Below are positions 1-64,000 of a stretch of DNA of 64,000 nucleotides, piece by piece. Location: sequence record NC_022096.1, one strand, 5' to 3'. Each line of letters starts with the position of its first letter. Positions within the stretch are counted from its first letter, which is position 1. The notes below the pieces were generated by a model, which did no database searches, was not told where the DNA came from, and saw nothing but the letters and a program-made list of their open reading frames with translations. The position numbers and the translations under genes were made by a program.

Positions 1-2
1 GT

Positions 3-2018
3 GTCGTTCTGAAAGCGCCAATCACCCTGCTGGCTGGAGAGACTACGCGCTTCAACTGCTTGCTGGTAACGAATCGCTGCGACCTGACCACGATCAACGT
101 CACCTTTGGCGACTACTCGTCCATCCCGATGACGCCGTTCGTGTATCAGCTCCAGTCGCCCGGCCTGTCAAACTTCAACGCTGTCACCGTCCTCGATGGT
201 CAGATCAACGATGACGGTTCGACTTCGCCTGTGCTCGCCATGCGTTATGGTGGCGGCAGCTTCCAGTGGGCGTTCAGTAACCACACGCGCATCTTCTTCG
301 GGAAGCCCACTGCTGCAACCAGCACCAGCGTGACCATCGATGGTCTCGATCTGGATGAGAACGAAGTGGTCATCGGCCACATCGTCAACGGCAACGGCCT
401 GGGTCAAACTCGTCGCTGGCGTGTGCAGAACGGTCGTCTTGTCGAGGCAGACAATCGTCCGATCAACGGCCTGGATTCCAACTCGACTATCGCTGTTTGG
501 CAGCGTAGCGCTGGTGGCGGACAAGGCGGCGGCGCTTGCAGCTACCCGCCTTCGATGAATGGCGTGCCTGCTGACTGGGTTCTCGTTCGCGGTCATGGTG
601 CTTGCCCGCAGTGGGCTCCGCCTCGCTCTGGTGCTGGTAACACAGCCACGTTGTACTCGCCGCCAAGTCGTCTGACGATGAACACGGTGAGCTATACTGG
701 CGACGGCACCACCGCACGCTACCCGCTGGGTGCTCTTGAGCTGGAGAACGTCAACTACGTCCATCCAGTGCTCGGCGGTGTGAGTCAGCACCGTAGCTCG
801 TTCGACATGGCGGCCAACGAAATCGAGTTCGTGGAAAAGATCCCGATGGGTCTGCCTATCGAACTGCGCACGTACAACCGCATCCCGTCGAATGGTTCGC
901 GCCTGATCATCAAGACGGACTTCTTCGTCGGCGATGGTGTGACGCAGCGGTTCAAGATCAGCCAGCCGATTGAGAACGCCAACTACGTCAAGCCGTATCT
1001 GCGTGGTATTTTCCAGTTCATCACCACGTACACCTACGATGCTGCAACGCAAGAAGTGGTGTTCATCGGTCCTGTGCCTGCTGGCGTGGACGTGGAGCTG
1101 CGTTCATTCCGCTCCGAAGACTTCGAGGGGTCGAGTACCCAGATCAGCACCTACACGTACACCACGCGTGAGGACACACTGTTCCTGGAGTTGCCTATCT
1201 CTCCGCAGTCGGTTGAGTACGTCGAAATCAGCCAGAGTGGTGCGCACATTCACGCGAACCAGTACAGCCTGGTGGACAACAAGATCATCTTTGCAGGCAC
1301 CATTCGCAAAGACCTGGCGCTTGAAGTCACGGTGTACGACAACAAGATCAGCCAGGGCAGCGCCAACACCAACCTCAAAGGCGTGGTCGTCGATGCTGTG
1401 CTCTCCGGCCGTAGCTTGAAGTTGCTGCGCCACGGTGACAAGCCCATCAGCTTGCCGATTCCAGCAATCTCGCTGGAAGCTGGTCCAGGTATGCGTATCA
1501 GCGGACAACATCCGTTCTATCGGATCGAGTCCACAATCGCAAACCAGATGACAGACGCCAACGCCAACTTCAAGCACTCCGACATCCGGACGCAGAAGGA
1601 CTCTTCGGAGATTCAGTTCACTCATCGGGTGAATCTGAGCACCGACGTCATGGTATCTGTCCACGCCGACTTCTCTGCGCAGCTCGGCCCTGGCTTCGTG
1701 TCCGTCGAGGGCTTGGAGATTATGGAGTACGTGGTTGGTTTCCGTACTTCCAAGTCGCGTGAACCTGAGTACGGCCGGCAGATTGCAGGCACGGGTACTG
1801 CTGGTTTCAGCTCCTTGGCGGGAGACAAGAACGAGCGCGCCTACTCCAACGCTTCGTTGACCCAGGTGTATGACGTGATCGTTGCCAACCACGCTGCCGG
1901 TTACATCGACATCGTGGTGAAGATGCGAGTGAAGAACGCAAACGTGAGCCAGTATGGCTCGCTGCTGTCGTTGACCGTAAACATTGTCGGTACTCCGAAA
2001 ATCGCAGCCAGCGAGTAA
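3..2018 (+). CDS. Virion structural (tail/baseplate-associated) protein, 5' end outside window
   Basis: The frame is open from base 3. It has tandem beta-rich repeats beginning YTGDGTTARYPL / FVGDGVTQRFKI / YTTREDTLFLEL, a GDG-x-T-x-x-F module typical of phage tail/baseplate proteins, and lies upstream of fibre genes. Confidence 0.7.
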   Translation, partial: VVLKAPITLLAGETTRFNCLLVTNRCDLTTINVTFGDYSSIPMTPFVYQLQSPGLSNFNAVTVLDGQINDDGSTSPVLAMRYGGGSFQWAFSNHTRIFFGKPTAATSTSVTIDGLDLDENEVVIGHIVNGNGLGQTRRWRVQNGRLVEADNRPINGLDSNSTIAVWQRSAGGGQGGGACSYPPSMNGVPADWVLVRGHGACPQWAPPRSGAGNTATLYSPPSRLTMNTVSYTGDGTTARYPLGALELENVNYVHPVLGGVSQHRSSFDMAANEIEFVEKIPMGLPIELRTYNRIPSNGSRLIIKTDFFVGDGVTQRFKISQPIENANYVKPYLRGIFQFITTYTYDAATQEVVFIGPVPAGVDVELRSFRSEDFEGSSTQISTYTYTTREDTLFLELPISPQSVEYVEISQSGAHIHANQYSLVDNKIIFAGTIRKDLALEVTVYDNKISQGSANTNLKGVVVDAVLSGRSLKLLRHGDKPISLPIPAISLEAGPGMRISGQHPFYRIESTIANQMTDANANFKHSDIRTQKDSSEIQFTHRVNLSTDVMVSVHADFSAQLGPGFVSVEGLEIMEYVVGFRTSKSREPEYGRQIAGTGTAGFSSLAGDKNERAYSNASLTQVYDVIVANHAAGYIDIVVKMRVKNANVSQYGSLLSLTVNIVGTPKIAASE

Positions 2019-2021
2019 GTC

Positions 2022-2513
2022 ATGAACACTACGAACATGGAAAAACTCATCTGCTATGTCAATCTTGACGGCAGTTACGGACGTGCAACTCGGTTACCCG
2101 AAGGAGCTCAGGAAGTAGGAGAAGAAGTCCTGCAGCTCCTTGAGGAGAACCCTGACCTGATCGAAGTTCGCGTTGAGGGTGGTCTTATCCACGTCATCCC
2201 TTCGCTTATTTCCTACAAAGCGGAAGCCTGCGCTACTGTGCGTCGGGCGATCAACAAGCAAGTCCCTGGGGACGAACGCTTGAATCGCCTGATGCGTTCT
2301 ACCGTGCTCGGCATTGGCTGTTTCGATGTCGAGTCCGGTTTGCTCCTTGATGAAAAGGAGACGCGAGGCAATTTCCAAACCCTTGTGCAGTTGGACAACG
2401 ACTTGCGCTACTTGGAGGCGAAATACGTCTCCAAGATCAACCAAGCGCCTGACGTGACCACTGTGGATCATCACCTGGACGTATTCCAGAGAACTCTGCA
2501 AGGTACTGTATGA
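2022..2513 (+). CDS. Hypothetical protein, possibly a tail-fibre assembly factor
   Basis: 163-aa ORF packed between structural genes with an ATGA overlap to the next gene. Function inferred from position only. Confidence 0.6.
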   Translation: MNTTNMEKLICYVNLDGSYGRATRLPEGAQEVGEEVLQLLEENPDLIEVRVEGGLIHVIPSLISYKAEACATVRRAINKQVPGDERLNRLMRSTVLGIGCFDVESGLLLDEKETRGNFQTLVQLDNDLRYLEAKYVSKINQAPDVTTVDHHLDVFQRTLQGTV

Positions 2514-3889
2514 GCGTAAACGGTGTGTCCGACTCTCCTCTTTTGGAGAAAGCAGTCAACGGAGATCAGACAAGAGTGCCGATAGGCGCACCGGTGATTA
2601 CAAACAACAAGAGCCAGATGTCGAAAAGCATCCAGCTCCTGACACCCGGTGCTGATCTCGTTACGCCTGAACTCACCCAGTTCGAGGCGTTCGGCGTGGA
2701 AGGCAAGGAGGCCTTCCGCAATGATAAAACCAAGGGCGTCGAGTTTCGTGACCGTACGTCCCCGAATGACAAGCTGATCGCGGAGTGGGCCTACGATCCT
2801 GTAGAGGGTTGTCTGGTACTGGTTCGCGTCAACAAGAAAGAAGAACGCATCTACGGGTTCCTGCGCCAAGAGTCGCTCGGTGTTGGTCCCACTGGTCCTC
2901 GCGGTAACCCTGGCAAAGACGGCCAAGACGGACGCGATGGGCGTGACGGTGCTGACGGTGATCCTGGCTGCCCTGGCGATCCAGGTCCTCCCGGCGATGA
3001 GGGTTATCCTGGTGCTGAAGGTAATCCAGGCCTCATCGGTATTCAAGGTCCAGAGGGCTGTGAAGGTGCATCCGGCGATCGGGGTCTTGTAGGACCACAA
3101 GGTCGCCCAGGCTTCGAGGGTTCTCGTGGTCTGACGGGCCCCTCTTGCGCAGATGATCGGTTCGGCAACAAGGGCCCGCAAGGTATTGCGTTTGGCAAGG
3201 GTGTCTTGTTCGGCGCTGCGCAGCTTTCAAACCCGGAAGCTGCCATTGTTGGCTTGGACGATGACGGCATCGACGCTGTTGCTCCTCCTGGCGGTTGGGA
3301 CGGTTCTTCGACTCCACCTCCAACTTCGCAGCCGACAAACCCACCGCCACCGCCGACTGCCTCTGCTGGCATTTCTCTGTGTACGAATCACGGTAACGTC
3401 AAGAATAGTTGTGGCAATACCGTTAACGCGTGGTACTCGACATGGGCAAACTACGCGGCGCCCGGCGGTGCCAAGGGCCTGTCCACTCTGCCTATCGCTC
3501 GGCAGAACACGGCGTTCTGGCCGAACAGCATCGTCATGTGCGGCACGCTGCGTAAGAATGCGAGCTACACCTTTGAGCTGTCCACGCCAAACGGTGTCGC
3601 ATCTTCTCTGTTCCTGAACTGCGCTATCGTCCTGCAGACAGATTACGTCGGCGGTACTTCCCGCAAGACCATGACCCTGACAGCAGATTCGTCGATTCGT
3701 CTGCGCTTCCTGAACAACGCCCCACGAATCCCGACGTGGTGCTCGTTGAAGATTTATGACGGTGCTACTGGTGCGTTGCTCTACAAGACAGGACAGAATG
3801 CACAGAATGCGGGCCTTTCTGGCGCAAACGCTTCCTACGTTATCGATCCTAACTGGAGAGGTAACGCTGCTGTTCAACAATACAACTAA
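2510..3889 (+). CDS. Collagen-like fibre protein with C-terminal PA14-like beta domain
   Basis: 29 uninterrupted Gly-X-Y triplets (GPTGPRGNP...GLTGPS), a Pro/Thr linker, and a C-terminal YTFELSTPNG..SLFLN..IRLRFLN resembling the PA14-like end of 5137..8790. Confidence 0.85.
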   Translation: MSVNGVSDSPLLEKAVNGDQTRVPIGAPVITNNKSQMSKSIQLLTPGADLVTPELTQFEAFGVEGKEAFRNDKTKGVEFRDRTSPNDKLIAEWAYDPVEGCLVLVRVNKKEERIYGFLRQESLGVGPTGPRGNPGKDGQDGRDGRDGADGDPGCPGDPGPPGDEGYPGAEGNPGLIGIQGPEGCEGASGDRGLVGPQGRPGFEGSRGLTGPSCADDRFGNKGPQGIAFGKGVLFGAAQLSNPEAAIVGLDDDGIDAVAPPGGWDGSSTPPPTSQPTNPPPPPTASAGISLCTNHGNVKNSCGNTVNAWYSTWANYAAPGGAKGLSTLPIARQNTAFWPNSIVMCGTLRKNASYTFELSTPNGVASSLFLNCAIVLQTDYVGGTSRKTMTLTADSSIRLRFLNNAPRIPTWCSLKIYDGATGALLYKTGQNAQNAGLSGANASYVIDPNWRGNAAVQQYN

Positions 3890-3898
3890 GGTCGTCCC

Positions 3899-4588
3899 AT
3901 GATTGGTTTGACTCGTATTCCCACGGGCATGATCTTCGCCCCAGGCGAGGCCTCACAGACTGAGGTAGTAGTCGAAGACGATCACCTAAAAGCGGCGGAG
4001 CCTGTTGAGTCTGACATCAGTGAAATCGAGAGCGGGTTCTACGACTGGCAACTCGGCATCCTGACACTCGCCATGTACAACGGAACCGTCATCAAGATCA
4101 GCGGTTTCGCCACTGCCGGTAACATCCCTGCGGGCCCTACAGGTCCGCAAGGTCTGCCTGGTAAAGATGGTAAAGATGGACGTGATGGCAAAGACGGTGC
4201 CAAGGGTCCAGAGGGTTGCCAAGGCCCACAGGGTCCACAGGGTGCTCAAGGTGCTACAGGTCCTGATGGTCGTGATGGGCAGATGGGCCAACAAGGTCCC
4301 CGCGGCTGTCCTGGCCCAAAAGGCCCTCCTGGCGAACGTGGACCAACTGGTCCTATGGGTCCATTGGGTCCGACCGGTCCTAGAGGAGAACAAGGTGCGC
4401 AAGGTGCTCCCGGCGCTCCTGGTCCTGCGGGCACAGTGAACATCATCGTCTCTACTACTGATCCTGGTGCAGTTGGCGCCGGTTGGCTGTGGGTTAATCC
4501 AGGTGCGACAGGTGCCCCGAGCGGTGGTTCTGGTGGCGGCGGTTCTACTACGCCTACTGACCCTCCGATTGGGACGCCATGGCCTTAA
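3899..4588 (+). CDS. Collagen-like fibre protein
   Basis: 34 Gly-X-Y triplets; N-terminal GLTRIP..MI head shared with paralogues; C-terminal TTDPGAVGAGWLWVNP fibre motif. Confidence 0.88.
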   Translation: MIGLTRIPTGMIFAPGEASQTEVVVEDDHLKAAEPVESDISEIESGFYDWQLGILTLAMYNGTVIKISGFATAGNIPAGPTGPQGLPGKDGKDGRDGKDGAKGPEGCQGPQGPQGAQGATGPDGRDGQMGQQGPRGCPGPKGPPGERGPTGPMGPLGPTGPRGEQGAQGAPGAPGPAGTVNIIVSTTDPGAVGAGWLWVNPGATGAPSGGSGGGGSTTPTDPPIGTPWP

Positions 4589-4602
4589 GGTAAGGTGAAC
4601 AC

Positions 4603-5124
4603 ATGACAGGCTTGACAAGAGTTCCTCTGAAAATGATCGGTGCCTCAGGGCAGCCCGGCGATGACGTTCGTTTCGACGGACGCGATGTCGCTGTGGTGCC
4701 CAGCACCGAGGACACGAACGACTACGGGCTCACCAGCGGTACGTATGACTCCATCGCTGGACGCCTGACCCTGGTGCTGCGCAACGGCGCCCGCCTCGAA
4801 CTCGACGGGTTCATCACCACTGGCGATATCGGCGTAGGCCCCGCTGGTCCGACAGGCCCCGCAGGCCGCGATGGTCGCGATGGCTTGAACGGCGTAGACG
4901 GCGAGAAGGGCGCCACTGGTTGCCAAGGCCCGGCCGGTCCTCCTGGTCGTCAAGGTCCTCGCGGTGAGCAAGGCATCCCAGGCCCCACGGGCCCCACAGG
5001 CGCTACCGGCCCAACAGGCCCGGCCGGGGAAGACGGCGTTCCGCAAATCTGGATTCAAACAGAAGACCCGGTCATCAAATCCGCAGATCACATAGTCCCC
5101 GGTGCATTGTGGGTGAAGCCGTAA
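4603..5124 (+). CDS. Collagen-like fibre protein
   Basis: 23 Gly-X-Y triplets; GLTRVP..MI head; C-terminal TEDP...PGALWVKP motif. Confidence 0.88.
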
Positions 5125-5136
5125 TGGAGTGACAAC

Positions 5137-8100
5137 ATGAGTCGTCTACGCATTCGAGACGCTAAGAATGTCAAATGGATTGACATTTGCCAGAGCGAAT
5201 GGCGTGTGCGGAACCCAGCCAACACGGGCTGGATTCGTATTACTCCGGCGCAGGGCATTAAAGCTCGACACGGTAGCGAGTATTACTGGCTCGACATTGA
5301 CTGTCTTGCAGAAGAAGGGACCGAAGATTGCGGCCAAGACGAATACGGCGGCACACCTGACGGTAAGGGTGAGAACGGCACCGGTCCGGGCAAACCCAGC
5401 ACTGGAGGCGGAGACGGCTCCGGTGGAGGTGGCGATGGCGGCGGTGGAGACGGAGGCGGTAACGGCGGAGACAATGGCTCTAACAACGGCGGCTCTGGCG
5501 ATGGCGGCGGTATCGATAACGGTCCGGATAGTCCGAGCTTCAACGATGGCGACTCCGGCTCCGGTAACGGCGGTAGCGGCTGGCAAGAAGATGCTCCGTA
5601 CCCACCTGGCTTCGACCTGCCTGACTCTGATGGGGACGGTGCCGGCGACAAGGGCGATTGCATCTACCGCCCGGGTTTGAACACCTGTGAGACCAAGCAA
5701 CCTATCGTTGTGCGTCCTGACATGGACTGCGGTACGAAGCGTCCCGGATCGTGGGACTGCCCGTTCGAGTGCCCGGATTCTGTTTCTGGCTCTGGCGCTG
5801 GTATTTCCGAGTTCTACATCAACATGGGCACCGCCTCGGGTAACATCAAGTTCCCGTGGATTGCCTCCGCTGGCGCTAGCTTCGATATTTACTATCGCGG
5901 CAAGCGGGTCGCAACAACCAGCGGCCAGCGTAAAGGCACTGGCGCCTTGACCTTCGTGTTCAACCCGGTGAACAACGACCCGATGCTGTTTGTCCGCGTG
6001 CGCTCCACGTACAAGACCAACACTTGGACGTTGCAGATCAAGTGCGTTGGCGATGACGACGATGACGGCACCATCAACAACCCGCGTCCGTGCCACGGCA
6101 CCTTCGAAGTCAAGAAAGAAGGCGGGCAAGGCACCTACGAGTTCTACCATAACCTTGGGCCGACTGCTGGTCTGACGGACATCCACTATCAAATGTGGAA
6201 TCAGCCAGACAAGATGGAAGTGTTCAACCATGCGGGCGTGTTGATTGCATCGACTGGTGGTTACGTTGCAGGCGAAGCTCACCTGAAATTTCAGCACACG
6301 CCTGGCGGGTCGAACATGGTGCGCGTGCGCATTACTGCGCGTGACCCAGGTACGTCTTGGATTTACCTGATCACCTGCCCAGGTGAAGACGGTAGCGAAG
6401 ATAACCCGCGTGAGTGTTCCGACACCTCAGCAGTTAAGTCTGGCGGTGCAGGCGTCACAGATACCTTCATCGACATGGGTTCGACTGCTGGTAAAGTTGG
6501 CATCCGCTACCAGATGTGGCAGATTCCGGACAAACTGGACGTCTATCAAGAGGGTACGCTCGTTGCGACAACCGGAGGTCCTGTTACGGGAGACCACTGG
6601 CTGTACTTCGACTACGATCCGAGTCGCGGTCAGAAGATTCAGGTGCGCGTCACTGGCTCGGGCGCCACGTCGTGGTCGTTCCTGCATACGTGCCCCGGGG
6701 ATGAAGACCCGAATATCAGTGTCAACTCGCCAAGCGTGCGTGAGGGTGCTGCAGGTGAGTCTCCGCAACTGTGCTGGACCATCACAATGGACAAGCCTCA
6801 GTCGCAACCAGTGACAGTGGACTACGCAACTGGCGGCGGCAACGCAAACCCGGTCGCTGCACAAGGTCGCATCTTGGCTTCCGACCAGTTCAACAATCCG
6901 TTCATCGCCGTTGTTGATCAAGCAAACTTCGGCAAAGTTGCGTTCGATGGGGGCTTCCCCAAGTTCTACAACTCGACCTACGTTGCACCGCAGCCGCCTC
7001 CGACGGGCGCACAGGTGTTCAACACATGGTGGCGTACTGCCGGTGCTGAGTTCTACACCAGCCCGAGCGGAATTCCTAGTGGTAGTGAAGCAAACGCATG
7101 GGCGTACAGTGCTGGGTCGGGCAACATCTCGTCCACAGTGAACTCCGCGAACATCATTTCCTTCATTTCGCCCACGGCATACGATAGCTATACCTTCGAG
7201 GCTACGCTGTCTTCTTCTGCTGCGGACGACGACATGATCGGCTTGGTTGCCGCATACGCTCGCGTCGGTAGTGACAACTACCAGATCATCGCTTCTCGCC
7301 AACGCGGCGGGTTGAACGCCTTCGGTAGCAACTGGTCGCTGGCTCTGGTGAAAAACAACTCTGTCGTGAAAGTGCTGGCGTCGAACGCTGTTGGCGGGAC
7401 GGGAAACTGGAACGGAACACGCACCCGCGTTCGTGTGCAGCGCGATTGTAACCAGATCAACGTCTGGTGCTCGGCTTACGGTAGCGAGACAATCTCGGAA
7501 AGCACCTTGCTGCAGGCTGACCTGACCAGTGAAGATTTGGCAGTGTTCGGCGGTGCTGCTACTCGCTGGGGCTTCACTGCCCAGTCGCAAGAGAACGCCA
7601 CGTTCAGCAGCATCTTCGTGTCTGGTATTGGCTTGCCGCCTGCGTTTACCTACCTGAAGAACATCGCCCTGTGGTCGCGTAAACCCGGCAACAGCAAAGC
7701 GTTGATTTTGTGCGACTCGGCTACGGTTAACCAGTACAACCTGGGCACTGCCGGAATGGCCTTCGGTGTTGGTATGCCGGAGACCCTGCGTTCTGTAGGC
7801 TTCGATGTCACTATGAGGTACCTGCCGGATATGGGGAACAAGATCACTGCCGCGGACTTGGCAGACTACGGCTTCTTGGTCGTGCTGTCTACAGATCACA
7901 CCGGGGTCAACCACGCGACCGGCACCAGTGCAGCCGTCGTGGCGAACTGGGTGAAGAATGGCGGCGGTTTGTTTATCGTCACTGACCACGACGTGTTTCA
8001 AGCTACTGCGAATGCTTTGGCTGCTCCGTACAACATCGAGTTCTACGCTTCCGTCGATCGGAGCCCGGTGAGTGTTGGTCAGATCATCGCGTCGCATGGT

Positions 8101-8790
8101 GATCACCCGGCTTGGGAAGGGTTGAGTTGTAAGTCGATCCCAGCTGGCGGTAGTGAAGGTGCCATTCGCATCAAGCAAGTGCGCAGTGATTACAGCCCGA
8201 TTTCAGGTACTGTTACCTTCGCGCCTGGTGAAACGTCCAAGGAAGTGTGTGCGCCGATCATCGGCAACGACACGCAGGATGGTGACCGTACCATCAACAT
8301 GAACATCAGCAATGCGTCCAAGGGAAACATCACAGTGCCCACAGGTACTGGGACGATCATCGACGACGATAGTGCGCTGTGCCGGCAAAATCCGCAGGGC
8401 GTAGTGTATGAAAGAGCTGGTGGTGGAGATGGTGCTTACCTGATGCACGTTCAGCCTGATTACAACTGTGCGGCAGGCAACACGAAGTACCTGATGATGG
8501 CGAACTTGACGTTCCCGTACACGGGCCCGTACGTTATCACCATGACGTCCGACGATGACTTCGAGCTGTACATCGACTGTAAGAAGGTTGCGTCTGGTCC
8601 GATCGGTACTCGGCAGTACACCGTGAACATCAACGCAGGTACACGCAACGTCATCCTTCGATACTTGAACGTGCCAAACTGTACGCCTGGTTACGCTGGC
8701 TTTACCGCCCGCTACAACAACCTGATGGTGTACTCGACGCGCGCTGCTGATTGGAAGGGTCAAGCCAATAGCATTGGAGAAATCGAGTAA
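5137..8790 (+). CDS. Large multidomain virion adhesin: Trp-rich N-module, Gly/Asp linker, 3 tandem beta-sandwich repeats, split Calx-beta, lectin (TSP-C-like) and GATase-like inserts, C-terminal PA14-like domain
   Basis: Calx-beta halves ISVNSPSVREG..VTVDYAT and SDYSPISGTVTFAPGETSKEV..IIDDD; DDDMIGLVAAY (cf. thrombospondin C-terminal DDDYxGFVFGY); NWVKNGGGLFIVTDH (GATase/DUF4350-like); YVITMTSDDDFELYID (PA14). Confidence 0.8.
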   Translation: MSRLRIRDAKNVKWIDICQSEWRVRNPANTGWIRITPAQGIKARHGSEYYWLDIDCLAEEGTEDCGQDEYGGTPDGKGENGTGPGKPSTGGGDGSGGGGDGGGGDGGGNGGDNGSNNGGSGDGGGIDNGPDSPSFNDGDSGSGNGGSGWQEDAPYPPGFDLPDSDGDGAGDKGDCIYRPGLNTCETKQPIVVRPDMDCGTKRPGSWDCPFECPDSVSGSGAGISEFYINMGTASGNIKFPWIASAGASFDIYYRGKRVATTSGQRKGTGALTFVFNPVNNDPMLFVRVRSTYKTNTWTLQIKCVGDDDDDGTINNPRPCHGTFEVKKEGGQGTYEFYHNLGPTAGLTDIHYQMWNQPDKMEVFNHAGVLIASTGGYVAGEAHLKFQHTPGGSNMVRVRITARDPGTSWIYLITCPGEDGSEDNPRECSDTSAVKSGGAGVTDTFIDMGSTAGKVGIRYQMWQIPDKLDVYQEGTLVATTGGPVTGDHWLYFDYDPSRGQKIQVRVTGSGATSWSFLHTCPGDEDPNISVNSPSVREGAAGESPQLCWTITMDKPQSQPVTVDYATGGGNANPVAAQGRILASDQFNNPFIAVVDQANFGKVAFDGGFPKFYNSTYVAPQPPPTGAQVFNTWWRTAGAEFYTSPSGIPSGSEANAWAYSAGSGNISSTVNSANIISFISPTAYDSYTFEATLSSSAADDDMIGLVAAYARVGSDNYQIIASRQRGGLNAFGSNWSLALVKNNSVVKVLASNAVGGTGNWNGTRTRVRVQRDCNQINVWCSAYGSETISESTLLQADLTSEDLAVFGGAATRWGFTAQSQENATFSSIFVSGIGLPPAFTYLKNIALWSRKPGNSKALILCDSATVNQYNLGTAGMAFGVGMPETLRSVGFDVTMRYLPDMGNKITAADLADYGFLVVLSTDHTGVNHATGTSAAVVANWVKNGGGLFIVTDHDVFQATANALAAPYNIEFYASVDRSPVSVGQIIASHGDHPAWEGLSCKSIPAGGSEGAIRIKQVRSDYSPISGTVTFAPGETSKEVCAPIIGNDTQDGDRTINMNISNASKGNITVPTGTGTIIDDDSALCRQNPQGVVYERAGGGDGAYLMHVQPDYNCAAGNTKYLMMANLTFPYTGPYVITMTSDDDFELYIDCKKVASGPIGTRQYTVNINAGTRNVILRYLNVPNCTPGYAGFTARYNNLMVYSTRAADWKGQANSIGEIE

Positions 8791-8960
8791 TGGCTGTCAG
8801 ACTGCGAGTTCGTCAATCGACTAGCAGTCCGTGGATCGAGAACTTCGATAAGCTCGGGTGGAAGCTAAGGAATAGCTCCAATTCTGGATGGATTCAGATG
8901 CACCCGGGCAACACGAAAGTCCGCTCTTCGGACAACACACGCTGGCTCAATGTGAAGTGA
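8790..8960 (+). CDS. 56-aa Trp-rich small protein (absent from the ORF track), homologous to the N-terminus of 5137..8790
   Basis: Translated by hand: [61 protein letters not shown] overlap with the upstream stop; fills the gap exactly; aligns with MSRLRIRDAKNVKW...WRVRNPANTGWIRITP...KAR...YWLDI. Confidence 0.85.
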
Positions 8961-8967
8961 GGAAACT

Positions 8968-9774
8968 ATGAGTGGATTGACAAGAATCCCGCTCCCGATG
9001 ATCGATCCTGGCGCTGGCGTCGCTAACGACGAGGTGAAATTCAACGGAGAGCGCCTCGAATTGCAAAACCCGGACGACGATACCGATGTCCAGGTCACGG
9101 AAGGTGTGTACGACCCAGAGACAGGCACGTTGACTCTGCGCAAAGCAGACAACTCTGTGCTCAACATTCGCGGCTTCTTGACCAAGGCGAGTGTCGGTGT
9201 AGGCCCCACTGGCCCAACAGGTCCTCAGGGTAAGCCTGGTATCAACGGGCGCAACGGCAAAGATGGTCGCGTAGGTGATCAAGGCTGCGTGGGGCCCAAA
9301 GGTGATCCAGGCCCAGCAGGCCCGACGGGCCCAGCAGGTCCGGGTGGCGGTATCGGTGCTCAGGGCGCTACTGGCCCAACTGGTCCAACTGGTCCGACAG
9401 GCCCTGCTGGACTTGACGGTAAGGCACCAACGTTCGGCGTAGGCGAAGTGGATGCTTACGAGTTCTACGAGAATCACAGCCTTAAATGTTGGGGCCGATT
9501 CACGTCGGAAGATGCGGCAGTTTTCCAGCGCGTCGTATTCCCGGAAGCCTTCGAGCGAGACAAGCCACGGGTCATGCTTCTGCAATTCATCGACCCGAAG
9601 AGCAACGTCAAGAACGCCGTGCGCATCGACCGTATCAACAAAGGCAACGCCGAGTTGAGTGTGGATGCTTCCATGTTGGAGCAAGAATCCGATGGTGAAG
9701 GCGGCACGCGACCTGTAGCTGCTACCGGTTGGGACTTCTACTGGTTCGTCATCGGCAGCGACGCCGACGCATAA
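8968..9774 (+). CDS. Collagen-like tail fibre with C-terminal gp53-like/H-lectin-like tip domain
   Basis: 25 Gly-X-Y triplets; GLTRIP..MI head; C-terminal CWG...VVFPEAF...WFVIG pattern typical of fibre tip domains. Confidence 0.85.
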
Positions 9775-9784
9775 GGAGAAAGCT

Positions 9785-10237
9785 ATGGCTTTACCAGCGG
9801 CATACTACCAACTTGTCTATGATGAGAAGACAGGTGACGTGCTGTCGTTCTGGAACCCAATGAGGGGCGAGTGTCCTGACTCGCCTTACATTGAAGTTTC
9901 CCTGGAGGACCACGCTCGCGTACAGCCTGCACCGTTCAAGTTCCGCGTCATCGATAAGCGCCTGGTTGAAGTGAGCGATATACCAAAAGATGAACGTCCG
10001 AAGCGTCCAGCTGTCTCCGAAGCGATCATCGCGGGTCTTGTAATCGACGGCGTGTGCTACGCGCTCGACCCGAAAGCTCTGGCTGTGTTGACGCTCGATC
10101 TGTCCAGAGGCTCCAAGACCTGCAGGGCAATCGCCCACACTCCGACAGGAAACCAACTGGTAACCCTGCCAAAGGAAGATGCCAAGAACGTAGCCTCGAT
10201 GATAGCCGACCACTTGGTGGCTCTACATTGTGGATAA
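9785..10237 (+). CDS. Putative tail-fibre assembly chaperone
   Basis: Directly follows a fibre-tip gene; N-terminal YDEKTG.V..F and IEVS.E.H pattern resembles Tfa-type chaperones. Confidence 0.5.
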   Translation: MALPAAYYQLVYDEKTGDVLSFWNPMRGECPDSPYIEVSLEDHARVQPAPFKFRVIDKRLVEVSDIPKDERPKRPAVSEAIIAGLVIDGVCYALDPKALAVLTLDLSRGSKTCRAIAHTPTGNQLVTLPKEDAKNVASMIADHLVALHCG

Positions 10238-10268
10238 TTTACTCGCAGTGTACATCGAGGTGTGAACC

Positions 10269-11090
10269 ATGTCTCTTCCTACTAGCAGGCTTATCCAGGC
10301 CGCCGTGGATCGCGGCCTGACTGTGGCCACGCCCGTTCTTCTCACCATGGACGGGCCGGAACACATTCGCGTAAACGTCATCATCAGCCACGCGGAGCCC
10401 GTCTCTGTCGTGGCTCCTTTGGACTTGCTGTGGATTAACCCTGACACAGGCACTCCGCTGCGCCGTGTCAGTCGTGCCCAGTCGCAAGACTTCGTGCATA
10501 CCTGGGAAGTCGCGGACGAGACATCGTTCTGGTTGGCTCAATCCTGGGATGAACCACGACCGAACGACCAAGACTTTCAGGAGCTCAACCGAAACATCGG
10601 CAACACGCACGGGCTGATCCTGGCCGATATCGGCGCGCTCGGTGTTGAAGGTGGAGACCTGACAGGACCATTGCGTCCACGAGTCTTGGAAGTCGGAGAC
10701 GACTACGCACCTACGGAAGCGGTACCTCGCTCGTTCGTCGAAAAGCTGACCATGGCGGCGCAAAGCCTAGCAGCTTCGGTTAGCCAACAGCTCACCAGCC
10801 TGCGTAACCAAGTTACGTCTGTGCGAAACCGCGTGACGGTAGTCGAAGACGAGTTGGAAAACATCCAGCTCGGTGACGGCACGCCACGATACAAACATGA
10901 CCAAGTGGAACCCTCACTTGAGTGGATCATCGTTCACAACCTACACGTACCGGACGTCACAGTTCGTGCCGTGCGGGAAGATGGGACGCTGATGATTCCA
11001 GCCACGGAAACAATGATCGATGAAGATACGCTGCGCCTGACGTTTGCCGAAGCTCGCCAGGGACGCGCCGTGATTCTCGGCATAAGGTGA
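10269..11090 (+). CDS. Virion protein with short coiled coil and C-terminal W-x-I-x-H-N-L module
   Basis: GGDLTGPL fibre motif, heptad stretch (LAASVSQQLTSLRNQV), C-terminal EWIIVHNL...G.AVI module. Confidence 0.7.
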   Translation: MSLPTSRLIQAAVDRGLTVATPVLLTMDGPEHIRVNVIISHAEPVSVVAPLDLLWINPDTGTPLRRVSRAQSQDFVHTWEVADETSFWLAQSWDEPRPNDQDFQELNRNIGNTHGLILADIGALGVEGGDLTGPLRPRVLEVGDDYAPTEAVPRSFVEKLTMAAQSLAASVSQQLTSLRNQVTSVRNRVTVVEDELENIQLGDGTPRYKHDQVEPSLEWIIVHNLHVPDVTVRAVREDGTLMIPATETMIDEDTLRLTFAEARQGRAVILGIR

Positions 11091-11095
11091 CGAAC

Positions 11096-11956
11096 ATGAG
11101 AAGGCTTTTGGCGATAGGCTCGCTAATTTACTGCGTAATGGCAAATGCCCAAAGCCTTTTGGTTGTGCAGTCGGCAACGGTCAATGACCTGTACGGCAAC
11201 ACGATCATCGCAAAGATTCTTGAAGACCAAAACGGCAGTGTCGACCACATTGCCGTCTTCAACGCTCGGCAGTTCACGCATGATCGCTCGGCACACTCGC
11301 GGGAAATCCTGTCAAAGGTTTTGCGCACGTATGTCGAGCACTCAAAGCCGAGCGCCCTTCTGTTTCTCGGAGAGCCAATCGTGGACGTCGGGATTCCAAC
11401 TCAGTACAGCTCTGTGCTGATAGGTTCCACGTCATTTAACACAACGGCCCTCAAGGCAGCTTCCATCTACAACAAGCACTGGTCACCTGTTTACGTCATA
11501 AGCGACAACTCCGTGTTGGCGAACCTTCGCTTGCAGGAGCTGCGCCGACAACTCGATGGCATCGAGCTGGACGTGACTACGGTGTCAACGGTTATCGAGT
11601 ATCGGCAAGCGTTGCTTGACCTGCAAGATCAACCAAAAGGCACCCTGGTGCTGAACGCCTTTAGCTTGTTGGATGAGTGGCAAGACTCTGTGGGATTCGC
11701 CGAAATCGAAAACCTTCTGGTTAAGACAAATCGGCGTCACGTGGATGTAGGTATTTGTCGAAACGGGTTTAAGACGACTCTGGCTATCGGGCCGACGCCT
11801 GCAGAGGCGGCAGCTCTGGCTACTGCGCCATACTCCCAAGCATCAAACTCCCACATCAGCTCGTGTGCAAACCTGTCCCGTGTCGTACCAAAGTGGCTGG
11901 GGTTATACCGCGCAACGATGGGCAAATACGACATAGTGGAAGGCGGCAACCAATGA
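11096..11956 (+). CDS. Secreted protein, periplasmic-binding-protein-like (ABC_sub_bind-type alpha/beta pattern)
   Basis: SD (AAGGT) before ATG 11096; Sec-type signal MRRLLAIGSLIYCVMANA|QS; alternating beta-alpha pattern (LLVVQS, PSALLFLG, VYVISDNS, TLVLNA) reminiscent of type I periplasmic binding folds. Confidence 0.55.
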   Translation: MRRLLAIGSLIYCVMANAQSLLVVQSATVNDLYGNTIIAKILEDQNGSVDHIAVFNARQFTHDRSAHSREILSKVLRTYVEHSKPSALLFLGEPIVDVGIPTQYSSVLIGSTSFNTTALKAASIYNKHWSPVYVISDNSVLANLRLQELRRQLDGIELDVTTVSTVIEYRQALLDLQDQPKGTLVLNAFSLLDEWQDSVGFAEIENLLVKTNRRHVDVGICRNGFKTTLAIGPTPAEAAALATAPYSQASNSHISSCANLSRVVPKWLGLYRATMGKYDIVEGGNQ

Positions 11957-12237
11957 TCCGACCCTCACATTCGACCATATCGCGTATCGTCATTCTTGCC
12001 CTTTTGGCTGCGGTAGCTTTCATCTTCGTGAAGTACAGCTCCCGTAGTGACAACCGCGAAGCAATCGTATACTCCTCCTTGCAGTGCGTTCAAAGCGTCT
12101 GCGTGGAGAACAAGGCTACCGGAGAGATTTGCTCCTACAGGGAGCCGAGAATTTCCGAGATTCTTATTGAGACGGACAAAGACAACGCCAACGTCAGAAA
12201 CATAAGAGTTATACCGAGCGATGACCGATGCCAATGA
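11953..12237 (+). CDS. Small membrane-anchored protein with 4-Cys exported domain
   Basis: ATGA overlap at 11953; hydrophobic IVILALLAAVAFIFV; four Cys in the C-terminal part. Confidence 0.65.
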   Translation: MIRPSHSTISRIVILALLAAVAFIFVKYSSRSDNREAIVYSSLQCVQSVCVENKATGEICSYREPRISEILIETDKDNANVRNIRVIPSDDRCQ

Positions 12238-12246
12238 GGCTGCTCA

Positions 12247-12798
12247 ATGGACTCCATAAACACCATTTTCAGTAGCCCGCTGCCTGTCGCAATTTCTGCT
12301 GTGATTGCGGTTGCGTGCCTAGCCGGCTACTGGTTCTTCGTTATCCCGCTGCTGGACGAGGTCAAAACTCTGCGTGAGACCAACTCCTCGATGCAGCAAA
12401 AGATGGGCGACGAATTTGAACTGCAAAAGGCGAACGTCCAACGCTTCATGCAAGAGTTGGCAGCCAGCCTGCAAAGTCAGCAAAACATCACCGAACTTGT
12501 CTCGACCGTAAGTTCCTTGAAGCTGGCGGTTGAACATCAAACAACCGCACTGAGTGGAAGCCTTGAACGCATGTTCGAGGACGTTCAGGAAGCATTAGAA
12601 CGTCTCACCAGTGCCCTAAATCAAACGTCTGAGACCTCGACCCGTAAACACGATGAAATCCGGCGTGAAGTCGAACGCCTGGGTCGATTGCTTGAACAAC
12701 TGACCCGCCAAGTTGCGGACATCAGTGACAAGCAGAGTCAAGTCGCTGGCGTGTTGACAGGTATGTCTATCGCTAAAAACATGAATCGAGGTCTGTAG
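12247..12798 (+). CDS. Single-pass membrane protein with long coiled coil
   Basis: TM segment VAISAVIAVACLAGYWFFVI followed by ~140 aa of heptad-rich helix. Confidence 0.7.
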   Translation: MDSINTIFSSPLPVAISAVIAVACLAGYWFFVIPLLDEVKTLRETNSSMQQKMGDEFELQKANVQRFMQELAASLQSQQNITELVSTVSSLKLAVEHQTTALSGSLERMFEDVQEALERLTSALNQTSETSTRKHDEIRREVERLGRLLEQLTRQVADISDKQSQVAGVLTGMSIAKNMNRGL

Positions 12799-12808
12799 GA
12801 ATACCAAC

Positions 12809-13600
12809 ATGGCCTATGTGCTCAACAACATACGGTTTCGATCTGTCAGTTCAAAGGCGCTGGAGAGGTACTACAACTCCAAGTCGTTCATCCTGAATGT
12901 CCTGATCGACGAACAAAGACAGTTCAGCCAAGTAGCCCGCGAAATCCTGCTGCTGTTTTTCAACAGCTATTCGGACTGGGCTATCAAGGTGGAGAGCCTG
13001 TTGTTGAACCGAAGCGTTTTGGAGGAGACGGACCTCAAGATCATCTTCCAGCGCTTCGGTGAAGTAGTCGAATCCAACAAGAGCATTTTCACCATTCACG
13101 GTGACGTGTTTTTGCCGCAGTTCGTAGACGTTTGGGGTGCTGTGCATAAGCACGTGCCTCTGAACTTCAAGCGCAAGGTTCGGCAAACGGTGGGCCTCTC
13201 TCAGCTTGAGGCCTATCCGCTTATCATCGATGCGTTGGTCGATGCCCTTCAATCCACGCTGTACGAGCTGTACGAAGTGGACTGCCTTCTAGGGTCTAAC
13301 CTGGTGGGCAACAAGATCAGCACCAACGCGTCCATGCAGGACAACCTGATCACGTACATTGACGATGGTGACCTGGAATATTACCGAGCCACTGGGGTCT
13401 TCATCGCCAAAGAGAGAATCACTCACTACTTGGACACGGTAATCCTGCCGGACATCGTTGTCCCTGTGGTCGTGAAAAACTACACGGAAGAAAAAATTGC
13501 GTTGAAAAACGGCTTGGTAGTTGGGGATCAGCCATTCGCACGGCTGCTAACCGACATGTTAGAAAACCCCCGCATTAAAATCGTTGAGATCGCATCCTGA
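12809..13600 (+). CDS. Hypothetical, mostly alpha-helical protein
   Basis: 263-aa ORF with an AGGA SD, tightly packed; no motif recognised. Confidence 0.65.
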   Translation: MAYVLNNIRFRSVSSKALERYYNSKSFILNVLIDEQRQFSQVAREILLLFFNSYSDWAIKVESLLLNRSVLEETDLKIIFQRFGEVVESNKSIFTIHGDVFLPQFVDVWGAVHKHVPLNFKRKVRQTVGLSQLEAYPLIIDALVDALQSTLYELYEVDCLLGSNLVGNKISTNASMQDNLITYIDDGDLEYYRATGVFIAKERITHYLDTVILPDIVVPVVVKNYTEEKIALKNGLVVGDQPFARLLTDMLENPRIKIVEIAS

Positions 13601-13616
13601 TCCTGGAGTAATCAAC

Positions 13617-15299
13617 ATGCTCAAGAATGGCAACATCACGCTGGTTGGCGAGATTCGTGGCCTCAAGCCGCAGCGCCTGGCAGCAGACCCCACTGGTGGT
13701 GACCTCAAGGAAGGTCTGGTCTGGGTCAACACTACCGACAAAGCCCTGAAGTGGTACGACGGCACCCAGACCCTCACCATCGCCACTGGCGGCGCACTGG
13801 ACGAATACCTGTCGCTGGCCGGCGGCACCATGACCGGCCCGCTGGTTCTCGCCGCAGACGCAGCCAACCCGCTCGAAGCTACTCCGCTGCAACAAGTCGA
13901 GTCGCTGGTGGGTGCGAAGCAGGACACCATCACCGGTGCTGCTACTACCATCACCAGCGCCGATCTGACCGTCAGTCGTGCCATCGTCTCCGACGAAAAC
14001 GGCAAGGTCGCAGTATCCGCAGTCACTGCCGTCGAACTCGCCCACCTGAGCGGCGTGACCGACAACGTGCAGACGCAGATCGACCTCAAGCAGGATGATC
14101 TGGGCTACGTTCCGGTGAACAAGGCTGGCGATGCGCTGACCGGTGACCTGAACTTCGGCGGCACCAGCACGCTGAAAAACCTGGCTGCACCTGTCGATCC
14201 GACCGATGCCGTGCGTCTCATCGACATCGACAACCTGAAAGCTGACCTCGACTTCCAGGCTGACGTGCTGGCTGTCCAGCTGGATGACACGCTGGTTCCG
14301 ACCGAAGACCCGCTGCCGGATGCCCAGGTACGCTACATCGTCACTGACGCAGCCAACCTGAACGTCGCGTTCGGTACTATCGCTGGCCTGGAAGATGGCG
14401 ACATCATCCAGAAGTCCGGTGCGGACTTCGTGGTTGCCTATGATGTGTCCGTCAAAGGTCCGGGCGCTCTTGTCTGGGATCGTGGCGTCGGCAAGTTCAT
14501 GAAGTACGACGGCACCAACTGGACCGAACACGGCGGCCTGAGCGGCGTTACCGTATCGGCCGGTCTGCTCAAAGAAGGCAACACCATCAGCGTCAAGTTC
14601 GGTGCCGGTGTCGCCAACCTGCCGACTGGCGAAGTGGGTATCGATGTTCGTCCAGACAAAGGTCTGGAACTCGTCGATCCGACCACTGGTGACGCTTCGA
14701 CTGCCAGTGACGCCGTACTGGGCGTTAAAGTCGGTGCTTCCCTCGATGTCGGTGCCGGTGGCATCATCGTCAAGGCTGCCGGCGTGAACGAAACCCATCT
14801 GGCGACCAGCGTTGCCGGTCAGGGCCTCGAAGGCGGTGAAGGTACTGCGCTGACCGTCAAGCTCGACGGCACCACTCTCGTCAAGTCTGCAAACGGCCTG
14901 GCTCTGGGTGACATCAGCGCTACCTACCTGAAGCTCGACACTGCGTCGACCATCACCGCTCAAGTGGCGGTCCCGGCTCCGACTGCTGACGCCAGCATCG
15001 CCAACAAGCTGTACGCTGACCAAGGCGACCAGGCGAACGCGGATGCAATCGGCGACCTGTCGACCCGCGTCGATGCCAACCAGTTCGTGTTCGATGGCAC
15101 TGCCGGTGTTGCTCAAGACACCTACAGCATCAACCACAACCTGGGCAACAAGTACGCCGTAGTCGCTGTGTACGACGAAAGCGATGCTCAAATCCTGCCG
15201 GACACCGTCACGCTGACCGACGCCAACAACCTGACTGTCACTCTGGCGACTGCGCAGAAAGTGCGCGTCGTGATCAACGGGAAGAAGGCAGCCGCGTAA
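13617..15299 (+). CDS. Abundant virion fibre (head/tail fibre shaft) protein
   Basis: GGAG SD before ATG 13617; strong C-ending codon bias; repeats YLSLAGGTMTGPL / VNKAGDALTGDL, ELAHLSGVTDNVQTQ, AG.GL spiral-like repeats; C-terminal INHNLG module. Confidence 0.8.
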   Translation: MLKNGNITLVGEIRGLKPQRLAADPTGGDLKEGLVWVNTTDKALKWYDGTQTLTIATGGALDEYLSLAGGTMTGPLVLAADAANPLEATPLQQVESLVGAKQDTITGAATTITSADLTVSRAIVSDENGKVAVSAVTAVELAHLSGVTDNVQTQIDLKQDDLGYVPVNKAGDALTGDLNFGGTSTLKNLAAPVDPTDAVRLIDIDNLKADLDFQADVLAVQLDDTLVPTEDPLPDAQVRYIVTDAANLNVAFGTIAGLEDGDIIQKSGADFVVAYDVSVKGPGALVWDRGVGKFMKYDGTNWTEHGGLSGVTVSAGLLKEGNTISVKFGAGVANLPTGEVGIDVRPDKGLELVDPTTGDASTASDAVLGVKVGASLDVGAGGIIVKAAGVNETHLATSVAGQGLEGGEGTALTVKLDGTTLVKSANGLALGDISATYLKLDTASTITAQVAVPAPTADASIANKLYADQGDQANADAIGDLSTRVDANQFVFDGTAGVAQDTYSINHNLGNKYAVVAVYDESDAQILPDTVTLTDANNLTVTLATAQKVRVVINGKKAAA

Positions 15300-15315
15300 A
15301 CCCAAGGGGGCCTAA

Positions 15316-15915
15316 ATGCAAATCAACGGCAGCCTCGATCTGATGGGCAATGTCCTGAAGAACGTAGCCCTGGAGCCCGTTGAATCTTGGCCGCTTGAAC
15401 CAAAGCCGGGTACCTTCATCTTCAAAGGCAAGCGTATCTACATTTGCCTAGAAATCAATGATGGTGTCCCGGTCTGGTTGCCGATGAGCACTGAACTGCA
15501 CACCCACGTACACGACCAATTCATTGCGTCGTCTACGTGGGAAATCGACCATAGCCTGCAAACCGCTGGCTGTATCGTGCAGGTGCTCAGTGGCGATAAC
15601 AAAGCGATTGAGTTCGACGAGGTTGACTTCACCTTCAACCACGCCACAATTCACTTTGCCGAGCCGCAAGCTGGTCGTGCAATTCTCATCATGGGCTCCA
15701 CTGAAGGTCTTCCACGACCAACAGTCGCCTTCGAGCAGACGTTCACTGATCAACAGGTGTGGGTAATCAACCACATGCTGGGCTACCCGCCAATCGTGCG
15801 CTGCTTCGTCGGTAATCTGGAGATTCAACCCTCCAGCTTGGTACATGACGAGAACTTCACCCAGAGTATCGCCTCTTTCAGTAGTCCGATTTCGGGCAGG
15901 GTGCGGTGCGTATGA
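15316..15915 (+). CDS. Virion protein with two W-x-I-x-H-x-L modules
   Basis: STWEIDHSL...GRAILI and QVWVINHML...GRVRCV. Confidence 0.7.
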   Translation: MQINGSLDLMGNVLKNVALEPVESWPLEPKPGTFIFKGKRIYICLEINDGVPVWLPMSTELHTHVHDQFIASSTWEIDHSLQTAGCIVQVLSGDNKAIEFDEVDFTFNHATIHFAEPQAGRAILIMGSTEGLPRPTVAFEQTFTDQQVWVINHMLGYPPIVRCFVGNLEIQPSSLVHDENFTQSIASFSSPISGRVRCV

Positions 15916-16124
15916 CGAATCGGCATGAGCACGATCAACCCATTCCTTCTCAGGTTTGGGAAGTTCACCACAACCTCTTCACTCGGGCACCTGTCGTTGA
16001 CGCTTGGGTTGAGATTGAAGGCCAGATGCAAAAGATTCAGCCAATGGCTGTAAAGGTCATCGATCAAAACCAGTGCAACATCGAGTGGTCCGTGCCAAGA
16101 GCCGGTAAAGCAGGAGTCGCCTGA
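15912..16124 (+). CDS. Small virion protein, single W-x-V-x-H-N-L module
   Basis: ATGA overlap at 15912; QVWEVHHNL...GKAGVA. Confidence 0.7.
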   Translation: MTNRHEHDQPIPSQVWEVHHNLFTRAPVVDAWVEIEGQMQKIQPMAVKVIDQNQCNIEWSVPRAGKAGVA

Positions 16125-16684
16125 TGCTTACTGATGGACTTACTCTGGCCGCTGGCTCTGGGTTGGGCATCAAGATGCTCGACGACGCCCGCCGCGGCCC
16201 AGCTTTTCCCGCAGGTGCAAACGGTGACCTGTGGGAACTCACGCAACAATCTGGAAACGACGGCCCTGGGATTTACGAGTTCTTCAACGGCTCGTGGATT
16301 CTTCGCAATCCTGCGTTCAGTGCGCTGTCGTATGATCTGTCGGGTACCGTCCTCGGACGTCCCGATCCCGGCGCGAAAGTGCTGTACTCCGTAGCAGCTC
16401 GGACGTTCTATATCCAAGCTGCGATGGCAGGCGCAGTGGCTCACGCATTGCAACCGAGCAGCACAGAGCAGGTGTACACCGTGCTCGTTACTCGGGGGCT
16501 GGAAACCATCGCCATAGGTTCGTTTACGTTCTCTCAAGGCGCCGAAGCAGGAGTGTTCACCCCGGCAAGTTCGGAACCCATCCGAATCCAACGTGGTGAC
16601 GTTATTCTGGTCACGGCACCTGATGTAATCGATCAAAACCTGGCGGACATTTCGTTCACCTTGTGTGGATACCTCTCAGTCTAA
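16124..16684 (+). CDS. Virion structural protein
   Basis: TGATG overlap; P....NGDLWELT fibre-type motif; C-terminal jelly-roll-like strands ending ADISFTLCG. Confidence 0.6.
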   Translation: MLTDGLTLAAGSGLGIKMLDDARRGPAFPAGANGDLWELTQQSGNDGPGIYEFFNGSWILRNPAFSALSYDLSGTVLGRPDPGAKVLYSVAARTFYIQAAMAGAVAHALQPSSTEQVYTVLVTRGLETIAIGSFTFSQGAEAGVFTPASSEPIRIQRGDVILVTAPDVIDQNLADISFTLCGYLSV

Positions 16685-16696
16685 CGGAGACTTCTT

Positions 16697-17689
16697 ATGG
16701 CTGGTAAAATGATCAAGCGTACCAAACTCGCAGGTCTGGGCGCTGTCGCAACTCAACTGTTCCTCGACCTGAAAGAAGCTGGCCTGACTCAAGTCCTGCC
16801 TGCGACTGGTCAAAACTTCACGCTGGCTTCCGGTGCCGGCAAGTTCGTCATGGACTCCTCGCTGACCGTCAACCCGAAGCACGCTACCCAACCGTGGCGT
16901 ATGCTGGTCGACGTGAGCGGCGCCACTGGCGGTGCTGGTCAAATCAAGATCGCCTTCGCCAACCCGGAGCAGATCAGCAATGCCGGTGCTACCTCGTCCT
17001 TCCCTGGCAGCGTCGATACCAACGGTGCTCGCATCATGGGGCAACTGGGTGCTGCCTGGAACAAAGCATCCAGCTCGGCACTGGGCGATGTGTTCGTCAA
17101 CCGCAGCATCGCCAACCAGACCTTCGACGCCGGTACCACGATCAGCTACGTGCTGACTGCCACCGAACGCGGTATCGCCTTCTTCATCTGGGACGAAGCC
17201 AGCGATGCCTCTCCGAAGTTCTCGTGGTTCCTGGTGCAGAGCGCTGTCAACAAGGACACCGGCGCTCCGCGCGTCGATGAACTGAGCCCGATCTTCTGCG
17301 TCTACTCCTGCGACGCGCAACAGCCGCAGAAGTTCGTGATCAGCGAATCCGACATCTTCCGTCCGACCGTATCCAAGCCGGCCGACGAAGACAGCATCGA
17401 CAGCGCTGCGATCCTGAACTCCAAGCAGCAGGTCGCCATCGCCATCGGCAACAAGTACCTGGTGACCTTCCCGAATCGTCTGAACACGGATCGTTACGCC
17501 TACACCGACGAGCTGGACATGATCGCCTACACCAGCGCCGACGTTATCTCGGAAGACTCCGAAATCCCGGTGCGTCCGTACGGTGAGTCCGTGGATCGCG
17601 TGTACCGCGCGTTCAAGGCCAACGGCGCCAACAACACCGGTATGCGTCTGCTGATGCTCGTAGAAGGCGGCGGCATCGACGCGGTCTAA
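16697..17689 (+). CDS. Highly expressed virion structural protein
   Basis: GGAG SD; extreme C-ending codon bias; followed by a strong terminator. Specific role not recognised. Confidence 0.65.
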   Translation: MAGKMIKRTKLAGLGAVATQLFLDLKEAGLTQVLPATGQNFTLASGAGKFVMDSSLTVNPKHATQPWRMLVDVSGATGGAGQIKIAFANPEQISNAGATSSFPGSVDTNGARIMGQLGAAWNKASSSALGDVFVNRSIANQTFDAGTTISYVLTATERGIAFFIWDEASDASPKFSWFLVQSAVNKDTGAPRVDELSPIFCVYSCDAQQPQKFVISESDIFRPTVSKPADEDSIDSAAILNSKQQVAIAIGNKYLVTFPNRLNTDRYAYTDELDMIAYTSADVISEDSEIPVRPYGESVDRVYRAFKANGANNTGMRLLMLVEGGGIDAV

Positions 17690-17703
17690 GACCGGGTAAC
17701 TCC

Positions 17704-17745
17704 AAAAGGGGCTAAGGTCTAGGACTTTAGTCCCTTTTTCGTTTC
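17704..17745 (+). terminator. Intrinsic terminator
   Basis: AAAAGGGGCTAAGGTC-TAG-GACTTTAGTCCCTTTT stem followed by TCGTTTC, just after the stop at 17689. Confidence 0.75.
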
Positions 17746-17757
17746 TGGAGCCACGAT

Positions 17758-20730
17758 ATGTACATTCCTGTAAGTCTTGCGAATGGTGCAACCTTCGTAG
17801 ATTGCGTGGTCGATGTGAGCGGTACCCTTGTGGCTGCGTGTGCTGTTCGGTACGAAGGCCAAGATTACGCTCCTGGTGTGGAAATTCAGGTAGAGCGTAC
17901 AAAGACTGTACGCTTGAGTACGACCGTATCGGCGTATGCTGAAATCTCCGTGATGCTCGCAGGCAAGCAGCATTACTGGTATGTCGATCTGCCGAAGAGC
18001 CTTCGCTACGTTGCCGCAAACGAGTATAAGTCGGTAACGGGCACAACCTACGGTAGCCTGCTGAACACTCAGACCCAAACGTCCCGCGCTTTTACACCCA
18101 CTGGAACATTCACTGGCGGTGATGCAGTTGCCGCCATCGACTTCGTTAAGAAGGACATCTGGTTCTTCAACACCAGCAATGAAGTCAAGAAACTCACCAT
18201 TGCAACGCAGCCCATTGCTGTGCTGTTCGTTCCGCGCTGGAGCGCCGTCGATGGCGTTACCACAACCTGCTATATCGCCACAGCATCGCAACTGCTTCGT
18301 TTGGACGCCAGCTTCAACGTGGCGGAGACCTTCGAAGTTGAAGCTGGCGTGGTTGCTGCGTCCGGCGACGTTGACGGCAACATCGTTCTCGCGTATGCCG
18401 ACAAGCTGGTTCGCTGGAAGGACAACGCGGTACTTGCCACGATCGTCGCACCCAACCTGAGCGCCGTGCATTCGCTGTTCGTAACGCCTGCCAACGACTA
18501 CGTGGTCGGGTGTGCTGCCGGGCTGACTATCAGCAAGTTCGAGGGCGGTAGCTGGGTTACGACCACGATCAACACTTATACGGGCCGCTACTGGGCCTTT
18601 GACATCAACGATACCTTCCTGTATGCGGTTGATGCAGGTAACCGACTGGTCGCCAAGATTTCTCTTGCCGACTATGCGTACACGCCCGTGTATTTCGACA
18701 AGGTACCACGAGACGTTGTTGTCAACGGTGACGATGTTTACGTGTCTTTCTTGAACGATGCAACGGCCAAGCGCTTCGACAAGGAACTGACCACAAGCCA
18801 AGACGTAACCGCCCTCAAGAGTTTTGGTGCAGCGTTCCTCGGTGCCTATCTGGTGACCGACCTGTACTCGAACGCGGCGGACGTCACGCTTGCAGAGCCT
18901 GCTGTAACAGCAGCCGTGAACCTCGTGGACAATATGCCACGATCGGAAGAAGTCGAACATCAGTGGACCGTTGACTGGGTACGCCCGGAGTTCGTTCGTC
19001 TGGGTACTACCGATGTCGTGATGCGCGTCAACGGCACGCCGTTCACGTCAGGTTATCTGCGGTCCGGTGACCTGGTCACGTTCACGATTCCCGCGACCAG
19101 TGAATGGTACTTCGATCGGAACGTGTCGCTCATCGGGCGCCGTGCTGTTACGTTCCGCTTCCGCACTGTACCTAAGTTGTACCCGGATACGGTGACCTTG
19201 CCACAGGTCCTCGAGGCCTTCCTGAAGGTAGAGTATTTGGAGAGCTTTGTCGTCGCTGGTATGACGTACGGGTTCACTACTACTGTGAGCACAGGCTCTC
19301 CAGAGCTCCTGTTCTCTGTCAATGGCGGTGCTTTCGGGACCACAGGTACCATCAAGAACGACGACGTTGTGGACGTGTCCGTGCGTATCACCTCGTTGAT
19401 TTCGCAACGTACCGCACACGACATCCTCGTGGATGATGCCGAGCAGCACGTGGCGTCTACCTGGACGGTACTCCCGATGACGCTCAACGGCGTCACGAAG
19501 CGCAACACTTCGGAAGTATTGAAGCCTCGCTTCGGTGAGCTGCACGTTCAGTCTGCAATCGAGACGCTCGACCCGTTCACACCCACGCTGTCTCCGTATG
19601 TCACCGTCGGGTACGATTCTGCCCAGTGGGAATTGGCAACTGACCGTGAAGCGTTCACGACTCAGTACGGCTGCACCAAACACAGCCAAGCGACAGTCGG
19701 AATCAGCGACGTGGCTCAATGGCTCATCAACTCCAAAGAGGTCAGCTTCGCCAAAGCCTCGCAGGGCCTGCACGTCCGCTACTCCCACGTCGTCAGTACA
19801 GACGCCGCCTACAGTGTAAATGCAAGTGCAGTGACCTTCCCCGGTGACACCGAAGTTGCATTGGTCGAGGCAGGCACTGTGGTGCATGCAAATGGGGTAT
19901 ACGCCATCGCTGCACAGTTCGCAGGCGCTGAGTTGTCTGCGGTGTACGCCATTGCTGCCCAGCATGCCTTTGCCGAACTCTCGGCAGAGTATTCTCTGGT
20001 GCCTGATGTGGTACGTCTGGAGATTGAGGCTGACTATGCGCGCGTCCCTGGCTATACTCGCATTGGTGTTGATGCTGATTGGGTTAGACCTTTGGGTGCT
20101 GAGCGCTACCTGACGTCAGCCGTCTACCAAGTGTTTGAATCTGGCGAGCGCGCTCCAGTGCAAGCCGCTTACGAGCTTGGTGTCAAAGGCAAGCGTGCAG
20201 TGTTCGAGGCCCAGCCTTCGCTGTCGTGGCGTTATCCGATGTCGGAAATCGAAACCCAGATGCTGCGTCGTGTGTCCAACGGCACCTACGTCATCGCTGG
20301 GCAGTACGATGTGCGCGAAGCAACAAACGTGCTGGAGTTTTCCGCGTCTGTGGTGTTGCGTCCGTCGGTTGAACTCTACGGCATGCACACTGTCTTCGAG
20401 CGACGTTCCAGCAACACTCGCTTTGAAGTGCAGCAGAATGTCGAGCGCCGCACCAGCAACACCATGTTGGTCGATCGCCCGGTTGTGGAGTTTATCCACT
20501 CTCAGCGCATCGGATACGCGCTTTCGGAAGACGCCAGTGCATTCTTCACGTCGCAAGAAGACGCGGAAGCCTATGCAGCGAGCATCAACCTGAGCGCCGG
20601 TGTTGTGTACAAGCAGATCAACGGAAAGTGGGTGTTCACGCTGACGCCGACCTCTTCCTCCGCTTCGTGTCCGCTTGGTGAACTGCCACCTGCGGCTTCG
20701 CGGCGCTTCGGTTACGTTGGAGGTGGTTAA
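17758..20730 (+). CDS. Large tail protein: propeller-like N-half, Ig-like middle, 17 x 15-aa repeat shaft
   Basis: Repeated short strands with D/N-G turns in the N-half; exact 15-residue periodicity at 19711-20475; GGAG SD. Confidence 0.7.
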   Translation: MYIPVSLANGATFVDCVVDVSGTLVAACAVRYEGQDYAPGVEIQVERTKTVRLSTTVSAYAEISVMLAGKQHYWYVDLPKSLRYVAANEYKSVTGTTYGSLLNTQTQTSRAFTPTGTFTGGDAVAAIDFVKKDIWFFNTSNEVKKLTIATQPIAVLFVPRWSAVDGVTTTCYIATASQLLRLDASFNVAETFEVEAGVVAASGDVDGNIVLAYADKLVRWKDNAVLATIVAPNLSAVHSLFVTPANDYVVGCAAGLTISKFEGGSWVTTTINTYTGRYWAFDINDTFLYAVDAGNRLVAKISLADYAYTPVYFDKVPRDVVVNGDDVYVSFLNDATAKRFDKELTTSQDVTALKSFGAAFLGAYLVTDLYSNAADVTLAEPAVTAAVNLVDNMPRSEEVEHQWTVDWVRPEFVRLGTTDVVMRVNGTPFTSGYLRSGDLVTFTIPATSEWYFDRNVSLIGRRAVTFRFRTVPKLYPDTVTLPQVLEAFLKVEYLESFVVAGMTYGFTTTVSTGSPELLFSVNGGAFGTTGTIKNDDVVDVSVRITSLISQRTAHDILVDDAEQHVASTWTVLPMTLNGVTKRNTSEVLKPRFGELHVQSAIETLDPFTPTLSPYVTVGYDSAQWELATDREAFTTQYGCTKHSQATVGISDVAQWLINSKEVSFAKASQGLHVRYSHVVSTDAAYSVNASAVTFPGDTEVALVEAGTVVHANGVYAIAAQFAGAELSAVYAIAAQHAFAELSAEYSLVPDVVRLEIEADYARVPGYTRIGVDADWVRPLGAERYLTSAVYQVFESGERAPVQAAYELGVKGKRAVFEAQPSLSWRYPMSEIETQMLRRVSNGTYVIAGQYDVREATNVLEFSASVVLRPSVELYGMHTVFERRSSNTRFEVQQNVERRTSNTMLVDRPVVEFIHSQRIGYALSEDASAFFTSQEDAEAYAASINLSAGVVYKQINGKWVFTLTPTSSSASCPLGELPPAASRRFGYVGGG

Positions 20731-21257
20731 TGCTTAGTTCCGAGGTGTTTCGTTTTGCCAAGCCCGGAATCGCCGTGCTGACAGGTGTGGTCAAGGCCGC
20801 ATCTGTCGGTGTGACGAATACCCCGTTCGTTGACTCGATTGCTATGGTGCCTAAAAACCGTGCCTTGTTCGATGTCATCGCTGCTGATGGCCGCGTGCTC
20901 AACCGTGCAGAAGGGTTCGAGCCTGACTACTGGTTCGATAATGGCAACCTTGTTGTGCGTCAAGCAGGTAGCTATACACTGCGCGAGTACGACAAGATCG
21001 GTCCTTTCGAGGATGCCGTTGTCAAGCCAGGTAGAAACTTCGTGCTGTCCGATGGCGGCGCCTTTCGTGTAGGCGTACCGTTCTGGCCGCAGGTGCTGTC
21101 TCAGCCTGAGAATGGCGTAGCGCGAGTTTCCAATGACGGAAAGAGCCTGGCGTATGTCTCGCAGGGTTTCCGAGGTCAAGCCTCGTTTGCGTATCGCATG
21201 GTCAACGCTTACGGTCAAGTGAGTGAGCCTGCGTGCGCGTACATCACAGCAATATAA
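20730..21257 (+). CDS. Virion protein with C-terminal cadherin/Big-like Ig domain
   Basis: PENG..RVSNDGKSLAYVSQGFRGQASFAYRMVNAYGQVSEPA matches the Ig-like P..G.....Y....F.G..SF.Y motif. Confidence 0.65.
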   Translation: MLSSEVFRFAKPGIAVLTGVVKAASVGVTNTPFVDSIAMVPKNRALFDVIAADGRVLNRAEGFEPDYWFDNGNLVVRQAGSYTLREYDKIGPFEDAVVKPGRNFVLSDGGAFRVGVPFWPQVLSQPENGVARVSNDGKSLAYVSQGFRGQASFAYRMVNAYGQVSEPACAYITAI

Positions 21258-21264
21258 ACGCAAC

Positions 21265-21296
21265 AGGCTGTGGAGCTGAGGCTCTACGGCCTTTTT
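21265..21296 (+). terminator. Intrinsic terminator
   Basis: AGGCTGTGGAGC-TGAG-GCTCTACGGCCT followed by TTTT. Confidence 0.8.
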
Positions 21297-21330
21297 GCGT
21301 ATCTATGCCAACATTTTTACGGGGAATCAT

Positions 21331-23094
21331 ATGAAACTCGTTCCGTTGCGGCGCAAAGGAATTCCGGCGCGCAGCGCAGTCGCAGGCTTTCGCGACGGCA
21401 AAGCGTACTACGGAGATTACGAGGTAACCCGCGTGGCTGAAAACAACTACGCAGCCCAACAAGATTTTCGCTGGCGAGTCCGCGACAATCTGCTGTTGGA
21501 GTCTGAGAGTTCCTCCTGCTTTCAGCGTATCGCTGGTCGTCCTGACATCATTGATTACGCACCTATCGGCACCCTCCGTGGAGTGCGCAACATGCTGTTC
21601 ACTTCGCAGCTTGGGGTTACCGCTGGAAAGAAGTTCTATTTCAGTAAGGGCTTTCTGGTAAGCGAGGACAACAAGATTCGACTGAACGCTGTCCATGTGT
21701 CTGGAAGCACTACCACGCAGTTCTCGGACCTGACGTATAACCATGGGGAGTTCCTGTTCGAGACAGTCGATTACTTCTGCATGCGGTTAATCAGAGGTCC
21801 ACGCGAGTTCTCCAACAACGCAAACTCTACCTATCTTGTCATGGTGTCTAAGCGCCCGTTCGATTTGGCGAACGTGTACGTTGCAAGTGGCGTTGTGGAT
21901 TTTGTCTACTTGGGTAAAAATCGCGCCACGTCTGCGGATGGTCGGCACACTCTGTTGATGTTGGCTTCAGGTCTTGCTACGGAATCCGGCAACGCTGTCC
22001 TACATTCAACAACGCTGACCAAAATCGCCGAAGCTACCGTGATCAGCTTGGAGAACGAGAATGCCCCATCCGTCGCTGCCTCATGGAAGTACCTGATCAC
22101 TGGACGTACTATCGGCGGTGGGCGCGTAGGTTCGACACTAGACTTGACCAAGTTTACACCGACCTTCGTGCGAGACATGGTTGAGTACGACAACGATGGC
22201 TTCATCAAGCGGATTGCCTACGTTGGACACGTACCAGAGCTCGGTGCCGAGCAGTGGAACTATACGGGATCGTCGCAGCCCGTGACTTTTCAAGAGACAC
22301 TTGGCGTCAACCACTTAGAGTTCTCCACTCGAGGCGATGACTCCGCACCGTACATCACTGTGGCGTATCAGCCAATACCTCTGTCTGCTGCGATGTTGGC
22401 AGCGACACCGTCAATCATAGCTACCGACAGTACGCATCAGTTCGTGACGTTGGCGACATTAGCGGCTTGGAAGCACGGCTCTAAGTTTTACGTGGCTGCA
22501 TACGGTTCTATGGGTATGGCAAAATACCTACGCCGCTACGCAGCACAGGCTCCAGTATATCCGCTGACTGTGTTCTCTTACGATGTGGATGCCGCGAACG
22601 TGCTGTCCAACAGACAAGTCCACGAGTTCCCGGTCGATGGTGGCGTACAAGCGCAATTGGGTACGTACCTGGTTTCGGCAGATGGTGGTTACGTTTGGTT
22701 CCCTAGCCACAGTAACGGTAGCGTTGTGTGTCTTGACGTAACTGGCGCAACCCCGCAACTGCACGCTGCCTCGATCGGAGGAACGTACTTCCAATTCATG
22801 GGAGTTCACGGCGATCAATTTATGGGCCTACAGGACAACGTGCCGTACATGATGCGCCCAACCCCAGACGCGACGTTCACGATGACATTCGACAAGACGG
22901 AGTACCTAAGAGGAGAATCTGGTGTTCTGTCAGTTTCGGCATCCAGTGATTGCATCGTGAAGGTGCGTCTTTTCGGCTGCGTGACCCAGCAACGTGAAAC
23001 GGAATTGGATGTTGTCTTGACCGCGGACACACCAGAACTCATAAGCGTGCTGGTGAACTCTGACCCGATCGCACAAATCATTGAAGTGGAGTGA
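21331..23094 (+). CDS. Putative receptor-binding/tail protein, paralogue 1 of 4
   Basis: Beta-rich; C-terminal TFDKTEYLRGESGVLSV...LFGC module shared with neighbours. Start placed at ATG 21331 after GGGGA. Confidence 0.65.
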   Translation: MKLVPLRRKGIPARSAVAGFRDGKAYYGDYEVTRVAENNYAAQQDFRWRVRDNLLLESESSSCFQRIAGRPDIIDYAPIGTLRGVRNMLFTSQLGVTAGKKFYFSKGFLVSEDNKIRLNAVHVSGSTTTQFSDLTYNHGEFLFETVDYFCMRLIRGPREFSNNANSTYLVMVSKRPFDLANVYVASGVVDFVYLGKNRATSADGRHTLLMLASGLATESGNAVLHSTTLTKIAEATVISLENENAPSVAASWKYLITGRTIGGGRVGSTLDLTKFTPTFVRDMVEYDNDGFIKRIAYVGHVPELGAEQWNYTGSSQPVTFQETLGVNHLEFSTRGDDSAPYITVAYQPIPLSAAMLAATPSIIATDSTHQFVTLATLAAWKHGSKFYVAAYGSMGMAKYLRRYAAQAPVYPLTVFSYDVDAANVLSNRQVHEFPVDGGVQAQLGTYLVSADGGYVWFPSHSNGSVVCLDVTGATPQLHAASIGGTYFQFMGVHGDQFMGLQDNVPYMMRPTPDATFTMTFDKTEYLRGESGVLSVSASSDCIVKVRLFGCVTQQRETELDVVLTADTPELISVLVNSDPIAQIIEVE

Positions 23095-23098
23095 TCAA

Positions 23099-24982
23099 AT
23101 GCGCGTGGCTAAAATAGCAAGACGCCAAAAGAGCCCGGTGAGCCCACAGTTCGGCGAGCACTTCGGGAAAATTTTCAGTGATGATCTGTACGAAGACGGA
23201 CTACCCAGGCCGCGCTTCCCGTACATGCGCAATGCTCCAGCGCAAACCTGGGTGGGCATGGTCCCAAATCAAGTGGTGTCTACCCAGCAGTGCTCGTTCA
23301 CGCCAGGCACTGGCCTTGGGACTATTGGTGTGTCTGTGGCAAGTCTTCCCCACATTAACGGACACAACAGCGAGTGGTTCTGGTCAACCAAGGGCATCAC
23401 TGCAGGGAACCGCTACCGTTCGTACAACGGACGTATGTACGATCAGAACGGGGAGATTTACTTCTCCCCATACAACATCGGTCAGACGTTCTATGACGGT
23501 GATACCGTTGTTGCCGGTTGGGGACTGGAGATCGTATACGAGACTGCTCAGGTCTTCTTGATCAAGTTGATTGCCCGTCCAAGCACGACCTCCTATCAGG
23601 GCGTTTTCGATGGTGGTGGTTACGGCACGTGCGCTCTTGCCATGCTGTTCAAGTCCAACAAGAGCGTGCAAAACGAACTGCTCGGAAACTTCGACATCCA
23701 CTATCTTGGACGCACGCCAGATAGTGCCCTGGGCGCGAACGACGGAAAGACAACCTTTTTGGTGCAGTCGCATCTGTTGCGCTCACACTCGTATCAAACT
23801 GGCATAGTGGATGACTTGGGTACAAGCACAGGACACGGTGCAAAATTCCACTTGTTGCAGTTGGACGAGTCCGTGAATATCCAGTCGCACCCTGCTTGGA
23901 AGTTCTCGCTTCTGGCAAGAGTCGGCTCTGGCATTCAAGGTTTCATTGCACCAAAGCAGAAATTGCTCATTGCCTTCGACAAGTCGACCTGCCGGTACGA
24001 CGAAGACGACCGCATCGTCGGCTTTTCTTTCGCTGGTGCTGATACTGCTAAAGTTGCCGAATCGTGGCCGTTGTTGTCAGCGGCTATGCAATTCGGATTG
24101 GACGACAATCTGTCCGTGTTCAACGTGGACTTTACCGGACCTTCGACCTTTGGTGTGGTAGCGTCTCCGAAGTTGCCTCTGCCTGCCCAGTGGCTTTCCG
24201 CCCAATGGTTGCTGAACAGTGGCACATCCAACAACTTCGTACTGTCGCTCGCTAATGGTAAGTCGTGGTCGTATGTCCATGACGGCCTGAAGTATCTGGC
24301 TGTATTCCTGAATGCTACTGGCTTCGATGAATATCGGTACAGCGACACGACCAGCTTTGCCAACGTGCGTACTCCGCCAGCACTGCCTCCTTTGCTCTTT
24401 CGTGCGCCGATCAACGACCAGGGAGTCGTGTCTGGACCGTGGAGTGTGACGGAGTATCCTGTGCATTTTGGCATTGGTTTGCGCGAACGTGCGATGCTGC
24501 TGACTGAATCCAGGAAGCGTCTGGTCATGGCTCACGAACAAGTGCGCTACGCCTTTCGCCAACTGAACACGCCGACAGTCGATCCGCAAAACGTCATCGT
24601 TACGATTGACGCTGCGACAGGCGAGCATGAAATACACAGGCTGCCAGAGGGCGATCAGTTCGAGATCGGTATCGTGTCCTTCGGCGTCAGTGGCGAGGAT
24701 GTTTACGTTCTCACCCGAGATTTCTGCCAATACGTGCTGCGTCCAAATGGCATCCTCCCGACGCTGTCGCTGGACAAAGAGACATACCAGCGTGGAGATA
24801 CCGCGACGCTGACCATCACCGTCCCGGAGTCGTGTCGTGTTAAGCTGGAGCTGTTCGGATGCAGGTACGAGGGTAACCGCAATATCGATGTCTTGGTCGC
24901 CGCAAGCGAGCAACTACAATTAGACGTGGTAGGCTGCGTTGAAGTGCATGTTACCTACTGCGAACCGGAGGTGCAAGAATGA
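23099..24982 (+). CDS. Putative receptor-binding/tail protein, paralogue 2 of 4
   Basis: GGAG SD before ATG 23099; C-terminal SLDKETYQRGDTATLTI...LFGC module. Confidence 0.65.
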   Translation: MRVAKIARRQKSPVSPQFGEHFGKIFSDDLYEDGLPRPRFPYMRNAPAQTWVGMVPNQVVSTQQCSFTPGTGLGTIGVSVASLPHINGHNSEWFWSTKGITAGNRYRSYNGRMYDQNGEIYFSPYNIGQTFYDGDTVVAGWGLEIVYETAQVFLIKLIARPSTTSYQGVFDGGGYGTCALAMLFKSNKSVQNELLGNFDIHYLGRTPDSALGANDGKTTFLVQSHLLRSHSYQTGIVDDLGTSTGHGAKFHLLQLDESVNIQSHPAWKFSLLARVGSGIQGFIAPKQKLLIAFDKSTCRYDEDDRIVGFSFAGADTAKVAESWPLLSAAMQFGLDDNLSVFNVDFTGPSTFGVVASPKLPLPAQWLSAQWLLNSGTSNNFVLSLANGKSWSYVHDGLKYLAVFLNATGFDEYRYSDTTSFANVRTPPALPPLLFRAPINDQGVVSGPWSVTEYPVHFGIGLRERAMLLTESRKRLVMAHEQVRYAFRQLNTPTVDPQNVIVTIDAATGEHEIHRLPEGDQFEIGIVSFGVSGEDVYVLTRDFCQYVLRPNGILPTLSLDKETYQRGDTATLTITVPESCRVKLELFGCRYEGNRNIDVLVAASEQLQLDVVGCVEVHVTYCEPEVQE

Positions 24983-26766
24983 AGATAGTCCAGATGCCCG
25001 AGGACTTGAATCGCAGGAGCGAATACTTCGGGCTATATCGTGGAGAGCTGTATTCTGGCGACGTGGCCGTATCAGGTAATCCGGTTCCGAAAGCGTCTCG
25101 ATATTACCCGTCGAAGTCAAAACAGTTTGATGCCATCAAGATGGTGTCTTCCGGCTCCGGGTACCCGCAAGGAATGTTTATCGACGTTCCGGGTTCTTTG
25201 ATGGCGGTACAGGGGACGGCCAACTTTGTTGCTGTCGCAAACCCATCGCAGCTACGCGGCGCACAAAATCAACCGTTTGAGTCCAAGCTCGGCGCCACGG
25301 CTGGAAAGACTCTGTTCCAGCACGGCCACAACATCATCGTCAATCAGGACTACGAACAGGAATTCAGTATTTCAGGCACTGCACTGAACACGGCAAACGC
25401 CAACTCCGAGGGAGTGTCCGCCTTCTTCACCAACGGTCGTATCGTAGGTGAGACGAATACGCACCTGTTCGTGCACCAATTCCGCTTCGAGGATGGCGGC
25501 AACGATGAGTCCGCATTCTACGCACTGCACAAGGTGACTGGTGTTTTGATCCGGGTGCTGCGCGGGCGCTTTGACCTAGAGTATCTCGGAGAGGATTCCA
25601 ACTCCAATCCGCTGTTCTGGGTCAACGCACAGCAGCTAACTGATGCTCCTGCGAGCTTCTCTTTCGTAGGCACAGGAACGGGCGCCGGGTGCGCACAATA
25701 CCTGATGCGCGGAGTTCCTACTCCAACAGGGGTGGGGAACTTCGTGCAGGTGTACGTCGAGCGCATGGGCAATGGCGTCGCAAGCGGTGCTTCTGGACGG
25801 ACCAACTGCGTTACCTTGTGCTCGACTGACGCACCGATCGTCGAGTATGACGGCAACGGTAAAGTCGCGGCGTTCACCTTGCTCAATACAGACGACACTC
25901 GCCTTACGTGCGGCTCCAGCACCTTCCCGGGTTTGCGTGGCGGGTACTACGTCAACTGGTGTCGATATACGCTCAGTGCGGGCGTGCTGACTCGACAGAT
26001 TCTCCAACGTATCGACATCACCGAATACGAAGGAGCCGTGTTCAACAACCAAGACCCGTCGTACGGCAAGTCCTCCTCGCTGATTCAGTGCGTCTACTTC
26101 GTTGAGGACAATCAGCTATGCGCAGTCTTTGGTAACGGAGGTGCCCTGACATATCTTCCTTCGGACAACAGATTTCAGGCCGCCATTCTACCTACGCTGT
26201 TACTGCGTGCGTCCGTAGGAGAGCAGAACCAGCTCGGTGAGTTAGAGTGGCAGCGACTCGATCTAGCGGTGACGCCCAACTACGTCTTCAACTTCGGAAT
26301 GCTGGACAAGAAAGCCAAGAAGCTGTGGCAGGTTAGTTCTATGTCCTTCCGCAGGGACTTTCTTGAAGTGCGTTGCCTGAGTTTGTCGGATGTCCTGTGC
26401 GCCGACTACGGATATGTCTCGGGCAAGTCTTTCGCCATGGGTGCTGTGGATGGACGCCTCCTAGCAGCCGTGCAAGTCGAAGGCAACATGGTCAGGAAGT
26501 ATCAGTTCGTCTCCGAAGCGGTTGGAGCTAACGTCACTCTGGCTTTCAACCAAGCTGAGTACCAAGTCGGAGATACTGCGACGCTTACCGTGAACTCAGA
26601 CGTTGAGTTGCTGGTCACAGTGGAGCTCGACGGCGGTACGTTCTCGGATACCACAGACTCCAAAGAGTTTCAGGTGTTCGGCGAACTTCAACTGCCCGTG
26701 ACGGTCAAAGCTGCGCTCTCCGCCTCCGTGTCCAACATTCGTTTGCCTGAAGAGGTGCCAGAATGA
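24979..26766 (+). CDS. Putative receptor-binding/tail protein, paralogue 3 of 4
   Basis: ATGA overlap; C-terminal AFNQAEYQVGDTATLTV module. Confidence 0.65.
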   Translation: MKIVQMPEDLNRRSEYFGLYRGELYSGDVAVSGNPVPKASRYYPSKSKQFDAIKMVSSGSGYPQGMFIDVPGSLMAVQGTANFVAVANPSQLRGAQNQPFESKLGATAGKTLFQHGHNIIVNQDYEQEFSISGTALNTANANSEGVSAFFTNGRIVGETNTHLFVHQFRFEDGGNDESAFYALHKVTGVLIRVLRGRFDLEYLGEDSNSNPLFWVNAQQLTDAPASFSFVGTGTGAGCAQYLMRGVPTPTGVGNFVQVYVERMGNGVASGASGRTNCVTLCSTDAPIVEYDGNGKVAAFTLLNTDDTRLTCGSSTFPGLRGGYYVNWCRYTLSAGVLTRQILQRIDITEYEGAVFNNQDPSYGKSSSLIQCVYFVEDNQLCAVFGNGGALTYLPSDNRFQAAILPTLLLRASVGEQNQLGELEWQRLDLAVTPNYVFNFGMLDKKAKKLWQVSSMSFRRDFLEVRCLSLSDVLCADYGYVSGKSFAMGAVDGRLLAAVQVEGNMVRKYQFVSEAVGANVTLAFNQAEYQVGDTATLTVNSDVELLVTVELDGGTFSDTTDSKEFQVFGELQLPVTVKAALSASVSNIRLPEEVPE

Positions 26767-27158
26767 GCTTGACATCAATCTTTCGGCTCGCGCCTGTACG
26801 TGCAGCCGTCATAGGACCTAGCTTGTTGGGTGCCAAAACGGAGTACCGCAATCCTGGCATCAGCCTGCGCGTACTCGACGCCGACGCCGAAAAGGGTTCG
26901 TATGTCGGCGGTTTTCCTGCGGTAAAGTTGAGCTCCGTGCGTGATCGCTTTGCTATCTCCATGGGGAGCGTCACGGCGCCCGTCGGGGAGAAGCAACATT
27001 CTGCGTTGGCTCCAATATACGCATCGGCATCCGCCCGCGTCACCGATCAGCCGAGTGTTCAAGAAGGGCTGATCACGCATGTTCGCGTAACTACGGCAAG
27101 CGCTCGCATTGCCGCACCTGCTCACTCCACAGTTTCTATCGAGGTCGAATATGCGTAA
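26763..27158 (+). CDS. Hypothetical virion-associated protein
   Basis: ATGA overlap upstream and an overlap with the next start; no motif recognised. Confidence 0.55.
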   Translation: MSLTSIFRLAPVRAAVIGPSLLGAKTEYRNPGISLRVLDADAEKGSYVGGFPAVKLSSVRDRFAISMGSVTAPVGEKQHSALAPIYASASARVTDQPSVQEGLITHVRVTTASARIAAPAHSTVSIEVEYA

Positions 27159-29058
27159 GCTCCTTCCAAAGCCGATTAAAACCCTGCGCGACGGGTATGT
27201 CGTATTGTTCAACGGCAAAATGATCGCGGACAGCGAACTGTACACTGAGTCCGGACAAAAACTCAGCGATGCCAACTATCCGATGCCGAAGCTGACTACC
27301 ACAGGAACTGTCGTCATTAGCGAGCTGTCCTACAAGGAACCTTCCGGAGATTCTCGCAATTCGTATGTGCAGACCACGTTCGTTGCAGACAACGGGCGTG
27401 TGGCCGAAGCCTGTAAACAACTTAACGACACGGGTACGAACTGGCGCGAGTTTCTGAGCGGCGAGGATCGCCACTGTTTCTATGTCTTCGGCATGGACAG
27501 TCCATTTCCTGCTGTATACACTGATACCAAAGGCAGCCAAGCTGGACGTATTAACGCACGCCACCAATCTTGTGCCCTCGATGTAACGGCCGAGACAACT
27601 TCGCGCGTGCTTGAGCCAAATCAGGTCATCAACTACGGAACCTCGACCAGTGCGCAATCTCCAAGTACCCCAGGTGCGTCCTACCTTGGTATGAGTCGCA
27701 TCTTAGATGAATCCGACACTCGGTACCTGAGTCTAGTGGTGCAATTGAACGGTACTATGTCGGCATACGGTTCCTCGACATATTGCCCGACGTTGCAGAC
27801 AGTACGCAAGGATTACTCCGTGCGCGACGCTGGGTATAACGCGACTACGGCTCCGTGTATTCCACTGTGGCACGATACTACGGACAAAGTGTTCTTTGCT
27901 TGGGAATTGTCGAATAGCCCGACAGCGTACGGGTTGGCAGGTGCAATTATTCGACCAATCGCTCTCCACTATAGTTCCGACATGGTGGCGACTCGCGTAC
28001 AAGCTGGCTACACCGTGACATTGGACAGCTTCGTTAGCTCAACCATATCTGGATTCACCTCCAACAAGCCGTGGCGCACGCTACCAATCATTCGCGCTCT
28101 CAAGAAGGCCGATGGTCTCCTGACCGCGTTCATTCCGAATGTTCAGGGTATTGCTGGAACTGTTCAGACAAACCTCGTGGGCAGTGTTTCTCTGGACCGT
28201 GTCGAGTATAACTACGTCACGAAGACCTTTGGTTCCCGTATCCAGATGAACGTCGTTGATCCAGATACTGGCTTGACGCCCACCTGGGGCGAGAACATGG
28301 TTGTCGTCCGCGACTCCAACTGGGCGAACGCGAAGATGAACACTGGGGATAACTACCCTGCGCACTTCCAGTTCTCCTTCATGCACGAGGTAGATAACGA
28401 GACCTACGTCGTCATCCTTGTGACGGGCAACGGCATTCCCAGCCGCAACCGCAACAACAACAATTTCCAGTATCCGACGAATACCGTGCAGTACACGTTG
28501 CGCTTGGATAAGGCAGACAAGACGAAAGCCTATCTGGTTGCCCGTGAAAATCTGGATGGCTTCTTTGGCACGCAGCGTTCGCTCTACTCGTTCGCGGGTA
28601 CTCAAGATCACAGCAGCCTGTATTGCATTTGCGACAATGACGTGGTGCGCCTCGTGTTCGATCAGACGCAATTGAAGTACGTCCTGTCCGACACTGTGAT
28701 CGACGTGGATGCTGTTAGCCTGCTGGTCAAGGACAACGGCGACGTGTGGTTGATGGATCAGATGCAGCGCGTGTACCAGATGCGCCAAAGCAACGCTGAT
28801 CTGGTGCGCCTGCGCTTCGGCCAGGTGAATGACCGCTTCGTCGAGGCTCCGTATGACGTCCAGCTATTCGTCAGTGCGGCTAATTTCATGGGAGAGCTTG
28901 GTGCTAAACCCATTGAGCTGGTAATCGACGGACCTGCCGTGTTCAAAGCGAACAACGGCAAGAAACTCAACATCACCACGTCCGCAGCAGATGAGCTGGC
29001 TTTGCTCATCACTGTCACCGGATACGGTGAGATTTACGTGACACCCAGAGGATTGTGA
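27151..29058 (+). CDS. Putative receptor-binding/tail protein, divergent paralogue 4 of 4
   Basis: GAGG SD before ATG 27151; similar length, N-terminal G..y/f..G...d.l pattern and C-terminal Ig-like strands. Confidence 0.6.
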   Translation: MRKLLPKPIKTLRDGYVVLFNGKMIADSELYTESGQKLSDANYPMPKLTTTGTVVISELSYKEPSGDSRNSYVQTTFVADNGRVAEACKQLNDTGTNWREFLSGEDRHCFYVFGMDSPFPAVYTDTKGSQAGRINARHQSCALDVTAETTSRVLEPNQVINYGTSTSAQSPSTPGASYLGMSRILDESDTRYLSLVVQLNGTMSAYGSSTYCPTLQTVRKDYSVRDAGYNATTAPCIPLWHDTTDKVFFAWELSNSPTAYGLAGAIIRPIALHYSSDMVATRVQAGYTVTLDSFVSSTISGFTSNKPWRTLPIIRALKKADGLLTAFIPNVQGIAGTVQTNLVGSVSLDRVEYNYVTKTFGSRIQMNVVDPDTGLTPTWGENMVVVRDSNWANAKMNTGDNYPAHFQFSFMHEVDNETYVVILVTGNGIPSRNRNNNNFQYPTNTVQYTLRLDKADKTKAYLVARENLDGFFGTQRSLYSFAGTQDHSSLYCICDNDVVRLVFDQTQLKYVLSDTVIDVDAVSLLVKDNGDVWLMDQMQRVYQMRQSNADLVRLRFGQVNDRFVEAPYDVQLFVSAANFMGELGAKPIELVIDGPAVFKANNGKKLNITTSAADELALLITVTGYGEIYVTPRGL

Positions 29059-29064
29059 TTCAAA

Positions 29065-29082
29065 GGGCACAAGGACGTGCCT
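29065..29082 (+). promoter_or_regulatory. GGA-hexaloop hairpin matching the RsmA/RsmE (CsrA) binding consensus, copy 1
   Basis: GGGCAC-AAGGAC-GTGCCT; core ACAAGGACGT fits (A/U)CANGGANG(U/A); intergenic. Confidence 0.6.
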
Positions 29083-29099
29083 ACAACTGAGACCCAACC

Positions 29100-29771
29100 A
29101 TGTTCAAAATACCAAGCATTTCGCCTTGGCCAGGTGACCGACCGGTAGAAAGCGAGTACACGATTCTCAACGCGCAGGAGGGCGTCAACGGCATCTACCG
29201 AGTCTCAGGACCTGACGGTGAGGAGTTTGATGCCTACTGCGACATGACAACCGACGGCGGCCATTGGATTCTCATTGCCAGATGGGCCGCGTCTCCGAAC
29301 AAGACGATTACATGGGGACAGGTTATCGTCAAAGACGCCTCACTGAACACTACGACCAATAGCGCTACTCTGTACCCTGTGATCCCCACAGGTGTCCGCA
29401 ACGTGGCCAAGGAAGTGTTGTTCAAAAGTGCGGCTTCTGGCTGGGTTAGCCGATACGGCCAGTGGTTGAAATTCACCACTACGGATGATCCTGCCCTTGT
29501 CATCACTTCGACTGGCATTGATGCAATGCGTGGTAGTGATCGTGCGATTGTGAAGATGCACGGTGAGAGTGCAGGCTGGGGAGGGAACACGTCGATGACC
29601 AACAACTTCTCGCTCTGGACACAATGGGGTAACGGCGGCCCATGTGGTGGTGCCGGCGTCTGCGGTTCTCAGAAGATTTGCCCAGTAATTAGAGCCAACT
29701 ACAACTACAGTTGCCATTTCGATTTCTCCTCCGTGAAGCAACTGTTTATCAGAAGTCGTATTCCTGAATAA
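29100..29771 (+). CDS. Fibrinogen C-terminal-like (FReD/intelectin-like) lectin domain virion protein
   Basis: NGIYRVSGPDGEEFDAYCDMTTDGGHWILIAR is the G.Y.i......vYCDM.tdGGgWtlv signature; Cys-rich C-terminus. Confidence 0.8.
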   Translation: MFKIPSISPWPGDRPVESEYTILNAQEGVNGIYRVSGPDGEEFDAYCDMTTDGGHWILIARWAASPNKTITWGQVIVKDASLNTTTNSATLYPVIPTGVRNVAKEVLFKSAASGWVSRYGQWLKFTTTDDPALVITSTGIDAMRGSDRAIVKMHGESAGWGGNTSMTNNFSLWTQWGNGGPCGGAGVCGSQKICPVIRANYNYSCHFDFSSVKQLFIRSRIPE

Positions 29772-29781
29772 AGAGGCAATC

Positions 29782-32700
29782 ATGCTTAGCCTGATTCCAA
29801 GACTAGCTCCATGGCCGCTAGTACGCGGAGACCTACGGAGTTATCCGACCCTACTAAGCAAGACTGCGTTTTCCGCAGTGCCGACAACTGGCCTGTCTGG
29901 CAGCATAGTCCAGCTAAGTCACTTGACGTACAAGCCCGAGACTGGCAAGCTATTCGTTCCACTGCTGCACAGTGATCGGACTGGACGGCTGGCTGTTTAT
30001 GACGTAGCCGGGAACTCGCTCACGCAAGCAGTGTCTTTTGCCGCAATGGGAGGCACAGGAGTGCTTCGTCCAGGCGCCCACCACACACTGAGCAGAACTG
30101 CCAGCGGGGCAGCATCCGGTAAAGTACCTGCAGTGGTCACATGGGGCACAACATCGACACCCTCTGGTATCGGTGTAGGTCTTTTCAACGAGACAGCCTC
30201 CGCCATCGAAGGGTTTACGACGTCCGCCGCGAGCATCGTCAGCAACCAGTCAAACTTGAACTTGCAAGCGTCAATCATCATGAATGCCGCTGGTGACGTA
30301 GGGCTTGTGCAGTACATCGACGGACCAGACAGCACTCGCTATCTGAAATACAGGAAGGTCGTATACGATCAAGCCCAGGGCAAGCTAGTCGTCGGCACTG
30401 GCGCCCAAGAATTTGTAGGTCAGCAGCAGCCTGCAGTCGCCCGATACTACAAGGATTCCTTGTTTGTTGTGTGCGGGCTTGCCAGCTCAGGCAAAGCATT
30501 TGCGCAACTGCTCGATGTGTCTGGTGATGCTCCAGTACTGGTAGACTCCGCACCTGCGCTTAAGGCGAGTTCTCTAGCCTGGGGAAAAGCATCTATCGAT
30601 GTCGTTGGGGACAATTTGGTCATCACGTATCTGGATGCAACTGGTGACCTTAACGCGGAGCTGTTCGCACTCTCCTCAACTTCCATTACGCGCAAGTCCA
30701 CACAACCGCTGGGAGGCTTCACGACCTCCTCAGGTGTGCGCGATAGTATCGTTCTAGGTGACACTGTATTCGCTCTGATCGTAACTGGCAACTCAGTAGA
30801 CGTGGCGAAAACAACGATCGGTGCGCAAGGCGTAACGCGCTTCACCGTTGACCGTAACGTCATGACGTTGGATGCCACGTATACGCAGGCGTACATGGCA
30901 AAGATCAGCGACACTCGATTGCTGTTCGTCAAAGCTGGCACCACCGGGGCGATGCAATACCAGTTTGTCGATTACGTGTGGCGTGTCGATCTGACTCCGT
31001 CCAAGGTGCTGGCCCAGTATCGGTTCTACGACGGTGAAGCCATCAACGAAGTCGGCGAACGCTTCGCTCTGCTGGGCTCTGGCGCTACAGTCGGCAATGG
31101 CCGCCTAAACACCACAACCAACACGACTTCGCGCATCGAGCAAGACCAGGTCTATTTCGGGCCTGACGATGATCTGACGATAGAGGCGATTGTAAAAGCA
31201 ACGTCTTCCGGCAGTAACGGGTACTCTCCGATCTGCCAGTGGAACGTAGGCGGCTCCAACAATAACTCCTGGGCCATGTCTGTCGTTAGCGGGCTCCTTC
31301 GCTTCTCGTGGTCTTCCAGTGGGTCTGCATCATCAACATACCTAACGTCAAACACGCCCGTCCCAACTGGCATCGAAACACACGTCGCGGTTGTTCGGAA
31401 AAACGGCGTGTTCCGACTGTACGTGGCTGGGCAGCAGCAAAACGAAACTTCGGTCGACGCTACCGCTAACGCATTGAACACCAGACCAGTGTCCACGAGC
31501 TGGTCAGACACGACCGGTTGGTTGAACGGGTCACGAGGCAACATTCGGATCAGCCGCGAAGCGCTGTATGACGGAGATTTCCAACCTCCGACAGAACTGC
31601 CGACGATCACTCGTCCGACATACAGCGAACAAGATCAGGCTGCGTGTGTTTTCCAATTGGATTTGCGCCGCGACAATCTGTTGGACGAGGTTACGGACAA
31701 CCAAGTCACGTTCGTCAACGGTACCGCCCTGACGAATGGACGCATCGTCACGGTAAACAATACGACTTCGCAGTACACCTGCCAGAGCAAGAAGTTCGGT
31801 GAGGGTGATTTCACGGCTGAGCTGATGATCAACCTGCAAGCTGTCAGCGCAACGTACGGTGCTGTGATCATGGGCAACTGGCGTGCAGGCGGTGTAGCCA
31901 GTGACGAGAACCGTTGGTGCATCATCCTGGACAGTAATCGCAACATTGGCTTCAACATGGCCAGATCGGCCGACGCCAACGACTTCGCTTGGATGATGTC
32001 CTCGACGCCTGTTCCATTGAACGTGGACTGCCACATTGTAGCGGAGCGCGTAAATGGAGTCGTGACTCTCTACCTGAACGGCAGCCAGGTGGCGCAATCC
32101 AACGAGACTGATTTCAACTTCCCAATCCGCGGAGGTGAAGCCGGTTGGAAGGTGCACAGTATCAGTTCTCAGGTTGCGTACACCGTGGGAATGCGCTGCT
32201 GGAATCTGCGCATCATGGACAAAGCCTACTACAATGGCGATGTCAAGCGCGAGAATGAATTCCCAGCGCTGTCTGTGAAAGAGTACGTCATAGTCAACGG
32301 CGCCTATCTGCACCCGGACTTCTCCCTGCAGGGTGGCGCTACTCAAACGGAAGTTGGCGTTGATATGACCGCTGGCAAATACATCTTGGGTACAGGATCG
32401 CCCAAGTATGTGTTCTACCGAGGCGATTTCACAGTCGAAGCAACGGTCACACCACGTAGCTTGGTCTACGGTACTGGTGCAGGTTCCGGTTCTGCTATAG
32501 TCCCTCTGTGGGCGTGCCATACCTGGGCTGCTCCTGGGCAGCCAGTGAACTGGGAACTATTCTTGAACTTAGGAACGAACCAGATTGCGTTCGGCACTTC
32601 CCATTCTGACTCTACGCTCAGTCGAACAATGCCTTACACATTCACTCTTGGCCAGCGCATAAACTTCAAGGTGGTGCGCCGCCGCAGTCAGATGTATGCC

Positions 32701-32871
32701 TTTGTGGACGACACGCTCGTAGGTGTGACCGACATGCCCTACAACATCGGATATGACATAACACAGCCTCCGTTCATCGGACGCCGACGTGGTGGCGGTA
32801 GTGGTGAAGTGAATTGGTGGAACGACGTTCTTCTGGAGAAATTCATTATCACCAAGCGCGCCAAGATGTGA
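29782..32871 (+). CDS. Tail fibre/adhesin: propeller-like N-half plus LamG/concanavalin-A-like domains
   Basis: LamG signatures LTIEAIV...THVAVVRKNGVFRLYVAG, FTAELMI...HIVAERVNGVVTLYLNG, FTVEATV...KVVRRRSQMYAFVDD. Confidence 0.82.
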   Translation: MLSLIPRLAPWPLVRGDLRSYPTLLSKTAFSAVPTTGLSGSIVQLSHLTYKPETGKLFVPLLHSDRTGRLAVYDVAGNSLTQAVSFAAMGGTGVLRPGAHHTLSRTASGAASGKVPAVVTWGTTSTPSGIGVGLFNETASAIEGFTTSAASIVSNQSNLNLQASIIMNAAGDVGLVQYIDGPDSTRYLKYRKVVYDQAQGKLVVGTGAQEFVGQQQPAVARYYKDSLFVVCGLASSGKAFAQLLDVSGDAPVLVDSAPALKASSLAWGKASIDVVGDNLVITYLDATGDLNAELFALSSTSITRKSTQPLGGFTTSSGVRDSIVLGDTVFALIVTGNSVDVAKTTIGAQGVTRFTVDRNVMTLDATYTQAYMAKISDTRLLFVKAGTTGAMQYQFVDYVWRVDLTPSKVLAQYRFYDGEAINEVGERFALLGSGATVGNGRLNTTTNTTSRIEQDQVYFGPDDDLTIEAIVKATSSGSNGYSPICQWNVGGSNNNSWAMSVVSGLLRFSWSSSGSASSTYLTSNTPVPTGIETHVAVVRKNGVFRLYVAGQQQNETSVDATANALNTRPVSTSWSDTTGWLNGSRGNIRISREALYDGDFQPPTELPTITRPTYSEQDQAACVFQLDLRRDNLLDEVTDNQVTFVNGTALTNGRIVTVNNTTSQYTCQSKKFGEGDFTAELMINLQAVSATYGAVIMGNWRAGGVASDENRWCIILDSNRNIGFNMARSADANDFAWMMSSTPVPLNVDCHIVAERVNGVVTLYLNGSQVAQSNETDFNFPIRGGEAGWKVHSISSQVAYTVGMRCWNLRIMDKAYYNGDVKRENEFPALSVKEYVIVNGAYLHPDFSLQGGATQTEVGVDMTAGKYILGTGSPKYVFYRGDFTVEATVTPRSLVYGTGAGSGSAIVPLWACHTWAAPGQPVNWELFLNLGTNQIAFGTSHSDSTLSRTMPYTFTLGQRINFKVVRRRSQMYAFVDDTLVGVTDMPYNIGYDITQPPFIGRRRGGGSGEVNWWNDVLLEKFIITKRAKM

Positions 32872-32878
32872 TCTATAC

Positions 32879-32894
32879 GGCACAGGGACGTGCC
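32879..32894 (+). promoter_or_regulatory. GGA-hexaloop hairpin matching the RsmA/RsmE consensus, copy 2
   Basis: GGCAC-AGGGAC-GTGCC; core ACAGGGACGT; intergenic. Confidence 0.6.
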
Positions 32895-32925
32895 ATTTCT
32901 ATGTATTCAATTACGGGAGCATCCT

Positions 32926-35900
32926 ATGCTGAGTCTGATTCCGAGACTAGCACCTTGGCCTTTGCCGAGGGCATCCTCAGAGGTAAGTGACCTTTGGGTG
33001 CAATATCGATTTCTTGGCACTGAAGCCATTGATGAAGTTACGGATGCTGTAGCCACGCTCTACGGAACCGCCACTTTGGCTGACGGTAAACTCGTGACTA
33101 ACCCAGCGAGTCCTGCCAACTACGCGGCCATGAACAACATCATCTTCGACGCCAACGAAGATTTCAACATAAGCCTGAACGTGAATATGCCGTTCAGCAA
33201 CAGCCGTCCATACAACACTATTCTTGGTGTGTACACTTCGACCGCAGGTCCACGTGCTTGGGCTCTGGGTCGCATCGGTAACGACACTAACCCGTCGAAG
33301 CTCCACTTCGCCATGGTCTCAGGAGGTGTCAAATACGACTTCTACGGTCCCGTGCTGAACGCCGACACTGATTACCACATCGAAGTGTCGCGCACTCAGA
33401 ACGTGCTGTACATCTTCGTAAACGGCAACTTGGAGCTGGCTACGCCTTTTGCCTTGGGCAACGATCAGGCTTCTTTGCCCAGGATGCGTACCGACGTTAT
33501 CCTCGCCGAGGGCCAGACGGCGACGCTCACGCACCACGGCGGCGGCTATAAGTGGGGCCTTCAGATTTTCAAAGGTAAGGGCGGTCATACGTCCAACTTT
33601 ACGCCCGAAGCACCTGTCGAATACTCGCGCCCGTACTACACGGCAGACGTAGCACAAGACATCAAGCTGCAACTTGGCATGCGCCGCGGTACTAAGGCGT
33701 GCGAAGCCTCTGGTGCCCAGTTAGCCTTGAACGGCACAGCGACCGTAGGTAAGAACGCTCGCTTATCTTTGACGAACGTAACGACCTCTTACGCGAGTAT
33801 CCCGGTTGCCGCATTTGGAGAAGCCGACTTTACCATTGAGTTCATGTGTAACCTGAGCGCTGTGCATTCGACATATGGTAACCATTTCGGGCACATGTTT
33901 AGCTCGGTGAGCGCCAGCGAGGATAACCGCTGGATCGTTTGGGTGTCGCCTTCGGGTCGTCTGGGCTTTTCGATGAGCTTATCCGCGAACGCGAATGACA
34001 CTGTAGGCACAGGTTCCGTAGAGGGTGCCTTCAAGTTCAACCGTGACAATCACATTGTTGTCCAGCGTAAGGATGGCGTCATCAAGCTCTACTTGAACAA
34101 ACAAGAAGTGGCACAAATGGCACAAGCTGCACCCATCAGGGGCGGCGCTGGTGTGTTCCGCACACAGTCGCTCAACGGTGCAACCTCGTGTGCCGGCCAG
34201 CTGTGGAACATTCGGATTGCTGACCGGGCACTCTACTCGGAACAGGTCAAGACCAAGCCAACATTCCCGCAGTTCACCAAAGAATACGACCCCACGCTGT
34301 TCATGCAGTACACGTTCAGCTACGACGAAGCGATCAACGAAGTTACGGAGACGTTCGCGGCTCTCTCCGGCAACGCGGCCGTATCAAATGGCAGGTTGTC
34401 CACTGGGTCTTCGGCGAGCGACAACATGTCTACGCCTGCCACGTTGATCGAACCGAACGAAGACTTCACGTTGGAGGTGATGTTCAACTGCACCACGCAT
34501 AACGTGAACATGCCGATTCTCGGTATCGTGGGTGGGAGTAACACAGGCGTATCCAAGAACGCATGGTACTTGCACTACGACGTTCCTGCTGCGGCATTTC
34601 GCTTCATGGTGTATGACGGTACTGGCGCCAGTGACATGGTGCAGTTCGCACGCCCCAACATCTTCAATACTGACACGCACATCGCAATAGCCCGTAAAGG
34701 CGGTGTGATGACGCTGTTCATCGCGGGTCAGCCAGTTGCCAGCACACCAAGCATCAAAGGTAACGTGCCGACTTCTGTGCAGATGGGCACCACGTTCTCC
34801 TCAACGTACATGAACGGGACGCGAACAAACTTCCGTCTGGTGCGCGGACGCGCGCTGTACGATTCCGCGTTCGAGCCTCCGGTAACGCTGCCTGTTGTAG
34901 GTCGTCCGACGTACACCCAGCAAGAAGCCGCTGCGACCAAAGCGCAGATCGATCTGCGCCGAGACAGTGCGCGAAACGATGCCAACGGACGCTCCGTTCA
35001 AGTTTATAGCTCGGCACGTCACGTTAGGGGCCGCATTCTTCATGCTGCCGCAACGTCGTCGTTCTACTACGCACCATGCGAGCCATTCGGAGCTGGTGAT
35101 TTCACCATAGAGCTGGACTTTAACCTGACATCGATCAACGGCACGTACGGAGGTGCACTGGCCGGACAGTGGGTGCGAGGCAACGTAGCCTCAGAAGATA
35201 ACTGCTGGCTGATCTATGTAGGACCAACCAGACTCATCCAGTTCGCCTGGGCCCGCAGTGCCGCAGCGAACGATTTCGACTTCATCGCGTCTGCGGCAGG
35301 CGTGTTTGATTTCAGCGCTGACTACCGTTTGGTTGTGGAGCGTATCGGGACCACGCTGACGATCTACCTGAACAATGTCCAGGTTGCACAGGGTACGTGC
35401 GCGATCCCGTTGAGAACAAACGCTCCCCATTACGTGCGCAGTAACAGCTCGGCAAACCTATATGCGTTCGGCGGTTCTGTGTGGAATCTGCGCATTTCGG
35501 ATCGTGCAGTGTACAACGGCAATGTAACGCGAGTCCCACTGTTCCCGAAAATGCCGAAAGCCGCCGAGTACACGGACCAGAGTCTGTTGAACGACATTGT
35601 TGTGCAGTGCGATATGAACGAAGGGAACGCACGCAACGCCAAGACAGGTGAAGTCATTACGTTCTCAGGTACGGGTGCGGCTATTCGTGAGCGCTTGGTG
35701 ACGACACTTGCCAACACTTCGCGCTGGTATATCCCGTGCGGTCCGTTCAGTGCTGGCGATTTCACAATCGAGTTCGATTTGAACCTGCTGAGTTCCACTG
35801 GGGCTTCGTCTCGTCCGATCTTCGGTCAGTTCAGAGGTGACGTAGGACCAAACTCGTGGGTTTTCTACACCACGTCATCTGGTAACTTGGCGTTCCAGTG

Positions 35901-36621
35901 TTTGGGTGTAGATGCGTCATCGCTGAGTATCGACTCTCTCAATGGGCCTATCGAGAAGCGCACGCTGACAGCAGGTAAAGAACATCACGTGGTTGTCGAG
36001 CGCAAGGCTGGCGTTGTGACCATGTACATCGATGGTGTTGTCATCGGCAGCGGAGCTTTCACTGCACAGCTTGTGGACATGTCGGCGTATCCGTACATCA
36101 CGAACCTGTACGATCTGTCCACGGCGAAGTATTGTGCCAGTGAGATTGGCAACGTGCGTATTGCCAAGCGTGCCCTGTACAATGGTGTGATCACCAAAGC
36201 AAGGCTGCCGCTCGTCCCGAACCAGAAGCCTTCGTTGACTGCGAACATCGGTTCGGCGATTGGTACTCTGTCTGGTGCGTGCCAGAACTTGTATTACGGT
36301 GGCGTGCAAAGCTCGTTGGGTGCATTCAGCCATACGCTGTTCCGTGACATCCGCGATCCGCAGAACGTCAAGACTGTTCGCCTTGTTGCGCTCGCTCTCG
36401 ACAGGACGTACACCGTGCTGGCGTGGCGAGAAGTGGATATGCCGCCGACCGCGGATATGCCGCAGTTCACCAACTCGTTGAAGATCGGGAACGCCGCACC
36501 TCTGCTGATCTCCAATTCGTCCGGCGCTAGTGTTGCAAATGGCGTCACGGGGCGGTATTGGTCTGGCAACCCGTTTGGTCCGTTGACACACGGAACTGCC
36601 ATTCCATTCGAGTTTGTGTAG
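32926..36621 (+). CDS. Tail fibre/adhesin with five tandem LamG-like domains and a C-terminal tip domain
   Basis: GGGAG SD before ATG 32926; five F(T/N)(I/L)E/S...H(I/V)...R.....ly.ng units; N-terminal MLSLIPRLAPWPL identical to 29782. Confidence 0.82.
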   Translation: MLSLIPRLAPWPLPRASSEVSDLWVQYRFLGTEAIDEVTDAVATLYGTATLADGKLVTNPASPANYAAMNNIIFDANEDFNISLNVNMPFSNSRPYNTILGVYTSTAGPRAWALGRIGNDTNPSKLHFAMVSGGVKYDFYGPVLNADTDYHIEVSRTQNVLYIFVNGNLELATPFALGNDQASLPRMRTDVILAEGQTATLTHHGGGYKWGLQIFKGKGGHTSNFTPEAPVEYSRPYYTADVAQDIKLQLGMRRGTKACEASGAQLALNGTATVGKNARLSLTNVTTSYASIPVAAFGEADFTIEFMCNLSAVHSTYGNHFGHMFSSVSASEDNRWIVWVSPSGRLGFSMSLSANANDTVGTGSVEGAFKFNRDNHIVVQRKDGVIKLYLNKQEVAQMAQAAPIRGGAGVFRTQSLNGATSCAGQLWNIRIADRALYSEQVKTKPTFPQFTKEYDPTLFMQYTFSYDEAINEVTETFAALSGNAAVSNGRLSTGSSASDNMSTPATLIEPNEDFTLEVMFNCTTHNVNMPILGIVGGSNTGVSKNAWYLHYDVPAAAFRFMVYDGTGASDMVQFARPNIFNTDTHIAIARKGGVMTLFIAGQPVASTPSIKGNVPTSVQMGTTFSSTYMNGTRTNFRLVRGRALYDSAFEPPVTLPVVGRPTYTQQEAAATKAQIDLRRDSARNDANGRSVQVYSSARHVRGRILHAAATSSFYYAPCEPFGAGDFTIELDFNLTSINGTYGGALAGQWVRGNVASEDNCWLIYVGPTRLIQFAWARSAAANDFDFIASAAGVFDFSADYRLVVERIGTTLTIYLNNVQVAQGTCAIPLRTNAPHYVRSNSSANLYAFGGSVWNLRISDRAVYNGNVTRVPLFPKMPKAAEYTDQSLLNDIVVQCDMNEGNARNAKTGEVITFSGTGAAIRERLVTTLANTSRWYIPCGPFSAGDFTIEFDLNLLSSTGASSRPIFGQFRGDVGPNSWVFYTTSSGNLAFQCLGVDASSLSIDSLNGPIEKRTLTAGKEHHVVVERKAGVVTMYIDGVVIGSGAFTAQLVDMSAYPYITNLYDLSTAKYCASEIGNVRIAKRALYNGVITKARLPLVPNQKPSLTANIGSAIGTLSGACQNLYYGGVQSSLGAFSHTLFRDIRDPQNVKTVRLVALALDRTYTVLAWREVDMPPTADMPQFTNSLKIGNAAPLLISNSSGASVANGVTGRYWSGNPFGPLTHGTAIPFEFV

Positions 36622-36625
36622 GACA

Positions 36626-36645
36626 ACAGCACAAGGACGTGCTGT
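36626..36645 (+). promoter_or_regulatory. GGA-hexaloop hairpin matching the RsmA/RsmE consensus, copy 3
   Basis: ACAGCAC-AAGGAC-GTGCTGT, 7-bp stem with compensatory changes relative to copies 1 and 2. Confidence 0.62.
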
Positions 36646-36686
36646 ACGGCAGCGTAATTTACACGCATCAAAGAGGAGAATCCACA

Positions 36687-37379
36687 ATGCGTCAACTCCA
36701 AGTGTTTATGACTGCCGAGGCGCGTACCAAGGCAGAACAATTCTCCTACCAGAATATGGTAGGCGGGGAAATGCAATCGTTCGTGCATATGTTGCAGAAG
36801 CTGCACGAAACCGAAGTGCTCGACGGACATGGCACAGAGGCTACAAAGACTCTGCCGCGCCTCATGGAGATTTTCGAGCGCGCCCAAATTCAACCAGAAG
36901 ATACTGCCGCTACCGCAGCAGGCAAACTCTGGGAACTCTACAGCAATCGACAAGCGATGATCGAGGAGCGCGTTGCGTGCACCTTGCGCGACATCTTCCA
37001 CAAGGCTGATCTGTCTCAGGTCACCTGCGTCGATCTGCCGAACACACAGAAGTTTCCGATCCAGGCGACGTTGCAAATGCGTCCGGGCTGGCAATTCTGT
37101 GTGGCTTATGATGCCCTGGGCGAGCTGAACTGTGGCGTCGGACAGTGGGTCGCGTTTAACTTGATGACCTCTCCGCATACCTGCAGCCGTGAAGTGCTGT
37201 TTGCTGTAAGTACACCCTACGGTCAGCTGGACTACAGCAAGGTCCACCAGCTCGCCCGTAACTTCATCGAGGTGCTGCACAATGAAAATCGAGTTCAAGG
37301 TGATTCCGCCGGGACCACTGCACCAGCAGAAGTCCAACCTACCCAAGGGCAAACGCAACCGCTCCGGTGGAAAGACTAA
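36687..37379 (+). CDS. Hypothetical protein
   Basis: GAGGAG SD before ATG 36687; no motif recognised; 3' end overlaps the next ORF. Confidence 0.65.
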   Translation: MRQLQVFMTAEARTKAEQFSYQNMVGGEMQSFVHMLQKLHETEVLDGHGTEATKTLPRLMEIFERAQIQPEDTAATAAGKLWELYSNRQAMIEERVACTLRDIFHKADLSQVTCVDLPNTQKFPIQATLQMRPGWQFCVAYDALGELNCGVGQWVAFNLMTSPHTCSREVLFAVSTPYGQLDYSKVHQLARNFIEVLHNENRVQGDSAGTTAPAEVQPTQGQTQPLRWKD

Positions 37380-37488
37380 AGTCTCTGCTAAGCTGGATGC
37401 GGTCAAGGCGCAGAAGCACTTGGCTGAAATGTTGAAGCGGGCCGCCAAACGTGCAGCTCACGACAACTACAAAGAACTGGATCACTAA
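37282..37488 (+). CDS. Small highly basic protein (possible nucleic-acid binding)
   Basis: 68 aa, Lys/Arg-rich; its stop abuts the SD of the next gene. Confidence 0.55.
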   Translation: MKIEFKVIPPGPLHQQKSNLPKGKRNRSGGKTKVSAKLDAVKAQKHLAEMLKRAAKRAAHDNYKELDH

Positions 37489-37498
37489 GGAGACTACC

Positions 37499-37795
37499 AT
37501 GGGTGTCAGGGAAGTGTTGAAGAAGCTCGGCCAAATCCTGCTTGGTGCGATCCCTCTGTTGCTCGGCGTAGCGGCTGCTGTCGTTCTGCGGCGAACTCCA
37601 GATGATCCTGCAAAGCAACCAGCGCCGAAAGCTCCTGATATGGACAAGGCGGACGAAAACGTCGAGAAGCTGGAAGAAGCGCAGAAAGAACTTGATCAGC
37701 AACATCAGAAGATCGAGGACGTACTGACGCCAAAGCCAGAACCAAAGCCTTCCAAATCGCTGCAGGATGCGGTCGACAAGTGGAACAACGGCTAG
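37499..37795 (+). CDS. N-terminal TM plus coiled-coil protein, i-spanin-like
   Basis: AAGGAG SD; TM ILLGAIPLLLGVAAAVVL then RR, a Pro linker and heptads; sits in a lysis-like cassette. Confidence 0.55.
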   Translation: MGVREVLKKLGQILLGAIPLLLGVAAAVVLRRTPDDPAKQPAPKAPDMDKADENVEKLEEAQKELDQQHQKIEDVLTPKPEPKPSKSLQDAVDKWNNG

Positions 37796-37852
37796 TTTAG
37801 GGAGGCACTAGCACAATTGCCATGGAGGCACGACGAATATGGGAGTACCAAC

Positions 37853-38233
37853 ATGTTTATGGATGCAGTGAAAGAACTGCTCGGGGTGGAACCGCACCTG
37901 GCGCTGACGTACTTCATGTGCGTTGTCATTGGTGTAGCCCTGAACTGGGCAAAACGCTGCCGAGAGTTGAACATTAGCCTGATGCAGTATTGGACCGCGA
38001 ACCCGATTCGCTCTCAGACTGCCATTATCGGCACTGTGTCCGCTTTCCTGTTCACGATTATCACGGACCCGGAAAGTGGCAAACTCGCGTACATGGCAAT
38101 CGGATTTGCCTGCGATAACCTGCTCAACAAAGCACCTGTAGGCGGTACCGCTGCCGACATCATCGCTCGCCAAGACGCGGCGATCTTGGTACAAGAGCAA
38201 AAACTGAAGGAACTTCAACAAGGTAACGCATGA
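37853..38233 (+). CDS. Holin-like membrane protein
   Basis: GGGAG SD before ATG 37853; 2-3 hydrophobic segments (LALTYFMCVVIGVAL; AIIGTVSAFLFTII; LAYMAIGFAC) and a charged C-terminus. Confidence 0.55.
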   Translation: MFMDAVKELLGVEPHLALTYFMCVVIGVALNWAKRCRELNISLMQYWTANPIRSQTAIIGTVSAFLFTIITDPESGKLAYMAIGFACDNLLNKAPVGGTAADIIARQDAAILVQEQKLKELQQGNA

Positions 38234-38700
38234 TGAAATTGATCGCGCTGTTTCTCTCGCTGGCTGTGTTGACCGGCTGCCAATCGAATCGCATCACAGT
38301 CGAACCCAGTGACCGCTATGCTGATCTGCGGCCAACTGAGGCTGTTCAGGCAACTGCGGCACCGCTGCCTGAATCTCCGAAGTTTCGTATTGTCGAGGCT
38401 AACGGTGAGCAAGTTGCTGCCCTGAACAAGGAGGGTGTCGATAAGCTGACCGCTCTCCGTGACGCTTCGCGGCAGAACGCGGAAGCGCTGGAACTGCTCC
38501 TGACAGCACACAACGGCCTGGTGCAGCAGCGCAACTTGATGCTGGAGAACTTGCGGCTTGAGGAACAGCGCGGCAATTTCTACGCTGAGCAGTACGCCAT
38601 TTCGGAGAACGCTCGGCGTGAACAGTACGATGAGTTCCAAACGGAGCTTCTTATCCACAAGGCCATGATGGTTATCATGGGGATTGCGTTGGTGCTCTGA
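38230..38700 (+). CDS. Lipoprotein with C-terminal hydrophobic anchor, spanin-like
   Basis: Lipobox LTGC after MMKLIALFLSLAV; coiled-coil body; C-terminal AMMVIMGIALVL. Confidence 0.65.
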   Translation: MMKLIALFLSLAVLTGCQSNRITVEPSDRYADLRPTEAVQATAAPLPESPKFRIVEANGEQVAALNKEGVDKLTALRDASRQNAEALELLLTAHNGLVQQRNLMLENLRLEEQRGNFYAEQYAISENARREQYDEFQTELLIHKAMMVIMGIALVL

Positions 38701-39167
38701 TGGACGAGACTATCTGGATTAGCGAAAACTTCACCCTGTACGATGTGCAGTTCAATGAGATTGCGCACCGTCAGGGTATTGCCAATACGATCACCGATGA
38801 CGCGCTGATCGAGAATGCCAGAAAACTGGCCGACCTCGTCCTGGAGCCAATACTGGCAGACTTCGGTCCTGTGTTTGTTACATCGTGGTATCGGTGTGAG
38901 AATCTGGAGCGCGAGTATCAGCGCAACACGTTTGCCCGTTGGTGCATCAAGAATCGCAAGCCCATTCGGGAAGATGTATGGCAGGAGTTTCTGGCGGACA
39001 AACAAGACCACACCAAAGCGCAGTGCGTAACCCTGCGCGCCAGAGACAACGACGCCCTGTTCGATTTCATCGGGAAGCTGCCTACGTTCGACGTGCTGGT
39101 GCACAAGACCCACTGGGTGAGCGTGTCGATAGGCGACTCCAATCAACGACGAATCATCCACGAGTGA
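38700..39167 (+). CDS. Peptidase M15 (M15_3)-fold protein, probably catalytically inactive
   Basis: ISENFTL..AHRQGIANT..IENARKLADLVLEPI..FGPVFVTSWYRC follows the family closely, but SxHxxGxAxD reads QDHTKAQCVT and WVHVS reads WVSVS. Confidence 0.75.
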   Translation: MDETIWISENFTLYDVQFNEIAHRQGIANTITDDALIENARKLADLVLEPILADFGPVFVTSWYRCENLEREYQRNTFARWCIKNRKPIREDVWQEFLADKQDHTKAQCVTLRARDNDALFDFIGKLPTFDVLVHKTHWVSVSIGDSNQRRIIHE

Positions 39168-39171
39168 CGCC

Positions 39172-39492
39172 ATGCAGCCTGCAAACTACGCGCCGGTATA
39201 CGCTTGCGTTTACGCCCAGTTGGCAGAAGTAACCCGCCAGCATGGGTATGCCTTGTCAATTCACGGCAGCTTGGCTGCTGATTTCGACCTGGTGTGTATC
39301 CCTTGGGTGCCAAAGGTGAGTGAACCCCAAGTCGTTGTTGACCACATCACCAGCACGTTCGCAATCGAACAGGTGACAGGCTTCGAGCGGAAGGAGCACG
39401 GCCGTATCGCAACGACCATCAGCTTCTCATTCGGTGAATGTCGGCTGGACCTGTCATTCATGCCAATTGTCAAAGGAGAGCAGCCAGCATGA
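39172..39492 (+). CDS. Minimal nucleotidyltransferase-like protein
   Basis: HGYALSIHGSLAADFDLVCIPW carries a GS..D-x-D Pol-beta-type motif. Confidence 0.5.
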   Translation: MQPANYAPVYACVYAQLAEVTRQHGYALSIHGSLAADFDLVCIPWVPKVSEPQVVVDHITSTFAIEQVTGFERKEHGRIATTISFSFGECRLDLSFMPIVKGEQPA

Positions 39493-40055
39493 TGCTCGCA
39501 ATCGCCATGGGCTTGCCAAGTCGCTACGCGATTGGTCAGGAAGTTTACTTCCACCCAAACATGTTCAAGATCACGCCGATGAATCTGCGCCTTGCGTTCA
39601 TAGGCCGCATCGAAAAAGTCCAGTTCAGCGACTCCAAGGTGACGTATGATCTGGCGCTCCTGGTAGAAGAAGCCGATGCAGATGGTCACATTGAGCAGCG
39701 CTTCTACGACGCGATCACCGTCAAGGATGTGGACAGCACGTTCGTGTCCACGTATCAGGACATCTGCACGGAGCACGCCCGTACTCTGCGCCTGCAGACC
39801 GAAGAGGAAATTCGCCAGAATCCAGAATTGGGCAGCAAAGGCTACACCATGAAGGAGAAACTGGCTAGACTGAAAGATCGGCGGCAGGGTGCTTGCTCTG
39901 TCGAAGAAGCTCAGCAGGTAGCCTCCGACATCAAAGAGGGCAGCGGTACGTTGCTCACAGAACAAGAGGTAAGGGAGCGCGCTGCGGTTCGCTTCTACGA
40001 CGGCCTCGAAACCCTTCGCATTCGATATAAGGAAGAGACTGATGGCTGTGCGTAA
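39489..40055 (+). CDS. Hypothetical protein
   Basis: ATGA overlap at 39489 after GGAGAG; SH3-like N-terminus (YAIGQEVYF..GRIEKV). Confidence 0.6.
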   Translation: MMLAIAMGLPSRYAIGQEVYFHPNMFKITPMNLRLAFIGRIEKVQFSDSKVTYDLALLVEEADADGHIEQRFYDAITVKDVDSTFVSTYQDICTEHARTLRLQTEEEIRQNPELGSKGYTMKEKLARLKDRRQGACSVEEAQQVASDIKEGSGTLLTEQEVRERAAVRFYDGLETLRIRYKEETDGCA

Positions 40056-40767
40056 GCAAAGCGGCTGCGTGGTGTTTCGCTACGACCGCAACTTCGACTA
40101 CGAAATCCTACTGGTGAAGTCCAGTGACGGTAAGGATTGGGTGTTCCCCAAGGGCGGCGTCGAGAAGCACTTGACGCCCAAGCAATCGGCAGCCAAAGAG
40201 GTGTATGAGGAAGCTGGTGTTGCTGGCCGCATCCTATCGACTCTCGGCAAGTACGAGTACCAGAAGCAAGGTAAAGATCAAAAAGTCACGATGTATGCGA
40301 TGATGTATGAGCGCGACACCGATGACTGGCCGGAGAAGCATCTGCGCAAGCGGAAGTGGTTCAAGATCAAAGACGCCAAGAAGAAGCTTCCGAAACTGCT
40401 CAAGCCTTTCTTGGATGAGTTGAAGCAAGCCAACATGTTGGCGCTCAGCTCCAGCAATGTCATGGATCAAGTTGGCCAGCACCTGCGAGAGTTGCCGGTG
40501 TTGGTCGACCACGCTGGTGAAGTCGAAGTGTCGCCTGATGAGTCTGTCCAAGTGGTTCTCGCTAACGGTGAGGATCGACTGACCATGCGCATTGAGGACT
40601 GGGGCCAGCACCCTCTTTCGCAGAAGATGACCATTCACTACGACTATGAGCACGAAGGACGTGAAGGCAAGCACTTCAAGCACACGTCGCTGCAAGGCGT
40701 AGCTGGTGATGTGGCAAGGATTGCAGGTCGTTTCCTCAGTGGACACCTAGCGATGCCCAAAGGGTGA
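40042..40767 (+). CDS. NUDIX hydrolase (DIPP/Ap(n)A-type) with C-terminal extension
   Basis: ILLVKS...WVFPKGGVE...AAKEVYEEAGV Nudix box, followed by WPE...RKRKW typical of DIPP-like enzymes. Confidence 0.85.
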   Translation: MAVRKQSGCVVFRYDRNFDYEILLVKSSDGKDWVFPKGGVEKHLTPKQSAAKEVYEEAGVAGRILSTLGKYEYQKQGKDQKVTMYAMMYERDTDDWPEKHLRKRKWFKIKDAKKKLPKLLKPFLDELKQANMLALSSSNVMDQVGQHLRELPVLVDHAGEVEVSPDESVQVVLANGEDRLTMRIEDWGQHPLSQKMTIHYDYEHEGREGKHFKHTSLQGVAGDVARIAGRFLSGHLAMPKG

Positions 40768-40770
40768 CCT

Positions 40771-40962
40771 ATGTCTGTCATGGGAAGACGCGATTCGCCA
40801 ACTGCTAGTCCGTGTGTTGGCCGTTGCAGCCATTGTGTCGGCGATGCGATATGCAGAGGATGTGGTAGGACACTCGAAGAAGTGCGCGATTGGAACTCCT
40901 ACTCCGATGATGAGAAGATCGAAGTCAAGAAAGCATGTATGCAACGGAAACGGGAGCCCTAG
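40771..40962 (+). CDS. DUF1289-family small Cys-rich protein
   Basis: SPCVGRCS....ICRGCGRTLEEVRDWNSYSDDEK signature. Confidence 0.85.
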   Translation: MSVMGRRDSPTASPCVGRCSHCVGDAICRGCGRTLEEVRDWNSYSDDEKIEVKKACMQRKREP

Positions 40963-40980
40963 GGCTCCCGTTGTTGTTTC
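40949..40980 (+). terminator. Intrinsic terminator ending the + block
   Basis: Perfect palindrome AACGGGAGCCCTAGGGCTCCCGTT followed by GTTGTTTC. Confidence 0.75.
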
Positions 40981-40987
40981 CGCACGC

Positions 40988-41011
40988 AAAAGAAAGGGAG
41001 CCGAAGCTCCC
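40988..41011 (-). terminator. Intrinsic terminator ending the - block
   Basis: Minus strand GGGAGC-TTCG-GCTCCC-TTTCTTTT (cUUCGg loop plus U tract). Confidence 0.85.
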
Positions 41012-41137
41012 TGTCACCGCTATGGTGCCGACCATCTGGTCTTCCACTCTTTGACCCGAGTCGTGGTATCTCGGAGATAGCGGATCACCTCCTGCTGCAA
41101 GAGCAGAGAGACAACCTCTCTAGCCCGCAACGATAAA

Positions 41138-41410
41138 TTACAGAGTGATCGCCATAGCAACTGACGTGGTGATTCCACGAGAACTCAGGCGAGTCTCGAA
41201 TGCGCGCTTGGACAGCCGTGCTGCCATGAGCATCGTCTTGAACCTGCCATAGTAACTCACGGCGTTCCTTTTCTTGGCTTCTTCCATGGCCTTCTGGACG
41301 AAGTAGATGTACTTGGCGTGATCACGGATCGAATGGATGGCTTCGATCTTCTCCATGAGGTTGGACAACACCCGTCGATCTTCGCCTGTCATGACATGCG
41401 CTTTGTTCAC
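41138..41410 (-). CDS. Hypothetical basic protein
   Basis: AGGAGAG SD before GTG; 90 aa. Confidence 0.65.
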   Translation of the reverse strand: MNKAHVMTGEDRRVLSNLMEKIEAIHSIRDHAKYIYFVQKAMEEAKKRNAVSYYGRFKTMLMAARLSKRAFETRLSSRGITTSVAMAITL

Positions 41411-41451
41411 AGCAACTCTCCTAAGCAGTGGTTGCAGGTAAATTAGCGCCC

Positions 41452-41490
41452 AAATAGAAAGACCCCGACAGCATTACCTGGTACGGGGCC
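41452..41490 (-). terminator. Probable intrinsic terminator
   Basis: Minus strand GGCCCCG...CGGGGTC followed by TTTCTATTT. Confidence 0.6.
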
Positions 41491-41498
41491 TGTGTTAC

Positions 41499-41849
41499 TT
41501 ACGCTGCGTAGTGGTCAAACACGGCTTGTTGGAATCCGGCTGTCAGCTCGCGCTTCACAGCACGGCTCAGTTCAGACTCTCCGTGTGCCTGGAGGAGATA
41601 CCAGAACCCTTTGCCCGGCAGGCCTTTATCTTGGCCGCTCTTGCGCACCACGATCGAGGTCAGTCTCGGCACTCGCTCGGCTTCGCACGCATGGAAGATT
41701 TCTCCCAAGATTGGCGAGAGCGTAGCGCCGAGAGCATTGCCGGAACTGGGCAGACCCAGCGCCAATGCAATCTCCTCATAAGTTGTGGTCTTCCCTAGGG
41801 TAGCCTTCGCTTCGAGGAAAAGTTTGACTGCTTTGGTTACGTTTGCCAT
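41499..41849 (-). CDS. Winged-helix-type DNA-binding protein
   Basis: TTTYEEIALALG..LSPILGEI..P.LTSIVVRK..PGKGF pattern; AGGAG SD. Confidence 0.55.
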   Translation of the reverse strand: MANVTKAVKLFLEAKATLGKTTTYEEIALALGLPSSGNALGATLSPILGEIFHACEAERVPRLTSIVVRKSGQDKGLPGKGFWYLLQAHGESELSRAVKRELTAGFQQAVFDHYAA

Positions 41850-41921
41850 GTGGCTTTCTCCTGACCATCGTGTGATGGTCTATAACACTGCCAGCGAAAT
41901 TGCCAGCAGATTCGTTTGCGC

Positions 41922-42548
41922 TTAGCTGGCTGCGTCAGCCAACGTGCGCGGATTCAACGGCTTGCGGTTGTCTTCTACGGACACCAGATGTGCCGCATGT
42001 TGCAGCGAATTGCGGTGCTCGTAGCTGCTCAGGCTGCGGCGGATGTCTTCGAGCATCTGCACCTGGCGCTCCAGTTGATCGAGCATGACTACGGCACACT
42101 GCGGCGTTGGAAGAGTGCTCTCCAACAGGAACATCGGATTCGCCTCCAGTTTGATGCCCTTGGTTTCGATCAGTGCTTTCAGATCGGCGATGCGCTTGTT
42201 CAACGCAGCCGCGCACTGCAACGCAATCTTCTGCGTGGTGCCGATCATGTACTGGAACGGCATGCGCTCGGCTTCGAGCAGCGCTGCCAGTTCTTCCCAG
42301 GTGCGGGTGCCCAGTTCACTGTCCCGATCTTTCAGCACGTCCATCGTCCACAGAGCAACCACGACCTCACTTTGCTCGGATAGCGTGCGGAAGAACATGC
42401 CGCTTGTGATGATCAGGTAGTTGGTGCCTTGGTGTGACTGGTACGGCCAACCCTGAATGTCCTTCCAGTCTTTGCTGGTCAGTGCTTCGCCCATTTCTCG
42501 GGTCAGCATGTACAGGTAGCCGAACTTCGCTTTATCACGCATTGCCAT
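41922..42548 (-). CDS. Hypothetical protein with coiled coil
   Basis: Packed ORF in the minus block; no motif recognised. Confidence 0.6.
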   Translation of the reverse strand: MAMRDKAKFGYLYMLTREMGEALTSKDWKDIQGWPYQSHQGTNYLIITSGMFFRTLSEQSEVVVALWTMDVLKDRDSELGTRTWEELAALLEAERMPFQYMIGTTQKIALQCAAALNKRIADLKALIETKGIKLEANPMFLLESTLPTPQCAVVMLDQLERQVQMLEDIRRSLSSYEHRNSLQHAAHLVSVEDNRKPLNPRTLADAAS

Positions 42549-43202
42549 TTACACTACTCCATTCTTGTTGATGGCGAACCCTTCTCGTTCTGCCCATTTG
42601 TCTACAACTTCTTTTGCAGCGTGGTCCCAATTGGTCTTGCGGTCCTGCTTGAAGTCGTTCCAGACTTGCGAGCAGTCGGCCATCTTGGGGATGTTGCCAT
42701 GCAGCGAATTACCATCCTCACGCAACTCATACAACACGTCTTCGGTGACGATACTGCGAGCGCAGTGCCGCTTCGTGCCCGGGTAGCCGTCAATGTACAC
42801 CAAGTCCCAGAAGGCTGAGTTGGGAAACTGCACCCAGATCATATCCCCATCGCAGCGGACTCGCTCCGCCCACGCTAGGGCCGTCACCGAAGACTCGAGG
42901 CGAGTGAACTTCAAGCACTCATCCCACAGATCGGCACGGTGAGTGCGTGTGTAGTCATCGGCCTCAACAGTTGGCACGGGGTGTTCCGTACGGATGCTCA
43001 GATCGCTTCCCCGCCACGCATGTGCCAAATGATTGCGCACGCGCTCGATTTCCTGCAGTGACTTACGGCGACCCGCGGGTTTTGGCGGCGGGATCGGATG
43101 CCACGTTCCGCTGGGTGTTTGACGCAGCGCGTGTTCGTACTCCAGCAGAAGCATCTGGTAGGCTAAGTGCTCCAGATGTTGAATCTCATGCGGTCGGTGC
43201 AT
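42549..43202 (-). CDS. Hypothetical protein
   Basis: Abuts neighbours; no motif recognised. Confidence 0.6.
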   Translation of the reverse strand: MHRPHEIQHLEHLAYQMLLLEYEHALRQTPSGTWHPIPPPKPAGRRKSLQEIERVRNHLAHAWRGSDLSIRTEHPVPTVEADDYTRTHRADLWDECLKFTRLESSVTALAWAERVRCDGDMIWVQFPNSAFWDLVYIDGYPGTKRHCARSIVTEDVLYELREDGNSLHGNIPKMADCSQVWNDFKQDRKTNWDHAAKEVVDKWAEREGFAINKNGVV

Positions 43203-43701
43203 CTTCTGCCTCCAGATTGGCGAGCGCAGTGGTGATGTTGCCGTAGATGATCAGAGAACGCGCCAGCCGATACGCATACCGTGCGCGCTCATTCGGATGC
43301 ACGGTGATCTTGCGCGTCTCCTGGAACTGATGCCATTGTGCGCTCAGCTTCCGTGACAGCGTTTCTTCGTCGTTCTGGCCGTCGAAGTTGAACGAGTGCA
43401 GCGCCCGCATTATGGCGAAGTGGGCCTCGCCGTTGTGTTTGTCCCGCAACATGCGCAGCTCGCCGCTTTTCTCATGCGGCATGGTACGGTACAAGCCGAT
43501 TACGGCGTAGCACTGTCGATTGCCTTCAAACCACTGTGCGATAAACACGCCGCGAGTCCTGCTCTTGGACAGGTCAGGTTCGACTAGCCCGCTAAACCCA
43601 GGCCGTGCCGCGATGTCACGCAGCGCCTGAATTTGGTGCTCGGTAAAATTGAGCACGTCGTTGTCGATGAATGTGTTTCCGCTGAGTTGGACGTCGGTCA
43701 T
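43186..43701 (-). CDS. Hypothetical protein
   Basis: ATGA overlap with the upstream gene. Confidence 0.6.
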   Translation of the reverse strand: MTDVQLSGNTFIDNDVLNFTEHQIQALRDIAARPGFSGLVEPDLSKSRTRGVFIAQWFEGNRQCYAVIGLYRTMPHEKSGELRMLRDKHNGEAHFAIMRALHSFNFDGQNDEETLSRKLSAQWHQFQETRKITVHPNERARYAYRLARSLIIYGNITTALANLEAEDAPTA

Positions 43702-43994
43702 GTTCGTGTGTTCCGTGCGTGAGTTTCCAGATGCGGCAGGCCTAGTTCATCAGCGAGTTCGCGCTCTCTCGGCCACAGCCAGTTCGTATCCAGCATACCC
43801 CAATGCTCAAGTCGGTATTGCACATCTTCTCCGGCGCCGAACGTCGCAATCTTCACCGACAACTTCTTTGCATGGTCTCGAATAACCCGAGTGATCGCTG
43901 GCTTGGGTAACGTAGTGGCCGCCATAAGTTCATTCAGTGTGTGATGCCCTTTTGCCAGTGCCATCAGCACATAGGCAGTGCGTTTCACGTTCAT
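43698..43994 (-). CDS. Winged-helix protein, HTH_43-like
   Basis: TLNELMAATTLPKPAITRVI...YRLEHWGMLDTNWL resembles the Y.I.dWG.id..W signature. Confidence 0.6.
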   Translation of the reverse strand: MNVKRTAYVLMALAKGHHTLNELMAATTLPKPAITRVIRDHAKKLSVKIATFGAGEDVQYRLEHWGMLDTNWLWPRERELADELGLPHLETHARNTRT

Positions 43995-43997
43995 GGA

Positions 43998-44522
43998 TCA
44001 CCAGTCAAAATGTTGTGGTCTCTTGTACGTACGGTATCCGCGTCTGCCGTTCTTGGTGTTGCGGTGCGTGTCCAGCTGCGGACCTATGTCGGTAAGCTCA
44101 CCGAGTTTCCACTTGCCGGTGTACAAGCACAAGCACATGCCGATAAACTGCCACTTCGGACCTACGCGGAAATCCTTTTGGTCTTCTTCTGCCTTATCGC
44201 AGGACAGTTTGTCACAGCCTGCGATCTTGTAATACTCGATGCCTTCCGTCTCGTGCAAGTCACCCAAGTGAATTGCAACAAGATCGGTGCACATAAACAT
44301 CGTGCGTCGAAATTCGTTGGCCACGCGGTTTGCGTAGCGTATCGCTCTGACTTCGTTCCCATACCTACTGGACGACTCTATTGCTTTCGAGTACAGCGGA
44401 GGGAACGCACCGCCTGGGCGGCGAGCGTTGTGGAGAGTGCAAATACGCTCAACCAGTTCCCGCGAGCAGCCTGAGAACACAAAGGCACGCTTCGAGGAGT
44501 GGGACACTGCGTACACGGACAT
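43998..44522 (-). CDS. Hypothetical protein
   Basis: Packed ORF; Cys-containing, basic C-terminus. Confidence 0.55.
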   Translation of the reverse strand: MSVYAVSHSSKRAFVFSGCSRELVERICTLHNARRPGGAFPPLYSKAIESSSRYGNEVRAIRYANRVANEFRRTMFMCTDLVAIHLGDLHETEGIEYYKIAGCDKLSCDKAEEDQKDFRVGPKWQFIGMCLCLYTGKWKLGELTDIGPQLDTHRNTKNGRRGYRTYKRPQHFDW

Positions 44523-44539
44523 AACTCTTCCCCTATGGA

Positions 44540-44559
44540 AAGCGGCCCGAAGGCCGCTT
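44540..44559 (-). terminator. cUUCGg hairpin, weak terminator or stabiliser
   Basis: Minus strand AAGCGGCC-TTCG-GGCCGCTT then TCC (short U tract), after the SPFH gene stop. Confidence 0.55.
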
Positions 44560-44568
44560 GTGGATCGC

Positions 44569-45408
44569 TTACTTGACGCTGATATTCGGCATCGCGCCGG
44601 GTGCCATGATCACGCACGTGGACTTCGCACACGCATCGCTGTACGCCTTGATGGCGTTGACTTGCAGCGACTGTTCGGCGGTGTAGCCCATCTTGTCGGC
44701 GTATTCCTTGTCCGCTTCGGCGCGTGCCTTCTCAGACTTCTTACGCTGGATTTCGGCAGCTTCTTTCGCAACCAGTGTCACAGAACGCTGCTGCTCCGCT
44801 GCCGTTTCGTCCAGCTGATCAACCACCTTGTCGTTCGGTCGCCCGCGGCCCATGTTGAAGTCGGTGATGATGACATTCAGCCCATCGGCCTTGGCACGAT
44901 CATTCAGGGTCTGCAGGAGTGCCTTCTCGATGTCCGCCGCCACAGTTGCATCAGATAGGAGCTGGCTCATGGTGTACGACTTTGCCAGATCGCGGAACGT
45001 GGACTGCCACGGTGCCATCAGGTTGTTGTCGAACCACTTTTCACCCTTGGTCTGAATGAGCTGGCGCGCATCCGTCACTCGCACTTGAATGGACGTCGTG
45101 TAGTCCAGCAAGTAGTTATCCTTCGTGGGCAAGTCCTCGAAGGGCAGTTCGATACGTTCTGGCAAGACGTTCACCGGAATGCCCACTGTGGTGAGCCATT
45201 CGACGCTTCGACTGCCGGACTTGAGCGTGTAGGGACGTACACCCTCAGCACCCCAGAAGTACGGACGATCCACGAGGACAACCTCCTGACCGTTCTCCGC
45301 GATGATCGAGTGCTTGAAGAACACCCAGATGACGACTTGGGCTACCACGAACAGGGCAGCCAGAGCTGCGATCAGCCACACGATAACGTGGCCACGATTG
45401 TTGCGCAT
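44569..45408 (-). CDS. SPFH/Band-7 (prohibitin/HflC-like) membrane protein
   Basis: N-terminal TM; LPFEDLPTKDNYLLDYTTSIQVRV; FRDLAKSYTMSQLLS; IITDFNMGR; C-terminal AE-rich coiled coil. Confidence 0.8.
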   Translation of the reverse strand: MRNNRGHVIVWLIAALAALFVVAQVVIWVFFKHSIIAENGQEVVLVDRPYFWGAEGVRPYTLKSGSRSVEWLTTVGIPVNVLPERIELPFEDLPTKDNYLLDYTTSIQVRVTDARQLIQTKGEKWFDNNLMAPWQSTFRDLAKSYTMSQLLSDATVAADIEKALLQTLNDRAKADGLNVIITDFNMGRGRPNDKVVDQLDETAAEQQRSVTLVAKEAAEIQRKKSEKARAEADKEYADKMGYTAEQSLQVNAIKAYSDACAKSTCVIMAPGAMPNISVK

Positions 45409-45425
45409 GTTTGTATTTCCTTGTG

Positions 45426-46085
45426 TTATGGGAAGTATTGCTCGACGATTTTCGCCAGGTGGATCAGCTTGTTGTTGCGGTGGGTTTTCTCGGTTTGCTC
45501 AACCTGCAAGCGCAGGTGCTTGATGTTCTTGTCCAGACGCATGGCATACGACCAGGCATCGTTGATCTGCGAACGCTCGCTGGACAGCATGCCTTCTTCG
45601 ATGCGGGCCGTTTCTGGCCCAGGGTGGACGCCGAGGTTGATCAGCGCCTGCCGCAGTTTCGCTTCCATGACTTCGAGTTTGTGCAAGCTGCCCCAGAAGT
45701 AGTCCAGCGGCATCGGCAGAACGGCCTTCAGTTCAGGGTCTTCTTGCAGGCACTCGACGACGAGAGTGTAACTTGGGTCAGTCAGCACCGACAGGGGAGG
45801 GCAGTTTGCCATTGCTTCGGTCTTGTACCGCACCACTCGGAACCCCAGGGTGTCGAGCATGATGTCGGCGTTATCCGCCAGCCAGTTGACATACTTCTCA
45901 TCGCAACCAACGCGAATGAAAACGCAGCTCAGGTCATGCAACCGATAGATGTCCAGATCGGCTGGCGGCTGGGACGACAGGAACTGCTGAAACGCAGGGC
46001 CATTGCGGTTGAAGATTGCGAGCGCCATGGACTCGATGCGCGGAATCTCACGCTCGATATGGACGATCGGGTCGTTTGGGTTCAT
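45426..46085 (-). CDS. Hypothetical protein
   Basis: ATGA overlap upstream. Confidence 0.6.
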   Translation of the reverse strand: MNPNDPIVHIEREIPRIESMALAIFNRNGPAFQQFLSSQPPADLDIYRLHDLSCVFIRVGCDEKYVNWLADNADIMLDTLGFRVVRYKTEAMANCPPLSVLTDPSYTLVVECLQEDPELKAVLPMPLDYFWGSLHKLEVMEAKLRQALINLGVHPGPETARIEEGMLSSERSQINDAWSYAMRLDKNIKHLRLQVEQTEKTHRNNKLIHLAKIVEQYFP

Positions 46086-46630
46086 AGCAGTTCCTCGATT
46101 GCAGTTTTGATGTCACCACGAATGATCGGTGCCCAGCGTAGATCAGAGAAGCGGCGATTGATGAAGGCCAAGTCGTGATCGGATGCGCCGTGCCAGTACG
46201 CAAAGCCCATGACGTAGACGCGGAACGCCATATCCATACGCATTTCTTGTTGCATACTCTGGCTGCCCAAGCGATGATAGCCGAGCGCGTTGATCCGCAC
46301 ATGGGCGTCATCCGGCATGAATCGCTTGAACGTGCGCGAGTGATACATGATTTGGCGCGGCAGCTCACTCTCGACCAGAAACGGATCGACACCGTCCAGA
46401 TGCGCCCAGTCCTCGCCGGCTGCTGCGCAAGCAGCCAACCAGTGGATGTTGAGGTACGCCTCGAGGTCAGACGCGGTCAGGTCAAGTGGCATGCTGCCTG
46501 CGAGAATGAGCACATTCGGCACGGCGTTCGCGCACACTTCAAGCTGTTCGTCAAAACCTGTCCGATGAAATTCGCGGAAGCGGAGCCTGAAGTCGTTCTT
46601 GGTCGCGTCTACCCCATCCACTACCTGCAT
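46082..46630 (-). CDS. Hypothetical protein (start placed at ATG 46630; uncertain)
   Basis: The protein-like part of ORF 46082..46867 begins MQVVDGVD. Confidence 0.5.
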   Translation of the reverse strand: MQVVDGVDATKNDFRLRFREFHRTGFDEQLEVCANAVPNVLILAGSMPLDLTASDLEAYLNIHWLAACAAAGEDWAHLDGVDPFLVESELPRQIMYHSRTFKRFMPDDAHVRINALGYHRLGSQSMQQEMRMDMAFRVYVMGFAYWHGASDHDLAFINRRFSDLRWAPIIRGDIKTAIEELL

Positions 46631-47234
46631 TCGCAAAGCCTGTGCGGCTTCCAGACAGGACGCCTTCGTAGTAGTAGAGGAGTTCTCGGCAGAGGGATTG
46701 CAAGACACGTTCGACATAGTTGAGCCTGCTTGGGTCCATGTTCGTGAGAGTGCGGAGTTTTTCTGCGGTGTCCGGGTCCACACGGTACAGTGGACGTATG
46801 AGAGCCAACACCGTTTCGATGATCCCTGTGATCGGGTGAAACTTGAGCGTGTGATTCCCCTGGACATCGCCGTACACTGTCATATCTACCGTGTGATCGA
46901 CAGTGAATCCGCAGACTTCCGTCAACGAATACACAGCGTCCATGTATTCACGGAACAAGGCCATGTCCCGAGTAAGCAGCTCAAATTCGAGCTTCGGGAG
47001 ATTGGATTTTTGAGTGTACGCAGGTGTTGCAGAGTGCCCTGAGTAAAATAGGTCCGGACTTGGAAACTGAATGTTCACGCTGAACGAACCGCCCAAGCGG
47101 CTACAACGCAGAAACAACGTGAACCACTCCACCATGAGCAACGCAGCCGGCTTGTTGTCCTCGTCGGCCTTGGTTTCAGCCAACTCCTTCAGGACATCTG
47201 CTAGCGCCCTTTCGCCTTGCCCGATTGCTTGCAT
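46551..47234 (-). CDS. Hypothetical protein
   Basis: 227-aa ORF; 3' end overlaps the next gene. Confidence 0.5.
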   Translation of the reverse strand: MQAIGQGERALADVLKELAETKADEDNKPAALLMVEWFTLFLRCSRLGGSFSVNIQFPSPDLFYSGHSATPAYTQKSNLPKLEFELLTRDMALFREYMDAVYSLTEVCGFTVDHTVDMTVYGDVQGNHTLKFHPITGIIETVLALIRPLYRVDPDTAEKLRTLTNMDPSRLNYVERVLQSLCRELLYYYEGVLSGSRTGFANAGSGWGRRDQERLQAPLPRISSDRF

Positions 47235-47593
47235 TTCATCAGCCTCTTGACCTGTTTGATTACGGAGTCCCCATGGCAGCGCTCATTCGCGTCGCAGAAG
47301 CATACAAGCCGAACGTCATGTCCAGCTTGCAACCACTCCACGATTTTGTTGAGCCTCTCCATGATCGCCTTGTCTTTGTGCTTTACACTAAGCTCCAAGG
47401 CGGTGTCATACAGGTCGCACACTTCGTCGCGGTTGCCGTCTCGACCGAGCACGTAATCGTTACCCAAAGGCGACGGCCTGCCGATGAACTCATCAATCGT
47501 CGGAGCTTTTCGTGGGTCCAAAATAACGACAGGACGGCGGCTGTGATTGATCCGACTCAAGACGCCAAGGGTGTTGGTTTTGCCGAAAAGCAT
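47201..47593 (-). CDS. DUF4326-family protein
   Basis: FIGRPSPLGNDY...L.CFC....CHGD signature; GGAG SD. Confidence 0.85.
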   Translation of the reverse strand: MLFGKTNTLGVLSRINHSRRPVVILDPRKAPTIDEFIGRPSPLGNDYVLGRDGNRDEVCDLYDTALELSVKHKDKAIMERLNKIVEWLQAGHDVRLVCFCDANERCHGDSVIKQVKRLMKCKQSGKAKGR

Positions 47594-48167
47594 TTGCTAA
47601 CTCCGGATCGTGGACCACAAGCTCCACATTCAATTGGTGGTTGGCGATTGAGGCTTCCGTGTTATTGCGCTCATCGCAGATCACGTCAAAGCCTTTGTTT
47701 TCCGAGAGTACGGAGCGAGGCTTGTCGAAGACGTACACCCACGGCATGGTGCGAGTAGGCGTGTCGTTACTCGTTGCAGTCACGGTGACCACAAGATAAC
47801 CTTGCGCCAACAAGCCTGCATCCCAGTCCACTTCCGCGACGACAGTGAACGGAGAATGCCCTTCGTAGCACACGTCGAGAAAACGCTCTATCAAACGATG
47901 CAGCGTTTCCTTGGCCGCGTCGGCAGCAACCTCTATCGGTGCGTTCTTGAAACTGGAACGCAACAACGCCAGAGTTGCGGAGTTTGCCGTGAACAAGGCG
48001 TTCATGAAGTACGTCGGTGCTTTCGGACTCTTGGCGTCGTGCAGAATCGCACACAGCGAGCGCCACGTCTCAGGCATTTCGTCAATCACCCTCTCCGCGT
48101 ATTGCAGATCGATGAAACGAGCGAGTACGCCACCTGCCTGCGGATCATTACTGAGCACGCCTAGCAT
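47493..48167 (-). CDS. Hypothetical protein
   Basis: 224-aa ORF; no motif recognised. Confidence 0.55.
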   Translation of the reverse strand: MLGVLSNDPQAGGVLARFIDLQYAERVIDEMPETWRSLCAILHDAKSPKAPTYFMNALFTANSATLALLRSSFKNAPIEVAADAAKETLHRLIERFLDVCYEGHSPFTVVAEVDWDAGLLAQGYLVVTVTATSNDTPTRTMPWVYVFDKPRSVLSENKGFDVICDERNNTEASIANHQLNVELVVHDPELANAFRQNQHPWRLESDQSQPPSCRYFGPTKSSDD

Positions 48168-48460
48168 TGTGCCTTCTCCAGCGGAGTGATGATAACGGTT
48201 CTCTCAGGCTTACCTGCAACGATCTTGGCCCCAGTAAAATCCGGATACTCCGTACGGTGCAGGTCGTCACGCCACTTGCCGCCTTTGGCTATGACGTTGC
48301 GACTGCGCTTGTAGTAGACGCCGCACTTACACGTATGGTCAATCTCGCCGCCGTCACCCGTGTCGTACTCGTCCGACAGGTAGGTGCGATCCTCGATCAA
48401 CGCACCGCACTTGCACTGCAGGACATGGATGTGAAGTTGTGGGTACTTAGCTTCCGCCAT
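48161..48460 (-). CDS. Small Zn-ribbon-like protein
   Basis: GAGGA SD before ATG 48460; QCKCG...TCKCG pair. Confidence 0.55.
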   Translation of the reverse strand: MAEAKYPQLHIHVLQCKCGALIEDRTYLSDEYDTGDGGEIDHTCKCGVYYKRSRNVIAKGGKWRDDLHRTEYPDFTGAKIVAGKPERTVIITPLEKAQC

Positions 48461-48704
48461 TGGCTTCATCCTCTGCCGTTGCATCGAGCAGTGCAGTCAA
48501 GCCATCGCGCAGCGCTACTAGGCTTTCTCGATCAGTAACCACACCGGCGCGATGGCCTCCTTCGAGTTCTATACCGAAGCCGGTGCCCCAGCTATCGTCC
48601 CATTTGACGACATCGATGTGACCTCCGCCATTGCCTTCTGGATACGCGCCTTTAAGGGCAAGATGGAAACCGGGTCGTTTGCTTTTGCGCTCTCGTGTGC
48701 TCAT
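48447..48704 (-). CDS. Hypothetical protein
   Basis: Start placed at ATG 48704, 5 nt after the upstream stop. Confidence 0.55.
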   Translation of the reverse strand: MSTRERKSKRPGFHLALKGAYPEGNGGGHIDVVKWDDSWGTGFGIELEGGHRAGVVTDRESLVALRDGLTALLDATAEDEANGGS

Positions 48705-48708
48705 CGGC

Positions 48709-49512
48709 TCACTTCCTGTTCCGCTTGCGACTCTTGGCTTGCTGTTTCCGCTTCGCCTTGTTCTTGGCGCGCTGCTTCTCACCAGGCCCTTTCAACGGAG
48801 GGTGGCCGGCGTAGTCCCAACCGTTAGACGTATCGACCACTACACGGCCGTCATCCATCTTAGGCAGAAAACCCAGGCTATCGACGTGTATGACGTACGG
48901 CGTCATGCCACGAGCTTTTCCATGGTCGATGTGGCCCACGGTGCCGACATTTGGATGATTTGCCTGTCGAGCAGTGCGCTCTTCCTCGCCCAGTATGTGA
49001 GTCAGGGCGTTTAGGTAGGGCATGGCATTGCGAACTTTTGCCTCGGCATCCGCTACGCTGCGGTCTTTCGAGGAGTCCCACTCGGTCCATCCGTCACGCG
49101 GCTCTCGGGCAAACATCATAAACTCGTGCCAGTCAAGCTCCACATGCCAGTCTTCGGCAATGTGTGGAAGCAATGCGATGAACGCATACTGGGTGTTGAT
49201 GTCCTTGAAACAAGCGTAGAAATCCAACCCACGCCCTTCGAGTACGGTGCGCGGTGCGGCCTCATCCTCTTCACCGTACGGTGAATTGCGAAAGCCTGGA
49301 ATAGCCGATGACATTGCACTGGGCACCCAGTCGCCGTAGCTGCTCAGGCAGAGAAAGCGAAAGGCTTCCGTTTCGGTAATTGCCTCGGGCAAGTCCAAGC
49401 TTTCCCACGGCGCGAAGTCGTTGTCCTCGTTTGGTGTGAAGCGTGGCGCCAGCGCAGTCAGCAGCTCCTCTTTCAAGGTAACGTGACCGCGAATGTGTGC
49501 GTAATCACCCAT
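48709..49512 (-). CDS. Hypothetical protein carrying an EF-Tu-like peptide and a basic C-terminal tail
   Basis: NVGTVGHIDHGKARGMT at 48901-48951; C-terminal KQRAKNKAKRKQQAKSRKRNRK. Confidence 0.65.
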   Translation of the reverse strand: MGDYAHIRGHVTLKEELLTALAPRFTPNEDNDFAPWESLDLPEAITETEAFRFLCLSSYGDWVPSAMSSAIPGFRNSPYGEEDEAAPRTVLEGRGLDFYACFKDINTQYAFIALLPHIAEDWHVELDWHEFMMFAREPRDGWTEWDSSKDRSVADAEAKVRNAMPYLNALTHILGEEERTARQANHPNVGTVGHIDHGKARGMTPYVIHVDSLGFLPKMDDGRVVVDTSNGWDYAGHPPLKGPGEKQRAKNKAKRKQQAKSRKRNRK

Positions 49513-49825
49513 GATCTTTCCTTGTTCGTATGTTGGTTAGCTCTCGGATTAGGTCGTCCTGCATCACAGAGAGCGGGCCGCGCAAAGGCGCCAAATGCTT
49601 TTCTGGTATGGCGCCAATTTCACTTTCGTAGTTCAGCCCAAATCGATCACTTAGAACGAGCCTGCCGCGGACGATCCAGACTCGCTCTCGCTTTTCGTTG
49701 TCCGTGGTGTGTTCACCGTATCGAACTACAGCGTCAGTGGTACAACGCACCAGCGTGACGCCACGCATCAGGTTTTCATCGTGCGCTGCCTTAACGATCA
49801 ACGCTGGATCGCCCACGTTGAACAT
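49505..49825 (-). CDS. Hypothetical SH3/KOW-like protein
   Basis: FNVGDPALIVK...GAIPEKHLAPLRG pattern. Confidence 0.55.
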   Translation of the reverse strand: MFNVGDPALIVKAAHDENLMRGVTLVRCTTDAVVRYGEHTTDNEKRERVWIVRGRLVLSDRFGLNYESEIGAIPEKHLAPLRGPLSVMQDDLIRELTNIRTRKDHG

Positions 49826-49828
49826 GGC

Positions 49829-50371
49829 TTAGCCCTCGACAGAATCACGCAGGTGCTGCGCCTGTTCACGGTCGCGCATGGCGTCGATTGTTTCCTGCAG
49901 TTCTGCTTCTTTCGCCTTGAGCGTTTCGATTTCTGCAAACTGCGCACGTACCAACCGAGCAGATTCCTGATACAGGTTGGGTAAGATGTCATCGCCGATG
50001 CCAGTGACGTTGCCGACGTTGATCCCGCCCTGCTTGTCGCCTTCTTCGTCGAGTGCATCCAGAATTTCCTGAATCTGGCTCTGACTGAACCCGTTGAGTT
50101 GCAGGTATTGCACTGCGTTGTAGTCGCGCAGGTGATCGATGTCGATGCCGTCGCCTTGGCTCATGCCGTGAAGCATGTCACCAACAACGCCCACGCTCAG
50201 CCACTTGCTGTGATGGAACTCGCTGATCAGGTCATGATACGCTTCACGCAGGCGCGCATTCACAACGGCTTCGGAGTTCTCACGCTTACGCGGCCACATG
50301 CGAGTGACCACCATGACCAGAATTGCGATAACGACAAACTGCCACAGCGGCAGCGAAAGGGTATGCTCCAC
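49829..50371 (-). CDS. Membrane-anchored protein with C-terminal coiled coil
   Basis: TM LWQFVVIAILVMVV; heptads at the C-terminus. Confidence 0.65.
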   Translation of the reverse strand: MEHTLSLPLWQFVVIAILVMVVTRMWPRKRENSEAVVNARLREAYHDLISEFHHSKWLSVGVVGDMLHGMSQGDGIDIDHLRDYNAVQYLQLNGFSQSQIQEILDALDEEGDKQGGINVGNVTGIGDDILPNLYQESARLVRAQFAEIETLKAKEAELQETIDAMRDREQAQHLRDSVEG

Positions 50372-50380
50372 GGCATTCTC

Positions 50381-50584
50381 CTAGTATTGGACGTAGCGTT
50401 CTTTGATGAGTTGCTCGGCTTCGCAGTTGCTGTCCATGTAGACCAGCTCGCTGCACTTCGTTGCACCTGGTGCGTGATCCTGAATGAAGGCTTTACCCAA
50501 AGGCATCTGGACGCTACGGTCACTGTTGTAGAACCGCTCACGCCATTTTTCCCAGTCAATCGCTTTCAAGGTGATCGCACACAT
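50381..50584 (-). CDS. Hypothetical protein
   Basis: 67-aa ORF filling the gap exactly. Confidence 0.55.
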   Translation of the reverse strand: MCAITLKAIDWEKWRERFYNSDRSVQMPLGKAFIQDHAPGATKCSELVYMDSNCEAEQLIKERYVQY

Positions 50585-50587
50585 TGG

Positions 50588-51085
50588 TTAGTCTCCGTAG
50601 ACAATGGCCGCCAGATCAAACGAGTCCCGCAGTAAGTTGACAAGCACGCCAGTAGACCCGTTGAAAGCGTGGGTGAGCCCGTGCTTCTCCACGTAAATCC
50701 AACCGTTCGCCTCATTGACGCGCAAGTACGCATCGCCAATACGCGCTACACCGCGATTGCTCCACTTGATCGGGAAGCGGTCACAGAACAGCGCGTACAG
50801 CCACGCTCCGCGATCGGTGTGGATGTGCGGAGCAGCGGTGAAGTGGTTGATGAGTTCACCGACCGACGTGATGACGAGCGTGGCAAACATCGCCTTCGGG
50901 AACTGATAACGAATGTACGGCCCATCGCCGTTGTGCTCTTGGTGCAACGTACCCAAGAAGCGCCCATCAGCGTCGTGGATTTCTTCGTCTCGCCGACCGT
51001 AGGATTTAACCTGCCAGCCGGCTTCGATCAGAGCGTTCACGATGTCGATGAACGCTTGGGTCTTGCCTTCGGTCGCTTGTCTCAC
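50588..51085 (-). CDS. Hypothetical protein
   Basis: GTGA overlap with the upstream stop. Confidence 0.6.
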   Translation of the reverse strand: MRQATEGKTQAFIDIVNALIEAGWQVKSYGRRDEEIHDADGRFLGTLHQEHNGDGPYIRYQFPKAMFATLVITSVGELINHFTAAPHIHTDRGAWLYALFCDRFPIKWSNRGVARIGDAYLRVNEANGWIYVEKHGLTHAFNGSTGVLVNLLRDSFDLAAIVYGD

Positions 51086-51984
51086 AGGCTACCATCCCAT
51101 GCCAGTTCAGTGTGTGCGAAGCAGCTATAAAACTGCACCTCGCTCTCATGGTAGAACAGAAGGTTTGCCTTGCTCTTGAGCTCCTCGTCACCTTCCATGC
51201 CGATGGAGTTGCGCATGATCCCAGTGTGCAACTGGAAGTTTCTGGGCTCCATGACCAGCAGATACGGAGCTAGAACCTCCAGATCACTCGCACGGATCAG
51301 TGCGCGCCCTTGGCGCTGCTCGTTCGTGTTGTCATCGACCATCTTGAGCAACTGCACGTTGTCGGCCGCACCCGCGTCATCCAGATCACGCAACACACGC
51401 GCATCGTCGAACAAGGCAAACACCTCACTAAACTTCTCGCACGCATACCAACGACCTCCGAATTGCACAGCGTAGGTGCTGTGCCTCATCGCCGTCTTCC
51501 GACGGTCGTTGTGGTAGTTGTTGTAGATGATCTGCGCAAATGGCCGATCCGGAACTTCGCTGAATGCGATGTTGATGGCTGGGCATGCACGGCGGTTGCC
51601 GCTGAACCCAACCATGTCGAAGCGCACGATCTTGGTATGATTCTCGAACAGGAGTTCGGCGGTCTCCAGCTTCTGGATATGCTGACGCATTGCCTGACGT
51701 GCGTGCCGTTGCCGGTGGCGCAGTTCCTGCTCTTTCTTGAAGAACCAAGCCAGTCTCGGACCTGCCTGACTCACAGTCACCGTGACGGACTCTGCGCCCA
51801 TCTGCATGGACACAGCGTAGTTTTGGATGCTGAGCGACACTTGGACGTAGGAGTCCTTGATGTCGATGCCTACTTGAAACTCGCCTTGCTCCTTCACGCT
51901 GAATTGGCGATTCGGGTAGCGTTGCTTGAACTTCGCGGCGAGTGATTCGGCCGAACTCAGCAGGCTAGCGTGTGTGCGTTTCAT
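51082..51984 (-). CDS. Hypothetical protein
   Basis: 300-aa packed ORF. Confidence 0.6.
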   Translation of the reverse strand: MKRTHASLLSSAESLAAKFKQRYPNRQFSVKEQGEFQVGIDIKDSYVQVSLSIQNYAVSMQMGAESVTVTVSQAGPRLAWFFKKEQELRHRQRHARQAMRQHIQKLETAELLFENHTKIVRFDMVGFSGNRRACPAINIAFSEVPDRPFAQIIYNNYHNDRRKTAMRHSTYAVQFGGRWYACEKFSEVFALFDDARVLRDLDDAGAADNVQLLKMVDDNTNEQRQGRALIRASDLEVLAPYLLVMEPRNFQLHTGIMRNSIGMEGDEELKSKANLLFYHESEVQFYSCFAHTELAWDGSL

Positions 51985-51995
51985 GATCTGGTACC

Positions 51996-52340
51996 TCAGG
52001 TTCCCAACGGCGCATGGTCGCGCAGGTGGTGCATGTTGACGTTGGTGCTCGACCAGTTGTTCTGCAGGTGACTGATGAGCAGCGCATCCCGAGCGGGTCG
52101 AGACTTGACGCCGCCGAGCGATTCACTTTCGCCCCAGCAAGTCACCTTGCCTTTATCGTCGATGCTGACGAAGCCTGCCGACAGCACGTTGCCTACGAAG
52201 CAATTGTGGTCGTAGCGACGATAAGCAAGCGACACGGAGTCGTACATGCCTTTGTGGGCGATGATGTTGGCAAACAGGATGGGCACCTCGTGCTTACCGT
52301 TGGCGTCACGGCTTTCAAACTCGACGACGATGTACTTCAT
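51996..52340 (-). CDS. Conserved phage hypothetical protein
   Basis: MKYIVV..PILF...H...LSAGFV..TCWGESESLG..SRP..D pattern that I recall from diverse phage genomes; ATGA overlap at 52340. Confidence 0.65.
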   Translation of the reverse strand: MKYIVVEFESRDANGKHEVPILFANIIAHKGMYDSVSLAYRRYDHNCFVGNVLSAGFVSIDDKGKVTCWGESESLGGVKSRPARDALLISHLQNNWSSTNVNMHHLRDHAPLGT

Positions 52341-52594
52341 TTCCATAGGATGCACCCTCCAGTGCGCTTTGCAAGTTCGTATGCTACTTCCATGGCGCGG
52401 TCACGGTCCTGATACGGCATGCCATCGTAGCAAGTCCAGAAGAGAAGACCTTGACCGCGCACTTCCACGTGCCAACCGAAAACGCCGTACGGGTTGTCGT
52501 AGTAGCGCACGCGCACTTGCTGTTCGCCGAAGTTCCAAGACCGCAGGGAAAGCTGCAAGTAGTGCAGCACCATGAACAACCAGTAGACGTTCAT
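52337..52594 (-). CDS. Hypothetical protein
   Basis: 85-aa packed ORF. Confidence 0.55.
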   Translation of the reverse strand: MNVYWLFMVLHYLQLSLRSWNFGEQQVRVRYYDNPYGVFGWHVEVRGQGLLFWTCYDGMPYQDRDRAMEVAYELAKRTGGCILWK

Positions 52595-52597
52595 AGG

Positions 52598-53014
52598 TTA
52601 CTCCGGGCGTGTCGGGACAGACACTTCGAGAATGTGGGGTCGAATCGGACCTCCACTTTCCATTGGGTAGATGTCCTGCCGAGACTCGAAGCAAATCTCA
52701 GCACACAGCTTACCGTTGCGAACAAGCATACGCCGAAGAATGCCGATACCAAGCTCTTCGTGGAAGACTGCTTCGCCTTCTTCCGGACACCAAGACACCG
52801 TACGCTTCTTGACCTCCTGAGTGTCTACGCCTACGACTCGGCCTTCATCTTCCTCGATGGAACGTGCCAGACGTGCGATGATTTCGGAGTTCATGCTGCG
52901 ATGGTGCGTACGGGCAACGTCCGCGATGCGTTCGCGCATGCCATCCGGCAAACGCACGACAAACTTGTCGGCGCTGCGGCTGTTATACGGCATACGGGAT
53001 TTCTCGTTATTCAT
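52598..53014 (-). CDS. amrZ: AmrZ/AlgZ-like Arc-family ribbon-helix-helix regulator with a non-AmrZ C-terminal domain
   Basis: [40 protein letters not shown] versus P. aeruginosa Amr[41 protein letters not shown] (recalled from memory; 34/40 identical if the recall is right). Confidence 0.92.
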
Positions 53015-53056
53015 AATCTCATCCTAATGGGTGAACGACTTCTGTTTACACAACCA

Positions 53057-53665
53057 TCAGCGCTTGTTCGCTTCGCAGCACGGGCAGCCTTCGTGCGTGT
53101 TCACATTCGGACTTGCAGCGCCCGGGACCGCAGTTGCACGGAACATACGGTTCTCAAACTGCTTGAAGTGAATGTGCTCTTCCTGCTTGGCGAACACCAA
53201 CTCACCCGCGCGCAGACCTTCTCCTGCAACGCGGTCAATCCTTCTGTTCCCGGTAGCAATAACTACCTTGGTTTTGTGCACCTTCTTGTAGCGCGGAATG
53301 ATCGTGCAGCCGCGACGCCCAGCTTCCCAGAAATCCATCGGCTGATCGCGCCCAGCTTTGCCTGCTGCCGTATGCAACTTGGCGTACTTGTCGAGACGCA
53401 TCTGCCCGACGCTACGGCAGTCGCCTTGCTGCATGAGCACGTTGGTGTAGTAGGAACCGAGATACGCCAGACCCCACTTCGTTTCGATGTGATGCTCGCC
53501 ATTGGCGCTGCGCGTATGGATGATCAGCTTGCCGTTGAGCTTGCCGTAGTAGGTGCTCAGGACGTAATGCTTCTCCACGTCACGTCCGTTGTTGAAGTAG
53601 ATGGTCTGGCCGTAACGCAGCTTGAGCTTGCGATGCCAGCTTTCGGTACGCAGAAGGTTTCCCAC
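53057..53665 (-). CDS. Hypothetical basic protein
   Basis: 202-aa ORF; C-terminal HEGCPCC. Confidence 0.6.
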   Translation of the reverse strand: MGNLLRTESWHRKLKLRYGQTIYFNNGRDVEKHYVLSTYYGKLNGKLIIHTRSANGEHHIETKWGLAYLGSYYTNVLMQQGDCRSVGQMRLDKYAKLHTAAGKAGRDQPMDFWEAGRRGCTIIPRYKKVHKTKVVIATGNRRIDRVAGEGLRAGELVFAKQEEHIHFKQFENRMFRATAVPGAASPNVNTHEGCPCCEANKR

Positions 53666-53666
53666 G

Positions 53667-54500
53667 TTACACCTCCTCGACGTTTGCTTTGGCGCGCAGC
53701 ATGTAGGTGCTCTCCATTTCCTGCGCGAACGCGAACGCGGTCTGGTTCACTTGTTCCCATCCGCTAGGCACTTCAAACAAGCGCTCCTGCGGCAAGCGCA
53801 TGAACAGGCCTAGGGCCAGGTGATCGAAGCGTGCAGGCAGCAACTGGGTACGCTTGCCGTCGATCTTGGCGCTGCCCATCGCACGAAACACACCGAACGC
53901 GGTGGCGAAGAAGTCGTTGACCTCGCTCGGCCCCTGCACTTCGCCTTTGAGCTGTTCGAGCAGTTCCTGAGCTTTGCGCCCAAAGGTCGTGCGCTTGTCG
54001 GGTTGCGCCATGACGACACCGCCGAACTCATCGTAGTTGTCGATGACTGTCCAGTTGCAGAACGTGTGCAACTGCCTGTCTGTCCACGCAGCTTCAACTT
54101 CGTCACGCGCAGGAGCCATGCCGGGTTTGGTGCGGAAGAGCACACCGGCGACAGACAAACCTTCCAGCGGATGCCACGACGTTGCGATGTCCAAGCACTG
54201 GAAGTGCGTGTCAGCAAACGTCTTGAGCTTGTCAGCCAGAAACTCCTTGTGGGTCTTCTGATCCAGATAGAGCTGGTCGAAGTCGAAGTCCTCGGCCTCG
54301 CGAAAGATGAAGTAGTGGTACGCGCTGTTCAGCGGTTCCATGTGGTTGATGATGGTCTCCAGCAGTTGCTTGTCCTGCTTGGATACCATAGATGCGTACT
54401 TGTGCATGTACTTGAGTCCATTGAACGGGCTGTTGGCCATATCGTAGGCCAGTGTTGTCGGATCGTCGATGCTGCCATCGCGTACAGTCTGTTTACGCAT
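53667..54500 (-). CDS. Hypothetical protein (start placed at ATG 54500)
   Basis: GGGG SD-like; overlaps the upstream stop by 8 nt. Confidence 0.6.
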   Translation of the reverse strand: MRKQTVRDGSIDDPTTLAYDMANSPFNGLKYMHKYASMVSKQDKQLLETIINHMEPLNSAYHYFIFREAEDFDFDQLYLDQKTHKEFLADKLKTFADTHFQCLDIATSWHPLEGLSVAGVLFRTKPGMAPARDEVEAAWTDRQLHTFCNWTVIDNYDEFGGVVMAQPDKRTTFGRKAQELLEQLKGEVQGPSEVNDFFATAFGVFRAMGSAKIDGKRTQLLPARFDHLALGLFMRLPQERLFEVPSGWEQVNQTAFAFAQEMESTYMLRAKANVEEV

Positions 54501-54798
54501 TTGCGAGAACCCCCATTGCAACGATTGCTTTGCGGAAGAAATCACGCTCGCCTTCGGGGAACGCTTCCCACGTGTCTTGCTCCAACGCAGTGTGACGCGC
54601 CTCGCCATTCAAGCGGTAGAGCGTATAGTGGTAGTCGGCGTGATGTGGGCTATCCACTGTGAACAGCCAGTTGCCTGCCTTGACCGCGTAACCCGCGCCC
54701 TCCCGTACAACTTTGACATCCAGGAGCAGCTCGGTTTGTTTGAGCTCCTTTTCTAGGCGCTTGCGAAAGCGTTCTACCTTAGCATACGGTGTCAGCAT
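54493..54798 (-). CDS. Hypothetical protein
   Basis: TAATG overlap. Confidence 0.6.
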   Translation of the reverse strand: MLTPYAKVERFRKRLEKELKQTELLLDVKVVREGAGYAVKAGNWLFTVDSPHHADYHYTLYRLNGEARHTALEQDTWEAFPEGERDFFRKAIVAMGVLANA

Positions 54799-55202
54799 TA
54801 TTCAGCTTCCTCGTCGGAGCCCTTGACGGGTTTACGATCCCGCGGCAGCACGAAGGAGCGTTCGCCTTTGCCCAGGCGAGCATCCATTTCGCGCTGATAC
54901 TGGATGTCCCACTTGCCTTCTTCGATATGTTCGCGCAGGTTCGCCCACGTATCGGCACTCGACAGGCCTTGCTCGATTGCAGACTTGTGCATCTGCAGGA
55001 CGTTGAGTTCGTCCTGATTCATGTACTGGTCACTCTCGGTACTGCTTAGGCGATCCATACGTTCCTGAATTTGCGCAGGCAGATCAGTTCGCATGTTGAG
55101 CGCCTTGAGCGCCTTCTTGCTTTGATTGAGTCCGTAGCGTTCGCCCACGCGCAACGCCTGACGAATCACGTTCAAGGTTTCGTTGTCCAGAATGATGGCC
55201 AT
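54798..55202 (-). CDS. Hypothetical helical protein
   Basis: Packed ORF. Confidence 0.6.
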   Translation of the reverse strand: MAIILDNETLNVIRQALRVGERYGLNQSKKALKALNMRTDLPAQIQERMDRLSSTESDQYMNQDELNVLQMHKSAIEQGLSSADTWANLREHIEEGKWDIQYQREMDARLGKGERSFVLPRDRKPVKGSDEEAE

Positions 55203-55207
55203 ACGAT

Positions 55208-55645
55208 CTAACCTCTGCCGATAAATGAAATTGTTGGGAACTTGTACCCGAACAACGCGAGACGGAATTGCACAACAGGGCGGTTGTCTTCAAAGCAGCG
55301 CACTTCTCGGAATCGGAACCAGAACCAGTCCACCCACGCTTTGTACTCAAGCTCGGATACTATGGTGGGTTCCTTCTTGGTGATCTGCGTATCACCTGAG
55401 CGATTTGCTGCTGCGCGCATTATATCGTCCAGAAGGCTGTGATGGCTCTCCATAACGAAACGACCGCGCATCGCTTGGAGCACACCGTTGATGTACAAGC
55501 ACGACCAGCAAAATGCTAGCGCCAACAGAATCAAGATCACTACTGGCGTTGCAGGTATGCCTACTTTGGCAGCCAACGTAGAGGCCACATCCAACGTGGC
55601 CCATACGGAGATTGCGTACAGAAGCACGAATGCTAAGCGGCGCAT
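55208..55645 (-). CDS. Membrane protein (2 TM)
   Basis: LAFVLLYAISVWATL and VVILILLALAFCWSCLYI. Confidence 0.65.
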   Translation of the reverse strand: MRRLAFVLLYAISVWATLDVASTLAAKVGIPATPVVILILLALAFCWSCLYINGVLQAMRGRFVMESHHSLLDDIMRAAANRSGDTQITKKEPTIVSELEYKAWVDWFWFRFREVRCFEDNRPVVQFRLALFGYKFPTISFIGRG

Positions 55646-55648
55646 AGG

Positions 55649-56215
55649 TTAGTTCTCGCTAGCTCGATACAGGTCATAGCGGCCGAGTGGAAACTCCACC
55701 TCGGAGTGTGCAGTGCCCGCAATCTCCATTTGCATACAGTGCGGACAATGATGCTGCCCAATAGGTTCACCCAGCAGAAGCTCAGGATGGCCCTTGCACT
55801 GAAAATCGGAGTCGCGGAAAACTCGCACCAGCACCAGACGCGGCACAGTACGATGCACGTACTTGGGATTGTCCGAGTACAGAATGCGGATAGCTGCACT
55901 GTAGCCAGCCTCCCGTACGCGGTCCCAGATGTTCTGTTTTGCCCACAGCAGAATCTCGGCACGCGCATCGTTCGATGGCTTGGCTTCGCCATAGATCGTC
56001 CACATGTAATCGAAGACTTCCTTGTCAAGCGTCGGATGATCTACCATGCCGAAGTAGAAATCACCCTCACGATATTCGTACGGCACCAGTGAAGCCTTGT
56101 TGGTTGCCAGCGTACAGGACACGCCAGGGAGTTTGGGCGGCAAGTCAAACTCAAGACCGCCCCATTGTTCAGACTTGAGGCTCGGCATGAGGGCAATCTG
56201 GATTTTGTTAGTCAT
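55649..56215 (-). CDS. Protein with C-terminal C-x2-HPE...C-P-x-C Zn-binding-like domain, paralogue A
   Basis: DFQCKGHPELLLGEPIGQHHCPHCMQMEIAGTAHSE; start at ATG 56215 overlapping the upstream stop. Confidence 0.65.
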   Translation of the reverse strand: MTNKIQIALMPSLKSEQWGGLEFDLPPKLPGVSCTLATNKASLVPYEYREGDFYFGMVDHPTLDKEVFDYMWTIYGEAKPSNDARAEILLWAKQNIWDRVREAGYSAAIRILYSDNPKYVHRTVPRLVLVRVFRDSDFQCKGHPELLLGEPIGQHHCPHCMQMEIAGTAHSEVEFPLGRYDLYRASEN

Positions 56216-56714
56216 GGTCGGCCTCGATATGTGGCATTCCGCTGATGAGCATGGCGTTGCAGAATGGGCAGCGATACGGACGAGTCGGTTCGCCCAGCTG
56301 GAACTCTGGATGCTCCTTGCACTCGAAGTCTCGGTTGAAGTAGAAGCGCAGCACGACAAACAGATACGGCACGCCTTCCGCTTGCTTCATGTGGCGGATC
56401 GAAGTGTGGTGCCCAGTCGAATCCGCTATGGCTCGAATCGCCATCGCAAACTTGGCAATCTTACCTTCACCTTCGCAGCGTTCGTGTGGACTACCTTGCA
56501 CGCGAAACACCAGATCAGTGACGGGCATGGTCTGCGGTGCAGAGAACACGGCGTAGTGGAGGTTACCGTCGCGGGTCACGCGAATGGGCACCATGTTGTG
56601 GCGACCGCCGCTGACGGAAATCAGGATGTTGTCCGCCTTGGGGAGTTCGATACCTGCGAACAGGCCTTTGGGGTGCGGTTGAGTCAGCATCGGGTAGATA
56701 ACGTCGGTGCTCAT
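56208..56714 (-). CDS. Protein with the same C-terminal Zn-binding-like domain, paralogue B
   Basis: DFECKEHPEFQLGEPTRPYRCPFCNAMLISGMPHIE. Confidence 0.65.
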   Translation of the reverse strand: MSTDVIYPMLTQPHPKGLFAGIELPKADNILISVSGGRHNMVPIRVTRDGNLHYAVFSAPQTMPVTDLVFRVQGSPHERCEGEGKIAKFAMAIRAIADSTGHHTSIRHMKQAEGVPYLFVVLRFYFNRDFECKEHPEFQLGEPTRPYRCPFCNAMLISGMPHIEADHD

Positions 56715-57103
56715 TTCGGAGACTCCTTGTACCAGACCTTGACGAAGGCGTACATGTGATCACTGCATTGGCTAGTCACGTACCATTGTTGGGTTTTGTA
56801 CCCGTGAGCCGCAAACAGCTCGGACACGTCTGCGGCAGCAGCTTGCAGCAACTCCAGATCAGAGTCTGCGAAGCGCAGCGCGATGATGCTAGACGTTGGG
56901 ACCTCAGGGTCTTCATCCGTCACAAAGGCATACAGCTTGTTGCCTTCGACTTTTGCAGGTTCAAGGGATTCAGTTATCCCGTCTACGACCGCAATCGCCA
57001 TGTCAGGGCTGAGTACGGGGAGTTGAATTTCGGAGTCTTCGATCATGACTACGTTCGGACGTACCGACGCGAAGCCTACGATCCATGGGAGTGTACGGCG
57101 CAT
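56711..57103 (-). CDS. Hypothetical protein
   Basis: TAATG and ATGA overlaps. Confidence 0.6.
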   Translation of the reverse strand: MRRTLPWIVGFASVRPNVVMIEDSEIQLPVLSPDMAIAVVDGITESLEPAKVEGNKLYAFVTDEDPEVPTSSIIALRFADSDLELLQAAAADVSELFAAHGYKTQQWYVTSQCSDHMYAFVKVWYKESPK

Positions 57104-57336
57104 TACGATATACCTCTAATGAGAACATTTGGAAAGTCCATCATGGTGTAGTGGGGCTTGCCCTTCACTTCAACATCCACGATAAACGATTTCCGATCTG
57201 GAGAGCGGCGAACGTCGACCAGCTTGAGTCGATCACCCTTTTGCAGAATAGCGACACCCGTAGGCATTCCTTGCAAAACTACAGGACCATCAGTTAGCTC
57301 GACGACATTGCCTTTCAGTTTGGCAAATTCGTCCAC
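57103..57336 (-). CDS. Small beta-barrel (SH3-like) hypothetical protein
   Basis: GGGAG SD; ILQKGDRLKLV pattern. Confidence 0.55.
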   Translation of the reverse strand: MDEFAKLKGNVVELTDGPVVLQGMPTGVAILQKGDRLKLVDVRRSPDRKSFIVDVEVKGKPHYTMMDFPNVLIRGIS

Positions 57337-57346
57337 TAGAACTCCC

Positions 57347-57700
57347 TCAATGTCGGATTGGGCCTTCTTGCAAGTAACCCAACCACTCCGCAGTGTGCAG
57401 GACTTCCACGAGAACGACGATGCTCTGTTTCATCTGAGCATCCACCACTTCGTCTTCCCGTGGACCTACGATTCGGCGTACTATTGATTGCTTGAACTGC
57501 ACGTCCAGCACACGCCCTATGGTATCGCTGCTGCGTGGACTCAGGTGTTCCGAGGCGTCATCCACCGAGAGTTGGTACAGTGCGCCCTTCTCAGGAATCA
57601 CCAGCAGATTCGGATGCACCAGTACACGCTCCAACTGACGCCCGTCTGCCCAGACTTCGTAGTTGACCTTGTTGTCGATAAATGCGGCTACTTTTCCCAT
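57347..57700 (-). CDS. Hypothetical protein
   Basis: GGAG SD; packed. Confidence 0.6.
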   Translation of the reverse strand: MGKVAAFIDNKVNYEVWADGRQLERVLVHPNLLVIPEKGALYQLSVDDASEHLSPRSSDTIGRVLDVQFKQSIVRRIVGPREDEVVDAQMKQSIVVLVEVLHTAEWLGYLQEGPIRH

Positions 57701-57735
57701 GATACTTCTCCAAACTCATCTATTGGTGTTGCGAA

Positions 57736-58257
57736 TTACGCGAAGGCTTCGGCGAACGCCACCAAGTTCGCGGTGTTGGTAACGTACAGCTTGTTGTTCT
57801 CGACCAGACGTAGGCGAATCTCGTAGAGTTCTGGCACTTGACTCAGGCAGCGCAGGGACACCAGAGTGAAGGCGCCGAACTTGTTGCCGTAGAGAGTCGG
57901 CGGCGCAGGTTCGATAGGAGCATCTTGGTCAACCTCGTCCAGAGCAACTAGACCTTCCAGCATGAAGTTGCCACGCAGTTCGCAGTCTGCGATTAGCCCT
58001 TCGAGCATTGCGCGCAGGACGATTCGGACGTTCGGGATGTTTGGCAGCACAAACGTCTTCAAGTGCGGATCACTGGTCATGAAGTAGATGGCGCTCACTG
58101 GAACGTCAACGCCATCCATGTGATCTTCTACCATTGCGATCTGCCGTCCGCACGCATCGGCAATCTCCAGCACAGTACCCACAGGAAGTTGCTCAGGTAC
58201 GGCACGCCCTGCGAACACTGGCGTGAACGGCAGGGTCTTCGTTAGGATAACGCGCAT
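57736..58257 (-). CDS. Hypothetical protein
   Basis: AGGAG SD. Confidence 0.6.
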   Translation of the reverse strand: MRVILTKTLPFTPVFAGRAVPEQLPVGTVLEIADACGRQIAMVEDHMDGVDVPVSAIYFMTSDPHLKTFVLPNIPNVRIVLRAMLEGLIADCELRGNFMLEGLVALDEVDQDAPIEPAPPTLYGNKFGAFTLVSLRCLSQVPELYEIRLRLVENNKLYVTNTANLVAFAEAFA

Positions 58258-58258
58258 A

Positions 58259-58771
58259 TCACTTCTCCTTGATTTTGAGTTTCGTCACCTCTGTTGCAAA
58301 CTGCTCCAGCTCGGCATCCCAGTACAGGCGTTCAACCTTGCCCTTGTCGTAGTACCCGTACAGGTCACCTTTCACGCACGCGGCGAACAGCTTGTACAGT
58401 GCCAGATCAAACGTGCTCGCGTCGATGCTGATATGCCGAGTAGTGGTCACCAGTCGAGTGCGTATCACCTTGCGGTCTTCAAACACGGGAACGCTGATCC
58501 GTGTAGCTTCGCCAAAGCGGAAGCCGACTACGCGAAAGCGCGCACTGGTCGAATCCCACATGACGCCGAAGGTTGCCTTGGTTTTCAGCTTCTCAGCAAT
58601 CTCGGCAGCACTCGGAACAACCAACGCGTGGTCACCAAACTCTTTTGCGGATAGGCGAGACGCAACTTTGCCTCGCCAGATGTTGAAGCCGCCATCGCAC
58701 TCGTTGCAGCGGACAAGCATACCCTCTCGAAACTTCTTAGTGTCCGCGATAATCAACGCCACATCGTTCAT
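58259..58771 (-). CDS. Hypothetical protein
   Basis: ATGA overlap. Confidence 0.6.
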   Translation of the reverse strand: MNDVALIIADTKKFREGMLVRCNECDGGFNIWRGKVASRLSAKEFGDHALVVPSAAEIAEKLKTKATFGVMWDSTSARFRVVGFRFGEATRISVPVFEDRKVIRTRLVTTTRHISIDASTFDLALYKLFAACVKGDLYGYYDKGKVERLYWDAELEQFATEVTKLKIKEK

Positions 58772-59283
58772 TGCCGCGTTGCTCCGATTCGGCAGTGCAT
58801 CGCGTGCAGCTCCTCGCTAGAAATAGGAGGTTGCGTGTACGAGCTGCACTTGGTGTAGAACGCAAACACCACGTCAACCGATGGACTGCGCAGGTCGCGC
58901 TTGTCGATCACGGTGTCCATGTACTTGCCGCTGCCCAGATCACCAAACTCGGCAATGTAGATGATGCGCTGCACGTGGTCGCCGTTCGCAACTTCTTGCA
59001 GGAGATTCGGGTCGAACCCGGAGTGAATGATCACGACTTCGGACCAAGGCGTCTCCGGAAACATACCGAACAGGCTGTGGCTCAGGTGCCCGTCAACCGA
59101 TTTCAGTCGGCGCAGCACTGCCTCGTACATTTTCTCCTGACGAGGATCGGAGAGCAACAAACAGGCGTTACTCTCTTTCAAGGTAGCAGCCAAAAAGGCC
59201 ACTACCTGATCTTCATACGAGGAGCGGCTCAGGCTCATGCGAATGGAGTCAAACGGTTTCTTGAGGGCATCCAGCAGATTCAT
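58768..59283 (-). CDS. Hypothetical protein
   Basis: Overlaps the phosphoesterase 3' end. Confidence 0.55.
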   Translation of the reverse strand: MNLLDALKKPFDSIRMSLSRSSYEDQVVAFLAATLKESNACLLLSDPRQEKMYEAVLRRLKSVDGHLSHSLFGMFPETPWSEVVIIHSGFDPNLLQEVANGDHVQRIIYIAEFGDLGSGKYMDTVIDKRDLRSPSVDVVFAFYTKCSSYTQPPISSEELHAMHCRIGATRQ

Positions 59284-59854
59284 TGGCTGTGCTCCGTGGC
59301 TTGTGGTGATCGGGTGCCCAGATTTCTTGGGCGTCCATGTGGGCTTTCACTTCCTCGAACGTGAAGAAGCGATGCTCCGGGTGATTGTCCAGACCAACAT
59401 CGAGTCGCTTGCCGCGAGCTTCGAGGTTACCGTGGCAGTGCCCATGTACATGCCATGTGCCGTAGTGACTGCGGTTCCAAATCTCCCACGGGAAGTGGCA
59501 CATGTAGATCAACTGCCCGTTGACCTTAGCTCGGTACGTGTCCCCGATAAACTGCACACGGCTCAGGCCCGCACGTCGCACTTTGCTCCAGAGGAAGTCC
59601 TCGTCGTGATTGCCGAGCACAAACACCTTCTGGCCGTTGAGCGCCTCGATCAGATCAATCAGGCGCTGCTCTTCGGTGTGCCGCAGGAACGAGAAGTCGC
59701 CAGCGTGGTACACCGTGTCGCCCGGACGTACGGTGCTGTTCCACAGGTCCAGCAAGCGCTCCGTGTTCTCCGAGTTCTCCCAAGGCCTGGCGTTAAAGGT
59801 GCAGACCTTGTCGTGGTAGAAGTGCAGATCGCTGGTGAAGTAGTGCTCAACCAT
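59249..59854 (-). CDS. Calcineurin-like metallophosphoesterase
   Basis: All five motifs present: SDLHF, HAGDFS, LGNHD, MCHFP, VHGHCH. Confidence 0.92.
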   Translation of the reverse strand: MVEHYFTSDLHFYHDKVCTFNARPWENSENTERLLDLWNSTVRPGDTVYHAGDFSFLRHTEEQRLIDLIEALNGQKVFVLGNHDEDFLWSKVRRAGLSRVQFIGDTYRAKVNGQLIYMCHFPWEIWNRSHYGTWHVHGHCHGNLEARGKRLDVGLDNHPEHRFFTFEEVKAHMDAQEIWAPDHHKPRSTANESAGCPQETV

Positions 59855-60110
59855 GTGTTACTCCTTTCTGTTGACGCAGCTCCCACCACACCAAGAGAGC
59901 GAGTGACGAAAGCAACAACCCAAATAGCCAAGCATAGTACAATACCATACGATGCCAAAATTCCGAGAAGCTCGTCGGCGGTGTGCCCATCATCTGCAAA
60001 AGTGGTGCCGGCACCAACATCCACAGCTTGAGAGTGATGTGGGTGCAGTCAACGCATTGTTTGAGAAACGTGACGTACAGCGACCAGATGAGTTCTAGCT
60101 TGGCTTTCAT
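59847..60110 (-). CDS. Small membrane protein
   Basis: Hydrophobic VLYYAWLFGLLLSSLALLVWW; TGATG overlap. Confidence 0.55.
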   Translation of the reverse strand: MKAKLELIWSLYVTFLKQCVDCTHITLKLWMLVPAPLLQMMGTPPTSFSEFWHRMVLYYAWLFGLLLSSLALLVWWELRQQKGVTHG

Positions 60111-60928
60111 CAGTGCAGTACCTCAGGAGTCCAGCCAGGCACATTCAGACGAACCAGAGTGCGGTGGCAGTCAAAGTTGATCGGCAGCGATTCGTGCAGC
60201 ATAGTCACGTTGCCTGCGTACACGGTGTTTGCAGCGAGCATGTGCTCACGCATGTGGCTGAGGTCGATGTGACTGACATCACCGCCATCGCCGATGTCCC
60301 CTTCCCATTCGCCTTCGAGTGCGCGACAGGCTTGCACGTTCGACGCCAGAATGATGCCTTCCAGCGGGAACCCTTGGGCATCAGTGATCCAGTCGGGCTT
60401 GGTTTCCCAGCCGGCAGTTGCGTGACGACCGGGCGTCGGCTGATGGCGTGGTGTGCTCGGGCGTGGAATATGCCCCTGCTGACGGTGACCCGCCACAACA
60501 GGTACATGATATGGTTCAGGCTTGTGCCCAAGAGCGGAGATACGATGGCCGTGTCGACCGCCTGCGCTACGGTGCACACCGTGATGCCCGTTCGCGTATT
60601 GCGAATACAGCGCCAGCAGATCAGCCGGCAAACGGTCAGGATCGACAGCGTAGCCCACGCCAGACTTGCTCAGCTCCGGAATCCAGAAGCCATCCAGGTG
60701 CATACGCGGGCGCCGATGGGTCGTGCCTGCTTTGACAACACCTTCGTCGACCATGATGTACACAGGCCCATTTGTCTCTACGCCGTCGAGCATGGCGTCA
60801 ACCGTGGACTGCCAACGAGCCAGATCGCTCGGCAGGCCGTCGTCTTTGAAGAAGGCGCGCATGTGATGGCGTTCGCCCATGAACTCTGGGAAGGTGACGT
60901 TGCCGCGTTGCTGCACAATGCTTTGCAT
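60110..60928 (-). CDS. Probable 2OG-Fe(II) oxygenase-superfamily protein with His-rich insertion
   Basis: HLD (HxD) ... LHES (distal His) ... RTLVRL (2OG-binding Arg); GAGG SD supports a start at 60928. Confidence 0.5.
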   Translation of the reverse strand: MQSIVQQRGNVTFPEFMGERHHMRAFFKDDGLPSDLARWQSTVDAMLDGVETNGPVYIMVDEGVVKAGTTHRRPRMHLDGFWIPELSKSGVGYAVDPDRLPADLLALYSQYANGHHGVHRSAGGRHGHRISALGHKPEPYHVPVVAGHRQQGHIPRPSTPRHQPTPGRHATAGWETKPDWITDAQGFPLEGIILASNVQACRALEGEWEGDIGDGGDVSHIDLSHMREHMLAANTVYAGNVTMLHESLPINFDCHRTLVRLNVPGWTPEVLH

Positions 60929-60950
60929 ATCTAACCTCATCTATATGTAG

Positions 60951-61033
60951 AACCAATAGCACCAGAATGCTGCGTGCTAGTCGCACTGCCATTATCTCAT
61001 AACTGCAAACAGTAGTCTATAGTGCTATTGGTT
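60951..61033 (-). other. Structured AT-rich intergenic element/leader with a 12-bp terminal inverted repeat
   Basis: AACCAATAGCAC ... GTGCTATTGGTT enclosing ~60 nt with small internal hairpins, upstream of the 60928 SD. Confidence 0.5.
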
Positions 61034-61060
61034 AAATGTTTAGCTCAGGTTGTTTCGTGG

Positions 61061-61582
61061 CTATACGATTTCCGGAATCAAATGCGCCGGAACGTGCTTG
61101 TACAGACGGTCGATCGGAACTTCGATTGCCAGACTAGGCAAGTCAGACAACTCAGGACCAACAACCTGTCCTTTGAACTTCGGAACTACCCAGGCCGTAG
61201 GTGCACGGTTCATATCGCTCGACACGGCGACAACATACACGACAGACATGGGAGGCAGCTTGCCAGAGACACCGTACTTCTCCTCCTGCGTCAGGTAGGC
61301 GAAGCAGCCATCATTGATACCGCTGGTCACGAGGCGATTTAGCTTGCCGTGCTTGCGCTTGCTCATTACTGCCTTGATGAGGCTGCGCTTGTCCAGCCAT
61401 TGCTGCGCCGTGAGCAGGATAGCCAGCGACACGAATGACGCAACGATGAATTGCAGGCCGAGCACTTGGTCGCTGAACAGCTTGTACAACGGCACTAGCG
61501 AATTGCTACGAATGCAGATCAGGACGTATGCCGCCAATATGGCGATCACCAGATTGGGCAAAGCGCGAGATTGAGTAGCCAT
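61061..61582 (-). CDS. Membrane protein (2 TM) with soluble C-terminal domain
   Basis: TGATG overlap at 61582; LVIAILAAYVLICI and FIVASFVSLAILL. Confidence 0.6.
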   Translation of the reverse strand: MATQSRALPNLVIAILAAYVLICIRSNSLVPLYKLFSDQVLGLQFIVASFVSLAILLTAQQWLDKRSLIKAVMSKRKHGKLNRLVTSGINDGCFAYLTQEEKYGVSGKLPPMSVVYVVAVSSDMNRAPTAWVVPKFKGQVVGPELSDLPSLAIEVPIDRLYKHVPAHLIPEIV

Positions 61583-62505
61583 CAGAAGTTTCCTTGTTCG
61601 ACTTTTATTTTGTGTGGGCGGAAGTCGCCCTGCATGGAGTGCAGCTTCTCGGTGAGAAGGTTGCGCTTGTACCAAGCACGCCCGTACGCCGCGGCGAACA
61701 GAGTGCTCATACCCGTACGACGAGGCGCACAACGCACCACGTATACCGGGTTATTGCTGTGCAGCATGTCCATTATTTTGCGCTGGTGTGGATACAGGTT
61801 GTCGATGGGCGGCGGCACGTTCGGCTTCTTAGGTAACTCCGCGATCGCCGCCATCATATCGGCGATAATCTGCTCGGAGTTGATCGGCTCTTCGGAGCCC
61901 CGCCAATTCTTCATCTGATTTAGGTCCACAGACATTTCCGTGTCGTACATGGGCAAGTTGACGATCTTTGCGATGTACGGGTCGCGCATCCAATGTGCGT
62001 ACAGCTTGCGCGCCTGCAGCTCTCGATGAGTGGCCGTCAATCGGTCTTGAACGTCCCGCACGGAATGTTGCGTCCAAAATCCTTCCACAGCCTTTTCAGC
62101 CATGAGTTCGTGCATGAGGTCCAACGTCATCGTGGATTTACCGCCGGCAGCCGCACGTCGCACGCTCTCCGAGTCGAAGAACGAACGGCACGTCGGTGAA
62201 ATGTGCAGCATGGCGCCAGCTCTCGGCGCTGTCTTGAACTCCCACTGGAAAGTTTCACCATCTTGAGACGTGAAGTAACCGTCCGCCTGTTCTGGTATAG
62301 CCCAGAGGTTGCCGTTGCCTGCACCGAACGGATACGTGACACTGACTTTAAGGTTGTCATAGAACGAGTCATGCACCGGGCCGAAGTTGTCGAGCGCTAC
62401 GACTTCGCTAGTGCCGCGAATCATTTGATAGGCACCGGCTTCGCGTTCTTTCTTGCTGCGCTCCTTGTCGAGCTCCTTACGGCTTCTATACCCGTGTGTC
62501 TTCAT
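61582..62505 (-). CDS. Hypothetical protein ending in a degenerate terminase/helicase-like Q plus Walker A segment
   Basis: GGAG SD before ATG 62505; LYPHQ...APRRTGMST. Confidence 0.55.
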   Translation of the reverse strand: MKTHGYRSRKELDKERSKKEREAGAYQMIRGTSEVVALDNFGPVHDSFYDNLKVSVTYPFGAGNGNLWAIPEQADGYFTSQDGETFQWEFKTAPRAGAMLHISPTCRSFFDSESVRRAAAGGKSTMTLDLMHELMAEKAVEGFWTQHSVRDVQDRLTATHRELQARKLYAHWMRDPYIAKIVNLPMYDTEMSVDLNQMKNWRGSEEPINSEQIIADMMAAIAELPKKPNVPPPIDNLYPHQRKIMDMLHSNNPVYVVRCAPRRTGMSTLFAAAYGRAWYKRNLLTEKLHSMQGDFRPHKIKVEQGNF

Positions 62506-63079
62506 CTTCTTTCTCCATGCGCGAGTAGCGGTCCACAACTGGTGAATCGTCGGCGTTGAGGATACCGTTGATGTCTGTGGCGGTCGGGCGCACTGGCTTC
62601 ATCGCCATGCGGAATGCGCGAGCGCTCTGAGGTAGCGTTTCTTCCAGCAGTTGCCGACCATTGGGCGCTGTCCAGAAGAAACATTCAGCGTCTTTATCGA
62701 TGCAGAACATCATGCTCTTCGGACGTGCAGGACTCACAGGTACAGCCAGCTTCGGCACGTCTCCGGATGACCAGCTCATCAGCTCGTCAACCAGATTATC
62801 TTCATGGTGTGCGCGAACCAAATAGTGGAGCATCACGCTCTTGGCTCGTTCCTCTTCGCTGGCGTTACGCAGTAGATCACCCACCTGCACTTTGACGCCG
62901 CCCCACACCTTCGTGGTGCGGTCATTGATGAAGCGAAGAAGGGCTTCTGGTACGGCACCATCACTCAGCAGTGGGTGGCCAGAGTGTTCGATGCGCAACG
63001 CTTTGAGCAATGGCTTGATGTGCCCGTCTTGTCTCCAGCTTGGCTTGGGCAAGACAATCGCCGACTGTACAATCTGCAT
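62486..63079 (-). CDS. Hypothetical protein
   Basis: GGAG SD; packed. Confidence 0.6.
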   Translation of the reverse strand: MQIVQSAIVLPKPSWRQDGHIKPLLKALRIEHSGHPLLSDGAVPEALLRFINDRTTKVWGGVKVQVGDLLRNASEEERAKSVMLHYLVRAHHEDNLVDELMSWSSGDVPKLAVPVSPARPKSMMFCIDKDAECFFWTAPNGRQLLEETLPQSARAFRMAMKPVRPTATDINGILNADDSPVVDRYSRMEKEDEDTRV

Positions 63080-63106
63080 GTCCGTGTCTCCAATATCATT
63101 TTCGTG

Positions 63107-63658
63107 TTAGGCCTTCTGACCTGTCCAAGGCACCACTGCTTTCTCGGTTAGCAGTTTCTTTGTAGCACCGTGTTGCAAGAGCAAGGCAGTTTGCTCTTCG
63201 GTCAATTTTGGAACGACAACTTTCGTCGGGCGAGGCAGGCCCGACATTGTGCAGCGTGCATCGAGTGCCATGATGTAGGCGGCATGGTAGCCATGCTTCA
63301 AGATGCTCACCGCTTTCTGTTTACGCTTTGGCTTACCGTCCTCGTCGGTGTAGTTGAGGACACCAAGCACGTCTGCGTAGAACCGATTGTTCTTGTACCC
63401 GATCGACGGGAACACACCCGTATCGGCTTTGGAGTTGGCGTGTCGCGCCCTTGGTCTGCGACTGCCGTAATCTTTCTTGGTCAGCCCAAGTTCACGCTCG
63501 CGCCGATTGCGATAACGTATCGCCTCGGACAACGCACGTTCTTTACCCTTGGCTGCTGGGAACCACATCGCCTCTTTTTCAGGAGAGTAGAACCGCACGT
63601 GGCAACCTTTGTCGGTCACCGTAATACGGCGCATATCAATCTCTGTATAGCTGCTCAT
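63107..63658 (-). CDS. Tandem AP2-domain-like DNA-binding protein
   Basis: WFP..KGKERALSEAIRYRN and TGVF...DGKPKRKQKAVSILKHGYHAAYIMALDAR resemble the AP2 F...k.G...A...A...R motif. Confidence 0.6.
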   Translation of the reverse strand: MSSYTEIDMRRITVTDKGCHVRFYSPEKEAMWFPAAKGKERALSEAIRYRNRRERELGLTKKDYGSRRPRARHANSKADTGVFPSIGYKNNRFYADVLGVLNYTDEDGKPKRKQKAVSILKHGYHAAYIMALDARCTMSGLPRPTKVVVPKLTEEQTALLLQHGATKKLLTEKAVVPWTGQKA

Positions 63659-63671
63659 TGTGCTTCTCGCT

Positions 63672-63701
63672 AGAATGGGCCGAGCGAACCCGACCCATTC
63701 T
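63672..63701 (-). other. Stable UUCG hairpin without U tract, directly before the AP2-gene ribosome-binding region
   Basis: Minus strand AGAATGGGTCGGG-TTCG-CTCGGCCCATTCT, 13 bp including G-U pairs. Confidence 0.6.
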
Positions 63702-63709
63702 CTGGTTGC

Positions 63710-64000
63710 TTAGTTTGCCTGTGCGGCAGCGTGGGCCTTGGCTTCGTCCCATGCAAGCGCAAGCGTCTCCTGGCTGGGGAAGCCCTCGCTAAACTTCATG
63801 GTGAACGCCAGCAAGTCCACTTCCTGATTGTCGCGCTCCTTACTGATCTGCGCAACGCAGTTCATGTACAGGCCAAGCACGCCCGGGTTAGGCATCAACC
63901 CGATGATCAGGAAAGCCTTGAGGTCATTTGCGACTTTCAACTGTCGCACCTCGATCTGCTTCTCCATGATCTTCCAGACGTGGGCGCCCATGTTCTCGAC
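63710..64000 (-). CDS. Hypothetical protein, possibly extending beyond the window
   Basis: The frame stays open to the window edge (GTC GAG AAC ATG...). Confidence 0.55.
   Translation of the reverse strand, partial: VENMGAHVWKIMEKQIEVRQLKVANDLKAFLIIGLMPNPGVLGLYMNCVAQISKERDNQEVDLLAFTMKFSEGFPSQETLALAWDEAKAHAAAQAN

Follow-up and report, generated by a model that had tools for sequence, protein, structure and literature searches.

The elongation factor EF-Tu, which accounts for 6-10% of the proteome (PMC13581612), is a hub of the conflict between phages and bacteria through the defence proteins Lit, Avs7 and the protease of type IV Thoeris. Lit cleaves it between G59 and I60. The caspase-like Thoeris protease, which was cloned from E. 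coli and a Pseudomonas strain, cleaves it after R45 and R59 (R59 in EEKAR/G) and is promiscuous for Arg (10.1101/2024.10.24.620036). Avs7 takes EF-Tu into its complex via domains II-III (PMC13581612). Host-derived fragments and mimicry motifs are already known in viral accessory proteins; our literature searches on an EF-Tu-like phage module, or on the imitation of EF-Tu, found no description of either.

The 64,000-nt stretch of DNA analyzed here (the window, to which all coordinates refer) was 100% identical to KF147891, the sequence of Pseudomonas phage PaBG, a Baikalvirus and 258-kb jumbo phage. Its gene PaBG_00294 (gp294; 48709..49512, minus strand) encodes 267 aa plus a stop from an ATG start and is annotated as a 'hypothetical protein' (AGS82166.1). 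An initial annotation of this DNA had pointed to a short peptide within this ORF that resembles EF-Tu, and the comparisons described below point to a portable, tuf-like peptide that selection has maintained.

Locus and domain organization of gp294

The gp294 gene lies within a close-packed leftward run of small genes of unknown function, where it shares 8 nt at its start with the upstream gene and is separated by 4 nt from the downstream one. A Pfam search of ten neighbors yielded a sole match, a DUF4326 protein of 130 aa (PF14216, E 2.8e-12; window 47201-47593, minus strand), and the remaining neighbors provided no functional clue for gp294. The DUF4326 gene is conserved, following gp294 at a distance of a few genes in L002-L005, the PaBG-like contigs examined. 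Additionally, an Arc-like repressor gene (52598-53014, minus strand), labeled 'alginate and motility regulator' in PaBG, is conserved and precedes the gp294-family gene by ~3-4 kb in all related contigs examined (L002, L005, L009 and L010). Promoter and terminator scans of the window remained at background level, and the tRNA scan of the window returned 0 tRNAs. A role for gp294 as a virion component was rejected, as the protein is absent from the 14 abundant PaBG virion proteins reported (PMC7412058). It was likewise rejected as a defence-system protein, with 0 matches in PADLOC, a blank that is expected of an anti-defence candidate.

The protein could be divided into an N-terminal alpha/beta domain that begins with MGDY (residues 1-150; 49063..49512, minus strand; HMM search and AF2), a long helical linker predicted by AF2 (residues 153-184; 48961..49056, minus strand), an insert of ~55 residues holding the EF-Tu-like motif, and a basic C-terminal helix (residues 245-267; 48712..48780, minus strand; AF2 pLDDT 84-97). 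The AF2 model, which was run with a 31-sequence alignment, reached a pLDDT of 81.5, with values >90 across residues 1-150 and <50 across residues 189-232 within the insert; as four sequences cover the module in that alignment, the low pLDDT may reflect the shallow alignment and not necessarily disorder. A run with only 5 sequences gave a pLDDT of 53 and was left out of the structural reading. A combined MAFFT alignment was not used for folding either; it had set sequences from Machinavirus-type phages, described below, at the N-terminus and not on the gp294 module.

Amongst 5.8 billion clustered proteins, four homologues of gp294 were found (99, 82, 64 and 62% identity), all of them from syntenic PaBG-like phage contigs. 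A profile search of 1.8e9 representatives yielded 27 further, remote relatives at E-values from 1e-20 to 1e-4, which align from residue 1 (MGDY) and have only the ~150 N-terminal residues in common, the C-terminal parts being variable; two of these have phage gene neighborhoods similar to that of gp294. The isolated phages in the collection searched, other than PaBG, held no detectable gp294 homologue, and for this reason the comparative depth is small. As far as seen, the N-domain family appears confined to PaBG-related phage contigs, and gp294 displays its features, namely the ~150-residue MGDY domain and a frequent basic C-terminal tail. The remote homologues (P0005-P0031; total length 144-501 aa) join one N-terminal domain to very different C-terminal parts, with basic tails of several distinct styles, and single members match PHROGs for a terminase large subunit and for an excisionase/regulator. 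Assignment of a function to the N-domain from its fold was abandoned, since Foldseek against the PDB gave nothing below E 0.5 and only a vague ferredoxin-like/ABM/NIPSNAP likeness. A profile search of the PDB with the N-domain found no relative, and its BFVD matches were uncharacterized jumbo-phage proteins only (e.g., from BcepSauron and phiRSL1).

The very basic tail described in the initial annotation is indeed present, with 13 Lys/Arg in the last 23 residues, and is near-invariant in the clade. The suggestion that it forms part of a mimic did not hold, as the tail also occurs in remote homologues that are without the EF-Tu peptide, many of which end in a tail of the gp294 style. By these comparisons, the tail is an older feature of the N-domain family.

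The EF-Tu-like peptide and its ARGMT extension

Translation of window positions 48901-48960 on the minus strand gave NHPNVGTVGHIDHGKARGMT, residues 185-204 of the 267-aa ORF, and thus reproduced the peptide reported by the initial annotation. Within it, HPNVGTVGHIDHGK (residues 186-199; 48916..48957, minus strand) was identified by translation, Pfam and conservation as an EF-Tu-like strand beta1 and P-loop peptide. Residues 177-201 of gp294 align gap-free to EF-Tu residues 3-27, the linker end EEERTAR being aligned to EF-Tu residues 3-9 (HMMER), and 11 of the 14 positions in HVNVGTIGHVDHGK are identical to bacterial EF-Tu (TIGR00485; PF00009). For gp294 as a single sequence the statistics are borderline, with 13.4 bits and E 0.058 to Pfam GTP_EFTU (PF00009; cut-off 26.5 bits), E 0.0024-0.09 to PDB EF-Tu chains, and E 5e-4 to NCBIfam EF-Tu models (19 bits against a cut-off of 449). 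These Pfam, NCBIfam and PDB matches are confined to residues 177-201, or ~25 of the ~394 residues of EF-Tu, in agreement with the initial description of an otherwise unrelated protein.

The borderline E-values of the single sequence leave room for the explanation that the segment is a relic, that is, a captured or convergent Gly/His-rich strand-loop with a structural role only (e.g., a metal-binding H..H.DH turn), or that the likeness in gp294 is largely due to chance. The downstream VIHVDSLG, which is also found in P0012 and P0007, resembles VGHIDHG, and part of the pattern could therefore be an internal duplication. We consider a relic unlikely, for reasons that include the recurrence of the peptide elsewhere (next section). 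The free divergence of the motif that the initial annotation had named as grounds for refutation was not seen: across the four known homologues (62-99% identity), HPNVGTVGHID does not change at any residue and its codons vary synonymously, which indicates that selection acts on the peptide.

The peptide is directly followed by ARGMT (residues 200-204; 48901..48915, minus strand), which can be read either as a switch-I-like KARG[I/M]T or as a diverged start of helix alpha1. The former reading is that of the initial annotation, which saw the P-loop spliced to switch I. The corresponding sequences are ...EEKARGITINT... in EF-Tu and HGKARGMT in gp294, and ARGMT comes directly after the Lys, while the G2 threonine of EF-Tu (RGITI) lies about 35 residues after G1. 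With 5-mers of those six-frame ORFs of the window that reach at least 150 aa as the null set, the match of ARGMT had a P of 0.008 to any EF-Tu 5-mer and of 0.0006 to EF-Tu 5-mers after K/R. The resemblance is thus unusual in PaBG itself (P 0.0006-0.008). In the relatives the segment reads ARGQT and ARGMS in two and S-DLS in a fourth lineage (P0004), with ARG kept in three of four lineages, and no ARGMT-like site was found in the three other carrier families. Furthermore, profile alignments place ARGMT opposite the residues after the GK of EF-Tu, where helix alpha1 starts, with a one-residue insertion, and P0012, a remote homologue without the EF-Tu peptide, likewise has RG....hhHhDS[LV]GF. Due to the variation, the absence elsewhere and the collinear placement, the switch-I splice, which is weakly supported by these comparisons, would be a possible embellishment of the PaBG clade and not a defining feature of the module.

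The remainder of the insert (residues 205-239; 48796..48900, minus strand; pLDDT <50) reads YVIHVDSLGFLPK...DGRVVVDT..GWDY.G.PP and contains a DxxG-like HVDSLG 10 residues after the motif. The pattern hhHhDS[LV]GF of this segment is common to the remote N-domain homologues P0012 and P0007, and the Gly of HVDSLG is Ser in P0001 and P0004. As a candidate G3, HVDSLG gave no significant collinear match to EF-Tu. A 'skeletonised G domain' with long deletions (G1-G2-G3-beta4, the last three represented by ARGMT, HVDSLG and MDDGRVVV) was rejected after long-gap local alignment to EF-Tu with 2000 shuffles (P 0.05-0.17).

These observations bear on the role of a decoy for EF-Tu-targeting defence effectors that the initial annotation had put forward. 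A stoichiometric decoy of EF-Tu would be implausible because EF-Tu makes up 6-10% of the proteome (PMC13581612), an abundance that rules out simple competition, and a tight pseudo-substrate or inhibitor is a candidate alternative. Such a pseudo-substrate would join G1 to the switch-I cleavage site (HGK-ARGMT), possibly together with the G3-like HVDSLG, and would copy the nucleotide-pocket face of EF-Tu, inhibiting Lit-like or type IV Thoeris caspase-like proteases. The likeness of KARGMT to the KARGIT of EF-Tu, with the P values given above, and the retention of ARG in most lineages are consistent with this model, as is the fact that both known EF-Tu-cutting defence proteases, one of them from a Pseudomonas strain, act within KAR/G/I. 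The long-gap alignment also chains ARGM, HVD..G and MD.G..VV in EF-Tu order, although the chain is not significant by shuffling. The S-DLS of P0004, the lack of the site in the other carrier families and the profile placement of ARGMT after GK argue against the model, and an EF-Tu-like context would not be needed for a Thoeris protease that is promiscuous for Arg. Altogether, we regard a pseudo-substrate of this kind as very unlikely.

Recurrence of the module and the GTPase question

A tblastn search with the motif region retrieved ~110-aa proteins of Erwinia and Salmonella Machinavirus-type jumbo phages, which correspond to phrog_12626 (true members reach E 5e-61 over profile positions 1-108) and some of which are labeled 'putative elongation factor Tu' or 'putative GTPase'. 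Matches in the 'phages' collection to AFYI01000003.1, AGRM01000003.1 and others are host and not phage, these being Salmonella chromosomal contigs with an ordinary tuf. In the 16-sequence alignment of phrog_12626, 10 of the 19 invariant columns fall inside P.H.NVGTIG.V.H, and the family profile matched the N-termini of PDB EF-Tu chains collinearly over EF-Tu residues 6-39(52) (E 4e-8 to 1e-5).

The relation of gp294 to this family was supported by BLASTP (E 1e-7) and by hhalign of the gp294 clade against the family (97.3%, E 2.4e-11, 39 columns). gp294 holds the EF-Tu-like module of phrog_12626, P.H.NVGT.G.[IV][DE]H ... LGxLPK, and the parts after the loop aligned better than shuffles (P about 0.01), with LGxLPK and W..G..P in common. 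Against the full 109-position profile, gp294 scored only E 0.012, with residues 182-219 matching profile positions 31-65 only, and it does not appear to be a full-length member of the family.

In the Erwinia phages Huxley (L006:2356-4892) and pEa_SNUABM_8 (L007:2364-4229), the gene for the 110-aa protein immediately follows a GNAT gene, labeled ribosomal-protein-alanine acetyltransferase in Huxley, and a macrodomain (Appr-1-p processing) gene is found a few genes beyond it in both. These neighbors suggest a modification of host proteins.

The search was extended to IMG/VR, which was scanned with the module alignment and a degenerate DNA pattern, the loci being sorted by ORF length and by likeness to Salmonella EF-Tu. 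Amongst the 48 loci with the motif, about 24 (within L018-L064) hold full-length tuf-like ORFs of 387-560 aa that are 52-89% identical to Salmonella EF-Tu, on contigs of up to 618 kb (several of 370-620 kb); some of the high-identity cases on viral contigs may be host DNA. The captured fragment may have come from such full-length ORFs. Short ORFs resembling truncated or frame-disrupted tuf-like copies were also observed (L024, L047, L049, L055 and L061).

When the motif was masked, the non-GTPase carriers fell into four solid clusters and two singletons. The clusters are gp294, phrog_12626, a 94-aa family and a 195-209-aa family, here called MKSIKH, which begins MKSIKHVNVGTVGH[IV]DHGR. Three sequences of the MKSIKH family hardly differ over their first 23 residues, as opposed to 42% identity overall; their loci (L013/L014/L015:2998-~3600) lie on viral contigs of 214-229 kb, and the start codon of the gene overlaps the end of an upstream gene of ~500 aa. 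Beyond its opening, this family had no Pfam match and no homologue in isolated phages. The module sits at residue 6, 12, 35 or 186 depending on the family and so behaves as a portable module, and the best NCBIfam models were those of EF-Tu in all four carriers examined (gp294, 5e-4; Huxley gp203, 6e-7; L013, 3e-3; L021, 1.3e-5).

Judged from these alignments, the module is common to at least four unrelated phage protein families, mostly of jumbo phages. Of the two things that the initial annotation had suggested looking for amongst phages, the motif free of other GTPase elements recurs in other families, and ARG[IM]T does not co-occur with it there. The conservation in the clade, the second family and the wider recurrence together make a solid case that the EF-Tu likeness of the gp294 peptide is beyond chance. 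This information also bears on the relic explanation. The truncated tuf-like ORFs on viral contigs indicate that fragments do arise, which is in its favor; near-identical 12-14-mers in four unrelated families, in each of which they are the most conserved part, and the preference of all carriers tested for EF-Tu-specific models speak against it.

By sequence criteria, gp294 is not a GTPase. That it could be a true GTPase, or hold a complete G domain in degenerate form, was rejected, as G4 and domains II/III are missing and the scores are far below the Pfam and NCBIfam cut-offs. NKxD occurs nowhere in the 267 aa, and neither G4 nor domains II/III were found in any carrier family. The initial statement that no other GTPase motifs are present accordingly holds for G4 and for domains II/III and is inexact with respect to the DxxG-like HVDSLG, whose likeness to G3 is statistically unsupported. 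The Walker A pattern GxxxxGK[ST] is also unmet in gp294, where GHIDHGK is followed by Ala in place of the Ser/Thr of EF-Tu, and the loop of P0002 reads GHIDVQR, with G and K lost. Across the carriers, GK is replaced by xR, GR, GI, GF, GD or VQR; the second loop glycine varies (S/G/Q/N/A, with Q in P0002); and most of the PaBG clade retains the Walker lysine, which gives way to R in P0002, in phrog_12626 and in the MKSIKH family and to I, F or D elsewhere. Only non-GTPase carriers had a Pro at the second position of the motif. The best-conserved residues of the module are the H, N, T, D/E and H peculiar to EF-Tu and not the generic phosphate-binding ones, and the gp294 peptide is specifically EF-Tu-like and not a generic P-loop. 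Since the carriers are without the remaining G domain and the Walker lysine is replaced in nearly all of those outside the PaBG type, binding or hydrolysis of GTP in the manner of EF-Tu would not be expected.

A more limited function in binding phosphate was also considered. Isolated beta/P-loop/alpha units are able to bind phosphate ligands, as known from protein-engineering work, and the module could be a minimal element of this type, in which a degenerate beta-strand/P-loop/helix unit cradles a nucleotide, a signaling nucleotide or a nucleic acid, assisted in gp294 by the basic tail. In phrog_12626 and the 94-aa family, strand, loop and helix run collinear with those of EF-Tu, a basic residue (K/R) occupies the Walker-lysine position in phrog_12626, the MKSIKH family and the PaBG clade, Ser/Thr usually comes next in phrog_12626, and a conserved basic helix lies near the module in gp294. 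These features are offset by the variable second loop glycine and by the I, F or D at the lysine position in other carriers, by the Ala in place of the Walker Ser/Thr and the unrecognizable helix in the PaBG clade, and by conservation that peaks at EF-Tu-peculiar rather than phosphate-binding residues. Phosphate binding would therefore be doubtful as the role of the module.

Possible role and comparison with known systems

We tentatively favor, at somewhat less than even confidence, the reading that the gp294 module is an EF-Tu-derived portable element for recognition or mimicry, with a mode of action that we infer. According to this proposal, gp294 would serve the PaBG phage lineage as an accessory protein, in which a tuf-like piece was inserted between the lineage-specific N-terminal domain and the basic C-terminal helix. 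The piece would span approximately residues 4-26 of EF-Tu, from the last part of the N-terminal arm through strand beta1 to the P-loop, would be displayed on a flexible segment and would be kept as a recognition element that mimics that part of EF-Tu, or unfolded or nascent EF-Tu, thereby engaging a host or defence factor that normally sees EF-Tu. The non-GTPase context, the purifying selection and the recurrence fit a mimic better than an enzyme. Descent of the module from a bacterial-type tuf is probable over its ~20 residues, convergence being the alternative. Strand beta1 lies buried at the center of folded EF-Tu, where the edge of the P-loop alone is exposed, and for this reason the native surface cannot be reproduced by a linear copy.

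A more specific version of the mimicry proposal concerns anti-defence. Phages, and jumbo phages especially, may carry a portable mimic of the EF-Tu strand and P-loop that misleads or neutralizes immune proteins that cut, sense or co-opt EF-Tu; in PaBG the mimic would be extended by the switch-I-like KARGMT, with Lit-like proteases, type IV Thoeris proteases or EF-Tu-dependent sensors as the targets. We hold this version to be quite unlikely; if true, anti-defence by mimicry of a translation factor would be a new class.

More generally, the conservation of a non-catalytic copy of the EF-Tu strand and loop in at least four families suggests that phages exploit EF-Tu by imitation. Whatever the partner may be, the module provides a short, well-defined handle on several jumbo-phage families of unknown function. 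Additionally, the labels 'putative elongation factor Tu' and 'putative GTPase' appear overstated for the Machinavirus proteins, for which GTPase activity would be impossible.

In comparison with the known systems, the Lit and type IV Thoeris proteases both cut EF-Tu in KARGIT, the gp294 counterpart of which is KARG[M]T, a likeness by sequence alone; this target site is not conserved across the gp294 clade and is missing from the other carrier families. Lit is triggered by the T4 Gol peptide, to which the gp294 peptide is unrelated. The full-length tuf-like genes borne by phages have the same N-terminal peptide as gp294 but encode complete GTPases, whereas only the first strand and the loop are kept in gp294. 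The closest counterpart is phrog_12626, in which, as in gp294, the EF-Tu-like peptide is followed by LGxLPK and W..G..P, and both are accessory proteins of jumbo phages with unknown functions. The two differ in that the flanks are unrelated, in that phrog_12626 has neither the N-domain nor the basic tail and carries xR in place of GK, and in that the part resembling helix alpha1 is clearer in phrog_12626 than in gp294.
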